A stretch of 64,000 bases of DNA from the human T2T-CHM13v2.0 reference genome, Homo sapiens: NCBI RefSeq assembly GCF_009914755.1, contig NC_060947.1. One strand, written 5' to 3'. Shown piece by piece: positions 1 through 64,000 of the stretch. The translations under genes and the position numbers were made by a program. Position 1 is the first letter of the stretch; every line of letters begins with the position of its first letter. The notes under the pieces are model-generated. The model saw only the letters and a list, made by a program, of their open reading frames with translations. It did no database searches and was not told where the DNA came from.

Positions 1-4
1 CTTA

Positions 5-256
<252 letters not shown>

Positions 257-1804
257 CTAGTCCCCTAAAGTTCCCCCTTCTTTTAAGAAAAACAGAAATC
301 CATCTACAAAGATTATAAGTAAATGACCCAGAATGATCAGGGAATGAAGTGTTTCAGTAAAGTAAATATTTGGGTAAATTGGTAATATTTTCCATTCATG
401 ATCCCAGATTTTCAAAGCATTAGAATATTATAACTATATTGAACAAGAGAGAACCACCTTTCCCTGGATTTAGGAATCACTTCAAAAAATTTGTATACCC
501 TGGGGTCATCATGAGGAACACTGGTAATCACTTACAGGACTTTAAGAAAGCTAGAATCTAGAAGAGGCCTTAAAGACAATCTTGCTCAGCCAGATGTAGA
601 AGATGTTAGAGATTGGATTCTCTGTACTGACCCTATGACACAAACTAGAATTTTTAAAAAGTTAGTTTTGCACTTGTTGCTCATAAAAGCTGAGTGTAGA
701 ATATACAAATGCATAATCTCCTGGGCAGTATAATGTGGTCGCCTGTCTGTAAATGCAATTATTACAACGAAGAGTGAAGCAGTCTTTTATAAAGTTATTT
801 TGTTTTCTTCACTAAAATTCTCTTCATTGACTTCACTGGTGTCCTTTAACTTTTGTGCTATCAGTGATAATGCGTCACTTTAACCCCTTGTCAAGGTTAA
901 CCCGCTCTTTTACTACACTTCCATTAAGCCTTGCTGATTAGATGTCAAATAACATTCTTTATCATCAAGAGTGTATTTAAGTTATTTTTAAGGCCTCATC
1001 CTAAATGCTTAATTTATTTCACTTCCACAGAGACTTCAAATATCCAGCCCATTTTTTTCTGAGTTCTCCTTGAGATTGCCTAGGCATAAGCAACAGTTAA
1101 AATGGCATCTTTGCTACTATGAGACTGTAAAGCTCTTTGTAGTGCCTTCACAATGCATAAACTTCTTCATGAAATCTCTTCCATAATAACATTTCATATT
1201 CTAAATAATGCCCTGGTTCACAGGCTGAATCAATAAGACATGTACACTGGCAAGCAGAAGGTTGGTAAAAATATCTTTAGACACTGACTTTGCTTCATGA
1301 TGGTGAACTCGGCAATCATCTAGCCAAAGAATAGCTTGGCCTTAGATATGCAACCAGGTAGAGACCAATTAAAGAAAAAGATTTCTCCATCTATGAATTC
1401 TCTTTAAATAAGAATTAAATGTGTGATTTTGGAAGTTCTTAGATGCAAATGCTATTTTCCAATTATGAAAAGCTTACATTTTGTAAGTTTACTGCCTTAG
1501 CACATTAAAAAAAGAGATAATTTGCTGACCTTCTGAACATCAATAACTTTTAGGTAGATGGGACGGAACACTAAGTGCTAGGCAAAAAGAGGAGAGAGAT
1601 GTGGAGGAAGAGTACAAATCAATACAAGACATACTTCCTTTCCTCACAGAACTTACAATTAAATTGGGGAGATAAGGCATAAACACAGAAAAAAAAAAAA
1701 AACCCAATCATCCAAACAAAAAAGGCAACCAGAAATAATATGGCAGATAAAGGAGAATACAGAGAAAAGCTATAGACAAAATTGACAAAGTAGACTCTTC
1801 TCAT

Positions 1805-2090
1805 TGACAACATTGAGATTTACCTGAGCCCTGTGCTTTTGCAAAAGCAGTGATGGTTAAGAAACCCTCCACCCTTTTGCGTTACGAGAAATGGCGAACT
1901 GCAAAGGACCACATTGCCCTGGCATATTCTAAGGAAAGACTCATCTCTCTCCTTCCTCAGCATGCCCATAAGACTGGTAGATGACTCCTTTATTTACCTG
2001 CCTCCATTAAGCAGGTGGCCCCCTTCCTTTTCTTTAAGATGTTCCTTACACTAATGAACATTCTCCTCATGGCAATAGCCTGAATAATAA
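1805..2090 (+). mobile_element. ERV1 5' LTR (3' end lost)
   Basis: Aligns by eye with 12296-12580 (e.g. ctgagccctgtg, aaagcagt.atggttaa, agatgactcc.tt.tttacctg). Confidence 0.8.
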
Positions 2091-3718
2091 TAATGATGAC
2101 GAAGATGATGTCTATCATTCAGAAAGGCCTTTATGTCTCATTGTATGAATTTGTAACATTTTTCTACCTCTGGATAGTATTACTAAATTAGATGATAAAA
2201 TCTCTTAAAGGAGCTCTGTTCTCATTGGCTTATAGAAATAATAAGTGTTTAGATAAATAGAATATTCCTAAAATCCCCAGAAAATAAGGCAATTGAACGT
2301 TCAAGATTTTCAATATGCTAAAAAAAGTATTCCTATAAAAACAAACTCAAATACTTTAAGAATTCAAGTTCATATAATTTAGGTAAATCTTGGGCAAATG
2401 AGACTAACTTAGTAATTTTTGGCTTACTAAAACCAGCCATGTCTTTTCTGATTTATCAGTGTTGGGCATAATATACAGGTAGATTTTTTTTCTACTTGAG
2501 TATATTCTTCCTCAACATAGACAGGTTTACTGATTGAATGAGCTAACATTACTTCTCCTAAGTGTTTACGATTATAAAAAATGTAAATTTGTTTAACCAA
2601 GTTGAGTCGTTATTCTGACAAACTTTATTTCAACAGTAATTATGTTTTGCAGTATATCAACTTGAAGATAATTTATAAAATCTTTAGGTAACTAAAAACT
2701 TTGAGCTGATACTAAATTGAATTAATGAATATTCATTACATACCTAGACCATTTCTAAGTAAGAGAATGCTGAAATATTAATTACTACATATAATTTTGT
2801 ATGCTTTTGCTTCTTATTTCTACATGCTGCAGAAAAGTTATGTATACTTGGGCCTGGTAATGAACATGCTATTTTTTGCCAATTAAAGAAGTTGTTATAA
2901 AGGATGCATATAGATATAGAAAGTTGTAGAGGGATCACAGAAAGGGAATTTTATTTGTTGAGGTGGCTGGCTAAGGTTTGATGAGTTGATTTACAATATT
3001 TCCAAAAAGAACTTTAGTATCAAATATTCTGATGCAAAGCTAGAATTTGGTTTCCTCACTGTTAAAATGGCAAAAAAAAAAAAAAAAAAGATTTGTTCTT
3101 TCACCTTATTGAAAGAGAAGTGCTAGAAAGAATTAGATTTATTCAATATATTACTATTGAGGAGTTGCATGGGAAGAGTTGTCAAATCAGAACAGATGCT
3201 TTGCTTTTTCTAGGTTAAATTGGTATAGGAAAATGTTATTAGCATAAACATTTTAGAAATTGTATGCTGTATGGAACGTTTCTACAGATTCATTAGTGCT
3301 CTCACTGGCCGAGATATGTCAGAATCCTGATGCTGCTTTGCTAGATATTAGATAACTATAGTATAGTGTTTTCAGTAATAATTTCAGCTTTTTAAAATGT
3401 TAACTTGGTCTCCACATTGCTTCTTTGTTTTGAATCTAGCATTTTTCCAGTCATTAGTTTTCAACTGGGGATTCACATCATTTACCTATGAAATTCTGTT
3501 AATATACACATGTTTAAGAACTATTCCAGATTACTGAATCTCTTTACTTGATGTTCTTGATATATTCTGGGTATATTCAACCTATATGCTTGGTATATTG
3601 ATGATATATTATGTCAGGATTATTATATGTTATATCTGAGTCTTTTTTCTCTATAAAGATGATGTTCATGCATTTTTATAAATTACATATAATACCCTCT
3701 CTTCTTTGAAAATAGGAT

Positions 3719-4148
3719 TTCTACAGTTTGGATATTTGGCCTTCCAAGCCTCATGTTGAAATTTGATCCCCAGTGTTGGAGGTGGGGCCTAGTGGGAAGT
3801 GTTGGGTCATGGGGGTGTATCCCTTACAAATGGCTTGGTTGTGATCTCACAGTAATGAGTGAGTTCTCACTCTATTAGTTACTGCTAGAGTTCCCCTGGG
3901 AGCTGGTTGTTAAAAAGAGCCTGACACCTTCTCCCTCTCTCTTGCTTCCTCTCTCACCATGTGATTTGCACATGTGGCTTCCCTTTACCTTCTGTCATAA
4001 GTGGAGGCAGCCTGAAGCCCTCACCAGAAGCAGATACTGGCACCATGCTTCTTGTACAGACTGAAGAGCTGTAAGCCAAATACCTCTTTTCTTTATAAAT
4101 TACCCAGACTCAGGTATTCCTTTAAAAGAACACAGATGTACTAAGACA
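3719..4148 (+). mobile_element. MaLR solo LTR (MSTB-like)
   Basis: tacagtttggatatttgg...ctcatgttgaaatttgatcccc...ataaattacccag...actaagaca matches MST LTRs. Confidence 0.85.
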
Positions 4149-4182
4149 AGGGCTAATCATTATGTATATAGACATTTTTGTC

Positions 4183-7100
4183 TGGATCTGATAGACCTCT
4201 ACAGAACTCTCCACCCAAAAACAACAAAATATACACTCTTCTCATTGCCACATAGCACTTACTCTAAAATCAACCACATAATTGGACATAAAGCAATCCC
4301 TAGCAAGCGCAAAATAACTGAAATCATACCACCAAATACACTCTTGGGACACAGCACAGTAAAAATAGAAGTCAAGACTGAGAAAATCACTCAAAGCCAT
4401 GCAACAAAATAATTACATGGAAACTAAACAACATGCTCCTGAATAACTTTTGAGTAAATAATAAAATTAAGGCAAAAATCAAGAAGTTATTTGAAACTAA
4501 TAAGAAAATAGATACAATACACCAGAATCTCTGGGAAGCAGCTAAGGCAGTGTTAAGAGGGAAACTCCTAGCACTAAATGCCCACATCAAAAAGGTAGAA
4601 AGATCTCAAATTAATAACTTAACATTGCAACTGAATTAGAGAAGCAAGAACAAATCAACCCCAAAGCTAGCATAAGACAAGCAAAATCAGAGCTGAACTG
4701 AAGGAAATTGAGACATGAAAAACCTTTCAAAAGATTGATGAATGCAAAAGTTAGATTTTTGAAAAAATTAATAAGATAGGCCGCTAGCTAGACTAATAAA
4801 GAAGAAAAGAAAGAAGATCCAAATAAACACAATTAGAAATGATGAAGGGAATGTTACCACTGGCCCCACAGAAGCAAAAATAACCAGCAGAATCTATGAT
4901 GAACACTCTATGCACACAAACTAGAAAACCCAGAAGAGATGGATAAATTCCTGGACATATACACCCTCCTAAGACTGAACCAGGGAGAAACTGATACCCT
5001 AAACAGACCAATAATGAGCTCCAGAATTGAATCAGTAATAAATAGCTTTACCAACTAAAAAAAGCCTGGCACTTGATAGATTCACAGCCAAATTCTACCA
5101 GATGTATAAAGAAAGCTGGTAGTATTCCTACTGAAACTATTCCAAAAAATTTAGGAGGAGGGACTCTTCCTCGACTCATTCTATGAGAGCAGCATCATCC
5201 TGATACAAAAACCTGGCAGAGATACAACAAAAAAGAAAACATCAAGCCAATATCCTTGATGAATACTAATGCAAAAATCCTCAACAAAATAATTGCAAAC
5301 CGAATCCAGCAACACAACAAAATGCTAATCCACCATGATCAAGTAGGCTTCATCTCTACGATGCAAGGTTGGCTCAATATATGCGAATCAATAAATGTGA
5401 TTCATCACATAAACAGAACTAAAGACAAAAACTACATGATCATCTCAATAGACGCAGAAAAGGCTTTCAATAAAATTCAACACCCCTTCATGTTAAAAAC
5501 TCTCAATAGGTATTGAAGGAACATATCTCAAAATAATAACAGCCATCTATAACAAACCCATAGCCAACATCATACTGAATGGGCAAAAGCTGGAAGCATT
5601 CCCCTTGAAAACTGGCACAAGACAAAGATGCTCTCTCTCACAACTCCTATTCAACATAGTATTGGAAGTCCCGGTCAGAGCAATCAGGTAAGAGAAAGAA
5701 ATAATGGGCATCCAAATAGGAAGAGAGGAAGTCAAACTATGTCTGCAGATGACATGGTTCTATATCTAGAAAACCTCATAATCTCAGCCCAAAATCTCCT
5801 TCAGCTGATAAACAGCTTCAGCAAAGTTTCAGGATACAAAATCAATGTACAAAAATCACTAGCATTCCTACATACCAACAATAGTCAACCCGAGAACCAA
5901 ATCATGAAAGAACTTCCATTCACAATTGACACAAAAAGAATAAAATACCTAGGAATACAGCTTACCAGGGAGGTGAAAGATCTCTATAAAGAGAATTACA
6001 AAACACTGCTCAAATAAATCAGAGAAGACACAAACAAATGGAAAAACATCCCATGCTCATGGATAGGAGGAATCAATATAATTAAAATGGCCATACTGCT
6101 CAAGGCAACTTACAGATTCAATGCTATACCTATCAAAATACATGTGACATTCTTCACAGAACTAGAAAAAACTATTTTAAAATTCATATGGAACCAAAAA
6201 AGAGCCCAAATGGCCAAGACAATCCTAAGCAAAAAGAACAAAGCTTGAAGCATCATGTTACCCAACTTTGAACTACACTACAGGCTGACAGTAACCAAAA
6301 CAGCATGGTACTGGTACAAAAACAGATACATAGACCAATGGAACAGAATAGAGAGCCCAGAAATAAGGCTGCACACCTATCACCATCTGATCTTCAACAA
6401 AGCTGACAAGAGCAAGCAATGGGGGAAAGACTCCCTATTTAGTAAATGGTACTGGGATAACTAGCTAGCCATATTCAGAAGATTGAAGCTGGACCCCTTT
6501 CTTATAGGATATACAAAAATCAACTCAAGATGGATCAAAGACTTAAATGTAAAACCCAAAACTATAAAAACCCTGGAAGACAACCTAGGTAATACCATTC
6601 TGAACATAGGAACGGGCAAAGATTTCATGACAAAGACAACAAATGCAATTTCAACAAAAGCAAAAGTTGACAAATGGGATCTAATTAAACTTCAGAGCTT
6701 CTGCACAGCAAAATAAACTATCAACAGAGTAAACAGACAACCTACAGAATAGGAGAAAATATTTGCAAACTATGCATCTGACAAAGGTCTAATATCCAGC
6801 ATCTTTAAGGAACTTAACAAGTTTACAAGAGAAAAACAAAAACCCAATTAAAAAGTAGGCAAGGGATATGAACAGATACTTTTCAAAAGACGACATACAT
6901 GCGGCCAACAAGCATAGGAAAAAAAGCTCAATATCAATGATCATTAGAGTAATGCAAATCAAAGCCACAATGAGATACCATGTCACACCAGTCAGAGTGG
7001 CTACTATTAAAAATTCAAAAAAATAATACATGCTGGCGAGGTTGCAGAGAAAAGAAAACACTTATACCCTGTTGATGGGAGAGTAAACCAGTTCAACCAT

Positions 7101-7535
7101 TGAGGAAAGCAGTATGGTGATTTCTCAAAGAGTTAAAAGTAGAACTACCATTTGACTCAGCAATCCCACTACTGTGTATATACCAAGAGGAATATAAATC
7201 ATTCTACTATAAAGACACATGCACGTGAATGTTCACTGCGGCACTATTCACAACAACAAAGACTTGGAATGCTCATCAATGCTGCATGTTCTCACTCAAA
7301 AGTGGGAACTAAATGATGAGAACTCATGAACACAAAAAAGGAAACAACAGACACTGGGATCTATTGAGGGTGGAGGGTGAGAGGAAGGAGAGGAGCAGAA
7401 AAGATAACTGTTGGGTACTGGGCTTAATACCCGGGTGATGAAATAATCTGTATGACAAACCCCTGTGACACAAGTTTACCAAGTAACAGACCTTTACAAG
7501 TATCCCCGAACCTAAACTAAAAATTTTTAAGAAAA
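4183..7535 (+). mobile_element. 5'-truncated L1PA (older, about L1PA12-13-like); disrupted ORF2 and 3'UTR
   Basis: ORF2 fragments ([43 protein letters not shown]) with multiple stops; 3'UTR ggagcagaaaagataact...; A-rich end. Confidence 0.93.
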
Positions 7536-7545
7536 TAGATATTTT

Positions 7546-7860
<315 letters not shown>

Positions 7861-9049
7861 TCAAAAAAAATTTTTGGATTGACTTTTATCTCATTTTCCA
7901 TACCACAGAAACTACACCTCTTTGTCAGTTGCTTTATTATTCTTGTAATGAACTCTTATTGTATTTTTCCCTTTTGAAAATGATCAGCAATAAGTTAACC
8001 ATAGCTGTTGTAAGTCTTTTATCAGCTACAGGTAGACAGCTTTTTATGTTTTACACCAATGCTTCCCTGAAAGCACTTGCATCAGCTACAAGCTAGAGGG
8101 CTTCATCTTCAACAAAGCACTTTTTCAGAGTCCCGTGGAAAAGAACTATGCCAGGTACTTTTGTGTACAGGCTTATGATGAGATGGTTTAAACAACTTTG
8201 AGACCACACTAGTGAACTGAGGCAGGATTTTGAGAACTCTAGTTGAGAAGCAAGTGTGTTAATAAGATAGTGCTAACCCAAGGTGGAGTGGAAAAAGAAC
8301 TAATTACATAGACCTGAATGATAGAAGGGATGATTTGGGTTTTGTTTGGAATATTGCTAAAGCTTTAATATTCTGTTTTCTGGATATATAAGAAACTCAC
8401 TTCCTATTTCTCTTTTCTCTTACACTATCTATAATTCATAACTATCTAGTAGACCATGCTTTTGTAAACTGAAATGAAATGTTTGTAAATGATATCTTAT
8501 ACCCCTGAGTTCTCCAGGATTTGGAAACTCTCATTGAGTATTCTTATTTTCATAGCAATATAAATATCTGCATTGGTTCAATAAAAATCTGTCTGCCCTT
8601 CTTACCAGATCATGATTAGAAACATTGGTATGTAACCAAGGCCTTACCTGGAATGCCATATTTGTGAATGATGCTCACTGAATCAGATATGATCAGACAC
8701 TTTTAAGGAACTAAGGCTGACTTTATGGAGCCAATGCATACAAAGCCCTCTTGGGAAAACTAGCCTGGTACCTGACTTACAGGGTTCTCAGCCTTACAAC
8801 TGAGTAAGGAAGGTTACTTCCTGGCAAGTCTTAGAAGCTTAGGATATTTTGTCGACCTCAAAAAGAGAACAGTTCTCCCACATTTATAGATGCAGCAAGT
8901 AAAATCTTCTTAGCTTGATAGGCTTTTAAAATTTCAAATTCAGATTCCTTATGAAAACTTTGAGCAAAGCAAGCTTAAGGTCTATTTGGTAAATTACCAT
9001 TCTTACTGTGCCTATGTAAATAATCAAGCTAAATCTAATGAGACTTAAT

Positions 9050-10185
9050 TTTTACTTTTTAATATTCTTATTGAGGCAAAACTTACATAACATAAAATTA
9101 ATTATTTTAAAGTGTACAATTTAGTGGCATTTAGTACCTTTACAATACTGTGTAACCTTCACCTCAACCTAGTTCTAAAACATTTCCATTACCTCAAAAG
9201 AAAACCCATGCTTATTAAACATTCACTTCTTACACTCTCATCCGCCTTCCAGCCTCTGACAACCAGTAATCTGTGTTGGGTCTCTATGGATTTACCTATT
9301 TTGGATATTTTATATGTGTAATCACACAATATGTGATCTTTTATGTCTGGCTTCTTTCACTTAATATAATGTGTTTGAGGTTCATCCATGTTGTAGCATG
9401 TGCCAGTACTCTGTTCTTTTTTTAGAGCTGAATAATATTCCATCACACACACACACACACCCACACACCCCACATTGTGTTTATCCATTCATCTGTTGAC
9501 GAATGGGTAACATTTGTGTTGTTTTCATTGTATGGCTATTGTGAATAGTGCTGCTATAAACATTTGTGCATAAGTATTCGTTTGAGTACTTGTTTGCAAT
9601 TCTTTTGAATATTTATACTTAGAAGTGGAATTTTTAGGTCATATAGTAATTCTATGTTTAACTTTTGAGGAACGACCAAACTGTTTTTCACGGTAGTTGC
9701 ACCATTTTACTTTCTCGCCAGCAGTGTATAAGGGCTTCAATTTCTCCACGTCCTCACCAGCACTTGTTATTTTCCAGTTATTTTTGTTTTTAAATTCTAG
9801 CCATCCTAGTATGTGTGAAGTGGTATCTACTTGTGGATCTGGTTTGCATTTTCCTGATGACTAATGATGTCAAGCATTGTTTTATGAGCTTGTTGTCCAT
9901 TTGTAGACCTTCTTTGGAGATATGTCTATTCAAGTCCTTTGCCCATTTTTAAATTTTTAATCTTTTAAAATTTTTAAAAATTTAAAAATTTTTTAATTTT
10001 TTTTTTGCTGTTGAGTTATAAGAGTTCTTTTTATATTATGGATGTCACACACTTATTGGATATATGATTTGCACATATTTTCTCCGATTCTGCAGGTTGT
10101 TGTTTCACTTTGTTGATAAATATCCTTTGAAGCCCCAAAGCTTTACATTTTGATGAACTCCAGTTTAACTATTTTTCTTTTGTTT
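9050..10185 (-). mobile_element. L1MB-type 3' fragment
   Basis: Reverse-oriented L1M 3'UTR (aagtgtacaatttagtggcatttagtac...); contains a short (CA)n near 9443-9470. Confidence 0.85.
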
Positions 10186-10440
10186 TTTGAGACCAGCCTT
10201 ATTTTGCGTTCAAGAATAATCTTTCTTGAGATTATCTTTAGTCAAAAGGAAGTGACTATAGAGAGAAATTTTGTGTTTCAGCAGAAAACTCTGCCTCATC
10301 TATGGCACACCACTCTAGGTTATCAGAGTCTAGTCCTATTCACTGTCTTTGAGCTATTTGGTACCTACTTATAAGCTACAGGTTACTGATGGATAGGCAA
10401 ACTTTATCTTGTCTGGTGGAGATATAATTGACTTCCTTAG

Positions 10441-10698
10441 GGCTAGGCGCAGTGGCTCATGCTGTAATTCCAGCACTTTGGGAGGCTGGGGTGGGAGGAT
10501 TGCTTGAGGCTGGGAATTCAAGTCCTCATCTTCACAAAAAGTTTTAAAAATTAGCTGGGCATGCACCTTTAGTCCTAGCTACTCAGGAGGCTGAGGCAGG
10601 AGGATTGCTTCAGCCTGGGAGTCTGAGGCTGCAGTGGGCTATGATTGTGCCACTGCACTCTAGCCTGGGTGAAGAGACTCTGTTTAAAAAAAAAAAAA
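10441..10698 (+). mobile_element. AluJ with internal deletions
   Basis: Alu body with J-type diagnostics (ggaggattgcttgag); TSD ataattgacttcctt on both sides. Confidence 0.9.
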
Positions 10699-11144
10699 TT
10701 AGATAATTGACTTCCTTTTCTTCTGTGGAAAAACCAGTTTTGGCACCTACTTGTAAATCAAACTGGATCTTGTTAACTTGTCCAAATTGTCAATCTTTAC
10801 CAAATTTTCAGTTCTTCTAGGTTACTTCAATATCTTGCTAATATCCTCCAAACTAACTTTTCCAAGTTTTCTCCCTCCCACCTGACTCAGAGTCACTGAG
10901 AACTAAAACCCGACTGCCCAAATCCCTATTGGGACTCTAAGTTGTCTTGGAGCTTGCCCTCTTTTCCAGGATCTGAGGCAGCCCTGCAAGCTAAACTCCA
11001 GTGGCTCAATATAAACCTAGACGAACACAGAACTGCAGCCGACCATGCATGACTAGAATTCTCCTTGAACAAGCTGCTGCCTAGACTATGATAGAAGTTG
11101 TAAGAAATGCTCAAGTCATGCATACCTTTTACATGAAAGATGAC

Positions 11145-11591
11145 TGTCTTAGTCCATTTAGTGTTGCTATAACAGAATACCTGAGGCTGGATAACTTATA
11201 AAGAAAAGAGGTTTGTTTGGCTTATAATTCTGGTGGCTGGAAAGTTCAAAATTGGGCAGCTGCATCTGGTAAGGGCCTCCCTCATACTGCTTCCATTCAT
11301 GGCAGAAAGCAGAAGGAGAGCAGGTGTGTGCAAAGAGATCACATGGTGAGAGAGAAAGCAAGAGAGAGAAACTGAGGATACTAGACTTCTTTAAAACAAC
11401 TCAGTCATGTGGGAACAAATCCATTCCCATGAGAGAATAAAAACTCACTCACTTCTGCAGGAGGGCATTAATTTATTCATGAGATATCTGCCTCCATGAC
11501 CCAAATACCTCCCATTAGGCTCCACCTCTTAACATTGGGGATTAAATTCAACATGAGTTTTGGCAGGGGGAAACCACATATAAACCATAGC
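11145..11591 (-). mobile_element. MaLR solo LTR (MST/MLT1A-like)
   Basis: tgtcttagtccatttagtgttgctataacagaatacc...aaaccatagc. Confidence 0.85.
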
Positions 11592-11765
11592 GGTAACCAA
11601 GACTGTGGACAAACAACATTGCCAAGAGTACCCATACCCTAGCTCCATGAGTGGTGCTGCAAAATGGAAAAGTTCTCTTCCACTGATGCGTTGGAATCCA
11701 CTGGACTGGTTACTTTCAGGGTTCAATTCTTGGCTCTTTACTATAATATAATCTTTTATATTAAC

Positions 11766-12053
11766 TTTTTTTTTGAGATAGGGTCTCACTCTGTCACCCA
11801 GGGTGGAATGCAGCAGCATGATCTCAGTTGACCGCAACCTCCACCAGGCTCAAGTGATCCTCCCACCTCAGCCTCCCAAGTAGCTGGGACTACAGGTGCA
11901 TGCCACCACACCCAGATAATTTTTTGTATTTTTTGTAGAGACGGGGTTTTGCCATGTTGCCCAGGCTGGCCTCGAACTCCCGAGCTCAAGCAATCCACCC
12001 ACCTCGGCCTCCCAAAGTGCTGAGATTATAGGCATGAGCCACCACACCTGGCC
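11766..12053 (-). mobile_element. AluJ
   Basis: Poly-T followed by reverse Alu with caagtgatcctcccacctcag. Confidence 0.92.
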
Positions 12054-12295
12054 AACATTTCTTTTTTCATTATTGCCATCCCTCTTTTAATATGCCTAAT
12101 TTCCAGGACCCTAAAACAACTGACCTTTGCCATTGTCTCTCAACAGATGGTTCAAGTGGCTTTACAGAAACAATACCAACAAGAGTCCTTGAGAGACTAT
12201 TTCTTAGACTTCAGCTTCACCTCACTTAGGAGCTTTATGTTCTCCTCTGAGTGGCTCAATTATAAATGATATTTGTTTTAAACAAAAGAGAGAAA

Positions 12296-12620
12296 TGACA
12301 GTATTTAAGTTTATCTGAGCCCTGTGTACCCTAGAAAGCAGTAATGGTTAAAAAATCCCCCCCAACCTTTTGTTTTCCAGGAAAAGGTTAACCACAAGTG
12401 ACCATCCTACACTGACACATTATTCCAAGGGAAGACCCATCTCCATCCTTCCTCACAACTCCCAAAAGACTTACAGATGACTCCCTTGTTTACCTGTCTC
12501 TATAAAATGCCAGGCTTCCTTCATTTTCTTTGAGCTGGTCCTCATTAATAAATATTCCCCCTATTGCAATACCTGAATAAAATCATTTCCTTAATTGTCT
12601 GGTACATTTTGTCTTTCACA
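12296..12620 (+). mobile_element. ERV1 3' LTR
   Basis: TG...CA ends, TATAAAA and AATAAA inside, preceded by a PPT and followed by TSD TCAT. Confidence 0.82.
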
Positions 12621-13169
12621 TCATCAACACAAACATGTTCATGGAAGAGACCAGGTTCTGCAAACGTATTTCTGAAAGCACATTTCTGAAATGTGTCTGC
12701 AGCGTTGTGGTTTGGCAGTTGTTTTGTTTTTGTTTTTCCAGATATATCTTGCTTCTTAAATACCCTGGTGAATTATAAACCACAAAATCAATCTTTAAGA
12801 AAAAGTGCAGGGCTCAGTCAACTGTATTTACTTGTGTGCATTTGCCATTTTAGGTCCATTAAAGGTCAGGGGCTTTGATCACGACATCAAGAAATTTATG
12901 TAAAACAGCAAGCAGGTGGCTACCTTACCCAGGCACAACCAGATACCTGCTCTGTTCAACAGTTTGTTACTGGCAAAGATTTTGCAACAATCTTTTATGC
13001 CAGTACTGGTATCAGAAGTTAGCATTATAGATTTCCAATAATGTTTTCTTATTTGGACCTAAGACTTGCTCAGACATCTATTTTCTCTTTACATATTAGC
13101 ATACCTCTTACAATTTTTTACTTTCATTGGTAGTAAGGTTTGGCTTTCCTCTGTTGTTGGCATATAATA

Positions 13170-13380
13170 AAAATAATAGCTGACATCTATTAAGTGATTA
13201 CCCTGTGCCAGGAACTGTACTAGGTGCTTTCAATATTGTTAACTCAATAAATTTTCACAAAAACCCTGTGAAGTAGGTACTACTATTATGCCCATTGAAC
13301 AAATGAGAAAACTAAAGCACAGGGAAATTAAGTAACTTGTCCAAGGAAACATAGGTAGAAAGTGTCTGAACTTGAATTTG
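13170..13380 (-). mobile_element. MIR
   Basis: MIR core: gtaggtactactattatgcccatt...atgagaaaactaaagcacaggg...aagtaacttgtccaagg. Confidence 0.85.
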
Positions 13381-13407
13381 AATTTTTAAAACCACTTTAT
13401 TAAGGTA

Positions 13408-13811
13408 TGCTATGGCTTAAATGTTTGTCCCCTCCAAAACTCGTGTTGAAACTTAAACACCAATATAACAGTATGAAGAGGTGAAGCCTTTTTGGAGCTG
13501 ATTGAGTCATGAGGGATCTACCCTCAAGAATAATCTCTTTATGGATTAATGGGTTATTGAGGCAGTGGGTTAGTTACCACAAGAGTAGGTCTGTTATAAA
13601 GGCCAATGTGGCCATCTCTTCTAAGCCCCTTGCCATGTGATGCCCTGCACTCCTTGGGACTCTGCAGAGTCCTCACGAGAAAAAAGGCCTTCACCAAATG
13701 TGGCTCCTCAACTTTGAACTTCTCAGCCTCCAAAATGTGAGAAATAAATTTATTTTCTTCATAAATTACTCAGTCTCAGGTATTCAGTTAAAGCAATAGA
13801 AAACAAAGAAA
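13408..13811 (+). mobile_element. MaLR solo LTR (MST/MLT1A-like)
   Basis: tgctatggcttaaatgtttgtcccctccaaaactc...ataaattactcagtctcagg. Confidence 0.85.
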
Positions 13812-14010
13812 CGTATGATTGACATACCAAAAGCTGTACATACTTAATGTTTACAACCTGATGAATTTGGAGTTAAGTATACACCCATGAAACCATCACC
13901 ACAATCTATGCCACAAAACTATCCCTTACCTCCAAAAGTTTTTCCTGCCCTGTTTATTTATTTATTTATTGTAATAAGAACAGTTAACATAAGATCTACC
14001 CTCTTATCAA

Positions 14011-14329
<319 letters not shown>

Positions 14330-17300
14330 TAAGTATACAATGCAGTATTGTTAACTATAGGTGCTATGCTGTACAGTAGATAACTAAGTGTTCACTGATG
14401 GACGAGTGAATAAAGAAAATATGATATACACATAAAGTGGATTATTATTCCGCCTTTAAAAAGAAGGAAATCATGTGACAACAGGGACGAACCTGGAGGA
14501 TATTAGGCTAAGTGAAATAAGCCAGACAAGAAGGACAAATGCATGATACTACTTACATGAGGAATCTAAAATAGTCAAACTCATAGAAGCGAAGAGTGGA
14601 ATGGTAGTTGCCGGGGCAGAGGAGAGGGGGAAATGGGGACTTTCTATCTGCACCTATTGCTTTTTTTTTCCTTGTAATTTCTTCTATTTCTCCTTCGTGT
14701 CTACTCCCCTTTCACCATTTTAATACTGTAATGTTGTTGAAATTAGTCAATTTTCACAGTTTTCCCTTACCTGTTTACTTGTCTATCCCCATTTACCATT
14801 TTACCACTTTTTCAGTTTGCCTCTGTCTCCTTTGCCATTTCCTGAATGTTTGGAATTAAAAGTTTTTGGTTACTAAGATGACCAACCACAGTTCCTTTTA
14901 GTAGCAATTTTTGTGTCCAGATTTCTACTATAATAGCCCACTAAACTTTAATCATTTCAGCTTTTGGGTTATTTGCATTTGGGGTAAATGGGTATTAAAA
15001 GTCCTCCCAAAGGCAAGTAAATGAGCCAGCGTCAAACTGGAATAATTGATTTTGCAGTGGTCCTTTCTTCTATAAACTCAATTTAGCTATTGACCTAGCA
15101 CGTTTGGATTTAGAATTTACATAGGAACACGTGTGAAAAATGATTAGGTCAAGAAGGCCCTACATGTTAATAGAAACAAATCCATTAACTGTGTGACAAA
15201 ACTACCAAAAATGTTACCTAGGAAATAAATACAACAGTAGTATGATTCTACACAGTTCTCACTCTCTCTACACCATTTGGCACGATAAACAGTCACTACT
15301 GAAGACAAACGAAGGTTTGTGGAAGTAGAAACAAGGTAATACTTGCCTGAAAATGTATCAAGAACGTTGACTATGAGTCCATGATGGTGAAAAGTGCTGG
15401 AAGGCCAGTTTTTGGACCCATAGGCCATCTTTCCCTTTCAATAATTATACCATTTAAGGTACATGGATGGAAAAAAGTATAAAGCAGTTCTGTTCACCAC
15501 CAAGAATCTTAGATAGTTCATAAAACCTAACATTTGCACTACAGAAAAATCCAAGTGGTGAGTGGGTCCGTGAAAATTGCTGTAAGATTAATTCAGCTAG
15601 GGAATAAATTGAGTAGATAGGTCATGATGAACTAAATTCACTGCTTGTTTCCTTTGGACATGCAAGGTCACATTTTTCTGGCTGTAAGCTTCTTTAGCAC
15701 ACTTTTTTTCAGATTACTTAGGTACAATTTTCCTGCCCTAAAATATGTTTTTATTCAGTAAAATGTAGGTTAGCAAATCAAAATCTTCACTTGGCTATGA
15801 ATTTTTCTTTTATGTACTCTGTTTTTAGGGAAAGAAGCAAATAAGAAGAAACCAAAACCAAACAGGTTTCCAAAAGCAGTTTCCCAGGGTATATCTCAGG
15901 TTCAGCCCAGATTTAGTCACTATCCTCTATCTCCAATGATCTTATTCAATAGAAGTCAGAGTACAGAAACACTGTGTAACTTTTAGTGATAGCAAGATTC
16001 AATCAGGTTCAGTCCACTGTGCTTACTAAGGCAAAAATGTATACGTACATTTTAAAAAGAGGTTAAAGAACATGGATAGAACAAAAAAAGTCTGTCTAGT
16101 ATAACTGTCCACTAAGCCAGAAAATTCAATTAACCAGAAACCCCATTTTCTGAGAATTCTAGTTAGTTGAAAATATCACTTTTGATTTTCACCTCTCATT
16201 TAATGAACTTAAAAACCTTAATGGTTTAGACATCAGTACTGGGTAGACGAATTAAATGTACTCTCTTCCTCCACAAGAAAAAGAACACTTTAGGTATAAT
16301 TGATGGAAATTGTGCCGGCTCAACCTTTCTAGTTAAAAGCACCGGCAAAGCAGCTGTCTCGGGCTTAATACATATGTATTTGTATTTCTGCACCTGGTCC
16401 TGGCACACAAGATGAGTGTCTCAAGAGCCAAAGACTTTATGTGCTTGCATCCCCAAACTATGTAATAGACCCCATTAAATTGGCTGGAGTTTATATTAGG
16501 TGTGGATAGGAGGAAATGCCATTGTGTTCAGTGGACTGATCACAATCTCTGTCAAGTCAGGAGAGAGAGAAGAGTGTTTGCTTTAAAATGCAGGGAAAGC
16601 TTTCAGATTTTCTGGCTTTGGTTGATGAAAATCTAGAGTAATTTTTGACACACAACAAAAACACATGGATGCTCTTCAAATATCCTTTTGGCCCCTCTAT
16701 AACGTTTGACCACATATTACTGAAATGGTTCAAAACTTGGATTTCAAACATCTAGGGTGTTGTCATGTTATAGCTACATTAATTACAACACTAAGTAGAC
16801 AGATATAAAATTTTAAGCATTCTTTCTAGACTTTTTCTGTAAACAAGTAGCTAAATTCTGAAAGATTGTTCATAATAATAATATGCACATATTCTACTCA
16901 ATATCTTTCATCTGTAGGCTGCGACTTCTTAGCAAAATGGTGATTATACTTTATAGAAAGGGAAATTCTATGAATTTACCTCTTGTATTTACAGAGGAGT
17001 GTCATGCTAAAGGCAGGAAGTAAAGGGGCCTTGCCTGGTCCTCATAGGCCTGGTCAAACAAAGCATGGAATATTTTTGGCCACTCCTAGATAATGAACCT
17101 TGAAATATAACATTGCCACTAGTCCCAAATAATACTGTGGCCTTCCTGTGATGCTTCAGTCTCAGGTGGTCTGCCTGAGAGGGGACACTCTATGCAATTA
17201 ACCTTCTGATAGGTGCTGAGGACTCATTCAGTGCTCTCCCTTTGTGCTAGGGGTTGTGGTCAACACAAGATTTCTGGATCCTGCCCTTGAGTTCACAACT

Positions 17301-17589
17301 GAGTTGAATCAAGCTATAAGACTAATACACATTTTTAAAAATGCATAAAATGTGCACGAGTATGAGTTCAATTATATCGTGCAGCCTGTGCTTGTCTCCA
17401 CCTTCAACCATCTAGTCCAAACCTCGAAGCTGTCTTCTAAGAGGCTCAGAGGACTTATGATCTCATGTAGTCTCATTAGCTCTATGTGAAGTAGGGGAAG
17501 AAAAGGCTATTCCTCTTTTACAATTGAGAAACAAATAGGAAATCTACCCCAGAGCACTTAAGGAGTTGGCCAAACGTTGCAGAGCGTTG

Positions 17590-18212
17590 CAGAGCCTCTG
17601 GCAGTCCCGTACTCCTCCTGCTGTCTGTCCCCTCCTGGGTCGCACACTTTACACTGCTAATTAGACCTTCCTAAAGCACAACCCTGACAATATCACTACC
17701 CTGCTTGAAAGCCTCTCAGTAGGTCCCCATGCCCACAGGAAGAAAGATCCTTTCTTTTGCGTAGTATGCAAGGCCCTTCATAATTTTGTCCCTGCCTACT
17801 TCTCAGTCCTCTTATCTCACTATTGCCCTCAAGTACTCAAAGCTTAACCACACCAAACTTTTCTCTCACTTTCTAAACATAAAATGTTCTTCAAGCCTCT
17901 GGGCCTTTGTACATGCATAGTTTTGGACTTGTAGAATGACTTCCATCTCCTCTGATGAACTCCTACTCATCCTTTAAGATACAGCTGTGAAGACATCTCT
18001 GAAGTTCCAGCTTCCTTTCCCAGGCAAAGAAAGTTGATCCCTCTTTTTGTGCTCCAGCAGTTTATTCAAACCTCTACCATAGTACTTCTCAAACTAGTTT
18101 GCAATGATTACTTCTTGTACTTGTCTTCTCCACTAGACTACATACTCTTGGAGAGCAAAGACTGTATATTATTCACCTTTGGTACCTAGCACAGTGCTTA
18201 GCACATGCTATG
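17590..18212 (+). mobile_element. L2 3' portion
   Basis: CT-rich L2 body ending gtacctagcacagtgcttagcacat. Confidence 0.75.
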
Positions 18213-18233
18213 CTTTAAACTTTTTCTAATTAC

Positions 18234-18533
18234 TTTTTTTTTTTTTTTGAGACTGAGTCTCTCTCTGTCATCCAGGCTGGAGTGCAGTGGCATGATCTCA
18301 GCTCACTGCAACCTCTGCCTCCTGGGTTCAAGTGATTCTTCTGCCTCAGCCACCTGAGTAGCTGGAACCACAGGCGTGTACCACCACACCTAACTAATTT
18401 TTTTGTATTTTTAGCAGAGCCAGGGTTCTGCCATGTTGGCCAGGCTGGTCTCAAACTCCTGATTTCAGGTGATCTGCCTGCCTTAGCCTCCCAAAATGCT
18501 GGGATTACAGACATGAGCCACTGCGCCTGGCCA
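18234..18533 (-). mobile_element. AluS
   Basis: Poly-T plus reverse Alu dimer. Confidence 0.93.
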
Positions 18534-18939
18534 AGTTTTTTTTTAATTTTAAAGATTTTATAGGAATTGTAAAATGCCTAGAGAATGAAGAAGAATATTT
18601 GTATTATTTATCTTGAATAAAAGAGAAAAATAACCTCCAGATTATACATTTACAAATTAAAATGTAATAAACTAGAGAAACACTGGAACAGATTATTTTA
18701 AAAATGTACTGGTCAGTACCAAAATCAGGAAGCTTTAAGGGCCTGTGACCCATTGTTCAACTGTCCCCAGTCATAAACAAAAAGAGAAACAAAGCATGGA
18801 TTTATGTAGAGGCTGATCCTGGGTCAAGAGTCACACCATTAACCATTTTCTTTTAAGTGATAGATGAGAAACTTTTCATTAAATAGGTCCAAAAATAAAG
18901 TTAGATGTGGTAGTATTGTTTGGTAAACACACTTAAAAT

Positions 18940-19110
18940 GGAAATGACTTGAATCAGTTGGCAAAGTGGGTGGCTATCACCAGCGTGAAATTTAATACTG
19001 AAACTCAGAAGGTAATTCACTGATGTGAAACAGATCAGGAGGGTGGAAGATATGATGTAAGGTCATATTTGAAGTGGTTCTGAGTACTGCAGGATAGCAA
19101 TATAGGCTGC
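18940..19110 (+). mobile_element. CR1/L3 LINE RT-end remnant
   Basis: 18946-19011 translates DLNQLAKWVAITSVKFNTETQK, resembling the CR1 RT C-terminal DLxxLxxW...MKFN motif. Confidence 0.5.
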
Positions 19111-19804
19111 ACAGACCATCTAGCATCAAGATGAATCTATGAAATAGTTTCTTTAACTTACGGATGCTGCCTGAAACCGGTGGACAGGCTTTAAATGTAG
19201 AAATAACCACTTGGTGGTACATTTGTCTTTATAGTGACAGGCACATGTATAAATGGTGATTGTTGTCAGTAGGGTCATCTTTGAAAGTTGAAGACAGAGA
19301 TATAAGAGATATAAAAACAGCATGAAGGAATATTAAGAGTAAATTCCTGGTCACTGTGCATGTTCAGGCACAGGTTAGATTAGTAGTTTTCAAACTTTTC
19401 TTAAGCAGCAGAAGTTTTTCTCAAATAAAATTTTATGTGGAATCCCAATACATAAAACAAACAAAATCAGCTTTGCTCTGGTTAAAGTAGGGGCTGGTAA
19501 AGTGAGTAGAGAGTGGGCATTTGGAGGTCCAGAACCCTATGTATTTAGCCACCCCTTTACTTCCTATAGTTACTGTTGAGGCACCTCTAAGAAATTTCTG
19601 AGATAGGTGCTTATGGCAAAGGTTTCTATATGGACAGAGAGGTTAGAACAGATGACTTCTATTGTTTCGGCCTCCGAAAGTCTGTAATATGATAAGCCTC
19701 TCTTTGATACTCAGGACCAGTCCAAAAATTAGAATTTTATTCCACTTACAGAAGAGGCTAGGAGAGGTCAATCCAAATAACTTGAGGGCTTGAGAAATAA
19801 TCTT

Positions 19805-20313
19805 TTTTTAAAAAAATTGAGGTATATTGGATAATTAAAAATGATATATATTCAGGGTATACAATATGATGATTTGAAATACATATACACTGTGAAATAA
19901 CCACCACAATCAAGCTAATTAACATATCCATCACTGCAGATAGTTACCACTTTTTGTGATGAGAAGACTTAAGATCTACTCTCTTGGCAGATTTCAAGTA
20001 TACAATAAAGTTATTATTATAGCCACATTGTTGTACATTAGCTTTCCAGAACGTATTCATCTTGTGTACCTGAAACTGTATCCCCTGACCAACATCTCCC
20101 CATTTCCCCCTTCTCTACCCCTGGTAACCGCCATTCTTTTCTCTGTTTTTGAGTCTGACCTTTTTAGATTTCACATATAAGTGAAATCACGTGGTACTGA
20201 TTTAGCTCATTTAGCCTAATGCCCTCCAGGTTTATTCATCTTGTCACAAATGGTAGGACTTCCTTCTTTTTCAAGGCTGAATAATATTCCATTGTGAATA
20301 TATACTACATTTA
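19805..20313 (-). mobile_element. L1MA8/9-like 3' fragment
   Basis: Reverse L1MA 3'UTR; TSD agaaataatctt at 19793-19804 and 20314-20325. Confidence 0.88.
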
Positions 20314-20389
20314 AGAAATAATCTTGAGGAAAACTGGGCTTACTTAACAGCAGGGCATGGATAACAAGAAGCCCCTTCCCTTCCTTCCT

Positions 20390-21030
20390 CCCTCAACATG
20401 CAAATTTGTATTGAGTACTCTGTTCTACACTCTGGGAATAATGATGAACAGGACAGATAATACCTCATTCTCAAGGATCTTTCAGTGTGTGTGGGGGGGG
20501 GGGTGGGGGGGAAGTATGTGGAACAGATGATAAATAGGTAAGCAAACAACCAAATAAGAAAACAGCCCTATTGTGACAAGCAATGTTGCAAAGATAACAC
20601 ACAGGAATGTGATAGAGCAGTGGGGTGTGTAGGGCTTAGATAGGTCAGTCCAGTGAAAGCTTCTCTGAGGAGGTAGCATTTAAATAGAGACCCAAAAGGT
20701 GAAAAGAAACTCATCCATACTGAGATGGAGAAGTCTTCAGGACTTTTTGGACATACTTAATGAAAAGTTCACTGGTCTATCACTTTTTAAAAGTGCAGAG
20801 GGACTAGCACTGCAAAAGGTCTGAGGCAGGAAAAAACTTCCCTGGTCTGAGAAGCTGAAAGGCAGCCAGTATGGCTGAAACACAGGTAATGAAGGACAGG
20901 GGTACAAGAAGCTGTCTGATGGGACATCACAGGGGCTTGTAGGCCACTGCAAGGAGTTTGGATTTTACTTTCAGTGAGATGAGAAGCCATTGGAGGGTTC
21001 TGAGCAGAGAAGGGATGAGATCTGATGTAA
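20390..21030 (-). mobile_element. L2
   Basis: Typical reverse L2 (ggggcttgtaggccactgcaaggagtttggatttt...gagaagccattggaggg). Confidence 0.8.
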
Positions 21031-21869
21031 ACTATCTTTTAGTCTATCATTAGTACCAGGCAGAATGGGCTAAACTGCATCAGGAGAAATTTATTAACAG
21101 TAAGACAGGAAATTTGCGAGACAGAATTGTTGCCAAGAAAGGTTAATGAGTTTAGTTTAATGGTATAAAGCTAATTTCTTGGTGTGACTTAACAAGTAGC
21201 CAGAAAGAGCTTCTTTAGCTTTCTTAAGGTTGTCAACTTTGGCAATTTACCTGTAGTGTCACAGTCACCGGGAAAGCTGAGGCTCATATTTAAATCTTCT
21301 GATTCTTGTTTTTTTTTTTCACTAAGTTAATTGCATCTAATTGTTTACAGCAAAGCAGTAAAAGATGGCAAAAAGTAGAAATACAGCATTCCCTTTCTTA
21401 AGGGCTTCTGAAAATTCCATCTTTCTCTGTAAGAACCTGCCTGAGTACTTACGAGTTTAGCATGTTTAGTTTCCTCTTAGCATCTGACCCCTTTCTGCCA
21501 TTTTCTCTGCTTTCAAAGCTAGGACAGCCAAGTGCTTTTGGAAAAAAACCCACAAAACTATAACTGCAGACACACATTAAACACTTATGGTTCCCATCAC
21601 AGGTGGGCCTTCAAGGATGTTCAGCACTTCTTCTAATTGTCTTTTTCTCATTCATTACAGTGGACATTATAAACTTACTAAGAACAAAGACTCCTTGCTT
21701 AAAATTCCGTCGCATTTAGAATAAAATCCAAAGCCCCATGGTCCATAAGGCCTTGTATGATGTGGCCTATGGCAACTTCTCTGTCCTCTTGTGCCACTGT
21801 CCAAATTACTCACTTTGCTCCAGGCACACTGGCTTTCTTGTTGTTCCTCAGAAGCTTCTAATGGATAAT

Positions 21870-24800
21870 GGCGTGCATTTGCAGTTATATGGTTTGCTTT
21901 TGAGGAACTGCCAAACTGCTTTCCAAAGTGGCTACACCATTCTACAGTCCCACCAGCAATGTATGAGGATTCTAATTTCTCCATGCCTTCATGTACATTT
22001 GTTATTATCTGACCTTTTGATTCTAGCCATCTTAGTGAAGTGGCATCTCATTGTGGTTTTAATTTGCATTTTTCTAATGACTAATGATGTTGAGCATCTT
22101 TTCAAGTGCTTATTGGCCATTTATATTTTTTTTTGGATAAACATCTATTCAAATCTTCTGCCTATATTTGAATTAGGTTATTTGTCTTTTCATCATTGAG
22201 TTGTAAGAATTATTTATATATTCTGGACACATCTCTGATCAGAAATATAATTTGCAAATGCTTTTTCCCATTCTATTGGTTGTATTTTCACTTTCTTGAT
22301 GTTTTTCTCACTTTCTTTGAAGCCCAAAAGCTTTTAGTTTTGATGGTCAATTTATCTATATTTTCTTTTTTTTTGTACTTTCTGTGACATATCTGAGAAA
22401 GCTTTGCCTCACCCAAGGTCATGAAGACTTACTCCTATGCTTTCTTGTAAGACTTTCACAGTTTTAGCTCTTACATTTTGGCCTATGATCCATTTGGAAT
22501 TCATTTTTATGTATGGCTTGAGGTAGGGATTGAAATTCATTCTTTTGCATGTAGATCCTAGTACCATTTGTGGAAAAGACTGTTCTTCCCTTATGAATTG
22601 TCTTAGTACTTTTGTTGAAAGTCAGTTGATCATAAATGTGAGGGTTTATTTCTGGACTCCCAATTCTATTCCACTGGTCTGCGTGTCTATCCATATGCCA
22701 GGACCACATGGTCTTGATTACAGTGTGAGTCCTTCAAATTTGTTCTTTTTCAAGATTATTTTAGTTGTTTTGGGGTCTCTTGCATTTCCATATGAATTTT
22801 AGGATCAGCCTGTCAATTTCTACAACAAGCCAGCTGGAATTTTGATAGAGATTGTGTTGAATCTTTAGGTCAATTCGGGAGTATTGCCATCTTAACAATA
22901 TTAAGTTTTCTGATCCATGAACATGAGATCTCATTATACATTTTTTACATGATTCATAGTTATAAGGAACTAATGTAAAATAATTTTAAAATGTGAGATC
23001 AAATGAATTTTTAACAGCTTGATTTAGGTATAATTTAGATACCATAAAGTTCACTCATATTAAGTATACAATTCAATGATTTTTAGTGAATTTACTGAGT
23101 TGTGCAATTCATCATCATAATCTCGTATTAGAATATTTTCACCATTCCAATAAGATCCCTCATGCCCATTTATAGTTAATCCCTGCTGTCATCCCTAGAC
23201 CCAGGCAACCCCTCATCTTCTTTCTGTCTCTGTAGATTTGTCTTTCTAGACATTTCATATAAATGGAATTATATAATATGTGATGTGGTCTTTTTCTATC
23301 TGTCTTCTTTCACTTAGCATCATTTTTTTAAATTAGTATAGTTCTGGGGAACAGTTTCAGATTTACAGAAAAATTGAGCAGATAGAGCAGAATTCCCATA
23401 TATCTTCTTCCCTGCACACAGCTTTCCCTATTATTAACATTTTGTATTAGCGTGATATGTTTGTTTCAATATTGACCCATAATTATTCATTAAAGTCCAT
23501 AGTTTATAAGAGGGTTCACTCTTAGTGTTATATAGTTCTATGACTTTGGACAAATACATGATGCCATGTATCTACCATTACAGAATCATATAGAATAGTT
23601 TCGCTGCTCTAGAAATCCCCTGTGCTTTAGCTATTCATCCCTCCTCTCTTCCCTTCCTCTCCCCACCAAGCCCTTGACAACCATTAATTTCTTTTACTGT
23701 CTCTATAGTTTTGCCTTTTCCAGAATATCAAATAGTTGGAATCATACAGATTGGCTTCTTTCACTCAACAATATACATTTAAGTTTCCTCCATGTCTTTC
23801 AGGGCTTAATAGCTCATTTTAAAAATTGCTGAATAATAGTGCATTGTATGAATGTAACACAGCTTAGTTATCCATTCATCTACTGATGGACATTTTGCTT
23901 GCTTCCAGATTTTGACAATTATGAATAAAGCTGCTATAAACATTTGTGTATACGTTTTCATGTGGACATACATTTTCAAGTCAATTGTGTAAATAACCTA
24001 GGAGCACGTTTGCTGAGCATAATGTTTTTGAGGTTCATTCATGTTGCATTCCTTTTTAATTCCCGAATAGTATTCCTTGTATGGATATCTCACATTTTGT
24101 TTATACATCCACTAGTTGATGGTCATTTGGGTTGTTCCACTTTTTGGCTATAATGAATAGAGCTGCTATGAACATTTATGTGCAAGTCTTTGTGCAGAGG
24201 TATGTTTTCACTGGGTAGATACCTAGGAGTGGAACTGCTGGGATATATGATAAATTTATGTTTAACTTCTTAAGAAACTGTCAGATTGTTTTCCAAAGTA
24301 GCCGTACCATTCTACATTCCCACCAGCAATGTATGAGGGTTCCTATTTCTCAACATCCTTGCCAACACTTATTGTCTATCTTTTTGATTACAGCTATTCT
24401 AGTGGATGAGTAATGGTATCTCATGGTAGTTTTCATTTGTGATTTCCTACTGATTAATGATACTGAGCATCTTCTCATTTGCCTATTAGGCCATTTATAA
24501 ATTTTCTTTTTTTGAGATAGGGTCTCACTTTGTCACCCAGGCTGTAGTGTAGTGGCACGAACATGGCTTACTGCAGCCTCAACCTCCCGGGCTCAAGTGA
24601 TCCTCCTGCCTTAGCCCCTCAAGTAGCTGGGACTACAGGAATGTGCCACCACACCCAGCTAAGTTTTGTATTTTTTGTAGAGATGGGGTTTCACCACGTT
24701 GCCCAAGCTGGTCTTGAACTCCTGAGCTCAAGTAATCCATCTGCCTCAGCCTCCCAAAGTGCCGGAATATACAGGCCAGGCTTCAGTGAGCAGCTGCACC

Positions 24801-26250
24801 TGGCCCATATATTTTCTTTGACAAAGTATTTATTAAAATATTTTGCCCATTTTTAAATTGGGTTGTCTGTCTATTATTCAATTGTAACAGTATATTCTGG
24901 ATACAAGACTTTTATCATATATGAAATTTGCAAACATTTTTTCCTAGTCTGTAGCTTGTCTTTTAATTTTCAAAGATTGTCTTTTGAAGGGCAAGTTTTA
25001 AATTTTGATGAAGTTCAATTTATCAAATGTTTGTTTTATGGACCATGCTTTTGTTGTTATATGTATTAAATCTTTGCCTAACCAGCGTCTCAAAAATCTC
25101 CTATGTTTGTTTTTCTAAAAGTTTTTTTAGTTTTACCTCTTACATTTAGGTCTCTTTTCCATTTTGAGTTAATTTTTGTTTATGGTATTGAGGTAATGGT
25201 CTAATTTCATCATTTTGCATCTGCATATCCAATTGTCCCAGCATCATTTGCTGAAACTCATCATACATTTCATAGGCTTTAAAAGAACTGTTTTTTCCAA
25301 CTTTTTATTTTGAAAAATTTCAAACTTATGGAAGAGTTGAAAGAATAGTATGACAAGCAATCATATACCTTTTTGCCTAGATTCACCAATTGTCATAATT
25401 TTCCACATTTCTGTCTCTCTCTCACACACACTTTTTGCTGAGCCATTTGAAAGTAAGCTACAAATATGATGACATTTCACTCCTAAACACTTCATCATGC
25501 ATCTCCTAAGAAAAAGACTTCTACATTATCATGCCTAAGAAAATCAACATCAATTCAAGAATATCATCTAATATAGTCTGTAAATTTCCCAAATCATTCC
25601 AAAAATGTCTTTAATAATTGTTTAAGATTTCTCTCCAATTCAGAATCCATTCAAGGTTGACACATTGTATTTGAGTTCATTGTTTTCTAAAATCCAGAAC
25701 AATTCCTCCACCTTCTTTTGTTTTTCATGATAATGGCTTTCTGAAGAGTCCAGGCTAGTTCACTTGTTGGATATCCCACACTCTAGGTTCATCTAATTGT
25801 TTCTTCATAAACATTTCTGGCAAGAATATTTCATAAATGATGCTTTGTACTTCATCTGAGATCACATCAGAAAGCACGATGTCAGCTTGTCCTGCTACTG
25901 ACAATGCTGAGTTTAATAACTTGTTTAACCTGGTGACTGCCAGATTTTCCTATTGTAAATGTGCATTTTCCTCTTTGTAATTAGCAAGGAATCTGTGGGG
26001 TGATAATTTGAAACTGTGTGAATATCCTGTTCTCAAGGACCTTTCTGCTCAAAGGTTTTAGCATCCATCTGATGATCTTTGCCAAAATCAATTATTGTAC
26101 TGGGGGGCTGCAAAACAGTGATTTTTTTTTTAGTCTACCTTCTACATTTATTAGCTGCTGTTCTGCTCTAAAGTAGGTCTTTCTCCCTTTTTCCCCCTCT
26201 CTCTCGCTGTCTTTGGAGTAGCACTATAGACTATGCTATAATCCATTTCC
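21870..26250 (-). mobile_element. Cluster of nested old L1M fragments (L1MB/MC/ME-like)
   Basis: Several reverse L1 3'UTR/ORF2-end pieces (e.g. ORF 22464-22709 WSWHMDRHADQWNRI); L1MC-like insert at ~23330-24010; subfamily boundaries not resolved. Confidence 0.8.
24504..24805 (-). mobile_element. AluJ
   Basis: Reverse Alu with J diagnostics inside the L1 cluster. Confidence 0.92.
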
Positions 26251-27485
26251 TTCAATCTTTTCATAATTTCTTTAAAAATTATATATTTCTTAGGTTGGTC
26301 TACAGAAAAGGCAAGCAATGCATGCCAGTGGCAATGAGCATACCCAGTACCTAGATTTTGGTACTGAAATGCCATTCCCTACTAAAAGGAACCAGGATTT
26401 CTGAGAGAAACGGCTGATTCCAGGGCTGGAGCAGGGATAGTTCAGAAAACCAGGGAAACCTTGTTCACCAGAAATTAAAGGTGCTGAAAAACTGATGGGG
26501 TCATGTCACAAACACATAGGAGCCAGCTCAAAGGCCAAATTTGGGATAATTTGAGCACTAAAAACAAGTGCTTTTAAAATTACCCATATTTACTATAATT
26601 CTTCTTTTCTCTCTATCTGTCTCTGTCTCTCTCTCCCCTGCCTTTATTTCCTTATTGTTCATTTGCTCCTCAGCCTGTTCTTTTTACACCACTGTAAATA
26701 TGGCAGTAATCTTTGATTGCCAAATCCAACAGACCCATTCTCGGTCCTCAACATACTCAACTTCATTGTTGCTAATAACCACTTGCGCTCTCATGCTGGG
26801 CTAGCTTCTCTTCTCATCCAATCAGAGACAAATAATCCATACCCAGGTTCATGGCTTGCCACGGCCTTCCCAGAACAAGCAGAAAAAGAACTTAAAATTA
26901 TAGAAGAGGGAGACTCAGGTTCGAGAAGGATTGAGGCATTTGTGCTAGTGGCCACATTTTATCCGTCTCCCTATTTTCAGGGCTTACCCAGTGGGTGAAA
27001 CCCAACAGGCACACACAAATGTGGCTCACTCTCTGACACCTGGGGTAAGCCACTAAACCTCTCTGAACCTCAGGTTCTCCATATATACAGTGGTAATGAT
27101 AATAACACCAACACGAAGGAAGGGTTGTTTCAAGAACTTTCACGTGCATGCATACTTTGAACTCTAAAGATTATTCAAAAGTAAGAAATGAAAAAGTTTG
27201 TAACATTATCTCTGTTTGGTATTTCTTTCCACTCCTTCAAATTAAACTTGCCTTGACTCTACATCTCCCTCAAGCAATTGCCCATGTCTTTCCTTCTGTT
27301 GACTACAAAATGCCTTGCTTTCTCCACTTCCTTATTTCCCATTTATTCTGCAACTGTCTGTTCCACTGAAATGCCTTTTACCAGGCACATCAGTGATAGG
27401 TAATTTTTAATCTTCATCTTACTTGATTAGCATTTGACACTGGTAAACATACACCACATTATTGAGTTTTAAACAGAGTCATTGC

Positions 27486-27635
27486 CAGTGGTATGCCAGA
27501 GCCAGCTGGTAAGAGCCGATTGCTGCATATTAAAAATTTTGCAAGCCTTGGGGAGTATTTATATTACTAAAATTGACAACTGCTATAAATTGAGGCTTTA
27601 TTTTTTCAGAGAGCTGGTTTACCAACACAGTACTT
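27486..27635. mobile_element. hAT MITE (MER63-like)
   Basis: cagtggtatgccagagccagc...gagccgattg...ggtttaccaacacag resembles MER63 termini. Confidence 0.6.
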
Positions 27636-28584
27636 GTTACTGTTTTTATCAAGTAATATGTGCTCAGTAAAAAATATTCAACCTTTGACAAAAAATGTAA
27701 TGATCTGAAATCTCACTATCCAGAAAACAAACAAACAAAAAACACTATTTGCTAGGAAGCAAAGTTTTACTTAATGGAGACAATGCTACCCTGCTGTTTT
27801 ATAACCTTTTTACAATTTGTCATGGACACTTTCCACGTCAATAAGTGTAGAGCTCTGTCATCATTTTAAATGGCTGTACAATATTCCATTGTGTCTGTCT
27901 GCCATGATAATTCTTCTATTGTTGAATATTTTATGTTGCTTTTGCTATCATAATGCTAGGACCAATGTCATTATGTGTATTTAAAAAATACGTTTGTATA
28001 ATTTTCTATCTCTTTGGGGTAAATTCCCAGAAGTAAAATTGCTGTCTCACAGAATCGGCTTATTTTTCATTTTGATACATATTGCTAAACTGTCCTCTGG
28101 AAAGTACAAAAACATTTACATTCCCACCAATAAATATAAAACAGTACCTGTTTTCCCACAGCCATGGTAACATTGTGTCAATCTTTTAAATTTTTGCTAA
28201 TCTCATAGGCAAACACTAAAAACACATGATTTTGTTTTCACGTCTTTGACTGTTAGTGAAACTGAACATCTTATATTTATTATCCATTTGTATGTCTTTT
28301 GATAACTGCCTTTTCATGTCCTTTGCCCATTTTTCTAGTGTAGAAGACCTTTGCCTCTCACCCGTTTCTTAAAACACTTTCTTTCCTCTGATTCCTATAC
28401 ACTACTTCTTTATGGTTCCCTTCCTACAATGTTGCCAGTTCCTTCTCAGTTTCCTTCTCTGGTTTCCAATCCTCTGTTTGCCCCCTAAATGTTGATGCTC
28501 TCTTCTCTTCAGCTCTACCCACTTTTCCTCAGTGATCCCATCCACTCTTCTGATCTTAATTAAAATCTATAACAACATGAACAA

Positions 28585-28830
28585 TCCCAATAGTAATAGT
28601 GATATTAACGATTATCAAACCTTTATTGAGAATTTACTATGTGCTAGGGACTATAACTAGTGCTTATATGGAAAAGCTTAGTTATTCCTCACAGTAATCT
28701 TGTAAGGTAGGTTCTATCACCAATCTCCATTTTACAGATGAGAAAATGGAGTCAGGAATGTTGAACTGACTTATCCAAGGTCACAAAGTTAGTATGTAAG
28801 AGTTGGGACTCAAACTCAGGTCTTGTCTGA
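28585..28830 (-). mobile_element. MIR
   Basis: ccattttacagatgagaaaatggag...ttatccaaggtcaca...gggactcaaactcagg. Confidence 0.85.
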
Positions 28831-28865
28831 CACCAGGTAGGACTATATTCTGTATACCATACACA

Positions 28866-29085
28866 TCAGGGGTAGGCAAACTAGCCCACAGGCCAAACCC
28901 AGCCTGTCATGTGTTTCTGTAAATGAAGTTTTATTGGAACACAGCTATACCCATTCATTCCAATATTGTCTATGGCTGCTTTAACACTGCCACAGCAAAG
29001 CTGAATAGATATGACAGAAACTCTATGGCCTGTGAAGTCTAAAATACTAGCTGGACCATTACAGAAATAGTTTGTCTACTTCTGA
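28866..29085. mobile_element. MER58A-like hAT-Charlie MITE
   Basis: caggggtaggcaaact...gtaaatgaagttttattggaacacagc...gtttgtctacttctg. Confidence 0.8.
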
Positions 29086-29814
29086 TCTGTATACTGATAA
29101 CTCCAAAAATCTATATCTTCATCACTGACCTATCTTCTGAGCTCTTTATTTACTTATCAACCGGACATCCCTAGCCTAGAAGTACTTCAGTCTTATCACA
29201 CTCAAAACTGGATTCTAAGGTACCAGCTGCTGCCATTCTCTACCTCATACCCTATGCCCTAGGGATGCCCAGGGATGTGGCATGCATGCTGCCATTCTTC
29301 ACTCTTATACCCATGGCAGACATTGCTAATTGATCACAGCGCTCTTTCCCATTAAGCCCAGATGAGGCCTCAGAATCTTAACACAGGCTTTATGAAACTA
29401 TGAAGGCCTGGCCTGAGATTGGCAGTGGGAGGTGCAGAGAAAGGGTTGGAGTCAAGAACTTTTTAGGAGGTAGAATCAACAGTCTATGGAGATACTGGAG
29501 GCTTGTGTGTCTAACTTTTGTCTGCGTAGATGGTGATACCCGTGATTGTTAGCTACTACTACACCCGCTTCTCACTAGTCCTGGAATCTGATCAAGTCCC
29601 TTCACAATTCCACGTCCATGCACAAGATTCATCATCCCAGAATGCCACGCTCTCCCTGCTCTGCCTGGCAACCCCTTTTCCCATGTCTGACAACCAGTTC
29701 AAATGTCACTACCATGAAGCCTTTCCCTACTCCTCCCCCATGTAGCTATTCCCTACATGGTGCCCTTACTAGTTCTGAACTCTCTCATAACACTAATACA
29801 TGATACATTATACC

Positions 29815-30051
29815 ACCAGCCCCCAACCTTTTTGGCCTCAAGGGCTGGTTTCGTGGAAGACAATTTTTCCATGGGCATGGTTGGGGGTAGTTTCATCAGG
29901 CATTAGATTCTCATAAGGAGCATAAAACCTAGATCCCTGGCATGCGCAGTTCACAATACACTTGACTCTTCTATGATACTAGTGCCACCACTGATCTGAC
30001 AGAAGGCAGAGCTCAAGCAGTAATGCTGTCTTGCCCGCCACTCACCTCCTG
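29815..30051. mobile_element. MER1B-like fragment
   Basis: ccccaacctttttggc...ggtttcgtggaagacaatttttcc...cattagattctcataaggag. Confidence 0.8.
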
Positions 30052-30475
30052 CATTATACCTATATCTATCTTTTCATAGGTTGGTCTGTCTACCCCATGA
30101 GATTAAGAGCTTTTTAAAAGCAGGCCACGTATCTTAATTCTCTTTGCATGCCTGGTGTCTAGCAGTATCGAGAACAGAGCAGACCGTCAGTATGATAGAT
30201 TGGAAGGAGGATAAAATCATCGCAGGTATCACCATCTACCCAGACGAAAGCTTGGTACACAGCTCACGACTCCAGTGCCTTCTCTGCACCTCCCACTGCC
30301 AATCACAGGCCAGACCTTCATCATTTGTACCCAGGATTAGCGTCACAACCTTCTTGCCTCTTGTCTTGGCCCCTCAAATTGGTCTCCTACATTAATTCCT
30401 TCCTTCAACAAATATCTAATGAGTATTTACTAAATGCTCTCTGTTCTAGGCACTGAGACAAAAATCCCTGTCCTC

Positions 30476-30778
<303 letters not shown>

Positions 30779-30858
30779 CTAGGAGGGGGAATCACAGCCA
30801 TCAAGTGACCCATTTGCATGCAGCTCTGACCATGTCACTCTCTTTAAAACCTTCACTA

Positions 30859-30982
30859 GCCATGTGTGGTGGCTTGTGCCTATAATCCTAACTACTTAAG
30901 AGGCTGTGGCAAAAGAATCGTTTGAGCCCAGGAGTTTGAGACCAGCCTGGGCAACATAGTGAGACCTTGCCTCTTTAAAAAA
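30859..30982 (+). mobile_element. FLAM (Alu monomer)
   Basis: Single 7SL-derived monomer; flanks aaaaccttcactagc / aaaactcttcactagc. Confidence 0.85.
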
Positions 30983-30989
30983 CTCTTCA

Positions 30990-32510
30990 CTAGCTCCCTA
31001 TTATTTATAGTCCAAACTACCTGAACATGGTATTTAAGGCTTCCTGTGACCCAGCCCTTAGGTACTTTAGTTTCATTTCTTGTATTTTGTGCTCTAGCAA
31101 TACTGAAATGCCTACACTGTTTTTTCTCCCTGCTCCTGCCCCAACTTTGCTTTTGCTGTCCCTTTTGCCTGGAATGCTCTACCCTCTCTTTTTTTTTTAC
31201 TTGATTAACTCCTATTTCTTCTTTAAGATTCAGCTAAGACAGCACATCACCTGGGAAGCCATCCTTCTTCTCCCCTAGGTTAGATGTGTCTTGTCCATGC
31301 TCCCTTAATAATATACTGTGCACACCTCTCTCGCCGCATTTCTACACTGCCTTATCGTGGTTTGTTTCTGTATCTTGGTTTTCCTTTTAGGGTGTGCTCT
31401 CAGTGGGTGGAAACTGTCTAATTCACCTTTGTAACTCCAGGACCTTGAGAACTTCCTCCAGTGTATAGCACATACTAGGCCCTCAATAAATATTTGTTGA
31501 ATTAAGGATTGTTACTTGCACATGCCATTCTCATTTATGCCCAGACCACTCTGCTGCACTCCACTCTTATGATCAAATGCTTACCAGGCATCTTTCTACC
31601 TCTCAGGTACCTCGAAGACACCATGACCAATGATGACATCATTATCACGCCCTGAAACCCACTCTTCCTCCTGTATTCTTAACATCATTTCTCAGACTGG
31701 CAACCTTAGAGTCAATTTTGTTTATTCTGTCTTCCTCTCTTGGATAATTCTACTTCATAAAACCTCCCTTTGGCCCCTCCTTCTTATTTCCTCTGCCATT
31801 GGCTTCATTATCGCGCCCCTGGCTGACTGTACCAGTCTTCCTGCCTCTAGTCTCACCCCCTGGATTTCATCCTCCACACTGCTGCCAGGGTTATTTTTGT
31901 CAAAGAAAAATCTGATTGTGTCACTTCCCTGCTTAATGATCTTTTCTAGCTTCCCACTGCCTTTAGGATAAAGTCCAAACACTTTAGTATGTTACACAAG
32001 GTCCTTAAGGATTCAGCCCTCTTCTAAATTTCCAGCCTCATCTCTTGCCACTGACCCAAACTTTCTGCCTCAGTCATGCTGAATTCTTGACAGCTCTCAA
32101 CACAAGTCTTGTTCTCTCATGCCTTCCTACCTTTGCATGTTCAGTTCCCTTTTCCTTATCTTTTTCTTCTGCATCTGCCAGGCTAATGCTTCCTGGCCCC
32201 TTATGACTCAGCTCAAGTACCACAACAGCCTCAATACTTCAGAAAGGCCTGGTCTGAACTCGGCACTTCCCCACAGCCCAGTTGAGTTTAGTGTCTTTGT
32301 TGATATGCTTTCCTAGTACTCTGTGGCAATTACAACCATGAATTACATTACGGTAGAATGCTAGTTTGTCAGTCTCAGTTGACCATGAACTTCTTGAAGC
32401 CAGGGACAGTGTCATTGTGGTCTATTTTATCTCCAGTGCCTAGCATCATTTATGGGAACACAGTAAAAACCCAATGACCGAAACAAGTATTTAAATACAT
32501 GAATAAACAC
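30990..32510 (+). mobile_element. L2 fragments (two 3' ends)
   Basis: L2 tails ctcaataaatatttgttgaa (~31500) and tctccagtgcctagc (~32440). Confidence 0.7.
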
Positions 32511-32680
32511 CTTCTTGACTTTGCAAATGCTGATCTATTTGCCTGGCATACTCTGTCTGGTAATATCCTAGGTCACTATTGTATCTCTAGCATCTAGCAG
32601 AGTTCCTGACATACAGCATGTACTAAACACATACTGAATGAACGAATGATACCAAGCTGAAGTACCACCTTTCTGACCTC

Positions 32681-32999
<319 letters not shown>

Positions 33000-33234
33000 T
33001 AGCCCTAGGTACAGCTGGTTGGTCTCTACCCTGTTTCTACAGCATTTTGTATCTCCTTCTGTTTCTCCTAGAACACCTGTACTGCTGTCTGTTTGCTAGA
33101 CTAGGAGCTCCTTGAGGACAGAATTTTGTCTACTCATCTCTATCTCAACCCCCTAGCACAGTGCCAGCCCTACAAGAGATGCTCAGAAAGCATTTGTTGA
33201 ATGAACAAATGGATGAATGAGAAGATATGACTCA

Positions 33235-33490
33235 AGGGAGTCTCTATAAATACCTGAATGGCTGTCATGAGACTGAAAAATTAGATTAATCTGTGTGGCT
33301 GCAGGAGGCAGAAGAGGTAGGAAGAGCAGTGGCATTGTTTTAGCTCAATGAATTTTGTTAACTTTTAAAACGGCCTGAGTATCAAATGGGCTTCCCCAGG
33401 GAAAAGTGAGCTTCCTGTGATAAGAGGTGAGCAATCAGAAGCTGAAGAATGCTTGGCAGTAATGTAGTAGAGGGCATCTCAGCAGCAGAT
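33235..33490 (+). mobile_element. CR1/L3 3' fragment
   Basis: aaatacctgaatggctgtcatg...gtgagcttcctgtgataagaggtg...cagaagctg resembles the L3 3' end. Confidence 0.6.
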
Positions 33491-34072
33491 AGGGTAGGGA
33501 ACGTGGGGTAATGGCTGGGGGTCATGATGGTGGTGACGGTATATGACATTCAGGCTTCCTTCTGGAGGAAGCATCCTTATTAACCTGCTCTCCTCAGAGG
33601 TGCCTGAAGCTGGGACATTGCTTCTCCACCAACCAGGCCATTCTTATCCAGTCTGGGCACACCTGGTTACCCACTACTTTTCCTCAGGGGGTGGAACTAC
33701 CTTACTCATGTCCTTATCTTTAATAACTAGTAAGATATCTGGCACATAGCAGGAGCTCAACAACTGTTTGCTGAATTGTATCTATCTAGATATCCAAACC
33801 CGTTCTCTTTGCCTCAATAAACATTGGTTGAATGAAGTTAATTTAAATTCTACTATGTGACAAGGTGTAGCTCATGTCATTCTTTAATTATTTACCTGGT
33901 ATCTATTATATACCTCAAGCAAGGCCACATACTAGGCATTGGGAGCAAGAAAGCAACAAGGACTCTGTCTTCCAGGAGTTTACAGTATAGCAGGAGGGAA
34001 AAGCTATGGACACAATAAATGTAGCACAGATAAAAAGTGCCTAGCACAGTGCCTGCTATGTAGTAAATACCT

Positions 34073-34579
34073 GTGAAAGGCTGAATAGTGGACCCTAAAG
34101 ATACCCATGTCTTAATCCCTGGAACCTATGAATGTTACATTATATGGCAAAAATGGCTTTGCAGATATGATTAAGTTAAGGGTCTTGAGATGAGAGCGAT
34201 TAGCTTGCATTATGGGGGTGGGCCCTAAATGTAATCACAAGTGTCTTTGTGAAGGAAGCAGAGGGAGATTTGACATGGAAGAGAAGGAAGCTATGTGATG
34301 GAAGCATAAGAGAGAGAAAAGAAGCTATGTTGCTAGCTTTGAAGTTGGAGGAAGGGGCTATGAGCAATGAATATAGCTCTTGACCCAAGGAAAAGGCAAG
34401 TAAACAGATTTTTCCCTAGAGCCTCCAGAAAAAATGTAGCCCTGCCCATACCTTGATTTTAGCCCTGTAAGACTCATTTCAGACACCTGGCTTCCAGAAC
34501 TGTAAGATAATAAGTTCCTGTTGTTTTAAGCTACTAAATTTGTAGAAGTTTGTTACAGCAGCAATAAGAAACTAATACA
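34073..34579 (+). mobile_element. MLT1D-like MaLR LTR
   Basis: ggctgaatagtggaccctaaagatacccatgtcttaatccctggaacc...gcagcaataagaaactaataca. Confidence 0.87.
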
Positions 34580-34656
34580 GTACTCAATACACATTTGTGA
34601 ATAAGTAGATTTTTTTTACATTCCATAAAACAGGTAAAGATACAGGGATTCCCTAC

Positions 34657-35030
34657 TGATATGGTTTGGCTCTGTGGTCCCATGAAAATCTCATGTTGAA
34701 TTGTGTCCCCCAGTGTTGTAGGGGGGACCTGGTGGGAGGTGATTGGATCATGGGGGTGGATTTCCCCCTTGCTGTTCCCATGATAGTGAGTTCTTATGAG
34801 ATCTGGTTGTTTGAAAGTATGTTGCACTTTTCCCTTCTCTCTTTTCTGCCTCCATGGTAACATGTGCTTTCTTCTCCTTTGTCCCTCTGCCAAGACTGTA
34901 AGTTTTCTGAGGCCTCCCAGCCATGCCTCCTCTACAGCCTCTAGAACTGTGAGTCAATTAAATGTCTTTTCTTCATAAATTACCCAGTCTCAGTTAGTTC
35001 TTTATAATAGTGTGAGAACGGACTAATATA
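34657..35030 (+). mobile_element. THE1/MSTA-like MaLR LTR
   Basis: tgatatggtttggctctgtg...aatctcatgttgaattg...gtgtgagaacggactaata. Confidence 0.88.
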
Positions 35031-35578
35031 TCTACCCAGTGGAAAATAGCCTAAAAGCCTTGAAAATGCTCCAAGGAGCCACAGCTTACTTTCCCCTTGA
35101 CTAGGTCACCTTGGAAATCAATAGTGCAGTTTACTGTCTGCCTACCATAGGGCTGAGAGTTATCAGCCTTCTATTACCACTTTGGAAATCTACTTGGGAG
35201 GGTACTTCTAGAGCCCTCAGTTGCCTGAAATGCTGTACCATGCAGCCCCAAACCTGAGATATAGAAATAAGATATAGCTTCCTTCTCACTGAATTCTGAT
35301 AGCAATTATAATCTGTCTTAAATTGCTGAATACTCATATGCTATTTTATGCGTTTTTTTTTTTTTTTTTGGTTACAGCATATATCTCAGTCGTATCTCCT
35401 TAATCTCTTAAGATCCTAAAGGGCAGAAACCATTATGTATATATTTGGATTTTCAATGATACTATACATTCTCAGAGGGGTTCAGGAAATATTTATTGCT
35501 GATAATCAAGCCTTGAGAACGCTGAGCAGGAGAATGTTATCTTATGCTTCCTTTTCCAGACCACAAGTAGTTAACTGA

Positions 35579-35630
35579 TTCTGTCTGTCTGTCTGTCTGT
35601 CTATCTACCTACCTACCTACCTACATACAT
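35579..35630 (+). repeat. Compound tetranucleotide microsatellite (TCTG)n(TACC)n
   Basis: Directly visible. Confidence 0.9.
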
Positions 35631-36984
35631 ACCCTCTAATCAATCAGCCATTAATTGGTATCTTACCATGGGCCAGGCTTATACTTAGTACATTCAGTGG
35701 ATACAGAAGTATAAAAACACTTGGTTTCTGCCTCCAATGGCAGAAGACCGAAAAACTAACACATTATAACATAACATGATATGCTAGAGGCAAAAACAAA
35801 TCCTATTAAAACAGAGGCTAGAGCAATTAATTCTGTCTATGGGAGTCAGGAAGAACACCGTGAAGGTGACAATTAAGCCGTGCCTTGAAGGAGTAGCAGT
35901 TTTCCAGGAGGAGAAGAGGTGTGTAGGGCATTCTAGACAGAGGAAAAGCATGGGAAGGCTCAGGGGAATTGTGAACTGAAGAATTAGCCAGAGCAAGGAA
36001 TGATTGGTGATGAGGCTAGAAGGGTAGATTAAGGCCAGACTTTTAAAGCCATACTTGGATTGTCTGGACTTATATTTTGTATGTGAAGGGTAGCCAATGG
36101 ATCTGATTTCTATTTCATGTGAAAAGCACCCCCAATAGAAAATTTGCACTTCAAAGAGGATGTTTTAACTGTGGAATTACTATATAAAATCTATACTATC
36201 TAAAGAAGAAAAACTGATCAGAATATGTTTTCTGAAAAGTGTTAAATTTGGAGGGATACTTGAGCCAACTTCTCAGTTTCTCTATCCATTTCCCCAGTTT
36301 CCTTATCAATTTCTTCCACTGAACAGAAAAATAGAAAGGTGATTATTCAGAAAAGTTTTATTTTCTGGTCACTAATATGCATAATGAGTCTACTGTAAGA
36401 CCTACTAGTTTTAATTCTTCTTCTTTAAAAAGAAAACAACTTTTTTGTTTATCCATCACAACCAATTTTAGAATATTTTCATCACCTCAAAAAGAAACCC
36501 TGCATGCATTAACAATAACTACTCCCCATTTCTCCTGAACCCCCCAAGGCTCTGGCAAACCACTAATTTACATTCTGTCTCTATAGATGTACCTATTCTG
36601 GATATTTCATACAAATGGAATATACAATTTATGGTCTTTTGTGACTAGCTTCTTTAACTTAGCATAATGTTTCAAGATTCATCCATGTTGTAGCATGTAT
36701 CAGTATTTCATTTCTTTTTATTATGAAACAATGTCCCACTGTATGGATATACCACATTTTGCTTTTTAAATTCATCAATTGATGCACATTTTGGTTGTTT
36801 CCACCTTTCGGCTATAGTGAATAATGTGGCAGTTAACAATGGCATAAAAAACTTCTGTATGGACATATATTTTCAGTTCTTTTGGATACACTCCCATCCC
36901 TAGGAGTAGAAGTTCTGGGTCATATTTTTAACTTTGGAGGAACTACATAGCTGTTTTCTAAAGTGGCTGTACCATTTTATGTTT

Positions 36985-37316
<332 letters not shown>

Positions 37317-37383
37317 TAGATTCTCACCAGCAATGTATGAAGGTTCCAATTTCTCCAAATCCTCTTGAATACTTGCTAGTGTC

Positions 37384-37510
37384 TTTTTTTTTTTTTTTTT
37401 TTAAATTAGAGACAGGATCTTGCTCTGTCATCCAGGCTGAAGTGTAGTGGCTTTATCATAGCACGCTGTAACCTCAAACTCCTGGGCTCAAGCGATCCTC
37501 CTCCTTAGCT
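37384..37510 (-). mobile_element. Alu monomer / partial AluJ
   Basis: Poly-T then gagacaggatcttgctctg...ctcaagcgatcctcc. Confidence 0.8.
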
Positions 37511-39197
37511 CATCATTTCCCTGATGACTAATGATGCTGAACATCTTTAATGCTCTTATTGACTACTTGTATATCTTTTTTTGAGAAACATCTATTTGAA
37601 TCCTTTATACATTTTTCAATTGAGTCATTGCTCTTTTTATTGTTAAGTTGCAAGAGTTCTATACACATATATTCTGGATAAAAGACCCTTCTTAGATATA
37701 TTATTTTCAAATATTTTCTCCCATTCTATGGATTATCTTTCTACTTACTTGAAGATAAATCATTTGCAGCACACAAGTTTTTAACTTTGATGAAATTCAA
37801 TCTATTTTTTTGTTACTTGTGCTTTTGGTATTATATCTAAGAAGCCTAACCCAGGTCACAAAGATTTACTTCTAAATTGTCTTCAAAGAGTTTTATAGTT
37901 TTAGTTCTTACATTTAAGTCTTTGATCTATTTTGACTTAACTTTTAAATATGGAGTGAAGTAGGGGTCCAACTTCACTCTTTTGAAGGTGGTTATCAGGT
38001 TATCCCAGCACCATTTGTTGAAGAGGCTATTCTTTTCCCATTGAGTGGTCTTGGTTCTCTTGCCAAAAATTGACCATGGATGTGTGGGGTTTATTTGTCA
38101 ATTCTCAGTTCTATCCCATTGATCTATGTATCTATCCTTATGCCAGTAACAGACTATTTTGATTACTGTAGCTTTATGGTAAGTTTTGAAATTGGGAATT
38201 GTGAGTCCTCCAACTTTATTCTTTTTCAGGATTGTTTTGGCTATTCTGGGTCCCTTGCATTTCCATATGAATTTTAGAATCATCATATCAATTTCTGCAA
38301 GAAAGCCCAGGCCCAGATGGCTTCACTGGTGAATTCTACCAAACATTTAAAGTAGAAATAATACCAGTTATCTACATTGTCTCCTAGAACTAGAAACAGA
38401 CAGAATACTTCCCAACTAATTTTAGGAGGTCAGTATTATTACCCCGATACCAAAATCAGACAAAAACATCATAAGAAAACTACAGACTAACGTCTTTTCC
38501 TTATGAATATAGATACAAAATCCTCAACAAAATACTAACAAACCAAATCCAGCAAATATATTAAAATAATTATATACCATGACCAAAAAAGGATTTATCC
38601 CAAGAATGCAGGTTTGGTTTAACATCAAAAAATCAATATAATATACCATATTACTAGGATAAAGGATTAAACCTCATCAGCATTTCAACAGACTCAGAAA
38701 AACCATTTGACAAGATCCAACACCTTTTCACGATATAAACACTCACTAGGAATAGGGAACTTCCTCATCCAGATAAAGGGTACCTACAAACATTCACAGC
38801 TAATATCATACTGCCTGGTGAAAGACTAGATGCTTTCCCCATAAGATCAGGAACAGAAAAGGATGCCCACTTTCACCACTTCTATTCAACATTATATTGG
38901 AGGCTCTAGCCAGGGCAATTTGGCAAGAAGAAAAAAAAAGAAAGAAAAGAAAGGCATCCAAAATACAAAGGAAGAAGTAAAACTATGTCTGTTGGCAGAT
39001 GAGATAATCTTGTATGTATAAAATCCTAAGGAGTCTACTAAAAAAACTATCACTTCTAATAGTTATAGTTCAGCAAGATTGCATGATATGAAATCAAAAT
39101 ACAAAAATCAATTTTATTTCTATATAGTAGCAATTAACAATCCAAAAATGAAAGAAAATCCTACTTATAATAGCATCAAAAGAATAAAATACGTAGC

Positions 39198-39518
39198 TAT
39201 ATATATATGTATATATATATATATATTTTTTTTTTTTTGAGAAAGTCTCATTCTGTTGCCTAGGCTGGAGTACAGTAGTGTGACCTTGGCTCACTGCAAC
39301 CTCCAACTCCTGGGTTCAAGCGATTCTTGTGCCTCAGCCTCCCGAATAGCTGGGACTATAGGCGCGCATCACCATGCCCGGCTAATTTTTGTACAATTAG
39401 TAGAGATGGGGTTTTGCCATGTTGGCCAGGCTGGTCTTGAATTCCTGACCGCAAGTGATCCTACTGCTTGGGCCTCCCAAAGTGCTGGGATTACAGGCAT
39501 AAGCCATTGCATCCGGCC
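39198..39518 (-). mobile_element. AluS with (TA)n at its tail
   Basis: (TA)n 39198-39226, poly-T, reverse Alu. Confidence 0.92.
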
Positions 39519-41989
39519 CCTAGCAATAAATTTAGCAAAAGAAGTGCAAGACTTGTATACTGAAAATTATATTGTTGAGAGAAATTAAAGATGATCTAAA
39601 TAAATGGAAAGAAGTTATGATTCTTGAAATGTACCTTTTCAAGGGGCCCGTCATAGTAGAATTATGGATGGTAGTTCCAGTACTTGATATATGCTGATTA
39701 TTACATGGAAAGATGGAGAAAACAGCTGATGCTTTTTCTGATGTGGGAAGATGCCCTTTAGAAATTTATTCACTTCATACATTTTGGGTGTTTAACTGCA
39801 ATTAGCTAGAAGCTCTGAAATATCTTTTTATAATTCTGTCCACCATTTCTACAGAGCTGCAGTTGTTGGAGCTTCTGTAAATTTCCATGGTTGTTGGCAG
39901 GTCAGGACAAGGGTCATTTTTCTAGCTGTAACTTTGGCATTTAAGAGCACCCCTACCCAAGCCTGTAGCTTTTATGATCCAGGGTTGGGCTTAGCAAGTT
40001 TCATTCTTACTTTCAAACAAGGTACGTTGTTTTCCTTATTTTCAGTACTAGCTGATCAAACCTCTTAAGCTGTTCTGGGAATGTGGTATTGGTGCTTCTA
40101 CTGTCGCTTCATTAAATGATGCTATTTGTACCATTATAAGTAATTTCTATGTTTAAGGGCAGAAATGGTTACAGGAGATCAGCAGGGGAGGAAAATTCAA
40201 CTGATTGGTCTGAGGTGAGAGGCATACCAGAGATAGAAATCATGATGGCTTTCCCAGAAATTGGAAATGGCTAAAATTTTCAGTGTTCTTTCTCTTTTTG
40301 TATCTCTTGCCCATTGAATTCTCATAGTCTTTTAGTGCCCTTGTGTCTCTCCTTCTCTCTAGACAGTACTCATAATCTGGTTTTTATGCTTTACCTTACA
40401 TGTAAATCTACACATCTCATATGGTGCTACAAAAAAAAACAGGAAAACAAAGTTCTGTGAAATCTGCTCTTTGCTTTATGTTAGTGCATAGACTGTGTAT
40501 TGTGAAATACCTATATTGTATAAATAGTAATACTATCATAAAATACCTACATTTTATAAATAGTAATACTATGGTAAAATTTGATTCAGGAATATATTCC
40601 TGAAAAGTCATGTGATAATTCTTTGTAAATCAAATCTTGAATTCACTGGAGAACTTAATTTAAGGAACTCAGGTAAATCCGGTCATAGGGAAGAGCCCTT
40701 CTATAAAGTGAATACTCTATCCAAAATCCCTGTATCTATAAATTTGGTAACGGCACATCTTTTATTTCCTGAGATTTCTTTCAGTTGGAGCACACCCGTA
40801 CTTGATCTTTAAGATAGTGCTGACATCCCTATTAGAACACATTAGCTTTCTTTTCCTCACTGCTGGGTATAATGATCTAGGGAAGGAAACATGAGCTTAC
40901 AAGTCCTAGCCTATGTCATTATAGCTTATGGCTGGTTAACAGATTATATAATCAGATGTTTCCATGCCTAATGTCCAAACCTTGTTATGATATCTTCTGT
41001 GGGCTCCTTTTCGTAACACCCCATTCACTACTTCTGTGGCCCAGTTCATGTAGCTGTCAAATGCAGAGCTCTCTTGTGAGAACTGACTCAATGGCTTTTA
41101 CAGATCAAGCTGGTGTGTTTATAACTGCATTATTTCCTCTATCAAAGAAGGAGACTGGAAAAAACAGAAATCTTTCTGTTATTTGACTTCATAGTTATAT
41201 CAAGCAAGTCCTCTTGGACACTTACATGATAGAAACCGGGGTAGAAACCAGGAGACCTAGGTCTCTGCTTCAGTTTTTCATCTTACCAAAAACTCCCTAA
41301 TCTTACCTGTCTCCTTCAGAGGAATGTTATCATGATAAGTTTAAAGATATTTATTAAAAATCCAAAGTTTTAACTATTGTAATTATGAAACTCACATTTT
41401 TTCTCTCATTAAGCCCCCAATTGTGATTTAATACATATAGCTAAATAAATAAGCTTCGTGCACATCTGCTTCTCTCCACATAAAATATACATGCACACAA
41501 AATACATGCACCTAATTGTGGGAAATCAGAAATTAGTTCCACATAATGGGTTTTCTTTTAACTACCCACTTGACATTTATAGTCCACTTTAAGGGCTCTG
41601 TGCCTAGAGTTGGCAGCTCTAGGAACAGTGAGATCAGTTTGTCTACAGTTGTTCCCAACCTTTTTTGGCTCTGGTACACCTACACTTGCTTCCAAAAATA
41701 TACCCCACAGTCTGGTGCTCAATGGAATGAAAATCTTTCCTGAGCTAATAGGATATAAAACAGAGGAGGCAGTGGACATAGTTCTGCATTTTAGGGTACT
41801 CATAACAGCATAGTGAGCCAAACCAGTGACAATGATGTAATTGACCCAGCACAGAGAGAAAGAAGGTTTGGGCTGTTTCTTCAAAACTGGGATAGATTTA
41901 TCAACCTACGCCTCCCAGATTGGCCTCCCTTATGACTTAGAATATGCTTTTGAAGAGCTGGCTGGCCAAGGGAAATGGTGCAGCCAGTA

Positions 41990-42090
41990 GTAGCATTAGA
42001 GTAAATGAAAACTAACTGGTTTGTACAAGGACTAAAATCATAGTTTTGGCCTCATTAGCACTATACTCTAACTTTCTGAGCTAACTAACT
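41990..42090 (-). mobile_element. tRNA-Ile-derived SINE head (MamSINE1-like)
   Basis: Reverse complement agttagttagctcagaaagttagagtatagtgctaatgaggccaaa resembles the tRNA-Ile(AAT) 5' half; degenerate, not a functional tRNA. Confidence 0.65.
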
Positions 42091-43087
42091 ACAGATATTA
42101 CCTGAAAGAAGACCAACCTTTAATCAGAAACAAAAATGTATTCAAGTATATGGCACAGATAAATCATTCAGTCTCAGTGACCTGTATCCAATGTTGAGCC
42201 TATTCCAAAGTTGCCATCTAATGAGGTGGAAAGATCCTTTATTTACCTGAACAGTTCTAAAAGTTTCATATTTTGTACTATTACACCCAATAATTAATGT
42301 TATCTCATGTGAATGGCTTGAGTTCCAACTATTTATACATTTCCTGCAATTAGTATGCATTTGAGAAATTTTTAGTAAATACTGCTATTATTTATTATTA
42401 AGCCTTGAATGGCAAGCAGAAATCTGAAGTTAATTGTTGTACCTTCTTTATGGATATATATCCCTCTTATAGTAAATCCACAGATAGGGATTCCTGGTCA
42501 AGGCATTAACAAGAGCTTAGTGACCTTCAAGATGCCTCCCAGAGGAGGCTGTCATAATCTCTTAAAGAAAATTTGTTAGTTGTCTGGAATAAAGTCCATA
42601 GTTACCAGTTGACTTGATCCACTTTATATGCTTTATTATTACTGTTATATTAAAGTACATCAGGCAAGACTAGTGGTTTAAGCTCCTCTCAATTTATGCC
42701 TTACCTCTGCCCCTTATGCCTTACCTTTGTCCTTAGTTTCCAGAAGAGTTTAAAGAGCCATTTTTACTAAATTCCAAAGACAGTACATGAAAGGCATTGA
42801 AACTAATGATTATCAGAAGAAAAATCCACTGAATTCTAGCAAAGACCAGTGAGGAAGTGAATGCAGCTTACTAGCATTCCAACTAAATTTAGTAGTATCA
42901 GTTGTATAAGAATCTGAGTGGGTAGTTGGATTAAATATTTGCAAATATGCTGAAAAAAAGATGAGTTTTATCTTGGTGATAATACAGTTATATTAAAGAC
43001 AAGTTGGGGTAGAAAATCATATTGAGGTAAAGCTGTGGAATAATGTGGCTCTATGCAACTTACTTCCTTTCTCTTAGCCCTTGGTTT

Positions 43088-43394
<307 letters not shown>

Positions 43395-43814
43395 CTTGGT
43401 TCTTATATTTAAACACTGACACTGAAAAATTAGGACTCTTACTACAGTTAAGACATCAGAAGAAAAAAGAAGGCAAAAGATCAATTAGTTTTAGATACAA
43501 ACTTTGAGTTTGCACCTTCAATTTCCATTTAAAGTTGCCTGAGAAAAGATATCAGGATGGGTTTGGTGACAACAGAAAACAAATAGAAAGGCTTACTCTG
43601 GAGTCTATACTGTATTAGAAAATTCACCAATGCTAGAGACACTTGCCCTCCTCTAGCAAGGACTAGCTTCAGGAACGGTTCAGACATATCATAAAAATAG
43701 GTGTTGAGAAGAGCAATAAAAATGGGTTGTGTTTCTCAGGCTTTTGAAAAGATTCCATTAAATAGATGGAAAAATACATTAAAATACATAAAACACACTG
43801 AAAAATGTAGTACT

Positions 43815-44500
<686 letters not shown>

Positions 44501-45809
44501 CAAAATTTTAAAAAGGGTTATTTTGTCAGACCATTTGAAATGATTCCATTAATGAAAAATTCCTAATATGAGGGCCCAGCTCATGGGCCTGGATCCAGGG
44601 CAGTTGGAGGCTTCAGCCATCAGATGATAACTAGACAAGAGCTCCGCACCCCCAACAATAACCCAGGTCAGAAAGCTGCAAATCCAGACACCCAAAATCC
44701 CTTCAGAGAATTTCAGTGAGAACAATGGATGATTAAGACAATAAGCAAAGTCTGTTTAACTTTCTTTCTCCTGAACAACCCTACAGCTCTCAAGCACATT
44801 GTGGACAGCAGGTTTCTCAAGCAGTGAAATCCCCATGTACAAAAGCAGAGCTAATGATTCCCGTGGGGTCAAACAAGCCCAGAGGAACCGCATCCTTCAG
44901 CAGCTGCCCACCCCTCCTGAGAAGGAAAGAGCTGATATGGGAGCAGAGGCCTGACTGGGGCTTTAGTGACTCCTAGCTCTGGCTTTACAACATACACTCT
45001 TGTCTGACACTATCATTTATACAAATAAGGCACACAAACTCCAAGTCTGACTCTTTTCCTCCTCTTGCCTAAAGATTCTTTAAGACTAAGGATCATGAGT
45101 GTTATCTTTATCAGCCAGGTTATGAACTCTGAAGAATGGTTTCTTAATGGAAATACTAACCACTGTTAATTAGCAAAACAAATTTCAAGATGAAAAGTCT
45201 GTTGATTCTAAATATTCATTATTTCATTCTTTTATTCAAATTATAAACATTTATTGAAGACCTATTATGAGTCAGATACTGGACTGGTGAAAGAAAATGG
45301 TGCAGAATGCTCTGACCTGATGAAACAGTTTAGATGAACATAGATCAATAAATAGAAACGAGAATGACGTTAATAGAATTTCATTAAGCGGAGAACATAC
45401 TTGATTTAACCTTGCACTCCCTCTAGTGGTTTTTTTTTTTGTTAAAATGTGAAGCTTATATAACAGCCCACAGTCTAGTAATGTTCAATATGCTGGAATC
45501 TCTGACATCCTGACTGCTTGACTTTGTGAGCACTGTAATCTCTGACTGCCACGTGGAACCTCTCACCTTCTCTCTCTCCCGGTCCTGATAATTTGATATC
45601 TGTCAAGATATTACCACTGATTCATTCAACAAATATTTATTGAGAATCTATCTTGAGAAGGCATTAACTAATCATTCCAATTTAATAACTTTATTTCCCA
45701 AACATTTTAACATTCAGTAAGTCAACTGGTAACACTATGATGGACAGTCTCTTAAAGGGTTGGGAATTAACATTTCCTATTCATCTCTGTCCTGCCCATC
45801 TACTGCAAC

Positions 45810-46780
45810 TTTCACGCTTGTCCATTCCCCAACAATACGAGCTGGGGCCTTGTATGAGGGCTTACTATGTGCCAGGTAGAGTTCTAGGCAGTGAAGCTAT
45901 AGTAAGGAACAAAACAGACAAAACTTCCCTTCCCCATGAAGCTTATGCTCTAGTGGTGGCGGGAGGGTGAAACAAAATAGATATAATTAACAAGTAGATT
46001 AGGTAATTTTTCCAATTATCAATGGTATGGAGAACAGTAAAACAGGAAAAGGATGACAGGAGGCTTTTTTTTTTTTTTCTCGTGCGCAAATTTTTTAAAA
46101 ATGTGGTTAGGGAAGGCCTCAGTGAGAAAGTGTTATTTGAGCAAAGACTTGAAGGAAGTGAAGGGACATCCTTGGGGGAAAAGCATTCCAGGCAGTGGGA
46201 ATAGCAAGGGCAAAGCCCTAGAGGTGGGAACATGCCTGGTATGTCCAAGGGGCACAATGAATCCAGTGCCTGAAGAACAGTGAGGGAAAGCAGAGAATAG
46301 CAGTTTTACCAGGGAGAGGAGAAAAGGGGATATTGTGCAGGGCCTTGTAGGCCATGGTAGGGACTTCGGCTTTTACTCTGAGTGGAACAGGGAGCCAGTG
46401 CAGTGTTTTGAGCAGGGGAGTGACAGGATCTAATTTGTTTTAAAAGGGTAATTTTAATGTTGTGTGGAGAACAGACCAAAGGGGGCAAGGCTAGAAGCAG
46501 GAACGCTAGCTGGGAGGCTGTTGCAATAATCAGTGAGAGAGGTGATCATGGTTTGTACTAGAGTTATAGTGCTAGAGGTAGTGAGAGGTGGTCAGATTCT
46601 GGATGTATTTTGAAGACAGAGTTGACAGGGTTTTTTTACAGATTGAATTTGAGGTGTGAACGAAAGGAGTCAAGGGCAATTCTGATATGTTTGACTTAAA
46701 CAACTAGAAGAATAAGATTGCCATATGGGAGGGAAAGATTGCAAGTTCAGCTTTGGACATATTAAGTTTAGGATGTCAAT
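45810..46780 (-). mobile_element. L2
   Basis: Classic reverse L2 (ggaaggcctcagtgagaaagtg...cattccaggcagtgggaatagcaagggcaaagccct). Confidence 0.88.
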
Positions 46781-47754
46781 CAGACACCCACCAACCAATC
46801 TACTCTCTACCACCTTCTCCTGCCTATACATTTTACCCACTCAGATTTCTCTCTGTCACAAATCCTTTGATACTTCTATGTACTTTTTGGTATGTTATTT
46901 CCAGTCTTAGTTATAATATTTCCATCTACTTAACAAGAAACTGGGTATTTTTGACATATCCCTTCTCTTCACCCCCAACAGCCAATTGATCACCATGTCC
47001 ATTCTGTCAATTATACTTCCCAAATTACTCTCAAGTGCTATCCTTTCTTTTCACATCTGCTGTCATTAATTTTGTTCATACTTTCCCAATCTCTACTTTG
47101 GTCACTGAGCATAACAGTCTGATCTTTTTCCTTTATCAGTGAGAATGGGTAGAGTGATCCAGCTGATCTGGGGTCAGGAAGTGAGGGTGGAGGCAAGTAA
47201 TTTACTCCCAGTCCTGGTACCTTGAACTGAAAGTGAATATACATCATTTTCACACTTTGAGGCTTAGCCTGGAGTTGGTGCTACTGTAATCACTCCATTA
47301 CCACCCAGCTCAGAATAACATTTAAGAGAGATTGCTGAGGTTGAGCTGAGAAAGCATACCTATAATCAGATTATATCAAGGTCCCTTTGAGTGGTCCACC
47401 CAACTACGTCTTGGTCAACAACTTTCCCAGAGAATGAGGCGGTGGACCAACCATGATGCTGCTGGAAATCTGGCACCTCTTTCATGACATAACTGGTCTC
47501 TTAGCCTTAGGTTTGCTGGGGCTAATTGCAGAGACAAGGTAGTCAAAGTACACCAAGGAGTACTGAAAAGACTGGATGAGTGATCATGCGGAGGAAGGGC
47601 GTGAAGTTCAAGGAGCTGCTGCTGTAGGAGGTCTATGGGCAGATGACTGAATTTCACTTCAAAGGTTTATAAAGAGTCCTTCAATTTTTGGCATGGGCAG
47701 ATGAGTCTGTGCCCAAATGAAATCTCACTGATGTCTCACACCTGAATGATTCAG

Positions 47755-48020
47755 TTAGTGTAATTCATATACAATTTAAGAGCAAACACTTTTTGGTGCT
47801 CAGTATGTGCCAGGCACTATTCTACGTGCTTTACACATATTAGTTCATATCATATCACACTGTTTTTTGAGGTAGGTAGTATTATCATCTCCCTTTTATA
47901 GTCAGGAACTTGAGGAAAAGAGGGTTTAAGTTGTTCAAGTTGACATAGAAAGTGATAGTGCTGGGATTCAAACCCAGGCAGTGTGACTTCAGAGTTCCTG
48001 CTTTTAACCCCTGTGCTATG
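47755..48020 (-). mobile_element. MIR inserted in the gypsy relic
   Basis: atgtgccaggcactattctacgtgctttaca...gctgggattcaaacccaggcagtgtgacttcagag. Confidence 0.88.
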
Positions 48021-48576
48021 TTGTATGCTGAAGGCTAACTGGCTATGTCCTTGTGTAGTCCATACTTGGTTTTGGTTGACCCAGGTATTGGCAGACTCTG
48101 GAGTGTTGATGGTTTCAGTAACTAGCCAGGGCAATAGTGGGCTAGAAACGATTGATGCCTTGAAGGGAAGAGGCCTGGATGGAGGGGTATAGTGAGTTAA
48201 GAAATGCATTCTGAGGAGTCTGGGGAGGAGAACCAATGTGTTATGTGTTAGAGTAGCAGTAGCATTCTCCGCCAGTACGTGGTTAATGCATATGGCTGTG
48301 GCTGGAGAGCAGGTGGCCGTGGGACTTGTGAAAGGGAAGACCTTTTAGATGAACAAGGCACCAGTAGCTGGTGTGAATTGGGCCAAGAGGGTAAGAGGGA
48401 TCAATCACTGATTTGAAGGTGTTCTAGATGTGAATCTACAATAGAGTTCATTGGGACAATGTCCCAATGTCCCGAGAGCCTGAAGGATACCTTGGTCTTT
48501 CTACTTCAACTGTAGAAATCATAAAGGCATACTACAGGTTAGGTCAGACAGGAGACAACTGAAAGACCACTTAGAT

Positions 48577-48735
48577 GAAGAGTTATCAAAATGTGCTGTG
48601 TATCAGAATCACCTGGGTAGGCATTGGTTAAAAATGAATATTCTTGGGCTCCACCCCTAAAGGGTCTGATTCCGGAATCATCATTTTAGGATTAAGATGC
48701 AGGTGGTCTGCAGACTACATTATGAAACACGCTCC
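48577..48735. mobile_element. MER5A-like hAT MITE inserted in the gypsy integrase
   Basis: atcagaatcacctggg...ttcttgggctccacccc...gatgcaggtggtctgcagactacatt. Confidence 0.75.
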
Positions 48736-50261
48736 ATCAGATTACAAGCATATTTGAATACCTGTGTGGGCTTCTTGGAGTGGTGCTAATGGGCACAAGT
48801 GACTGCAGATCCTATTAGAATGGGGCACATGGAACAGAAACTTCTGGGCTGCGCCATGATGAACCAGGATCTTTACGTTCTACACGTGCATCTGCCTGTT
48901 ACCTATGCTGTGACTGGGGTAAATGGCTGTGACATTCTCAAGCTGGAACCATTTCCACTTCCCCTTAAGATTCTGAATTCTGAAACAGGATGGGTGCGAG
49001 TATGCCCTGGCTGGTCCAGGCTGTAATGGTTTGAGCTCATGACCACAAGCTGCCTGTCTCTCTGAAAGGAAGTATGTCCTGTCTTAAAAGTGGCCTTGAT
49101 CGCTAAGAGCTCTCATTTGCACTTGGAGTAATTGACCTTGGTTAGGACCAACTTCTTGGAGAAGTGGGGACAGGGGCAGAGATCAAAGTACCCAGGTTCT
49201 CCTGCGACAGGACAATATCCCACTCCCCACACCTGGATGTTGAAGGCATTAGTCAACAGTATAGGCCAGGGCTGGGGTAGAAATAAGCAAGACTTTAAGC
49301 TACTGGAAGGTCATTTTTTTGTGTGACAGGGAACCAAATTCCTTTCTCTTAAGGAGATCGAATATTGGGGTAGTGAAAATGTACAGGTGGTAGATGGATT
49401 GCTGGTGGTATCAAGGGATTGCTGATGTTTTCAATCTTCCTAGGAGACTTCATTTCAAAAAGGCTTACATGTTACCCAGCACTATATAAACTCTGGCATA
49501 ACAGAATGTAGCCCAGAAACACGATTTTTACACTTTGGGGCTTGGCCTGAAGTTGGTACTACTGTAATCGCTCTAATACCATCCAGCCCAGAGATTCTGT
49601 CAAGTCACATTAAGCGAATTTCTCAAAATATTGCCCAAGAACTATGGAATTGATTTAGAAGGTTCCAGACTAATTTTGGATAGTGATTACACTAAGGATG
49701 GGATAATTATGACAAGGAAGAACTCCCTCCTTTTTATTTTCAGAAAGAGTCTCAAGGCTAATATGGAAGAGGTGGAGGAGGAATCAAGATGCTGTCCAAA
49801 GTTTTTGTTTTGTAGAAGGCCTTGATTTTAGACTCAGAGAGAATCTGCTCCTTTGGTAGTAAGGCAAGTCCTGGTTATCAGGGCTACCACATAGTCATCC
49901 TCATCAATTAGGGGCGGTCGCTCTGTCTCTTGGTAGATAGTATCTTTATTTGCCTTATAGGTATGAGTTGGATCCTAGCAGTGTGAGGGGTGGGTTGAAC
50001 AGGGAATTCTCTGTGTTGTTTTGGGTGGGGTAGAAGGTCATTGGAAATGCTGGTAGCAAAATTCTGACAAAGTGAAGGATGTGAGTCTTGAAGGCAGTAG
50101 AGAATAGTCTATTCTCAGCAAGGAATGGCATATGGACAAAGGGTAGTGGGTGACAAACAATATCAAGGCTGACCTCAGCTGCACAGGCAGTTAGACTTGC
50201 TGGACCAGGAACCTGTCTGAGAGGTTGCCTAAGAACTCCTGAGTATAACCTAGTCTGGATA

Positions 50262-50435
50262 TAATAAATGACTTTTATCAAATGCTTGCTATGAGCCAGG
50301 CTCTTGCTAAGCTCTTTAACTGCAATTATCACATTTAATCCTTATAACCCTATAAGGTACATACTATTGTTATCTCCATTTTATAAATGAGGACACTGAG
50401 GCACAGAGAGGTAGTAATTGATGGAGCTGGGATTC
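50262..50435 (-). mobile_element. MIR inserted between gypsy gag and protease
   Basis: tatctccattttataaatgaggacactgaggcacagagagg. Confidence 0.85.
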
Positions 50436-51719
50436 CCTGTGCCACACTTCACCTGTGACATACCATCTTCCCCATTTCTATAGGAATTTTAGGAACACCC
50501 CTCACCCACTAGAGGCTAGTGGTAGGGATGCCATAGGGACAAAGCATGTCCTAGCTCGTTCCTATGCTGGTGGCTGGCCAGGCAGTTTTCTGATGAAGGG
50601 GCTAGTGCCTTATGGGTTGGACATGTATTGACAGAGAATGATCTGGGCTACTATGGTAAAGGCCTGTTGGTTTTGTCTAGTGATGTGCCTGTTCTACAGG
50701 TGCCAGCACAGAACAGTTGTGAATAGCAAGTACAGAGACATGCCCCCCACAGGTAAGGAGGGGTTTCCCTTGGTGTTGAGGCAATGTTGCTGATACTGAA
50801 TCCAGATCTCCATTTTCATGCAGTTATTTATTTGTTTATAAAGGCTGGAGCTGGGGTGGTGTGGATAGAGGAGGAGGTTTGGCTACTTGGTTAACAAGTT
50901 ACACTGTGCACAGAGCCCTTTGGGGAACTGGAACTGTAGTGTAATTCACTACCATTTACTCTCTCTGAGGCAAAAAGGGTGAAGCTCTTGGTATACAGCT
51001 CTAGTAGCTTTGATTCTAACTGCTGGGTGGGTGGTAACTAAGAGCTGGAGGTCTAGTTCTACATTCTTCCTGTAGAGCTTGCCAAGACAAACAGCATAGA
51101 GCTTTATGGCTCTACCATTTACTGCCCCCAGGTGGAAGTCCCAGAAACCAATAGCATTCCATGGGAGAGTAATTTCTCCCTCTCTTAGCAGGGAAGCAGG
51201 ACAGAGGGGACCTAACTGGCATAGATCCTATGTTGCTGGACAGAAGGCTGAAATGTTATGGGACAAGAGGGTAAATTACAGAATTGTTGGGGGAAGAAGG
51301 ATGTGGTCATGTTAGAGATGTGGGTCTTAAATGGATTATCAGTAAGATGAAGGAAGATATTGGGAACTGAGATGCAGAACCAAACAGAATAAGACACTAG
51401 AAAAGGCTGGTGGAAGGGTGAAGACTAGCCAGTCAAAGTAACCAAGCAAGATGTGATCTAGACACATTCTGGAGGTTAGGAGTCACCGTGCTGGGTGAAA
51501 TGAATAATGTCATGGATAGGGTTAGTTCCATGTAAGGGAATTTACATGGAACAAGATGACTTCCTAAGACACTGATGACAGAAGGCAGAATCAAAGGATT
51601 CAAAGAGGTCTGTGAACAAGTGACACAAGGCAAGAGGACAACATAGAGAAGCAGAGGCCACTGGACAGGCACTTCATCAGTGTGCTAGCAGGCAACCCCC
51701 ACACTCCTTTACCACACTC

Positions 51720-53560
51720 ATTCTTGACTTCTTTCGCTCTGGCTTCACAAGAGATGCTTCTCTAAAAGACATTCACCTCACTCTCTCCTGCCACCTCTAA
51801 GACTTTGCTCCATCTCTTATCTTTTTCATATTTCCAATATTTCCCCTTCAGCTCCTAAATGTTCTTAATCTAAATGTTCCTAATCTCTTAAAACAATACC
51901 AACAAACCACCCCTCAACCCTTACTTTCCCTTGACCACACCCCTCCTCTTTTCTTTATCATTCAAACCTCTGGACAGACACAGTAGCTTTCCTTTCCTAT
52001 TTCGTTAGTTCCTACTCACTCCTCAATGGTTTGAGGTATACTTCCATCACTTTCTACAAAGTTCTCTGACCAAGGTCATTAATGACCATCTTAATTGTCA
52101 AATACGATTCACACTTCAGTACCTATCTAGATTACCTCTTTGTGGTACATTAAACTGTTGAGAACTCTTTTCTTCCTTAAGCTCTTCTGCCCCCTTGGGA
52201 TTCCATAACCCCTTTCTATTTTGATTATATGGCTAGACTTGATTGTTGCTTTTCAGCTGAATCAACTGGAGCCTCTTCTGCTTGCCCATTACAAGTTGGT
52301 GCCTCTTGGGGTTCTAGGCTCTACTTTCATTTTCTCCTTATTATCTACCTTTTCCCTAAGTAATCCCATCCATTTTCATGGTTTTCACCACCACTTGATA
52401 TACTGGCAACACATCTATCTCCAGTTCCAGCTTCTACTTCCATTTCCAAATCTGGATATCAAATTTCCCTATATATTACCTCTGATGCACACCACCACCT
52501 ATTCCTATTTATTGAGGTAGTGTAGTAAGTGTAGCACAGTGGTTAAGTAGCCAGCTTGAAGAATCAGATTGCCTGGGTTTGAACCCAACTTGGTCACTTA
52601 CTAAACTTCAGCAAGTCATTTAACCTCTCTGTACTTCCATGTATAAAACAGAGATAATAATTTGTACCTACTGCTTAGTGTTCCTCTGAGGATAGATGAG
52701 AAAAATGCACATAAGGTAGCGCCTACTATATAGCTCAACATAGGTTAGCTATTGTTATTCCCATTTTGCTTGGGACTCCACTTAGGCAAGCCAGAAACCT
52801 GAGTTATCTTCCTCATCTTTCATCTCCTCCCACATCTAGTTAATCATCAATACTTGCTTTTATCTCTTAAAGCTGTCTCAAATCAGCCTTCACCATTCCC
52901 CGTCCCCTAATCTCATTGCTTTGCCTAAGTTCAGGTCTTCATTTTTCAGTGGGACTGTGATACCTTAAGCGGTCTCCCTACGTTCAGCCTATGCCTCTTG
53001 CAATCCATCTGCTATAACTGCAATCAGAGTTATTTTCCTACAAACATCTAACCGTGTTACTTCCTAACACAATTTTTCAGTGGCTCCCCATTTCCTATAG
53101 CAGAGTTTCTTAAAATTCATATAACAGAATTATTCCTAGAGTTTGAAAGTGCAGGTTCCTATGTACTACCCCAAACCTACCAAATCAAGATGTCTGAGAG
53201 AGACCCAGAAATCTACATTTTAAAATTCGGTGATTCCAATATACATGAAGTGCTTCATGACCCATTTCCTGTGTTTCTACCTCTTCTTCTGCCATTATCT
53301 ACTTTATACCTTAACCCTCCAGCAATATTGAGCTATGTGTAGTTTCTCAAATCTGCCAAACTATATTACATTGCTCTGCTTTTTATTTTACATTATTTTA
53401 TTTCTGCCTTTTTATTTTATATTGCCCTACTTTTAAAAATGTTGTTCTGGCCTTCTGGAATACCCCTACCCTGCCACCTCCTTGTCTCACTGGCACATCC
53501 CTTTTCATCCTTTGAAGACATCTTCATCATCACCTCCTTACTGATAAATCTTACGTCATC
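51720..53560 (+). mobile_element. L2 (ORF2/3' region) interrupted by MIR (~52516-52755) and MER5-like MITE (~53101-53250)
   Basis: L2 RT-like gttctctgaccaaggtcattaatgacc and CT-rich L2 body. Confidence 0.72.
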
Positions 53561-53568
53561 TCTATAGC

Positions 53569-54035
53569 ACTGTTTCTCAACCATTTCTCTTCTCTCTCTC
53601 TCTCTCTCTCTCTGAGACCAGATCTTGCTCTGTCACCCAGGCTGGAGTGCAGTGGTGCAACCTCAAACTCCTGGGCTCAAGTGATCCTCCCACCTCAGCC
53701 TCCTGAGTAGCTAGGACTACAGGCATGCACCACCATGCCCAGCTAATTTTCTAATTCTTTGTAGAGATGGAGTCTCACTATGTTGCCCAGGCTGTCAAAC
53801 ATTTTTTCATTATCATGTCCCACCTCTACTGAAAGAGCCTTTTTAGATACCTTTTCCTAATTGACCCCCCCATAACATTTTAATACTGCAGATATACTGT
53901 ACATCTGTTTATGTACTGTGGTACATTGGAGGACTGTAAACCATCATAAAATATAAGTTTTTTTCACCTCCTTCTACCAAGAATAAATTTTTGTTCCCTT
54001 GGGGCCAATATCACTTCTGTTGCAGATGCATGCGC
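53569..54035. mobile_element. hAT MITE (MER96B-like) carrying a partial AluJ (53585-53795, minus, (CT)n tail)
   Basis: cactgtttctcaacc...ttttcattatc...gagcctttttagatacc; Alu inside. Confidence 0.65.
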
Positions 54036-54344
54036 TACAGTATCAGACATTGCTATTCAAACTGGTCTTCCTGAGGTTCACCCTTGGTTTCTATGATGTC
54101 TTTTCTGATTCTCTTTCTTTTTGACCATTCCTTTTCAGGATTCCTTTGGAGGCTTTTCTTTTTCCACCCCGTTTTAAACACTGGAGTCCCATAAGTCTCA
54201 GTATTTGTTTGTTCCCTCCCCGCCTTATTATTCTATATATGCTTCCAAGGTGATTTTATTGATTTCCTTAGTTTTAATACAATCTATAATGCTGTTGACT
54301 TTCAAATCTCTATCTTCAGTGAAGGTGATTCTCCTGAGCTCCAG

Positions 54345-54510
54345 TCTCTTGCTGTTTCAAGTATGTTCCACAGACTGGCAGCATATATTACCTGGGAGCT
54401 TGTTAGAAATGCAGATTCCTAGGTTCCATCTCAGACCTACTGAATTAGAATCCGCATTTAAACAAGAATCCCAGAGGTTTCATATACACATCAAATGTAG
54501 AGAAGTCCTG
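54345..54510. mobile_element. MER5A-like MITE
   Basis: acctgggagcttgttagaaatgcagattcc...cagacctactgaattagaatc. Confidence 0.8.
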
Positions 54511-55419
54511 GTCTGGGCCCTATTATCAGCTCTCTAATAGACATCTTCAATTAGATGTTCCATAAGCACATGAATCTTCACCCCATAGGCTTCTTAGTTA
54601 ATGGCAACATAATTTAATCATCTATACAAGAAATCTAGACCACCCCTTCCTTATCATTTATATCTAATTGGTCTTCTTTACTATCTATTGTATCTACTAA
54701 ATGGCTCTTGAATTTATTCTCTCCTCTATGCTCATCACCGCTGCTTTCATCTCTTCTTGGAAATATTATCAAAATAATGTCCTCACAGATTTCTCTATGG
54801 ACAGTCACTGTCCCTCTGGTTTAACGGCCAACTATTGCTAGAGTCATATTCCTAAAATGCATGTCTGACAACGTTACTTCTTCCTGGCTAAAAATTCTTT
54901 CAGTGACTTCTCACTGTCTAAAGCTGAAGTTCTTAATCTAGGACCCATACATGGGCTTCAGGAAATCCTTATACTTTCTGAAACTACAAGGAGAAATTTG
55001 TGTATGTAGATTTTCTAGGGGATGTATATGCATTCTTTAGGTCAGTGGTTCTAAACCTTTTTTGGTCGTGGAAAATTCAGTGGGGTCCACAACCAAAGAA
55101 GGTTAAGAACCACTGACTTAAAGGATCAAGTCCAAGCTGTTTAGCTTGGCATTCAAGGACTCTTTATACCTCTCCAAACTTATCTCTGGCCATTTATCTA
55201 TAGGAACCTATGGTTCCAGCTTTAATGACAAACTTGGAAGTCCCCCCCACCCCACCAACTTTCACACCTCTAAGCATCTGCACATGCTGTTCCTGGAATA
55301 ATCCTGAGGTTACACACATAACTAGTAAGTGGTGGAGCCTGAATTTACATCCAGGTCTTACTTTAATGTTCACAGTCATTCTACTCTACAGTGGCTTGAC
55401 ATTTCACACTGTGACCTAG

Positions 55420-55475
55420 TACATACAAACACACACACAAACACATACATACATGCACACACACACACACACACC
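55420..55475 (+). repeat. Imperfect (CA)n
   Basis: Directly visible. Confidence 0.9.
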
Positions 55476-55692
55476 CCAGAACAAGTTTCACGAAACCCAC
55501 CTTGATATGAAAGAAAGCTCATTGTAGCCCACTAAATTGATATAATGTCCATCAACAAGTTGCAGTCCCTGGTTTGAAAAACACTGCACTAGACCTTTGC
55601 TGAAATAGGCAGATCTTATTACTGAGAATTTATTATCTTAGCCCCAGCAGTACCCAGGCTTTGAGGTTTTCTAAGGATACAAAAGCTGTCGT

Positions 55693-55986
55693 AACCCTAC
55701 CCCTTCCACTATTACTCTAAAATTCTGGTCCCCCTTTTAAATAAATTCACTAATGGCCTTTTGTGCAGTACCAACTGCCCTCAAGTGTTTGCTAATGAAC
55801 TGACCACTTATAGCAGTCCCAGCTCAAAGAACCCACTCCTTTAAATACCAGAATCTAACCCCATCCATCTGTTCAGTCATTTTGTCTCTCATGGATCGTC
55901 AGGTATATCAGTTAGCAATTCAATGCAAATCTGTCAGAAAGTAAAATTACAAATCTTATAAAAAGATGTTGGAAATCTTGAAGTCA

Positions 55987-56026
<40 letters not shown>

Positions 56027-56512
56027 CTGATGAGGATCTGGTAGAACAGTCCACAATTGAAGAGGAGAAAAATAAATATGAATAATGATTTTAAAAGTGG
56101 TTCAAAACAGAATGATTTGAATACCAAGTGATTAAAGAAAAGCCTTTGGGAACACTAATGAAGTCCTTGAATATTTTGGCAAAATCAGCCCTCTTAAAGA
56201 TCATGCTACAAATATCTCACAGGAAGTGAAACACACCATCTTGAAATATCATGCAATTTTGTTTGAAAAATTAGGCACAAAACAAAAGCCATGAATCTTT
56301 TATATATTTTTTGTTTTAAGAATTAGTGCATTGTTATATCTAGCACTCAATTTTATTAAATGAGACAAAATATGTATATTTTAATAGCTTTTAGTTATTC
56401 AAGCTAGCATCCTAATCAAACCCTACCCCTTCCACTATTACTCTAAAATTTTGGTCCCCCTTTTAAATAAATTCACTAATGGCCTTTTGTGCAGTACCAA
56501 CTGCCTTCAAGT
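55693..56512 (+). repeat. Dispersed 94-bp direct duplication (55693-55786 and 56419-56512)
   Basis: 92/94 identical by manual alignment. Confidence 0.95.
55989..56023 (+). repeat. Perfect (CA)n microsatellite
   Basis: About 17 CA units. Confidence 0.95.
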
Positions 56513-57089
56513 AATAAGAACCTCCTGTATAACTCTTTGTTTCCTCAGTGCCAGGCATACAGAAGGAGTTTAATAGATGTTCGTTAATTGATTGATTGTG
56601 AAAGCCTCCCCTGCCTCCAGTCTCAGTTCCCTCCAATCCAACCAGTACATTTTCAGCCCTCCCTAAAATTCTTTAGTAAATTCCCATCAAGCACAGAAAA
56701 AAGTCCAATTCCTCAGCATAGCTTATAAAACCTTTATAATCTGACCTTGTCCTATTTGCCCTCAGACTCTGGCCACATTTCACTACTTGTGGTTCTACAA
56801 ATGTTCTGTATTTTCTTGGTGCCAGAATTTCATTATTTCCTCTGCTTGGAATTTTCTATCCCCACCAATGGGAAAGCAAATTCCTATTCCTTCTTCTGGA
56901 CACCACACTACCTTGTATATAATGTTAACACTCTGACCACACTGCATTATAACTACTTCCTGCCTTGTTTCCAGCAGTTTTTATTATAAAAAGTTTTATT
57001 TATAAAAGTAATACAATCACGTTAGAGAAAATATAGGAAACAGAAAAGATGTGAGTATATTATATAAGTGTGTACATATAAAAATATAG

Positions 57090-57700
<611 letters not shown>

Positions 57701-57951
57701 ATATATATATGTATGTGTATATATACGTATATATACATATATATATATGTGTATCACATACCCAATATCACCATCCTCACAAAGCCACTGTTAACATTGT
57801 GTTTTATTTCCCTCTAAGATATTTTCATATGCATATATTCTTTACAGGACTCTAAGTGAATATATGAGGTTTAGCCAACTGCCCTTTAAAAACAAAATCA
57901 ACATTATAAGATAAGCATTTTTTCTATTTATGCAGTTGTACTAGCCACCCT

Positions 57952-58253
57952 ATTTATTTATTTATTTATTTTGAGATGGCATCTCCCTCTGTCGCCCAGG
58001 CTGGAGTGCAGTGGCATGATCTAGGCTCACTGCAGCCTCCTCCTCCCAGGTTCAAGTGATTCTCCTGCCTCAACTTCCTGGGTAGCTGGGATTACAGGCT
58101 CATGCCACCATGCCCAGCTAATGTTTTGTATTTTTAGTAGAGACGGGGTTTCACCATGTTGGCCAGGACAGTCTCGATCTCTTGACCTTGTGATCCGCCT
58201 GCCTCGGTCTCCCAAAGTGCTGGGATTACAGGTGTGAGCCACCGCGCCTGGCC
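57952..58253 (-). mobile_element. AluS (Sc-like)
   Basis: Reverse Alu with (TTTA)n tail; flanks tagccacc. Confidence 0.93.
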
Positions 58254-58522
58254 AATAGCCACCATTTTTAATGGTTTTATAATATCCCTTCAAGTGGATA
58301 TGTTGCAGTATACTACCTAACCCACTGTTGTTGAATATTTGGGTCTCCCTCCTGCCCCTTTTTTGGCTACTATAAGTAACAGAGAAAGTACCATCTTCAC
58401 AAACACATCTTTACCATATTTTGGGTCGGTTTACTTCCTTAGAATAGATTACCAAGAGTAATAGATGTTATCAAAGATCTTCCTTTGTTTGGCTCATATT
58501 GGTAGGAGGGAAAAATATATAT

Positions 58523-58803
58523 ACAATCCCTTGATATCTGTGGGTGATTGGTTCCAGGACCCCTGCAGATACCAAAATCCATGCACACTCAAATCCCACA
58601 GTTGGCCCCATGGAACCCGCAGATGATAAAAGTCAGCCCTCTGTATATGTGGGTTTTGCATTCGGTAAATACTGTATTTTGTATCTGTATTTGGTTGCAG
58701 ATGCAGAACCTGCTGATACGGAGGGCTGACTGTATTTATAGAAAAAAATCTGCATATAAATTAATCCCCACAGTTCAAACCTGTGTTGTTCAAGGGCTAA
58801 CTG
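58523..58803. mobile_element. MER2-like Tigger MITE
   Basis: ggtgattggttccaggacccc...ataccaaaatcc...gttcaaacctgtgttgttcaaggg. Confidence 0.82.
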
Positions 58804-59390
58804 CTAATATTTCAATTCCTCTATTTATTAGTGATACTAAATATTTTTTCATGCTTGTTTAATGTTTCCTCTTTTGTGAATTGTCTATTTGTGTTTTTTG
58901 TTCATTTATCTGAGTATTAGTGTTTAAAAAAATCAATTAGAACAGTTAGAGATTTTAACCCTTTGTTACATTTGCTGTAATTTTGGGGATTCTCTTTTTA
59001 TCTTGGTAAAATTTTAGCTACAAAATAATATCATATCATTACAGAAATTTTGAAAACTAGAGAAAAATATGTTTAAAAAATCATCAATAATTCTGCCTAC
59101 TAATATGGTGGCTAGGAGGCAGGACTAGCTTACAGCTCCTGCTCGGATGGACAGAGCAGCATGTGGAGACTCACATCATGAACTTTTGCTCCTAAAACTA
59201 CCCCAGGAACATACCAGGGAAGCCAAGAAAATCCACAGACCCTTTGAAGGAACTGGATCACTGCTGCAGGCTCCCTGAGATGCCAAACAACTGTAAGTTG
59301 GCTTGCTTTCTCAACAGGGAGGCTCATGGTCTGGGGCAAGTTCTCAGCCCTGGTCACTGGCTGCCTGGAAATAGACTCAGTGCTGTTTGG

Positions 59391-59456
59391 AGCGGGTAGG
59401 GCGGGGGGAGCGGGGAGGGCGGGGAGGGCGGGGAGCGCGGGGAGCGCGGGGAGCGA
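59391..59456 (+). repeat. GC-rich ~9-mer tandem repeat (GCGGGGAG[G/C])n in the L1 5'UTR
   Basis: Directly visible, about 7 units. Confidence 0.9.
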
Positions 59457-61853
59457 GGCACAGTGGGAGTGAGACCGGCCTCTAGGACTGCAGGCTGCAT
59501 GGGAGCGGGGTGAAGCCTGTGACTGCCGGCTTTCCCTCACTTTCCTGGAGACCTGTATGACTCAGCAGAGGCAGCCATAATCCCCCTGGGAATGTAACTC
59601 TACTGGACTGGGAACCACACCCCCGTCCCCCACAGCAGGCCCCACCCAAGGAGACTCTGAGCTCAGACACACACCTACCCCTGCCTCCACCTGGTGGTCT
59701 TTCTCTACCTGCCCCAATAGACAAAGACAAAGGTCATAATCTCTTGGGAGTTCTATGGCCCTGCCCGCTGCCTGAGAAACCTGAATACTTAAACAGGTGT
59801 CCCCAGGGCAAGTTTGCATCCTCCCTATAGGACCACAGCTGATGCGTTCTTGAAGGCGCCACCTCCTGGCTGGAGGCCAACCAACACAAAACCGGTGCAC
59901 TTAAGAAAAACACAACTAAGGACCCTCCACTTCACTCCCCTGCTACCTCCACTGGAGCAACTGCAAGACCTGAAGACAGATCACATCACAGCACTCTTTA
60001 CAGACACTCCCCAGTACCAGGCCAGAGCTGGGTAGCTCTGCTGGGTGGCTAGACTCAGAAGAGCAAAAACAATCGCTACAGTTTAGCTCTTAGGGAGCCC
60101 CATTCCTAGGGGAAGGAGGAGAACAACACATCAAAGGAGCACCCCGTGGGACAAAAGAGTCTGAACAGCAGCGCTTGAATCCCAGATCTTCCCTCAGATA
60201 CAGTCTACCCAAATGAGAAGGAACCAGAAACAGAATTCTGGTAATATGACAAAACGAGGTTATTTAACATCCCCAAAAGATCATACCAGCTCACCAGCAA
60301 TGGATCCAAACCAAGACAAAAATCCCTGAATTGCCAGAAAAAGAATTCAGAAGGTCGATTATTAAGCTAATCAAGGAGCCACCAGAGAAAGGTGAAGTCC
60401 AACTTAAAGAAATCAAAAACATGATAAAGGATATGAAAGGAAAATTATTCGGTGAAATGGAGAGCATAAATAAAAAACAATCACAACTTCTGGAAATTAA
60501 GGACACACTTAGAGAAATGCAAAATGCACTGGAAAGTCTCAGCAATATAATTGAACAAACAGAAGAAAGAACTTCAGAGCTCAAAGACAAGGCTTTTGAA
60601 TTAACCCAATCTGTCAAACACAAAGAGAAAAGAATTTTAACAAATGAACAAAGCCTCCAAGAAGTTTGGGACTATGTTAAATGTCCAAACCTAAGAATAA
60701 TTTGTGTTTCCAACGAAGAAGATAAATCTAAAAGTTTGGAAAACATATTTGAAGGGATAATTAAGGAAAACTTCCCCAGCCTTGCTAGAGAGCTCGACAT
60801 CCAAATACAAGAAGCTCAAAGAATACCTGGGAAATTCATTGCAAAATGATCATCACCTAGGCACATAGTCATCAGTTACCTAAAGTCAAGACGACGGAAA
60901 GAATCTTAAGAGCTGTGAGGCAAAAGCATGAGGTAACCTATAAAGGAAAACCTATCAGATTAACAGATTTCTCAGCAGAAACCTTACAAGCTGGAAGGGA
61001 TTGGGGTCCTATTTTTAGCCTCCTTAAACAAAACAATTATCAACCAAGAATTTTGTATCCACTGGAAACTAAGCTTCATAAATGAAGGAAAGATATGGTC
61101 TTTTCCAGGCAAAAAAAATGCTGAGAGAATTTGCCACTACAAAGCCAGCACTACAAGAATTGCTAAAAATAAGCATAAATCTTGAAACAAATCCTCAAAA
61201 TAAACTGAAATAGAAGCTCCTTAAAGCATAAATCTCACAGGACCTATATAACAACAATACAATTTATAAAAACCAAGATATTCAGGCAACAACTAGCATG
61301 ATGAATAGAATAGTACCTCAATCTCAATACTAACATTGAACGTAGCCTAAATGCTCCACTTAAAAGATACAGAATGGCAGAATGGATAAGAATTCACCAA
61401 CCGAGTTTCTGCTATCTTCAGGAGACTCACCTAACACATAAGGACTTACATAAACTGAAGGTAAAGGGGCAGAAAAAGATATTCCATGCAAATGGACACC
61501 AAAAGCAAGCAGGAGTAGCTATTCTTATATCAGACAAAACAAACTTTAAAGCAACAGCAGTTAGAAAAGACAAAGAGGGACATTATATAATGATAAAAGG
61601 ACTAGTCCAACAGGAAAATATCACAATTCTAAATATATATGCACCTAACACTGGAGCTCCCAACTTTATAAAACAATTACTATTAGACCTAAGAAATGAG
61701 ATAGACAGCAACACAATTATAGTGAGGGACTGTAATACTCCACTGACAGCACTAGACAGGTTATCCAGACAGGAAGTCAACAAAGAAACAATGGACTTAA
61801 ACTATACTCTCGAACAAATGGACTTAACAGAGATTTATAGAACATTCTACCCA

Positions 61854-62144
<291 letters not shown>

Positions 62145-63948
62145 CTACCCAACAACTGCAGAATATACATTCTATTCATCAGCACATGGAACATTCTCCA
62201 AGACAGACCATATGATAGGCCACAAAACAAGTCTCACTTAAGAAAATCTTTAACAAGCCTTGATTTTAAAAATCAAAATTATATCAAGTACTCTCTCAGA
62301 TCACAGTGGAATAAAATTAGAAATAAACTCCAAAAGGCACCCTCAAAACCATGCAAATACATGGCAATTAAATAACCTGCTTCTGAATGAACATTGGGTC
62401 AACAATGAAATCAAGACAAAAGTTAAAAAATTCTTTGAACAGAACGATAATAGTGACACAACCTATCAAAACCTCTAGGATACAGCAAAAGCAGTGCTAA
62501 GGGGAAATGCCCCTTAGCAAATGCATTGAATACCTACATTAAAAAGTCTGAAAGAGCACAAATAGACAATCTAAGGGCACACCTCATGAAACTGGAGAAA
62601 CAAGAACAATCCAAGCCCAAACCCAGCAGAAGAAAAGAAATAACCAAGATCAGAGCAGAACTAAATGAAACTGAAACAAACAAACAAAAAAATACAAAAG
62701 ATAAATGAAGCAAAACGCTGGTTCTTTTAAAATAAATAAAATTGATAGACAATTGGCAAGATGAACCAAGGAAAGAAGAGAGAAGATCCAAATAAGCTCA
62801 AGTAGAAATGAAATGGGAGATATTACAACTGATACCACAGAAATACCAAAGATTATTCAATGCTACTAAGAACACTTACGTGCACAAACTAGAAAACCTA
62901 AAGGAGATGGATAAATTCCTGGAAATATACAACCCTCCTACATTAAACCAGGAACATAAAGCATCTCTGAACAGACCAGTAACAAGCAGCGAGATTGAAA
63001 TGGTAACAACAACAACAAAAAATGCCAACAAAAAAGTGCACAGGACCAGACGAATTCACAGTTGAACTCTATCAGACATTCAAAGAAGAATTGATACCAA
63101 TCTTATTGACACTATTCCAAAAGTTAGAGGAAGAGGGAATCCTCCCTAAATCATTCTATGAAGCCAATATCACCCTAATACCAAAACTAGGGAAGGACAT
63201 AACAAAAAAAGAAAACTACAGACCAAAGTCCCTGATGAAGATGCAAAAATCTTCAACAAGATAATAGTGAACCAAATCCAACAGGATATCAAAAGATAAT
63301 TCACCATGATCAACTGGGTTCGATATTAGAGATGCAGGGATAGTTTAACATACACAAGTCAATAAGTGTGATATACCACATAAACAGAATTAAAAACAAA
63401 AATCGCATGATCATCTCAATAGATGCAGAAAAAGCATTTGACAAAATTCAGCATCGCTTTATGATTAAAACCCCGAGCAAAATTGGCATAGGAGGGACGT
63501 ACCTTAAGGTAATAAAAGGTAATAATCTACAACAAACCCACGGCCAACATTATACTGAACGGGCAAAAGTTGAAAGCATTCCCCCCAAGAACTGGAAGAA
63601 GAAAAGGATGCCCACTTTCACCACTTCTATTCAACATAGTACTGGAAGTCCTAGTCAGAGCAATCAGACAAGAGAAAGAAATAAAGGGCACCCAAATCGG
63701 TAAAGAGGAAGTCAAACTGTTGCTCTTTGTTGATGATATGATCATATACCTAGAAAACCCTGAAGACTCATCCAAATAGCTCCTAGAACTGGTAAATGAA
63801 TTCAGCAAAGTTTTAGGATACAAAATTAATATACATAAATCAATAGCTGTGCTATGCACCACAGCAACAAAGCTGATAATCAAATCAAGAACTCAACCCC
63901 TTTCACAATAGCTGCAGAAAAAATAAAATACTTAAGAATATACCTAGC

Positions 63949-64000
63949 TTCTCCCCCTCCCCCTCCCCCTCCCCCCCTCCCCCTCCCCACGGTCTCCCTC
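63949..64000 (+). mobile_element. 5' end of an SVA retrotransposon (hexamer region), cut by the window edge
   Basis: C-rich hexamers (CCCCCT)n followed by CCCCACGGTCTCCCTC, the characteristic SVA hexamer/Alu-like junction; interrupts L1 ORF2. Confidence 0.82.

What the first reader, a model, noticed from the sequence alone, without database searches (positions are those of the whole stretch)
47230..51250. Near-complete fossil Sushi-like Ty3/Gypsy retrotransposon (gag-PR-RT-RH-IN) hidden in the HDAC8 intron
Seen in sequence: a ~4-kb stretch with no informative ORF yields, across stops and frameshifts, about a dozen motifs on the minus strand in exact gypsy order. These are gag (YTKSFTLFASE..W..ITLQFQFPKGL, like YxxEFRxLAxxxxWNExALxxQFxxGL), protease (LYSGVL/GNLSD, like LDSGAxGNFID), RT (KKEGVLPCHNYPILSVITIQN; VLERLQ*YQLQAKP..VFLGYIL), connection (FQ*LKVLLISTPALAY), RNase H (LCPCPHFSKKL...NY....ELLAIKATF) and integrase (AHTGI; GILQAL; WDIVPMNSIVD; LKGLP). 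Established: integrase after RNase H is Ty3/Gypsy or retroviral order; LHPCAFFSKKL and ELLAIK are typical of Sushi-type gypsy elements; PEG10, RTL1 and several X-linked RTL/SIRH genes (including RTL5 in Xq13.1) derive from that lineage, and PEG10 and RTL1 do not retain an intact integrase. Inference: this may be a rare integrase-containing relic of a family related to the RTL/SIRH progenitor, lying in sense orientation to HDAC8. I cannot tell whether it is already annotated (e.g. as MamGypsy/MamGyp-int).
Basis: partly seen in the sequence, partly recalled or inferred. Interest (0 to 1): 0.85.

Follow-up and report, generated by a model that had tools for sequence, protein, structure and literature searches.

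The report
Short Gypsy pol fossil, not near-complete
An intron of human HDAC8 holds a real but short (about 0.75 kb) and badly decayed piece of an ancient Ty3/Gypsy retrotransposon polymerase gene; the claimed capsid, protease and integrase parts cannot be told from chance, so it is an ordinary genomic fossil, not a rare near-complete one.

Summary
Partly confirmed. The written motifs are all in the sequence, but only a contiguous minus-strand core at 49741-49008 is better than chance. It comprises an RT N-terminal motif, RT motif 7, the connection and an RNase H. The core scores 74.9 against a control mean of 17.6 (0 of 375 controls reach it). Its 81-residue RNase H piece finds a Sushi-like protein at E=7.3e-5 among 1.84 billion proteins.

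It is Ty3/Gypsy-type, not ERV-type: group profiles give 33.0-38.5 bits for Gypsy and 8.0 for human ERVs.

The RT catalytic palm is deleted, and the core carries 3 stops and at least 2 frameshifts.

The gag, protease and integrase motifs fail unbanded, single-segment and register-banded tests. No LTRs were found. Two MIR-like repeats lie inside the span.

A Sushi affinity is favoured by nearest neighbours, but the tree does not resolve it. RTL1 shows no detectable match to the locus.

Human Gypsy fossils are already catalogued (PMC5753468). I could not check the RepeatMasker/Dfam annotation of this copy. Low interest.

The parts
49673..49741 (-). RT N-terminal motif (fingers region). It is in the same frame as RT motif 7.
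   Evidence: A 23-residue ungapped match to the Sushi-like profile at positions 566-588 scores 19.7 bits. 0 of 400 control tiles reach it, max 18.8. The general Gypsy profile aligns the same stretch in two pieces but not significantly (219 of 400). Moderate support.
49592..49672 (-). Junction where the RT catalytic palm should lie. About 31 codons stand in for about 107 profile positions, so roughly 60-75 codons are missing.
   Evidence: Chain traceback coordinates against the Sushi profile: position 588 at 49673 and position 695 at 49579. There is one weak 11.9-bit piece at positions 658-668.
49502..49591 (-). RT motif 7 and the start of the thumb, with one in-frame stop and a deletion of about 5 residues relative to Gypsy RTs.
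   Evidence: Directed chain test: z=8.6 with both profiles, 0 of 240 controls. Best segments of 17.7 and 18.5 bits, 0 of 400 controls. tblastn to P0094 residues 670-700, E=0.61.
49261..49410 (-). RT connection and N-terminal start of the RNase H domain, with one in-frame stop. It is frameshifted relative to RT motif 7.
   Evidence: Profile hit of 10.5 bits, E=0.012. tblastn to P0112 and P0111, E=0.029 and 0.12. It scores 17.6 bits with the non-Sushi Gypsy profile.
49008..49250 (-). Ty3/Gypsy-type RNase H, with one in-frame stop. Asn stands at two of the conserved Asp positions. It is frameshifted relative to the connection.
   Evidence: Pfam RT_RNaseH_2 E=0.0046. tblastn best E=5e-4. Profile hits of 15.0 and 16.0 bits. 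phmmer against 1.84 billion proteins: best hit E=7.3e-5. Group profiles: Sushi 20.5, other Gypsy 16.6, ERV -0.3 bits.
47225..47314 (-). Second copy, about 82% identical, of the RT motif 7 piece. It shares the same stop and the same small deletion.
   Evidence: the repeat finder family D1. blastn: 69 nt, 85.5% identical, E=5e-17. Local alignment score 101 against a shuffle mean of 28.5 and max of 39. Origin unexplained.
47700..48075 (.). Old interspersed repeat copy (MIR-like; the name is recalled) inside the claimed integrase and 3' span. Not part of the retrotransposon.
   Evidence: It matches 13161-13325, 50283-50429 and 52532-52671 at 64-71% identity.
50250..50475 (.). Old interspersed repeat copy (MIR-like; the name is recalled) between the claimed gag and protease. 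Not part of the retrotransposon.
   Evidence: It matches 13173-13325, 28619-28754 and 47797-47942 at 63-73% identity.

Best explanation
This is a dead fragment of the pol gene of an ancient Ty3/Gypsy (Metaviridae) LTR retrotransposon. It lies in sense orientation in an HDAC8 intron.

What can still be recognised, at 49741-49008 on the minus strand, is an RT N-terminal motif, then a gap where the RT palm has been deleted, then RT motif 7, the connection, and a Gypsy-type RNase H. The piece is broken by 3 in-frame stops and at least 2 frameshifts.

Inferred history: an element, or a fragment of one, inserted in an early mammalian or pre-mammalian ancestor, when such elements were last active. 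It then decayed neutrally, lost sequence by deletion, and was interrupted by SINE insertions. One 90-nt patch was copied 2.3 kb away after the element was already dead. No function is expected.

Shown: the homology, the order and strand of the four pieces, the Gypsy rather than ERV type, and the breaks. Inferred: the age, the neutral decay, and the absence of function.

Its nearest living relatives in my panel are Sushi-like chromoviruses of fish, but clade membership is unresolved.
For: - Core chain score 74.9 against a control mean of 17.6 (sd 2.9, max 29.9); 0 of 375 controls reach it.
- As a positive control against column-shuffled profiles, the core scores 125.5 against 71.5 (sd 5.7); 0 of 150.
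- Pfam RT_RNaseH_2, E=0.0046.
- 8 of 23 Gypsy polyproteins hit the RNase H stretch by tblastn; best E=5e-4, against 0.25 for the best hit in the reversed window.
- Exhaustive phmmer: 2 hits at E<=0.001 among 1,835,955,588 proteins. The best, P0233, has RNase H copies 71-72% identical to the Sushi-like P0093.
- Gypsy rather than ERV: group profiles give Sushi 33.0, other Gypsy 38.5, RTL1 16.3 and ERV 8.0 bits. Identity is 30-35% to Sushi-like rows and 19-23% to ERV rows. None of the 187 ORFs from 29 human ERV-like loci hits the RNase H stretch on the minus strand at E<=10. The diagnostic columns match the Gypsy rows and not the ERV rows.
- Background: human DNA is known to hold only traces of Gypsy elements (PMC5753468, passages). 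Metaviridae stopped transposing in an ancient ancestor of mammals (PMC11011659, section 5).
Against: - The Pfam hit is below the curated cut-off (17.4 against 29.8 bits).
- The RT N-terminal motif is significant with one of the two profiles only.
- The ML tree places the long window branch next to the ERV branch, with no support (30/0), so the tree alone does not exclude an ERV-side position.
- My ERV panel is 29 loci chosen by Pfam score. It forms two clades and may not cover all old ERV classes.
- No LTRs, gag or integrase could be shown, so the assignment to an LTR retrotransposon rests on pol homology alone.
- No paralogous copy was found in the genome by DNA or protein search. Those searches also missed the 90-nt copy inside the window, so they are insensitive.
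Confidence: 0.82

Rival explanations
1. A near-complete gag-PR-RT-RH-IN element spans about 51250-47230. Its gag, protease and integrase are still present but have decayed below what my tests can detect.
For:
- The register-banded chains pick them up at the matching profile positions: protease 361-371, gag 194-220, integrase 1058-1063.
- Banded scores show small excesses: PR 12 of 300, IN 22 of 300, gag 56 of 300. Summed flanks are reached by 0 of 150 controls at J=5, band 60.
Against: - The excess depends on parameters: 16-56 of 150 at J=8-11.
- It vanishes with the composition-matched null: 13 of 150 and 46 of 150. For integrase the reversed profile scores higher than the true one, 78.4 against 76.6.
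- There are no Pfam hits for RVT_1, rve, gag or protease families at E<=1.
- Unbiased profile scans give nothing for these domains.
- Integrase and the RT palm are normally better conserved than RNase H. Yet RNase H is the part that survives, and the RT palm is demonstrably deleted.
- No LTR pair was found.
Confidence: 0.12
2. The fragment comes from an ancient endogenous retrovirus (for example an ERVL-like lineage), not from a Ty3/Gypsy element. The apparent RNase H would then be the retroviral connection domain.
For: - Pfam RT_RNaseH_2 and Integrase_H2C2 also hit thousands of ERV-like loci in the human genome: 2250 and 990 first-look candidates.
- In the ML tree the window's long branch attaches beside the ERV branch (support 30/0).
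Against: - The ERV group profile gives 8.0 bits, against 33.0-38.5 for the Gypsy profiles. The RNase H piece alone scores -0.3 against 16.6-20.5.
- No ERV ORF hits the stretch.
- Identity is 19-23% to ERV rows and 30-35% to Sushi-like rows.
- The diagnostic columns follow the Gypsy rows.
- The best hit in 1.84 billion proteins is Sushi-like.
- The tree join is flagged as a long-branch meeting.
Confidence: 0.04
3. Chance. The whole set of motifs, including the RNase H, is a coincidence in non-coding DNA.
Against: - The core is reached by 0 of 375 genomic controls and 0 of 20 shuffles, and by 0 of 150 column-shuffled profiles.
- E=7.3e-5 against the 1.84-billion-protein library.
- Three adjacent collinear pieces on one strand match.
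Confidence: 0.01

Closest known systems
Sushi-ichi-like Ty3/Gypsy chromoviruses of fish (here P0093, P0094 and P0233, retrieved through human RTL1)
   Same: - Highest identity over the RT7-connection-RNase H core: 30-35%, best 43 of 123.
- The best hit of the RNase H piece in the exhaustive search is of this kind.
- The RT N-terminal motif matches this profile without a gap.
- A window+Sushi+RTL1 clade is not rejected (p-AU 0.518).
   Different: - The fish elements are intact, with gag-PR-RT-RH-IN-SH3-chromo. The window shows only RT remnants and RNase H.
- The connection piece scores better with non-Sushi Gypsy: 17.6 against 6.6 bits.
- The free ML tree leaves the window outside the starred 21-row Sushi+RTL1 clade (100/93).
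Catalogued human Gypsy fossils of Repbase/Dfam: MamGyp-int with MamGypLTR1-3, LTR85/88/104, X1-X4_LR (PMC5753468, Table 4 passage); MamGypsy2-LTR is named in 10.1101/2021.02.16.431334 (passages)
   Same: The same kind of object: ancient, degraded traces of Gypsy LTR retrotransposons scattered in the human genome.
   Different: Membership of any named family could not be tested, because no Dfam or Repbase consensus or annotation is on hand. MamGyp-int is described as the source of the PNMA2 gag (10.1101/2023.02.09.527862, passage). That points to a lineage other than Sushi for that family.
RTL1/PEG11, the domesticated Sushi-derived gene that keeps PR, RT and RNase H-like domains
   Same: It derives from a Ty3/Gypsy pol and carries the same Pfam RNase H-like families.
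   Different: - RTL1 is an intact 1377-codon open frame under selection.
- It shows no tblastn match to the window locus at E<=10.
- It is only 20-23% identical over the core.
- The RTL1 group profile gives 16.3 bits.
Human endogenous retrovirus pol (29 loci taken from the Pfam hits)
   Same: They share the RT - RNase H-like - integrase plan and hit the same Pfam families.
   Different: - The ERV rows carry a different residue pattern at the RNase H motif columns.
- They have about 120-135 extra residues between that domain and integrase (my estimate coordinates).
- They score far worse on the window pieces.

Membership tests
Ty3/Gypsy (Metaviridae) LTR retrotransposon | RT followed directly by a Gypsy-type RNase H (Pfam RT_RNaseH / RT_RNaseH_2) on one strand | tested here: met
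   The four pieces are collinear at 49741-49008 on the minus strand. Gypsy group profiles give 33.0-38.5 bits against 8.0 for ERV. The Pfam hit itself is below its cut-off.
Ty3/Gypsy (Metaviridae) LTR retrotransposon | Integrase downstream of RNase H | tested here: not met
   No Pfam rve or H2C2 hit. Directed tests: 164 and 25 of 240, 202 and 166 of 340. Banded: 22 of 300, but 40 of 150 and 76 of 150 against shuffled profiles, and the reversed profile scores higher. It may be lost or decayed; absence in the ancestor is not shown.
Ty3/Gypsy (Metaviridae) LTR retrotransposon | gag (capsid) and aspartic protease upstream of RT | tested here: not met
   gag: 31 and 23 of 240. PR: 134 and 73 of 240. 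Banded: PR 12 of 300, gag 56 of 300. Against shuffled profiles: PR 12 and 31 of 150, gag 38 and 53 of 150. A published T2T-wide capsid HMM scan does not name HDAC8 in its main text (PMC11011659, term search, section 5). Its supplements were not seen.
Ty3/Gypsy (Metaviridae) LTR retrotransposon | Flanking long terminal repeats | tested here: inconclusive
   The repeat finder on 44500-54000 and a self-blastn on 44001-54000 found no LTR-like pair around the core. LTRs of this age could be too diverged for these tools.
Ty3/Gypsy (Metaviridae) LTR retrotransposon | Intact RT catalytic palm | tested here: not met
   About 31 codons stand where about 107 profile positions lie between the N-terminal motif and motif 7. 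No RVT_1 Pfam hit.
Sushi-like / RTL (SIRH) progenitor lineage | Groups with Sushi-like elements and RTL1 in a pol tree | tested here: inconclusive
   In the free ML tree the window is unresolved and lies outside the starred 21-row Sushi+RTL1 clade. Holding them together costs nothing: lnL is 0.68 higher, p-AU 0.518. The window branch is long (1.91).
Sushi-like / RTL (SIRH) progenitor lineage | Nearest neighbours by sequence are Sushi-like | tested here: met
   The top 4 of 51 rows by identity are Sushi-like. The best exhaustive hit, P0233, is 71-72% identical to P0093 over its RNase H. Against this, the non-Sushi Gypsy profile sums higher, 38.5 against 33.0 bits.
Sushi-like / RTL (SIRH) progenitor lineage | LDOC1/RTL-type gag (DUF4939) and a chromodomain integrase | tested here: not met
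   Neither gag nor the integrase C-terminus is detectable. SH3_Tf2-1 has no hit over its cut-off anywhere in the genome.
Named Dfam/Repbase family (MamGyp-int, MamGypsy2-I, X1-4_LR) | Nucleotide match to the family consensus, or a RepeatMasker annotation at the locus | not testable with these tools
   No Dfam or Repbase library or repeat annotation with family names is on hand. The hub's table gives masked stretches without names.
Endogenous retrovirus (Orthoretrovirinae-like) | Connection domain of ERV type, followed by a separate retroviral RNase H | tested here: not met
   ERV group profile 8.0 bits, with -0.3 on the RNase H piece. No ERV ORF hit. No RNase_H Pfam hit. The motif columns differ.

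The most novel reading that the evidence does not exclude
The core is a surviving non-domesticated pol remnant of the same Sushi-like lineage that gave rise to the RTL/SIRH genes. It sits on the X chromosome, where several of those genes lie. If orthologous copies exist across mammals, comparing them could date the last activity of that lineage. It could also show what its RT and RNase H looked like outside the domesticated genes.
Probability: 0.2. Interest if true: 0.4.

Novelty: new member of a known kind. Interest (0 to 1): 0.15.

Why it matters
It matters little. Traces of Gypsy retrotransposons in human DNA are already catalogued (PMC5753468), and this copy shows no sign of function.

The useful results are negative:
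- The attractive 'near-complete, integrase-bearing relic' reading does not survive calibrated tests.
- A chain of a dozen short motifs in the right order can arise by eye in 4 kb of non-coding DNA.

If the Sushi affinity were confirmed, the fragment would be a small extra data point on the extinct lineage behind the RTL genes.

Tried and rejected
- PDB sequence search with the whole minus frame: 0 hits at E<=10.
- Word-indexed protein search with the RNase H read-through, longer proteins: 117 candidates, none at E<=0.001.
- Own-genome DNA and protein searches for paralogues: only the locus itself. These searches also missed the 90-nt copy inside the window, so they say little.
- Genome-wide Pfam searches with RT_RNaseH_2 and Integrase_H2C2, meant as Gypsy-specific probes: both are swamped by ERV-like loci, so they were rejected as discriminators. 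SH3_Tf2-1 gave 4 weak hits, none over its cut-off.
- tblastn with human RTL1 and with a 1000-codon open frame on C14 (probably NYNRIN; the name is recalled, not tested): nothing in the region.
- Unconstrained chains with low jump penalties collect noise across the whole 6.5 kb. I discarded them in favour of calibrated tests.
- The ML tree could not place the window.
- Register-banded tests for the flanks looked suggestive but were not robust.
- The two plus-strand profile hits at 6595-6951 and 62313-62669 have no meaningful Pfam match and are unrelated to the finding.
- The second exhaustive hit, P0234, has no RT or RNase H Pfam domain and only zero-stretch matches to unrelated families. I give it no weight.
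The protein atlas does not take sequences containing X, and I did not pursue it.


Full report
THE LOCUS AND WHAT WAS CLAIMED

The window is human T2T chrX:70,928,001-70,992,000, inside an HDAC8 intron; HDAC8 is on the minus strand. It read them as a near-complete Sushi-like Ty3/Gypsy element (gag-PR-RT-RH-IN). It stressed the integrase as the rare feature.

THE OBSERVATION

Every quoted string is present in minus-strand frames at about the stated places (read-through translations). Presence is not the issue. Significance is.

A Pfam scan of the three minus frames of 46000-52500, with stops read as X, gave a single relevant result. RT_RNaseH_2 scored E=0.0046 and 17.4 bits, below its 29.8-bit cut-off. 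RT_RNaseH scored E=0.1. Both fall on the claimed RNase H motif. There were no hits to RVT_1, rve, Integrase_H2C2, gag or protease families at E<=1. A PDB sequence search found nothing.

REFERENCE SEQUENCES

The window's own genome can be searched. Pfam RT_RNaseH_2 found an intact 1377-codon frame on C14. This is RTL1, 96% identical to a primate RTL1. Using it as bait gave 24 polyprotein hits, P0091-P0114, of which I used 23 (P0107 was left out). They include full-length Sushi-like fish elements with gag-PR-RT-RH-IN-SH3-chromo. A second search gave a deep Sushi-like set.

From these I built two profiles:
- a general Gypsy profile, gyp21, from 21 sequences;
- a Sushi-like profile from 18 sequences, which also covers gag.

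THE CORE IS REAL

- tblastn of 23 Gypsy polyproteins against the whole window put its seven lowest-E hits on 49410-49014, minus strand. The best was E=5e-4, and 8 of the 23 queries hit the RNase H stretch at E<=10. The best hit in the reversed window was E=0.25.
- An unfiltered profile scan of six-frame chunks gave 15.0 bits (E=5.6e-4) at 49178-49014 and 10.5 bits (E=0.012) at 49410-49261. The best in the reversed control was 1.7 bits. The Sushi profile gave 16.0 bits, E=2e-4.
- A frameshift-tolerant protein-to-DNA chaining score that I wrote gave 74.9 for 49600-49000 against RT7-RH profile positions. Across 375 genomic and reversed control tiles the mean was 17.6 (sd 2.9, max 29.9), and none reached the observed score. 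None of 20 dinucleotide shuffles did either.
- Piece by piece: RT motif 7 has z=8.6 (0 of 240 controls), and connection plus RNase H has z=10.0 and 13.9 (0 of 240).
- An RT N-terminal motif at 49741-49673 matches the Sushi profile without a gap at 19.7 bits (0 of 400 controls, max 18.8). With the general profile it is not significant (219 of 400).
- The 81-residue RNase H piece, searched by phmmer against 1,835,955,588 representative proteins, found 2 proteins at E<=0.001. The best scored E=7.3e-5.

STATE OF THE CORE

The four pieces are collinear on one strand. By coordinates, the RT N-terminal motif and motif 7 share a frame, and the connection and the RNase H each lie in another frame. Each of motif 7, connection and RNase H holds one in-frame stop.

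Between the N-terminal motif (profile position 588 at 49673) and motif 7 (position 695 at 49579) only about 31 codons remain. So roughly 60-75 codons are gone, including the catalytic palm.

At two of the conserved Asp positions of the RNase H the window has Asn (reading against the Gypsy rows).

GYPSY OR ERV?

This had to be tested, because RT_RNaseH_2 and Integrase_H2C2 also hit thousands of ERV-like loci in the human genome: 2250 and 990 first-look candidates.

I took all 187 ORFs of 90 or more codons from 29 such loci.
- None hits the RNase H stretch on the minus strand at E<=10. The best in-region hit is E=0.083, on the other strand; the reversed control reached 0.008.
- Over the core, the window is 30-35% identical to Sushi-like rows, 20-33% to other Gypsy rows, 20-23% to RTL1 rows and 19-23% to ERV rows.
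- Group-specific profiles score the three pieces at 33.0 bits (Sushi-like), 38.5 (other Gypsy), 16.3 (RTL1) and 8.0 (ERV). On the RNase H piece alone they give 20.5, 16.6, 11.9 and -0.3.
- At the diagnostic motif columns the window follows the Gypsy rows and not the ERV rows.

The ML tree is of little help. The window has a long branch (1.91) and sits in an unresolved position. It can be read as one side of a branch together with the ERVs, with support 30/0. The program flags this as a meeting of long branches.

SUSHI-LIKE OR NOT?

In favour:
- The four most identical rows are Sushi-like.
- The best hit of the exhaustive search, P0233, has RNase H copies 71-72% identical to P0093.
- The RT N-terminal motif fits the Sushi profile without a gap.
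- Forcing window+Sushi+RTL1 into one clade does not lower the likelihood (p-AU 0.518).

Against or neutral:
- The non-Sushi Gypsy profile sums higher, because of the connection piece (17.6 against 6.6 bits).
- The free tree leaves the window outside the starred 21-row Sushi+RTL1 clade.
- RTL1 itself has no tblastn match in the region.

I rate a Sushi-like origin at about even odds. A specific tie to the RTL progenitor is not shown.

THE FLANKS: GAG, PROTEASE, INTEGRASE

With the general profile, the upstream 1.8 kb and the downstream 1.8 kb score like controls: 11 of 127 and 37 of 127 controls reach them at J=10, and 58 and 103 of 127 at J=14.

Directed tests paired each claimed domain, at its claimed place, with the matching profile range. 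The counts give controls that reach the observed score, for the sushi profile and then gyp21.

| Domain | Chain test | Best single segment |
|---|---|---|
| gag | 31, 23 of 240 | 51, 95 of 400 |
| protease | 134, 73 of 240 | 279, 350 of 400 |
| integrase | 164, 25 of 240 | 202, 166 of 340 |

So I also ran a test that accepts only matches near the diagonal expected from the verified anchors.
- It gave PR 12 of 300, IN 22 of 300 and gag 56 of 300.
- The excess depends on parameters. The summed flank score is reached by 0 and 7 of 150 controls at J=5, but by 16-56 of 150 at J=8-11.
- Against a null that keeps the same DNA and shuffles the profile columns, it is gone: 13 of 150 at J=5 and 46 of 150 at J=8. 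For integrase the reversed profile scores higher than the true one, 78.4 against 76.6. The core, as positive control, passes with 0 of 150.

So these domains are not shown. A faint remnant, most plausibly of the protease, cannot be excluded.

OTHER CONTENTS OF THE SPAN

- About 47700-48075 and 50250-50475 match each other and three further places in the window at 63-73% identity. They are old interspersed repeats.
- No LTR-like direct repeat flanks the core.
- A 90-nt copy of exactly the RT motif 7 piece lies at 47225-47314. It is about 82% identical (score 101 against a shuffle maximum of 39). It shares the same stop and the same small deletion, so it was copied after the element had died. 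I have no explanation for it.

WHAT IS KNOWN

[quoted passage not shown] It lists MamGyp-int with its LTRs, LTR85/88/104, MamGypLTR3 and X1-X4_LR (PMC5753468, passages). MamGypsy2-LTR is used as a RepeatMasker family name in 10.1101/2021.02.16.431334 (passages). MamGyp-int is called the source of the PNMA2 gag (10.1101/2023.02.09.527862, passage).

Henriques et al. scanned the six-frame T2T translation with metaviral capsid HMMs. They found 24 intact metaviral capsid-like sequences and 2 pseudogenes, and state that Metaviridae ceased transposing in an ancient ancestor of mammals (PMC11011659, section 5 read in full). 'HDAC8' does not occur in the main text. Their supplements were not seen.

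I searched the paper library with 'MamGypsy2'/'MamGyp-int' and with Sushi-ichi, RTL1, PEG10, integrase, gypsy and reverse transcriptase. No title or abstract listed in those searches concerned this locus. I could not consult RepeatMasker or Dfam, so I cannot say whether this copy is annotated.

VERDICT

This is a real but short and broken Ty3/Gypsy pol fossil (RT remnants plus RNase H, about 0.75 kb). It is possibly of Sushi-like descent and has no sign of function. It is an ordinary member of a known kind. Interest is low.

Noticed in passing
window 47225-47314 and 49500-49592: A 90-nt direct duplicate, about 82% identical and 2278 nt apart. It covers exactly the RT motif 7 piece, with the stop and the deletion shared. 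It is a patch copied after the element was dead. The mechanism is unknown.
   Followed up: partly
window 6400-7101 (+), 62217-62783 (+), 5243-5872 (+): Weak hits of my Gypsy profile (8.5 and 7.8 bits) with no meaningful Pfam match. From recall, the translations look like LINE-1 ORF2 fragments. They are unrelated to the finding.
   Followed up: partly
window 44160-44366 and 53613-53794; also 43077-43388, 57946-58283 and others: Direct repeats at 74% identity, and many strong tblastn matches to short ORFs from other human loci. They look like Alu-type SINE copies (name recalled). These explain most of the high-scoring hits.
   Followed up: no
P0233 (protein from the representative library): The best relative of the window's RNase H is a 657-residue predicted protein with two tandem RNase H copies. 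Its RT N-terminal motif joins directly to the connection, so it too lacks most of RT. It is presumably a rearranged Sushi-like copy.
   Followed up: no
G000:C14:18613875-18615263 (L016, L018): A 1000-codon open frame that is the top genome-wide hit for Integrase_H2C2 and the second for RT_RNaseH_2. It is probably NYNRIN (name recalled, not tested). In the core tree it sits on a very long branch (2.31).
   Followed up: no
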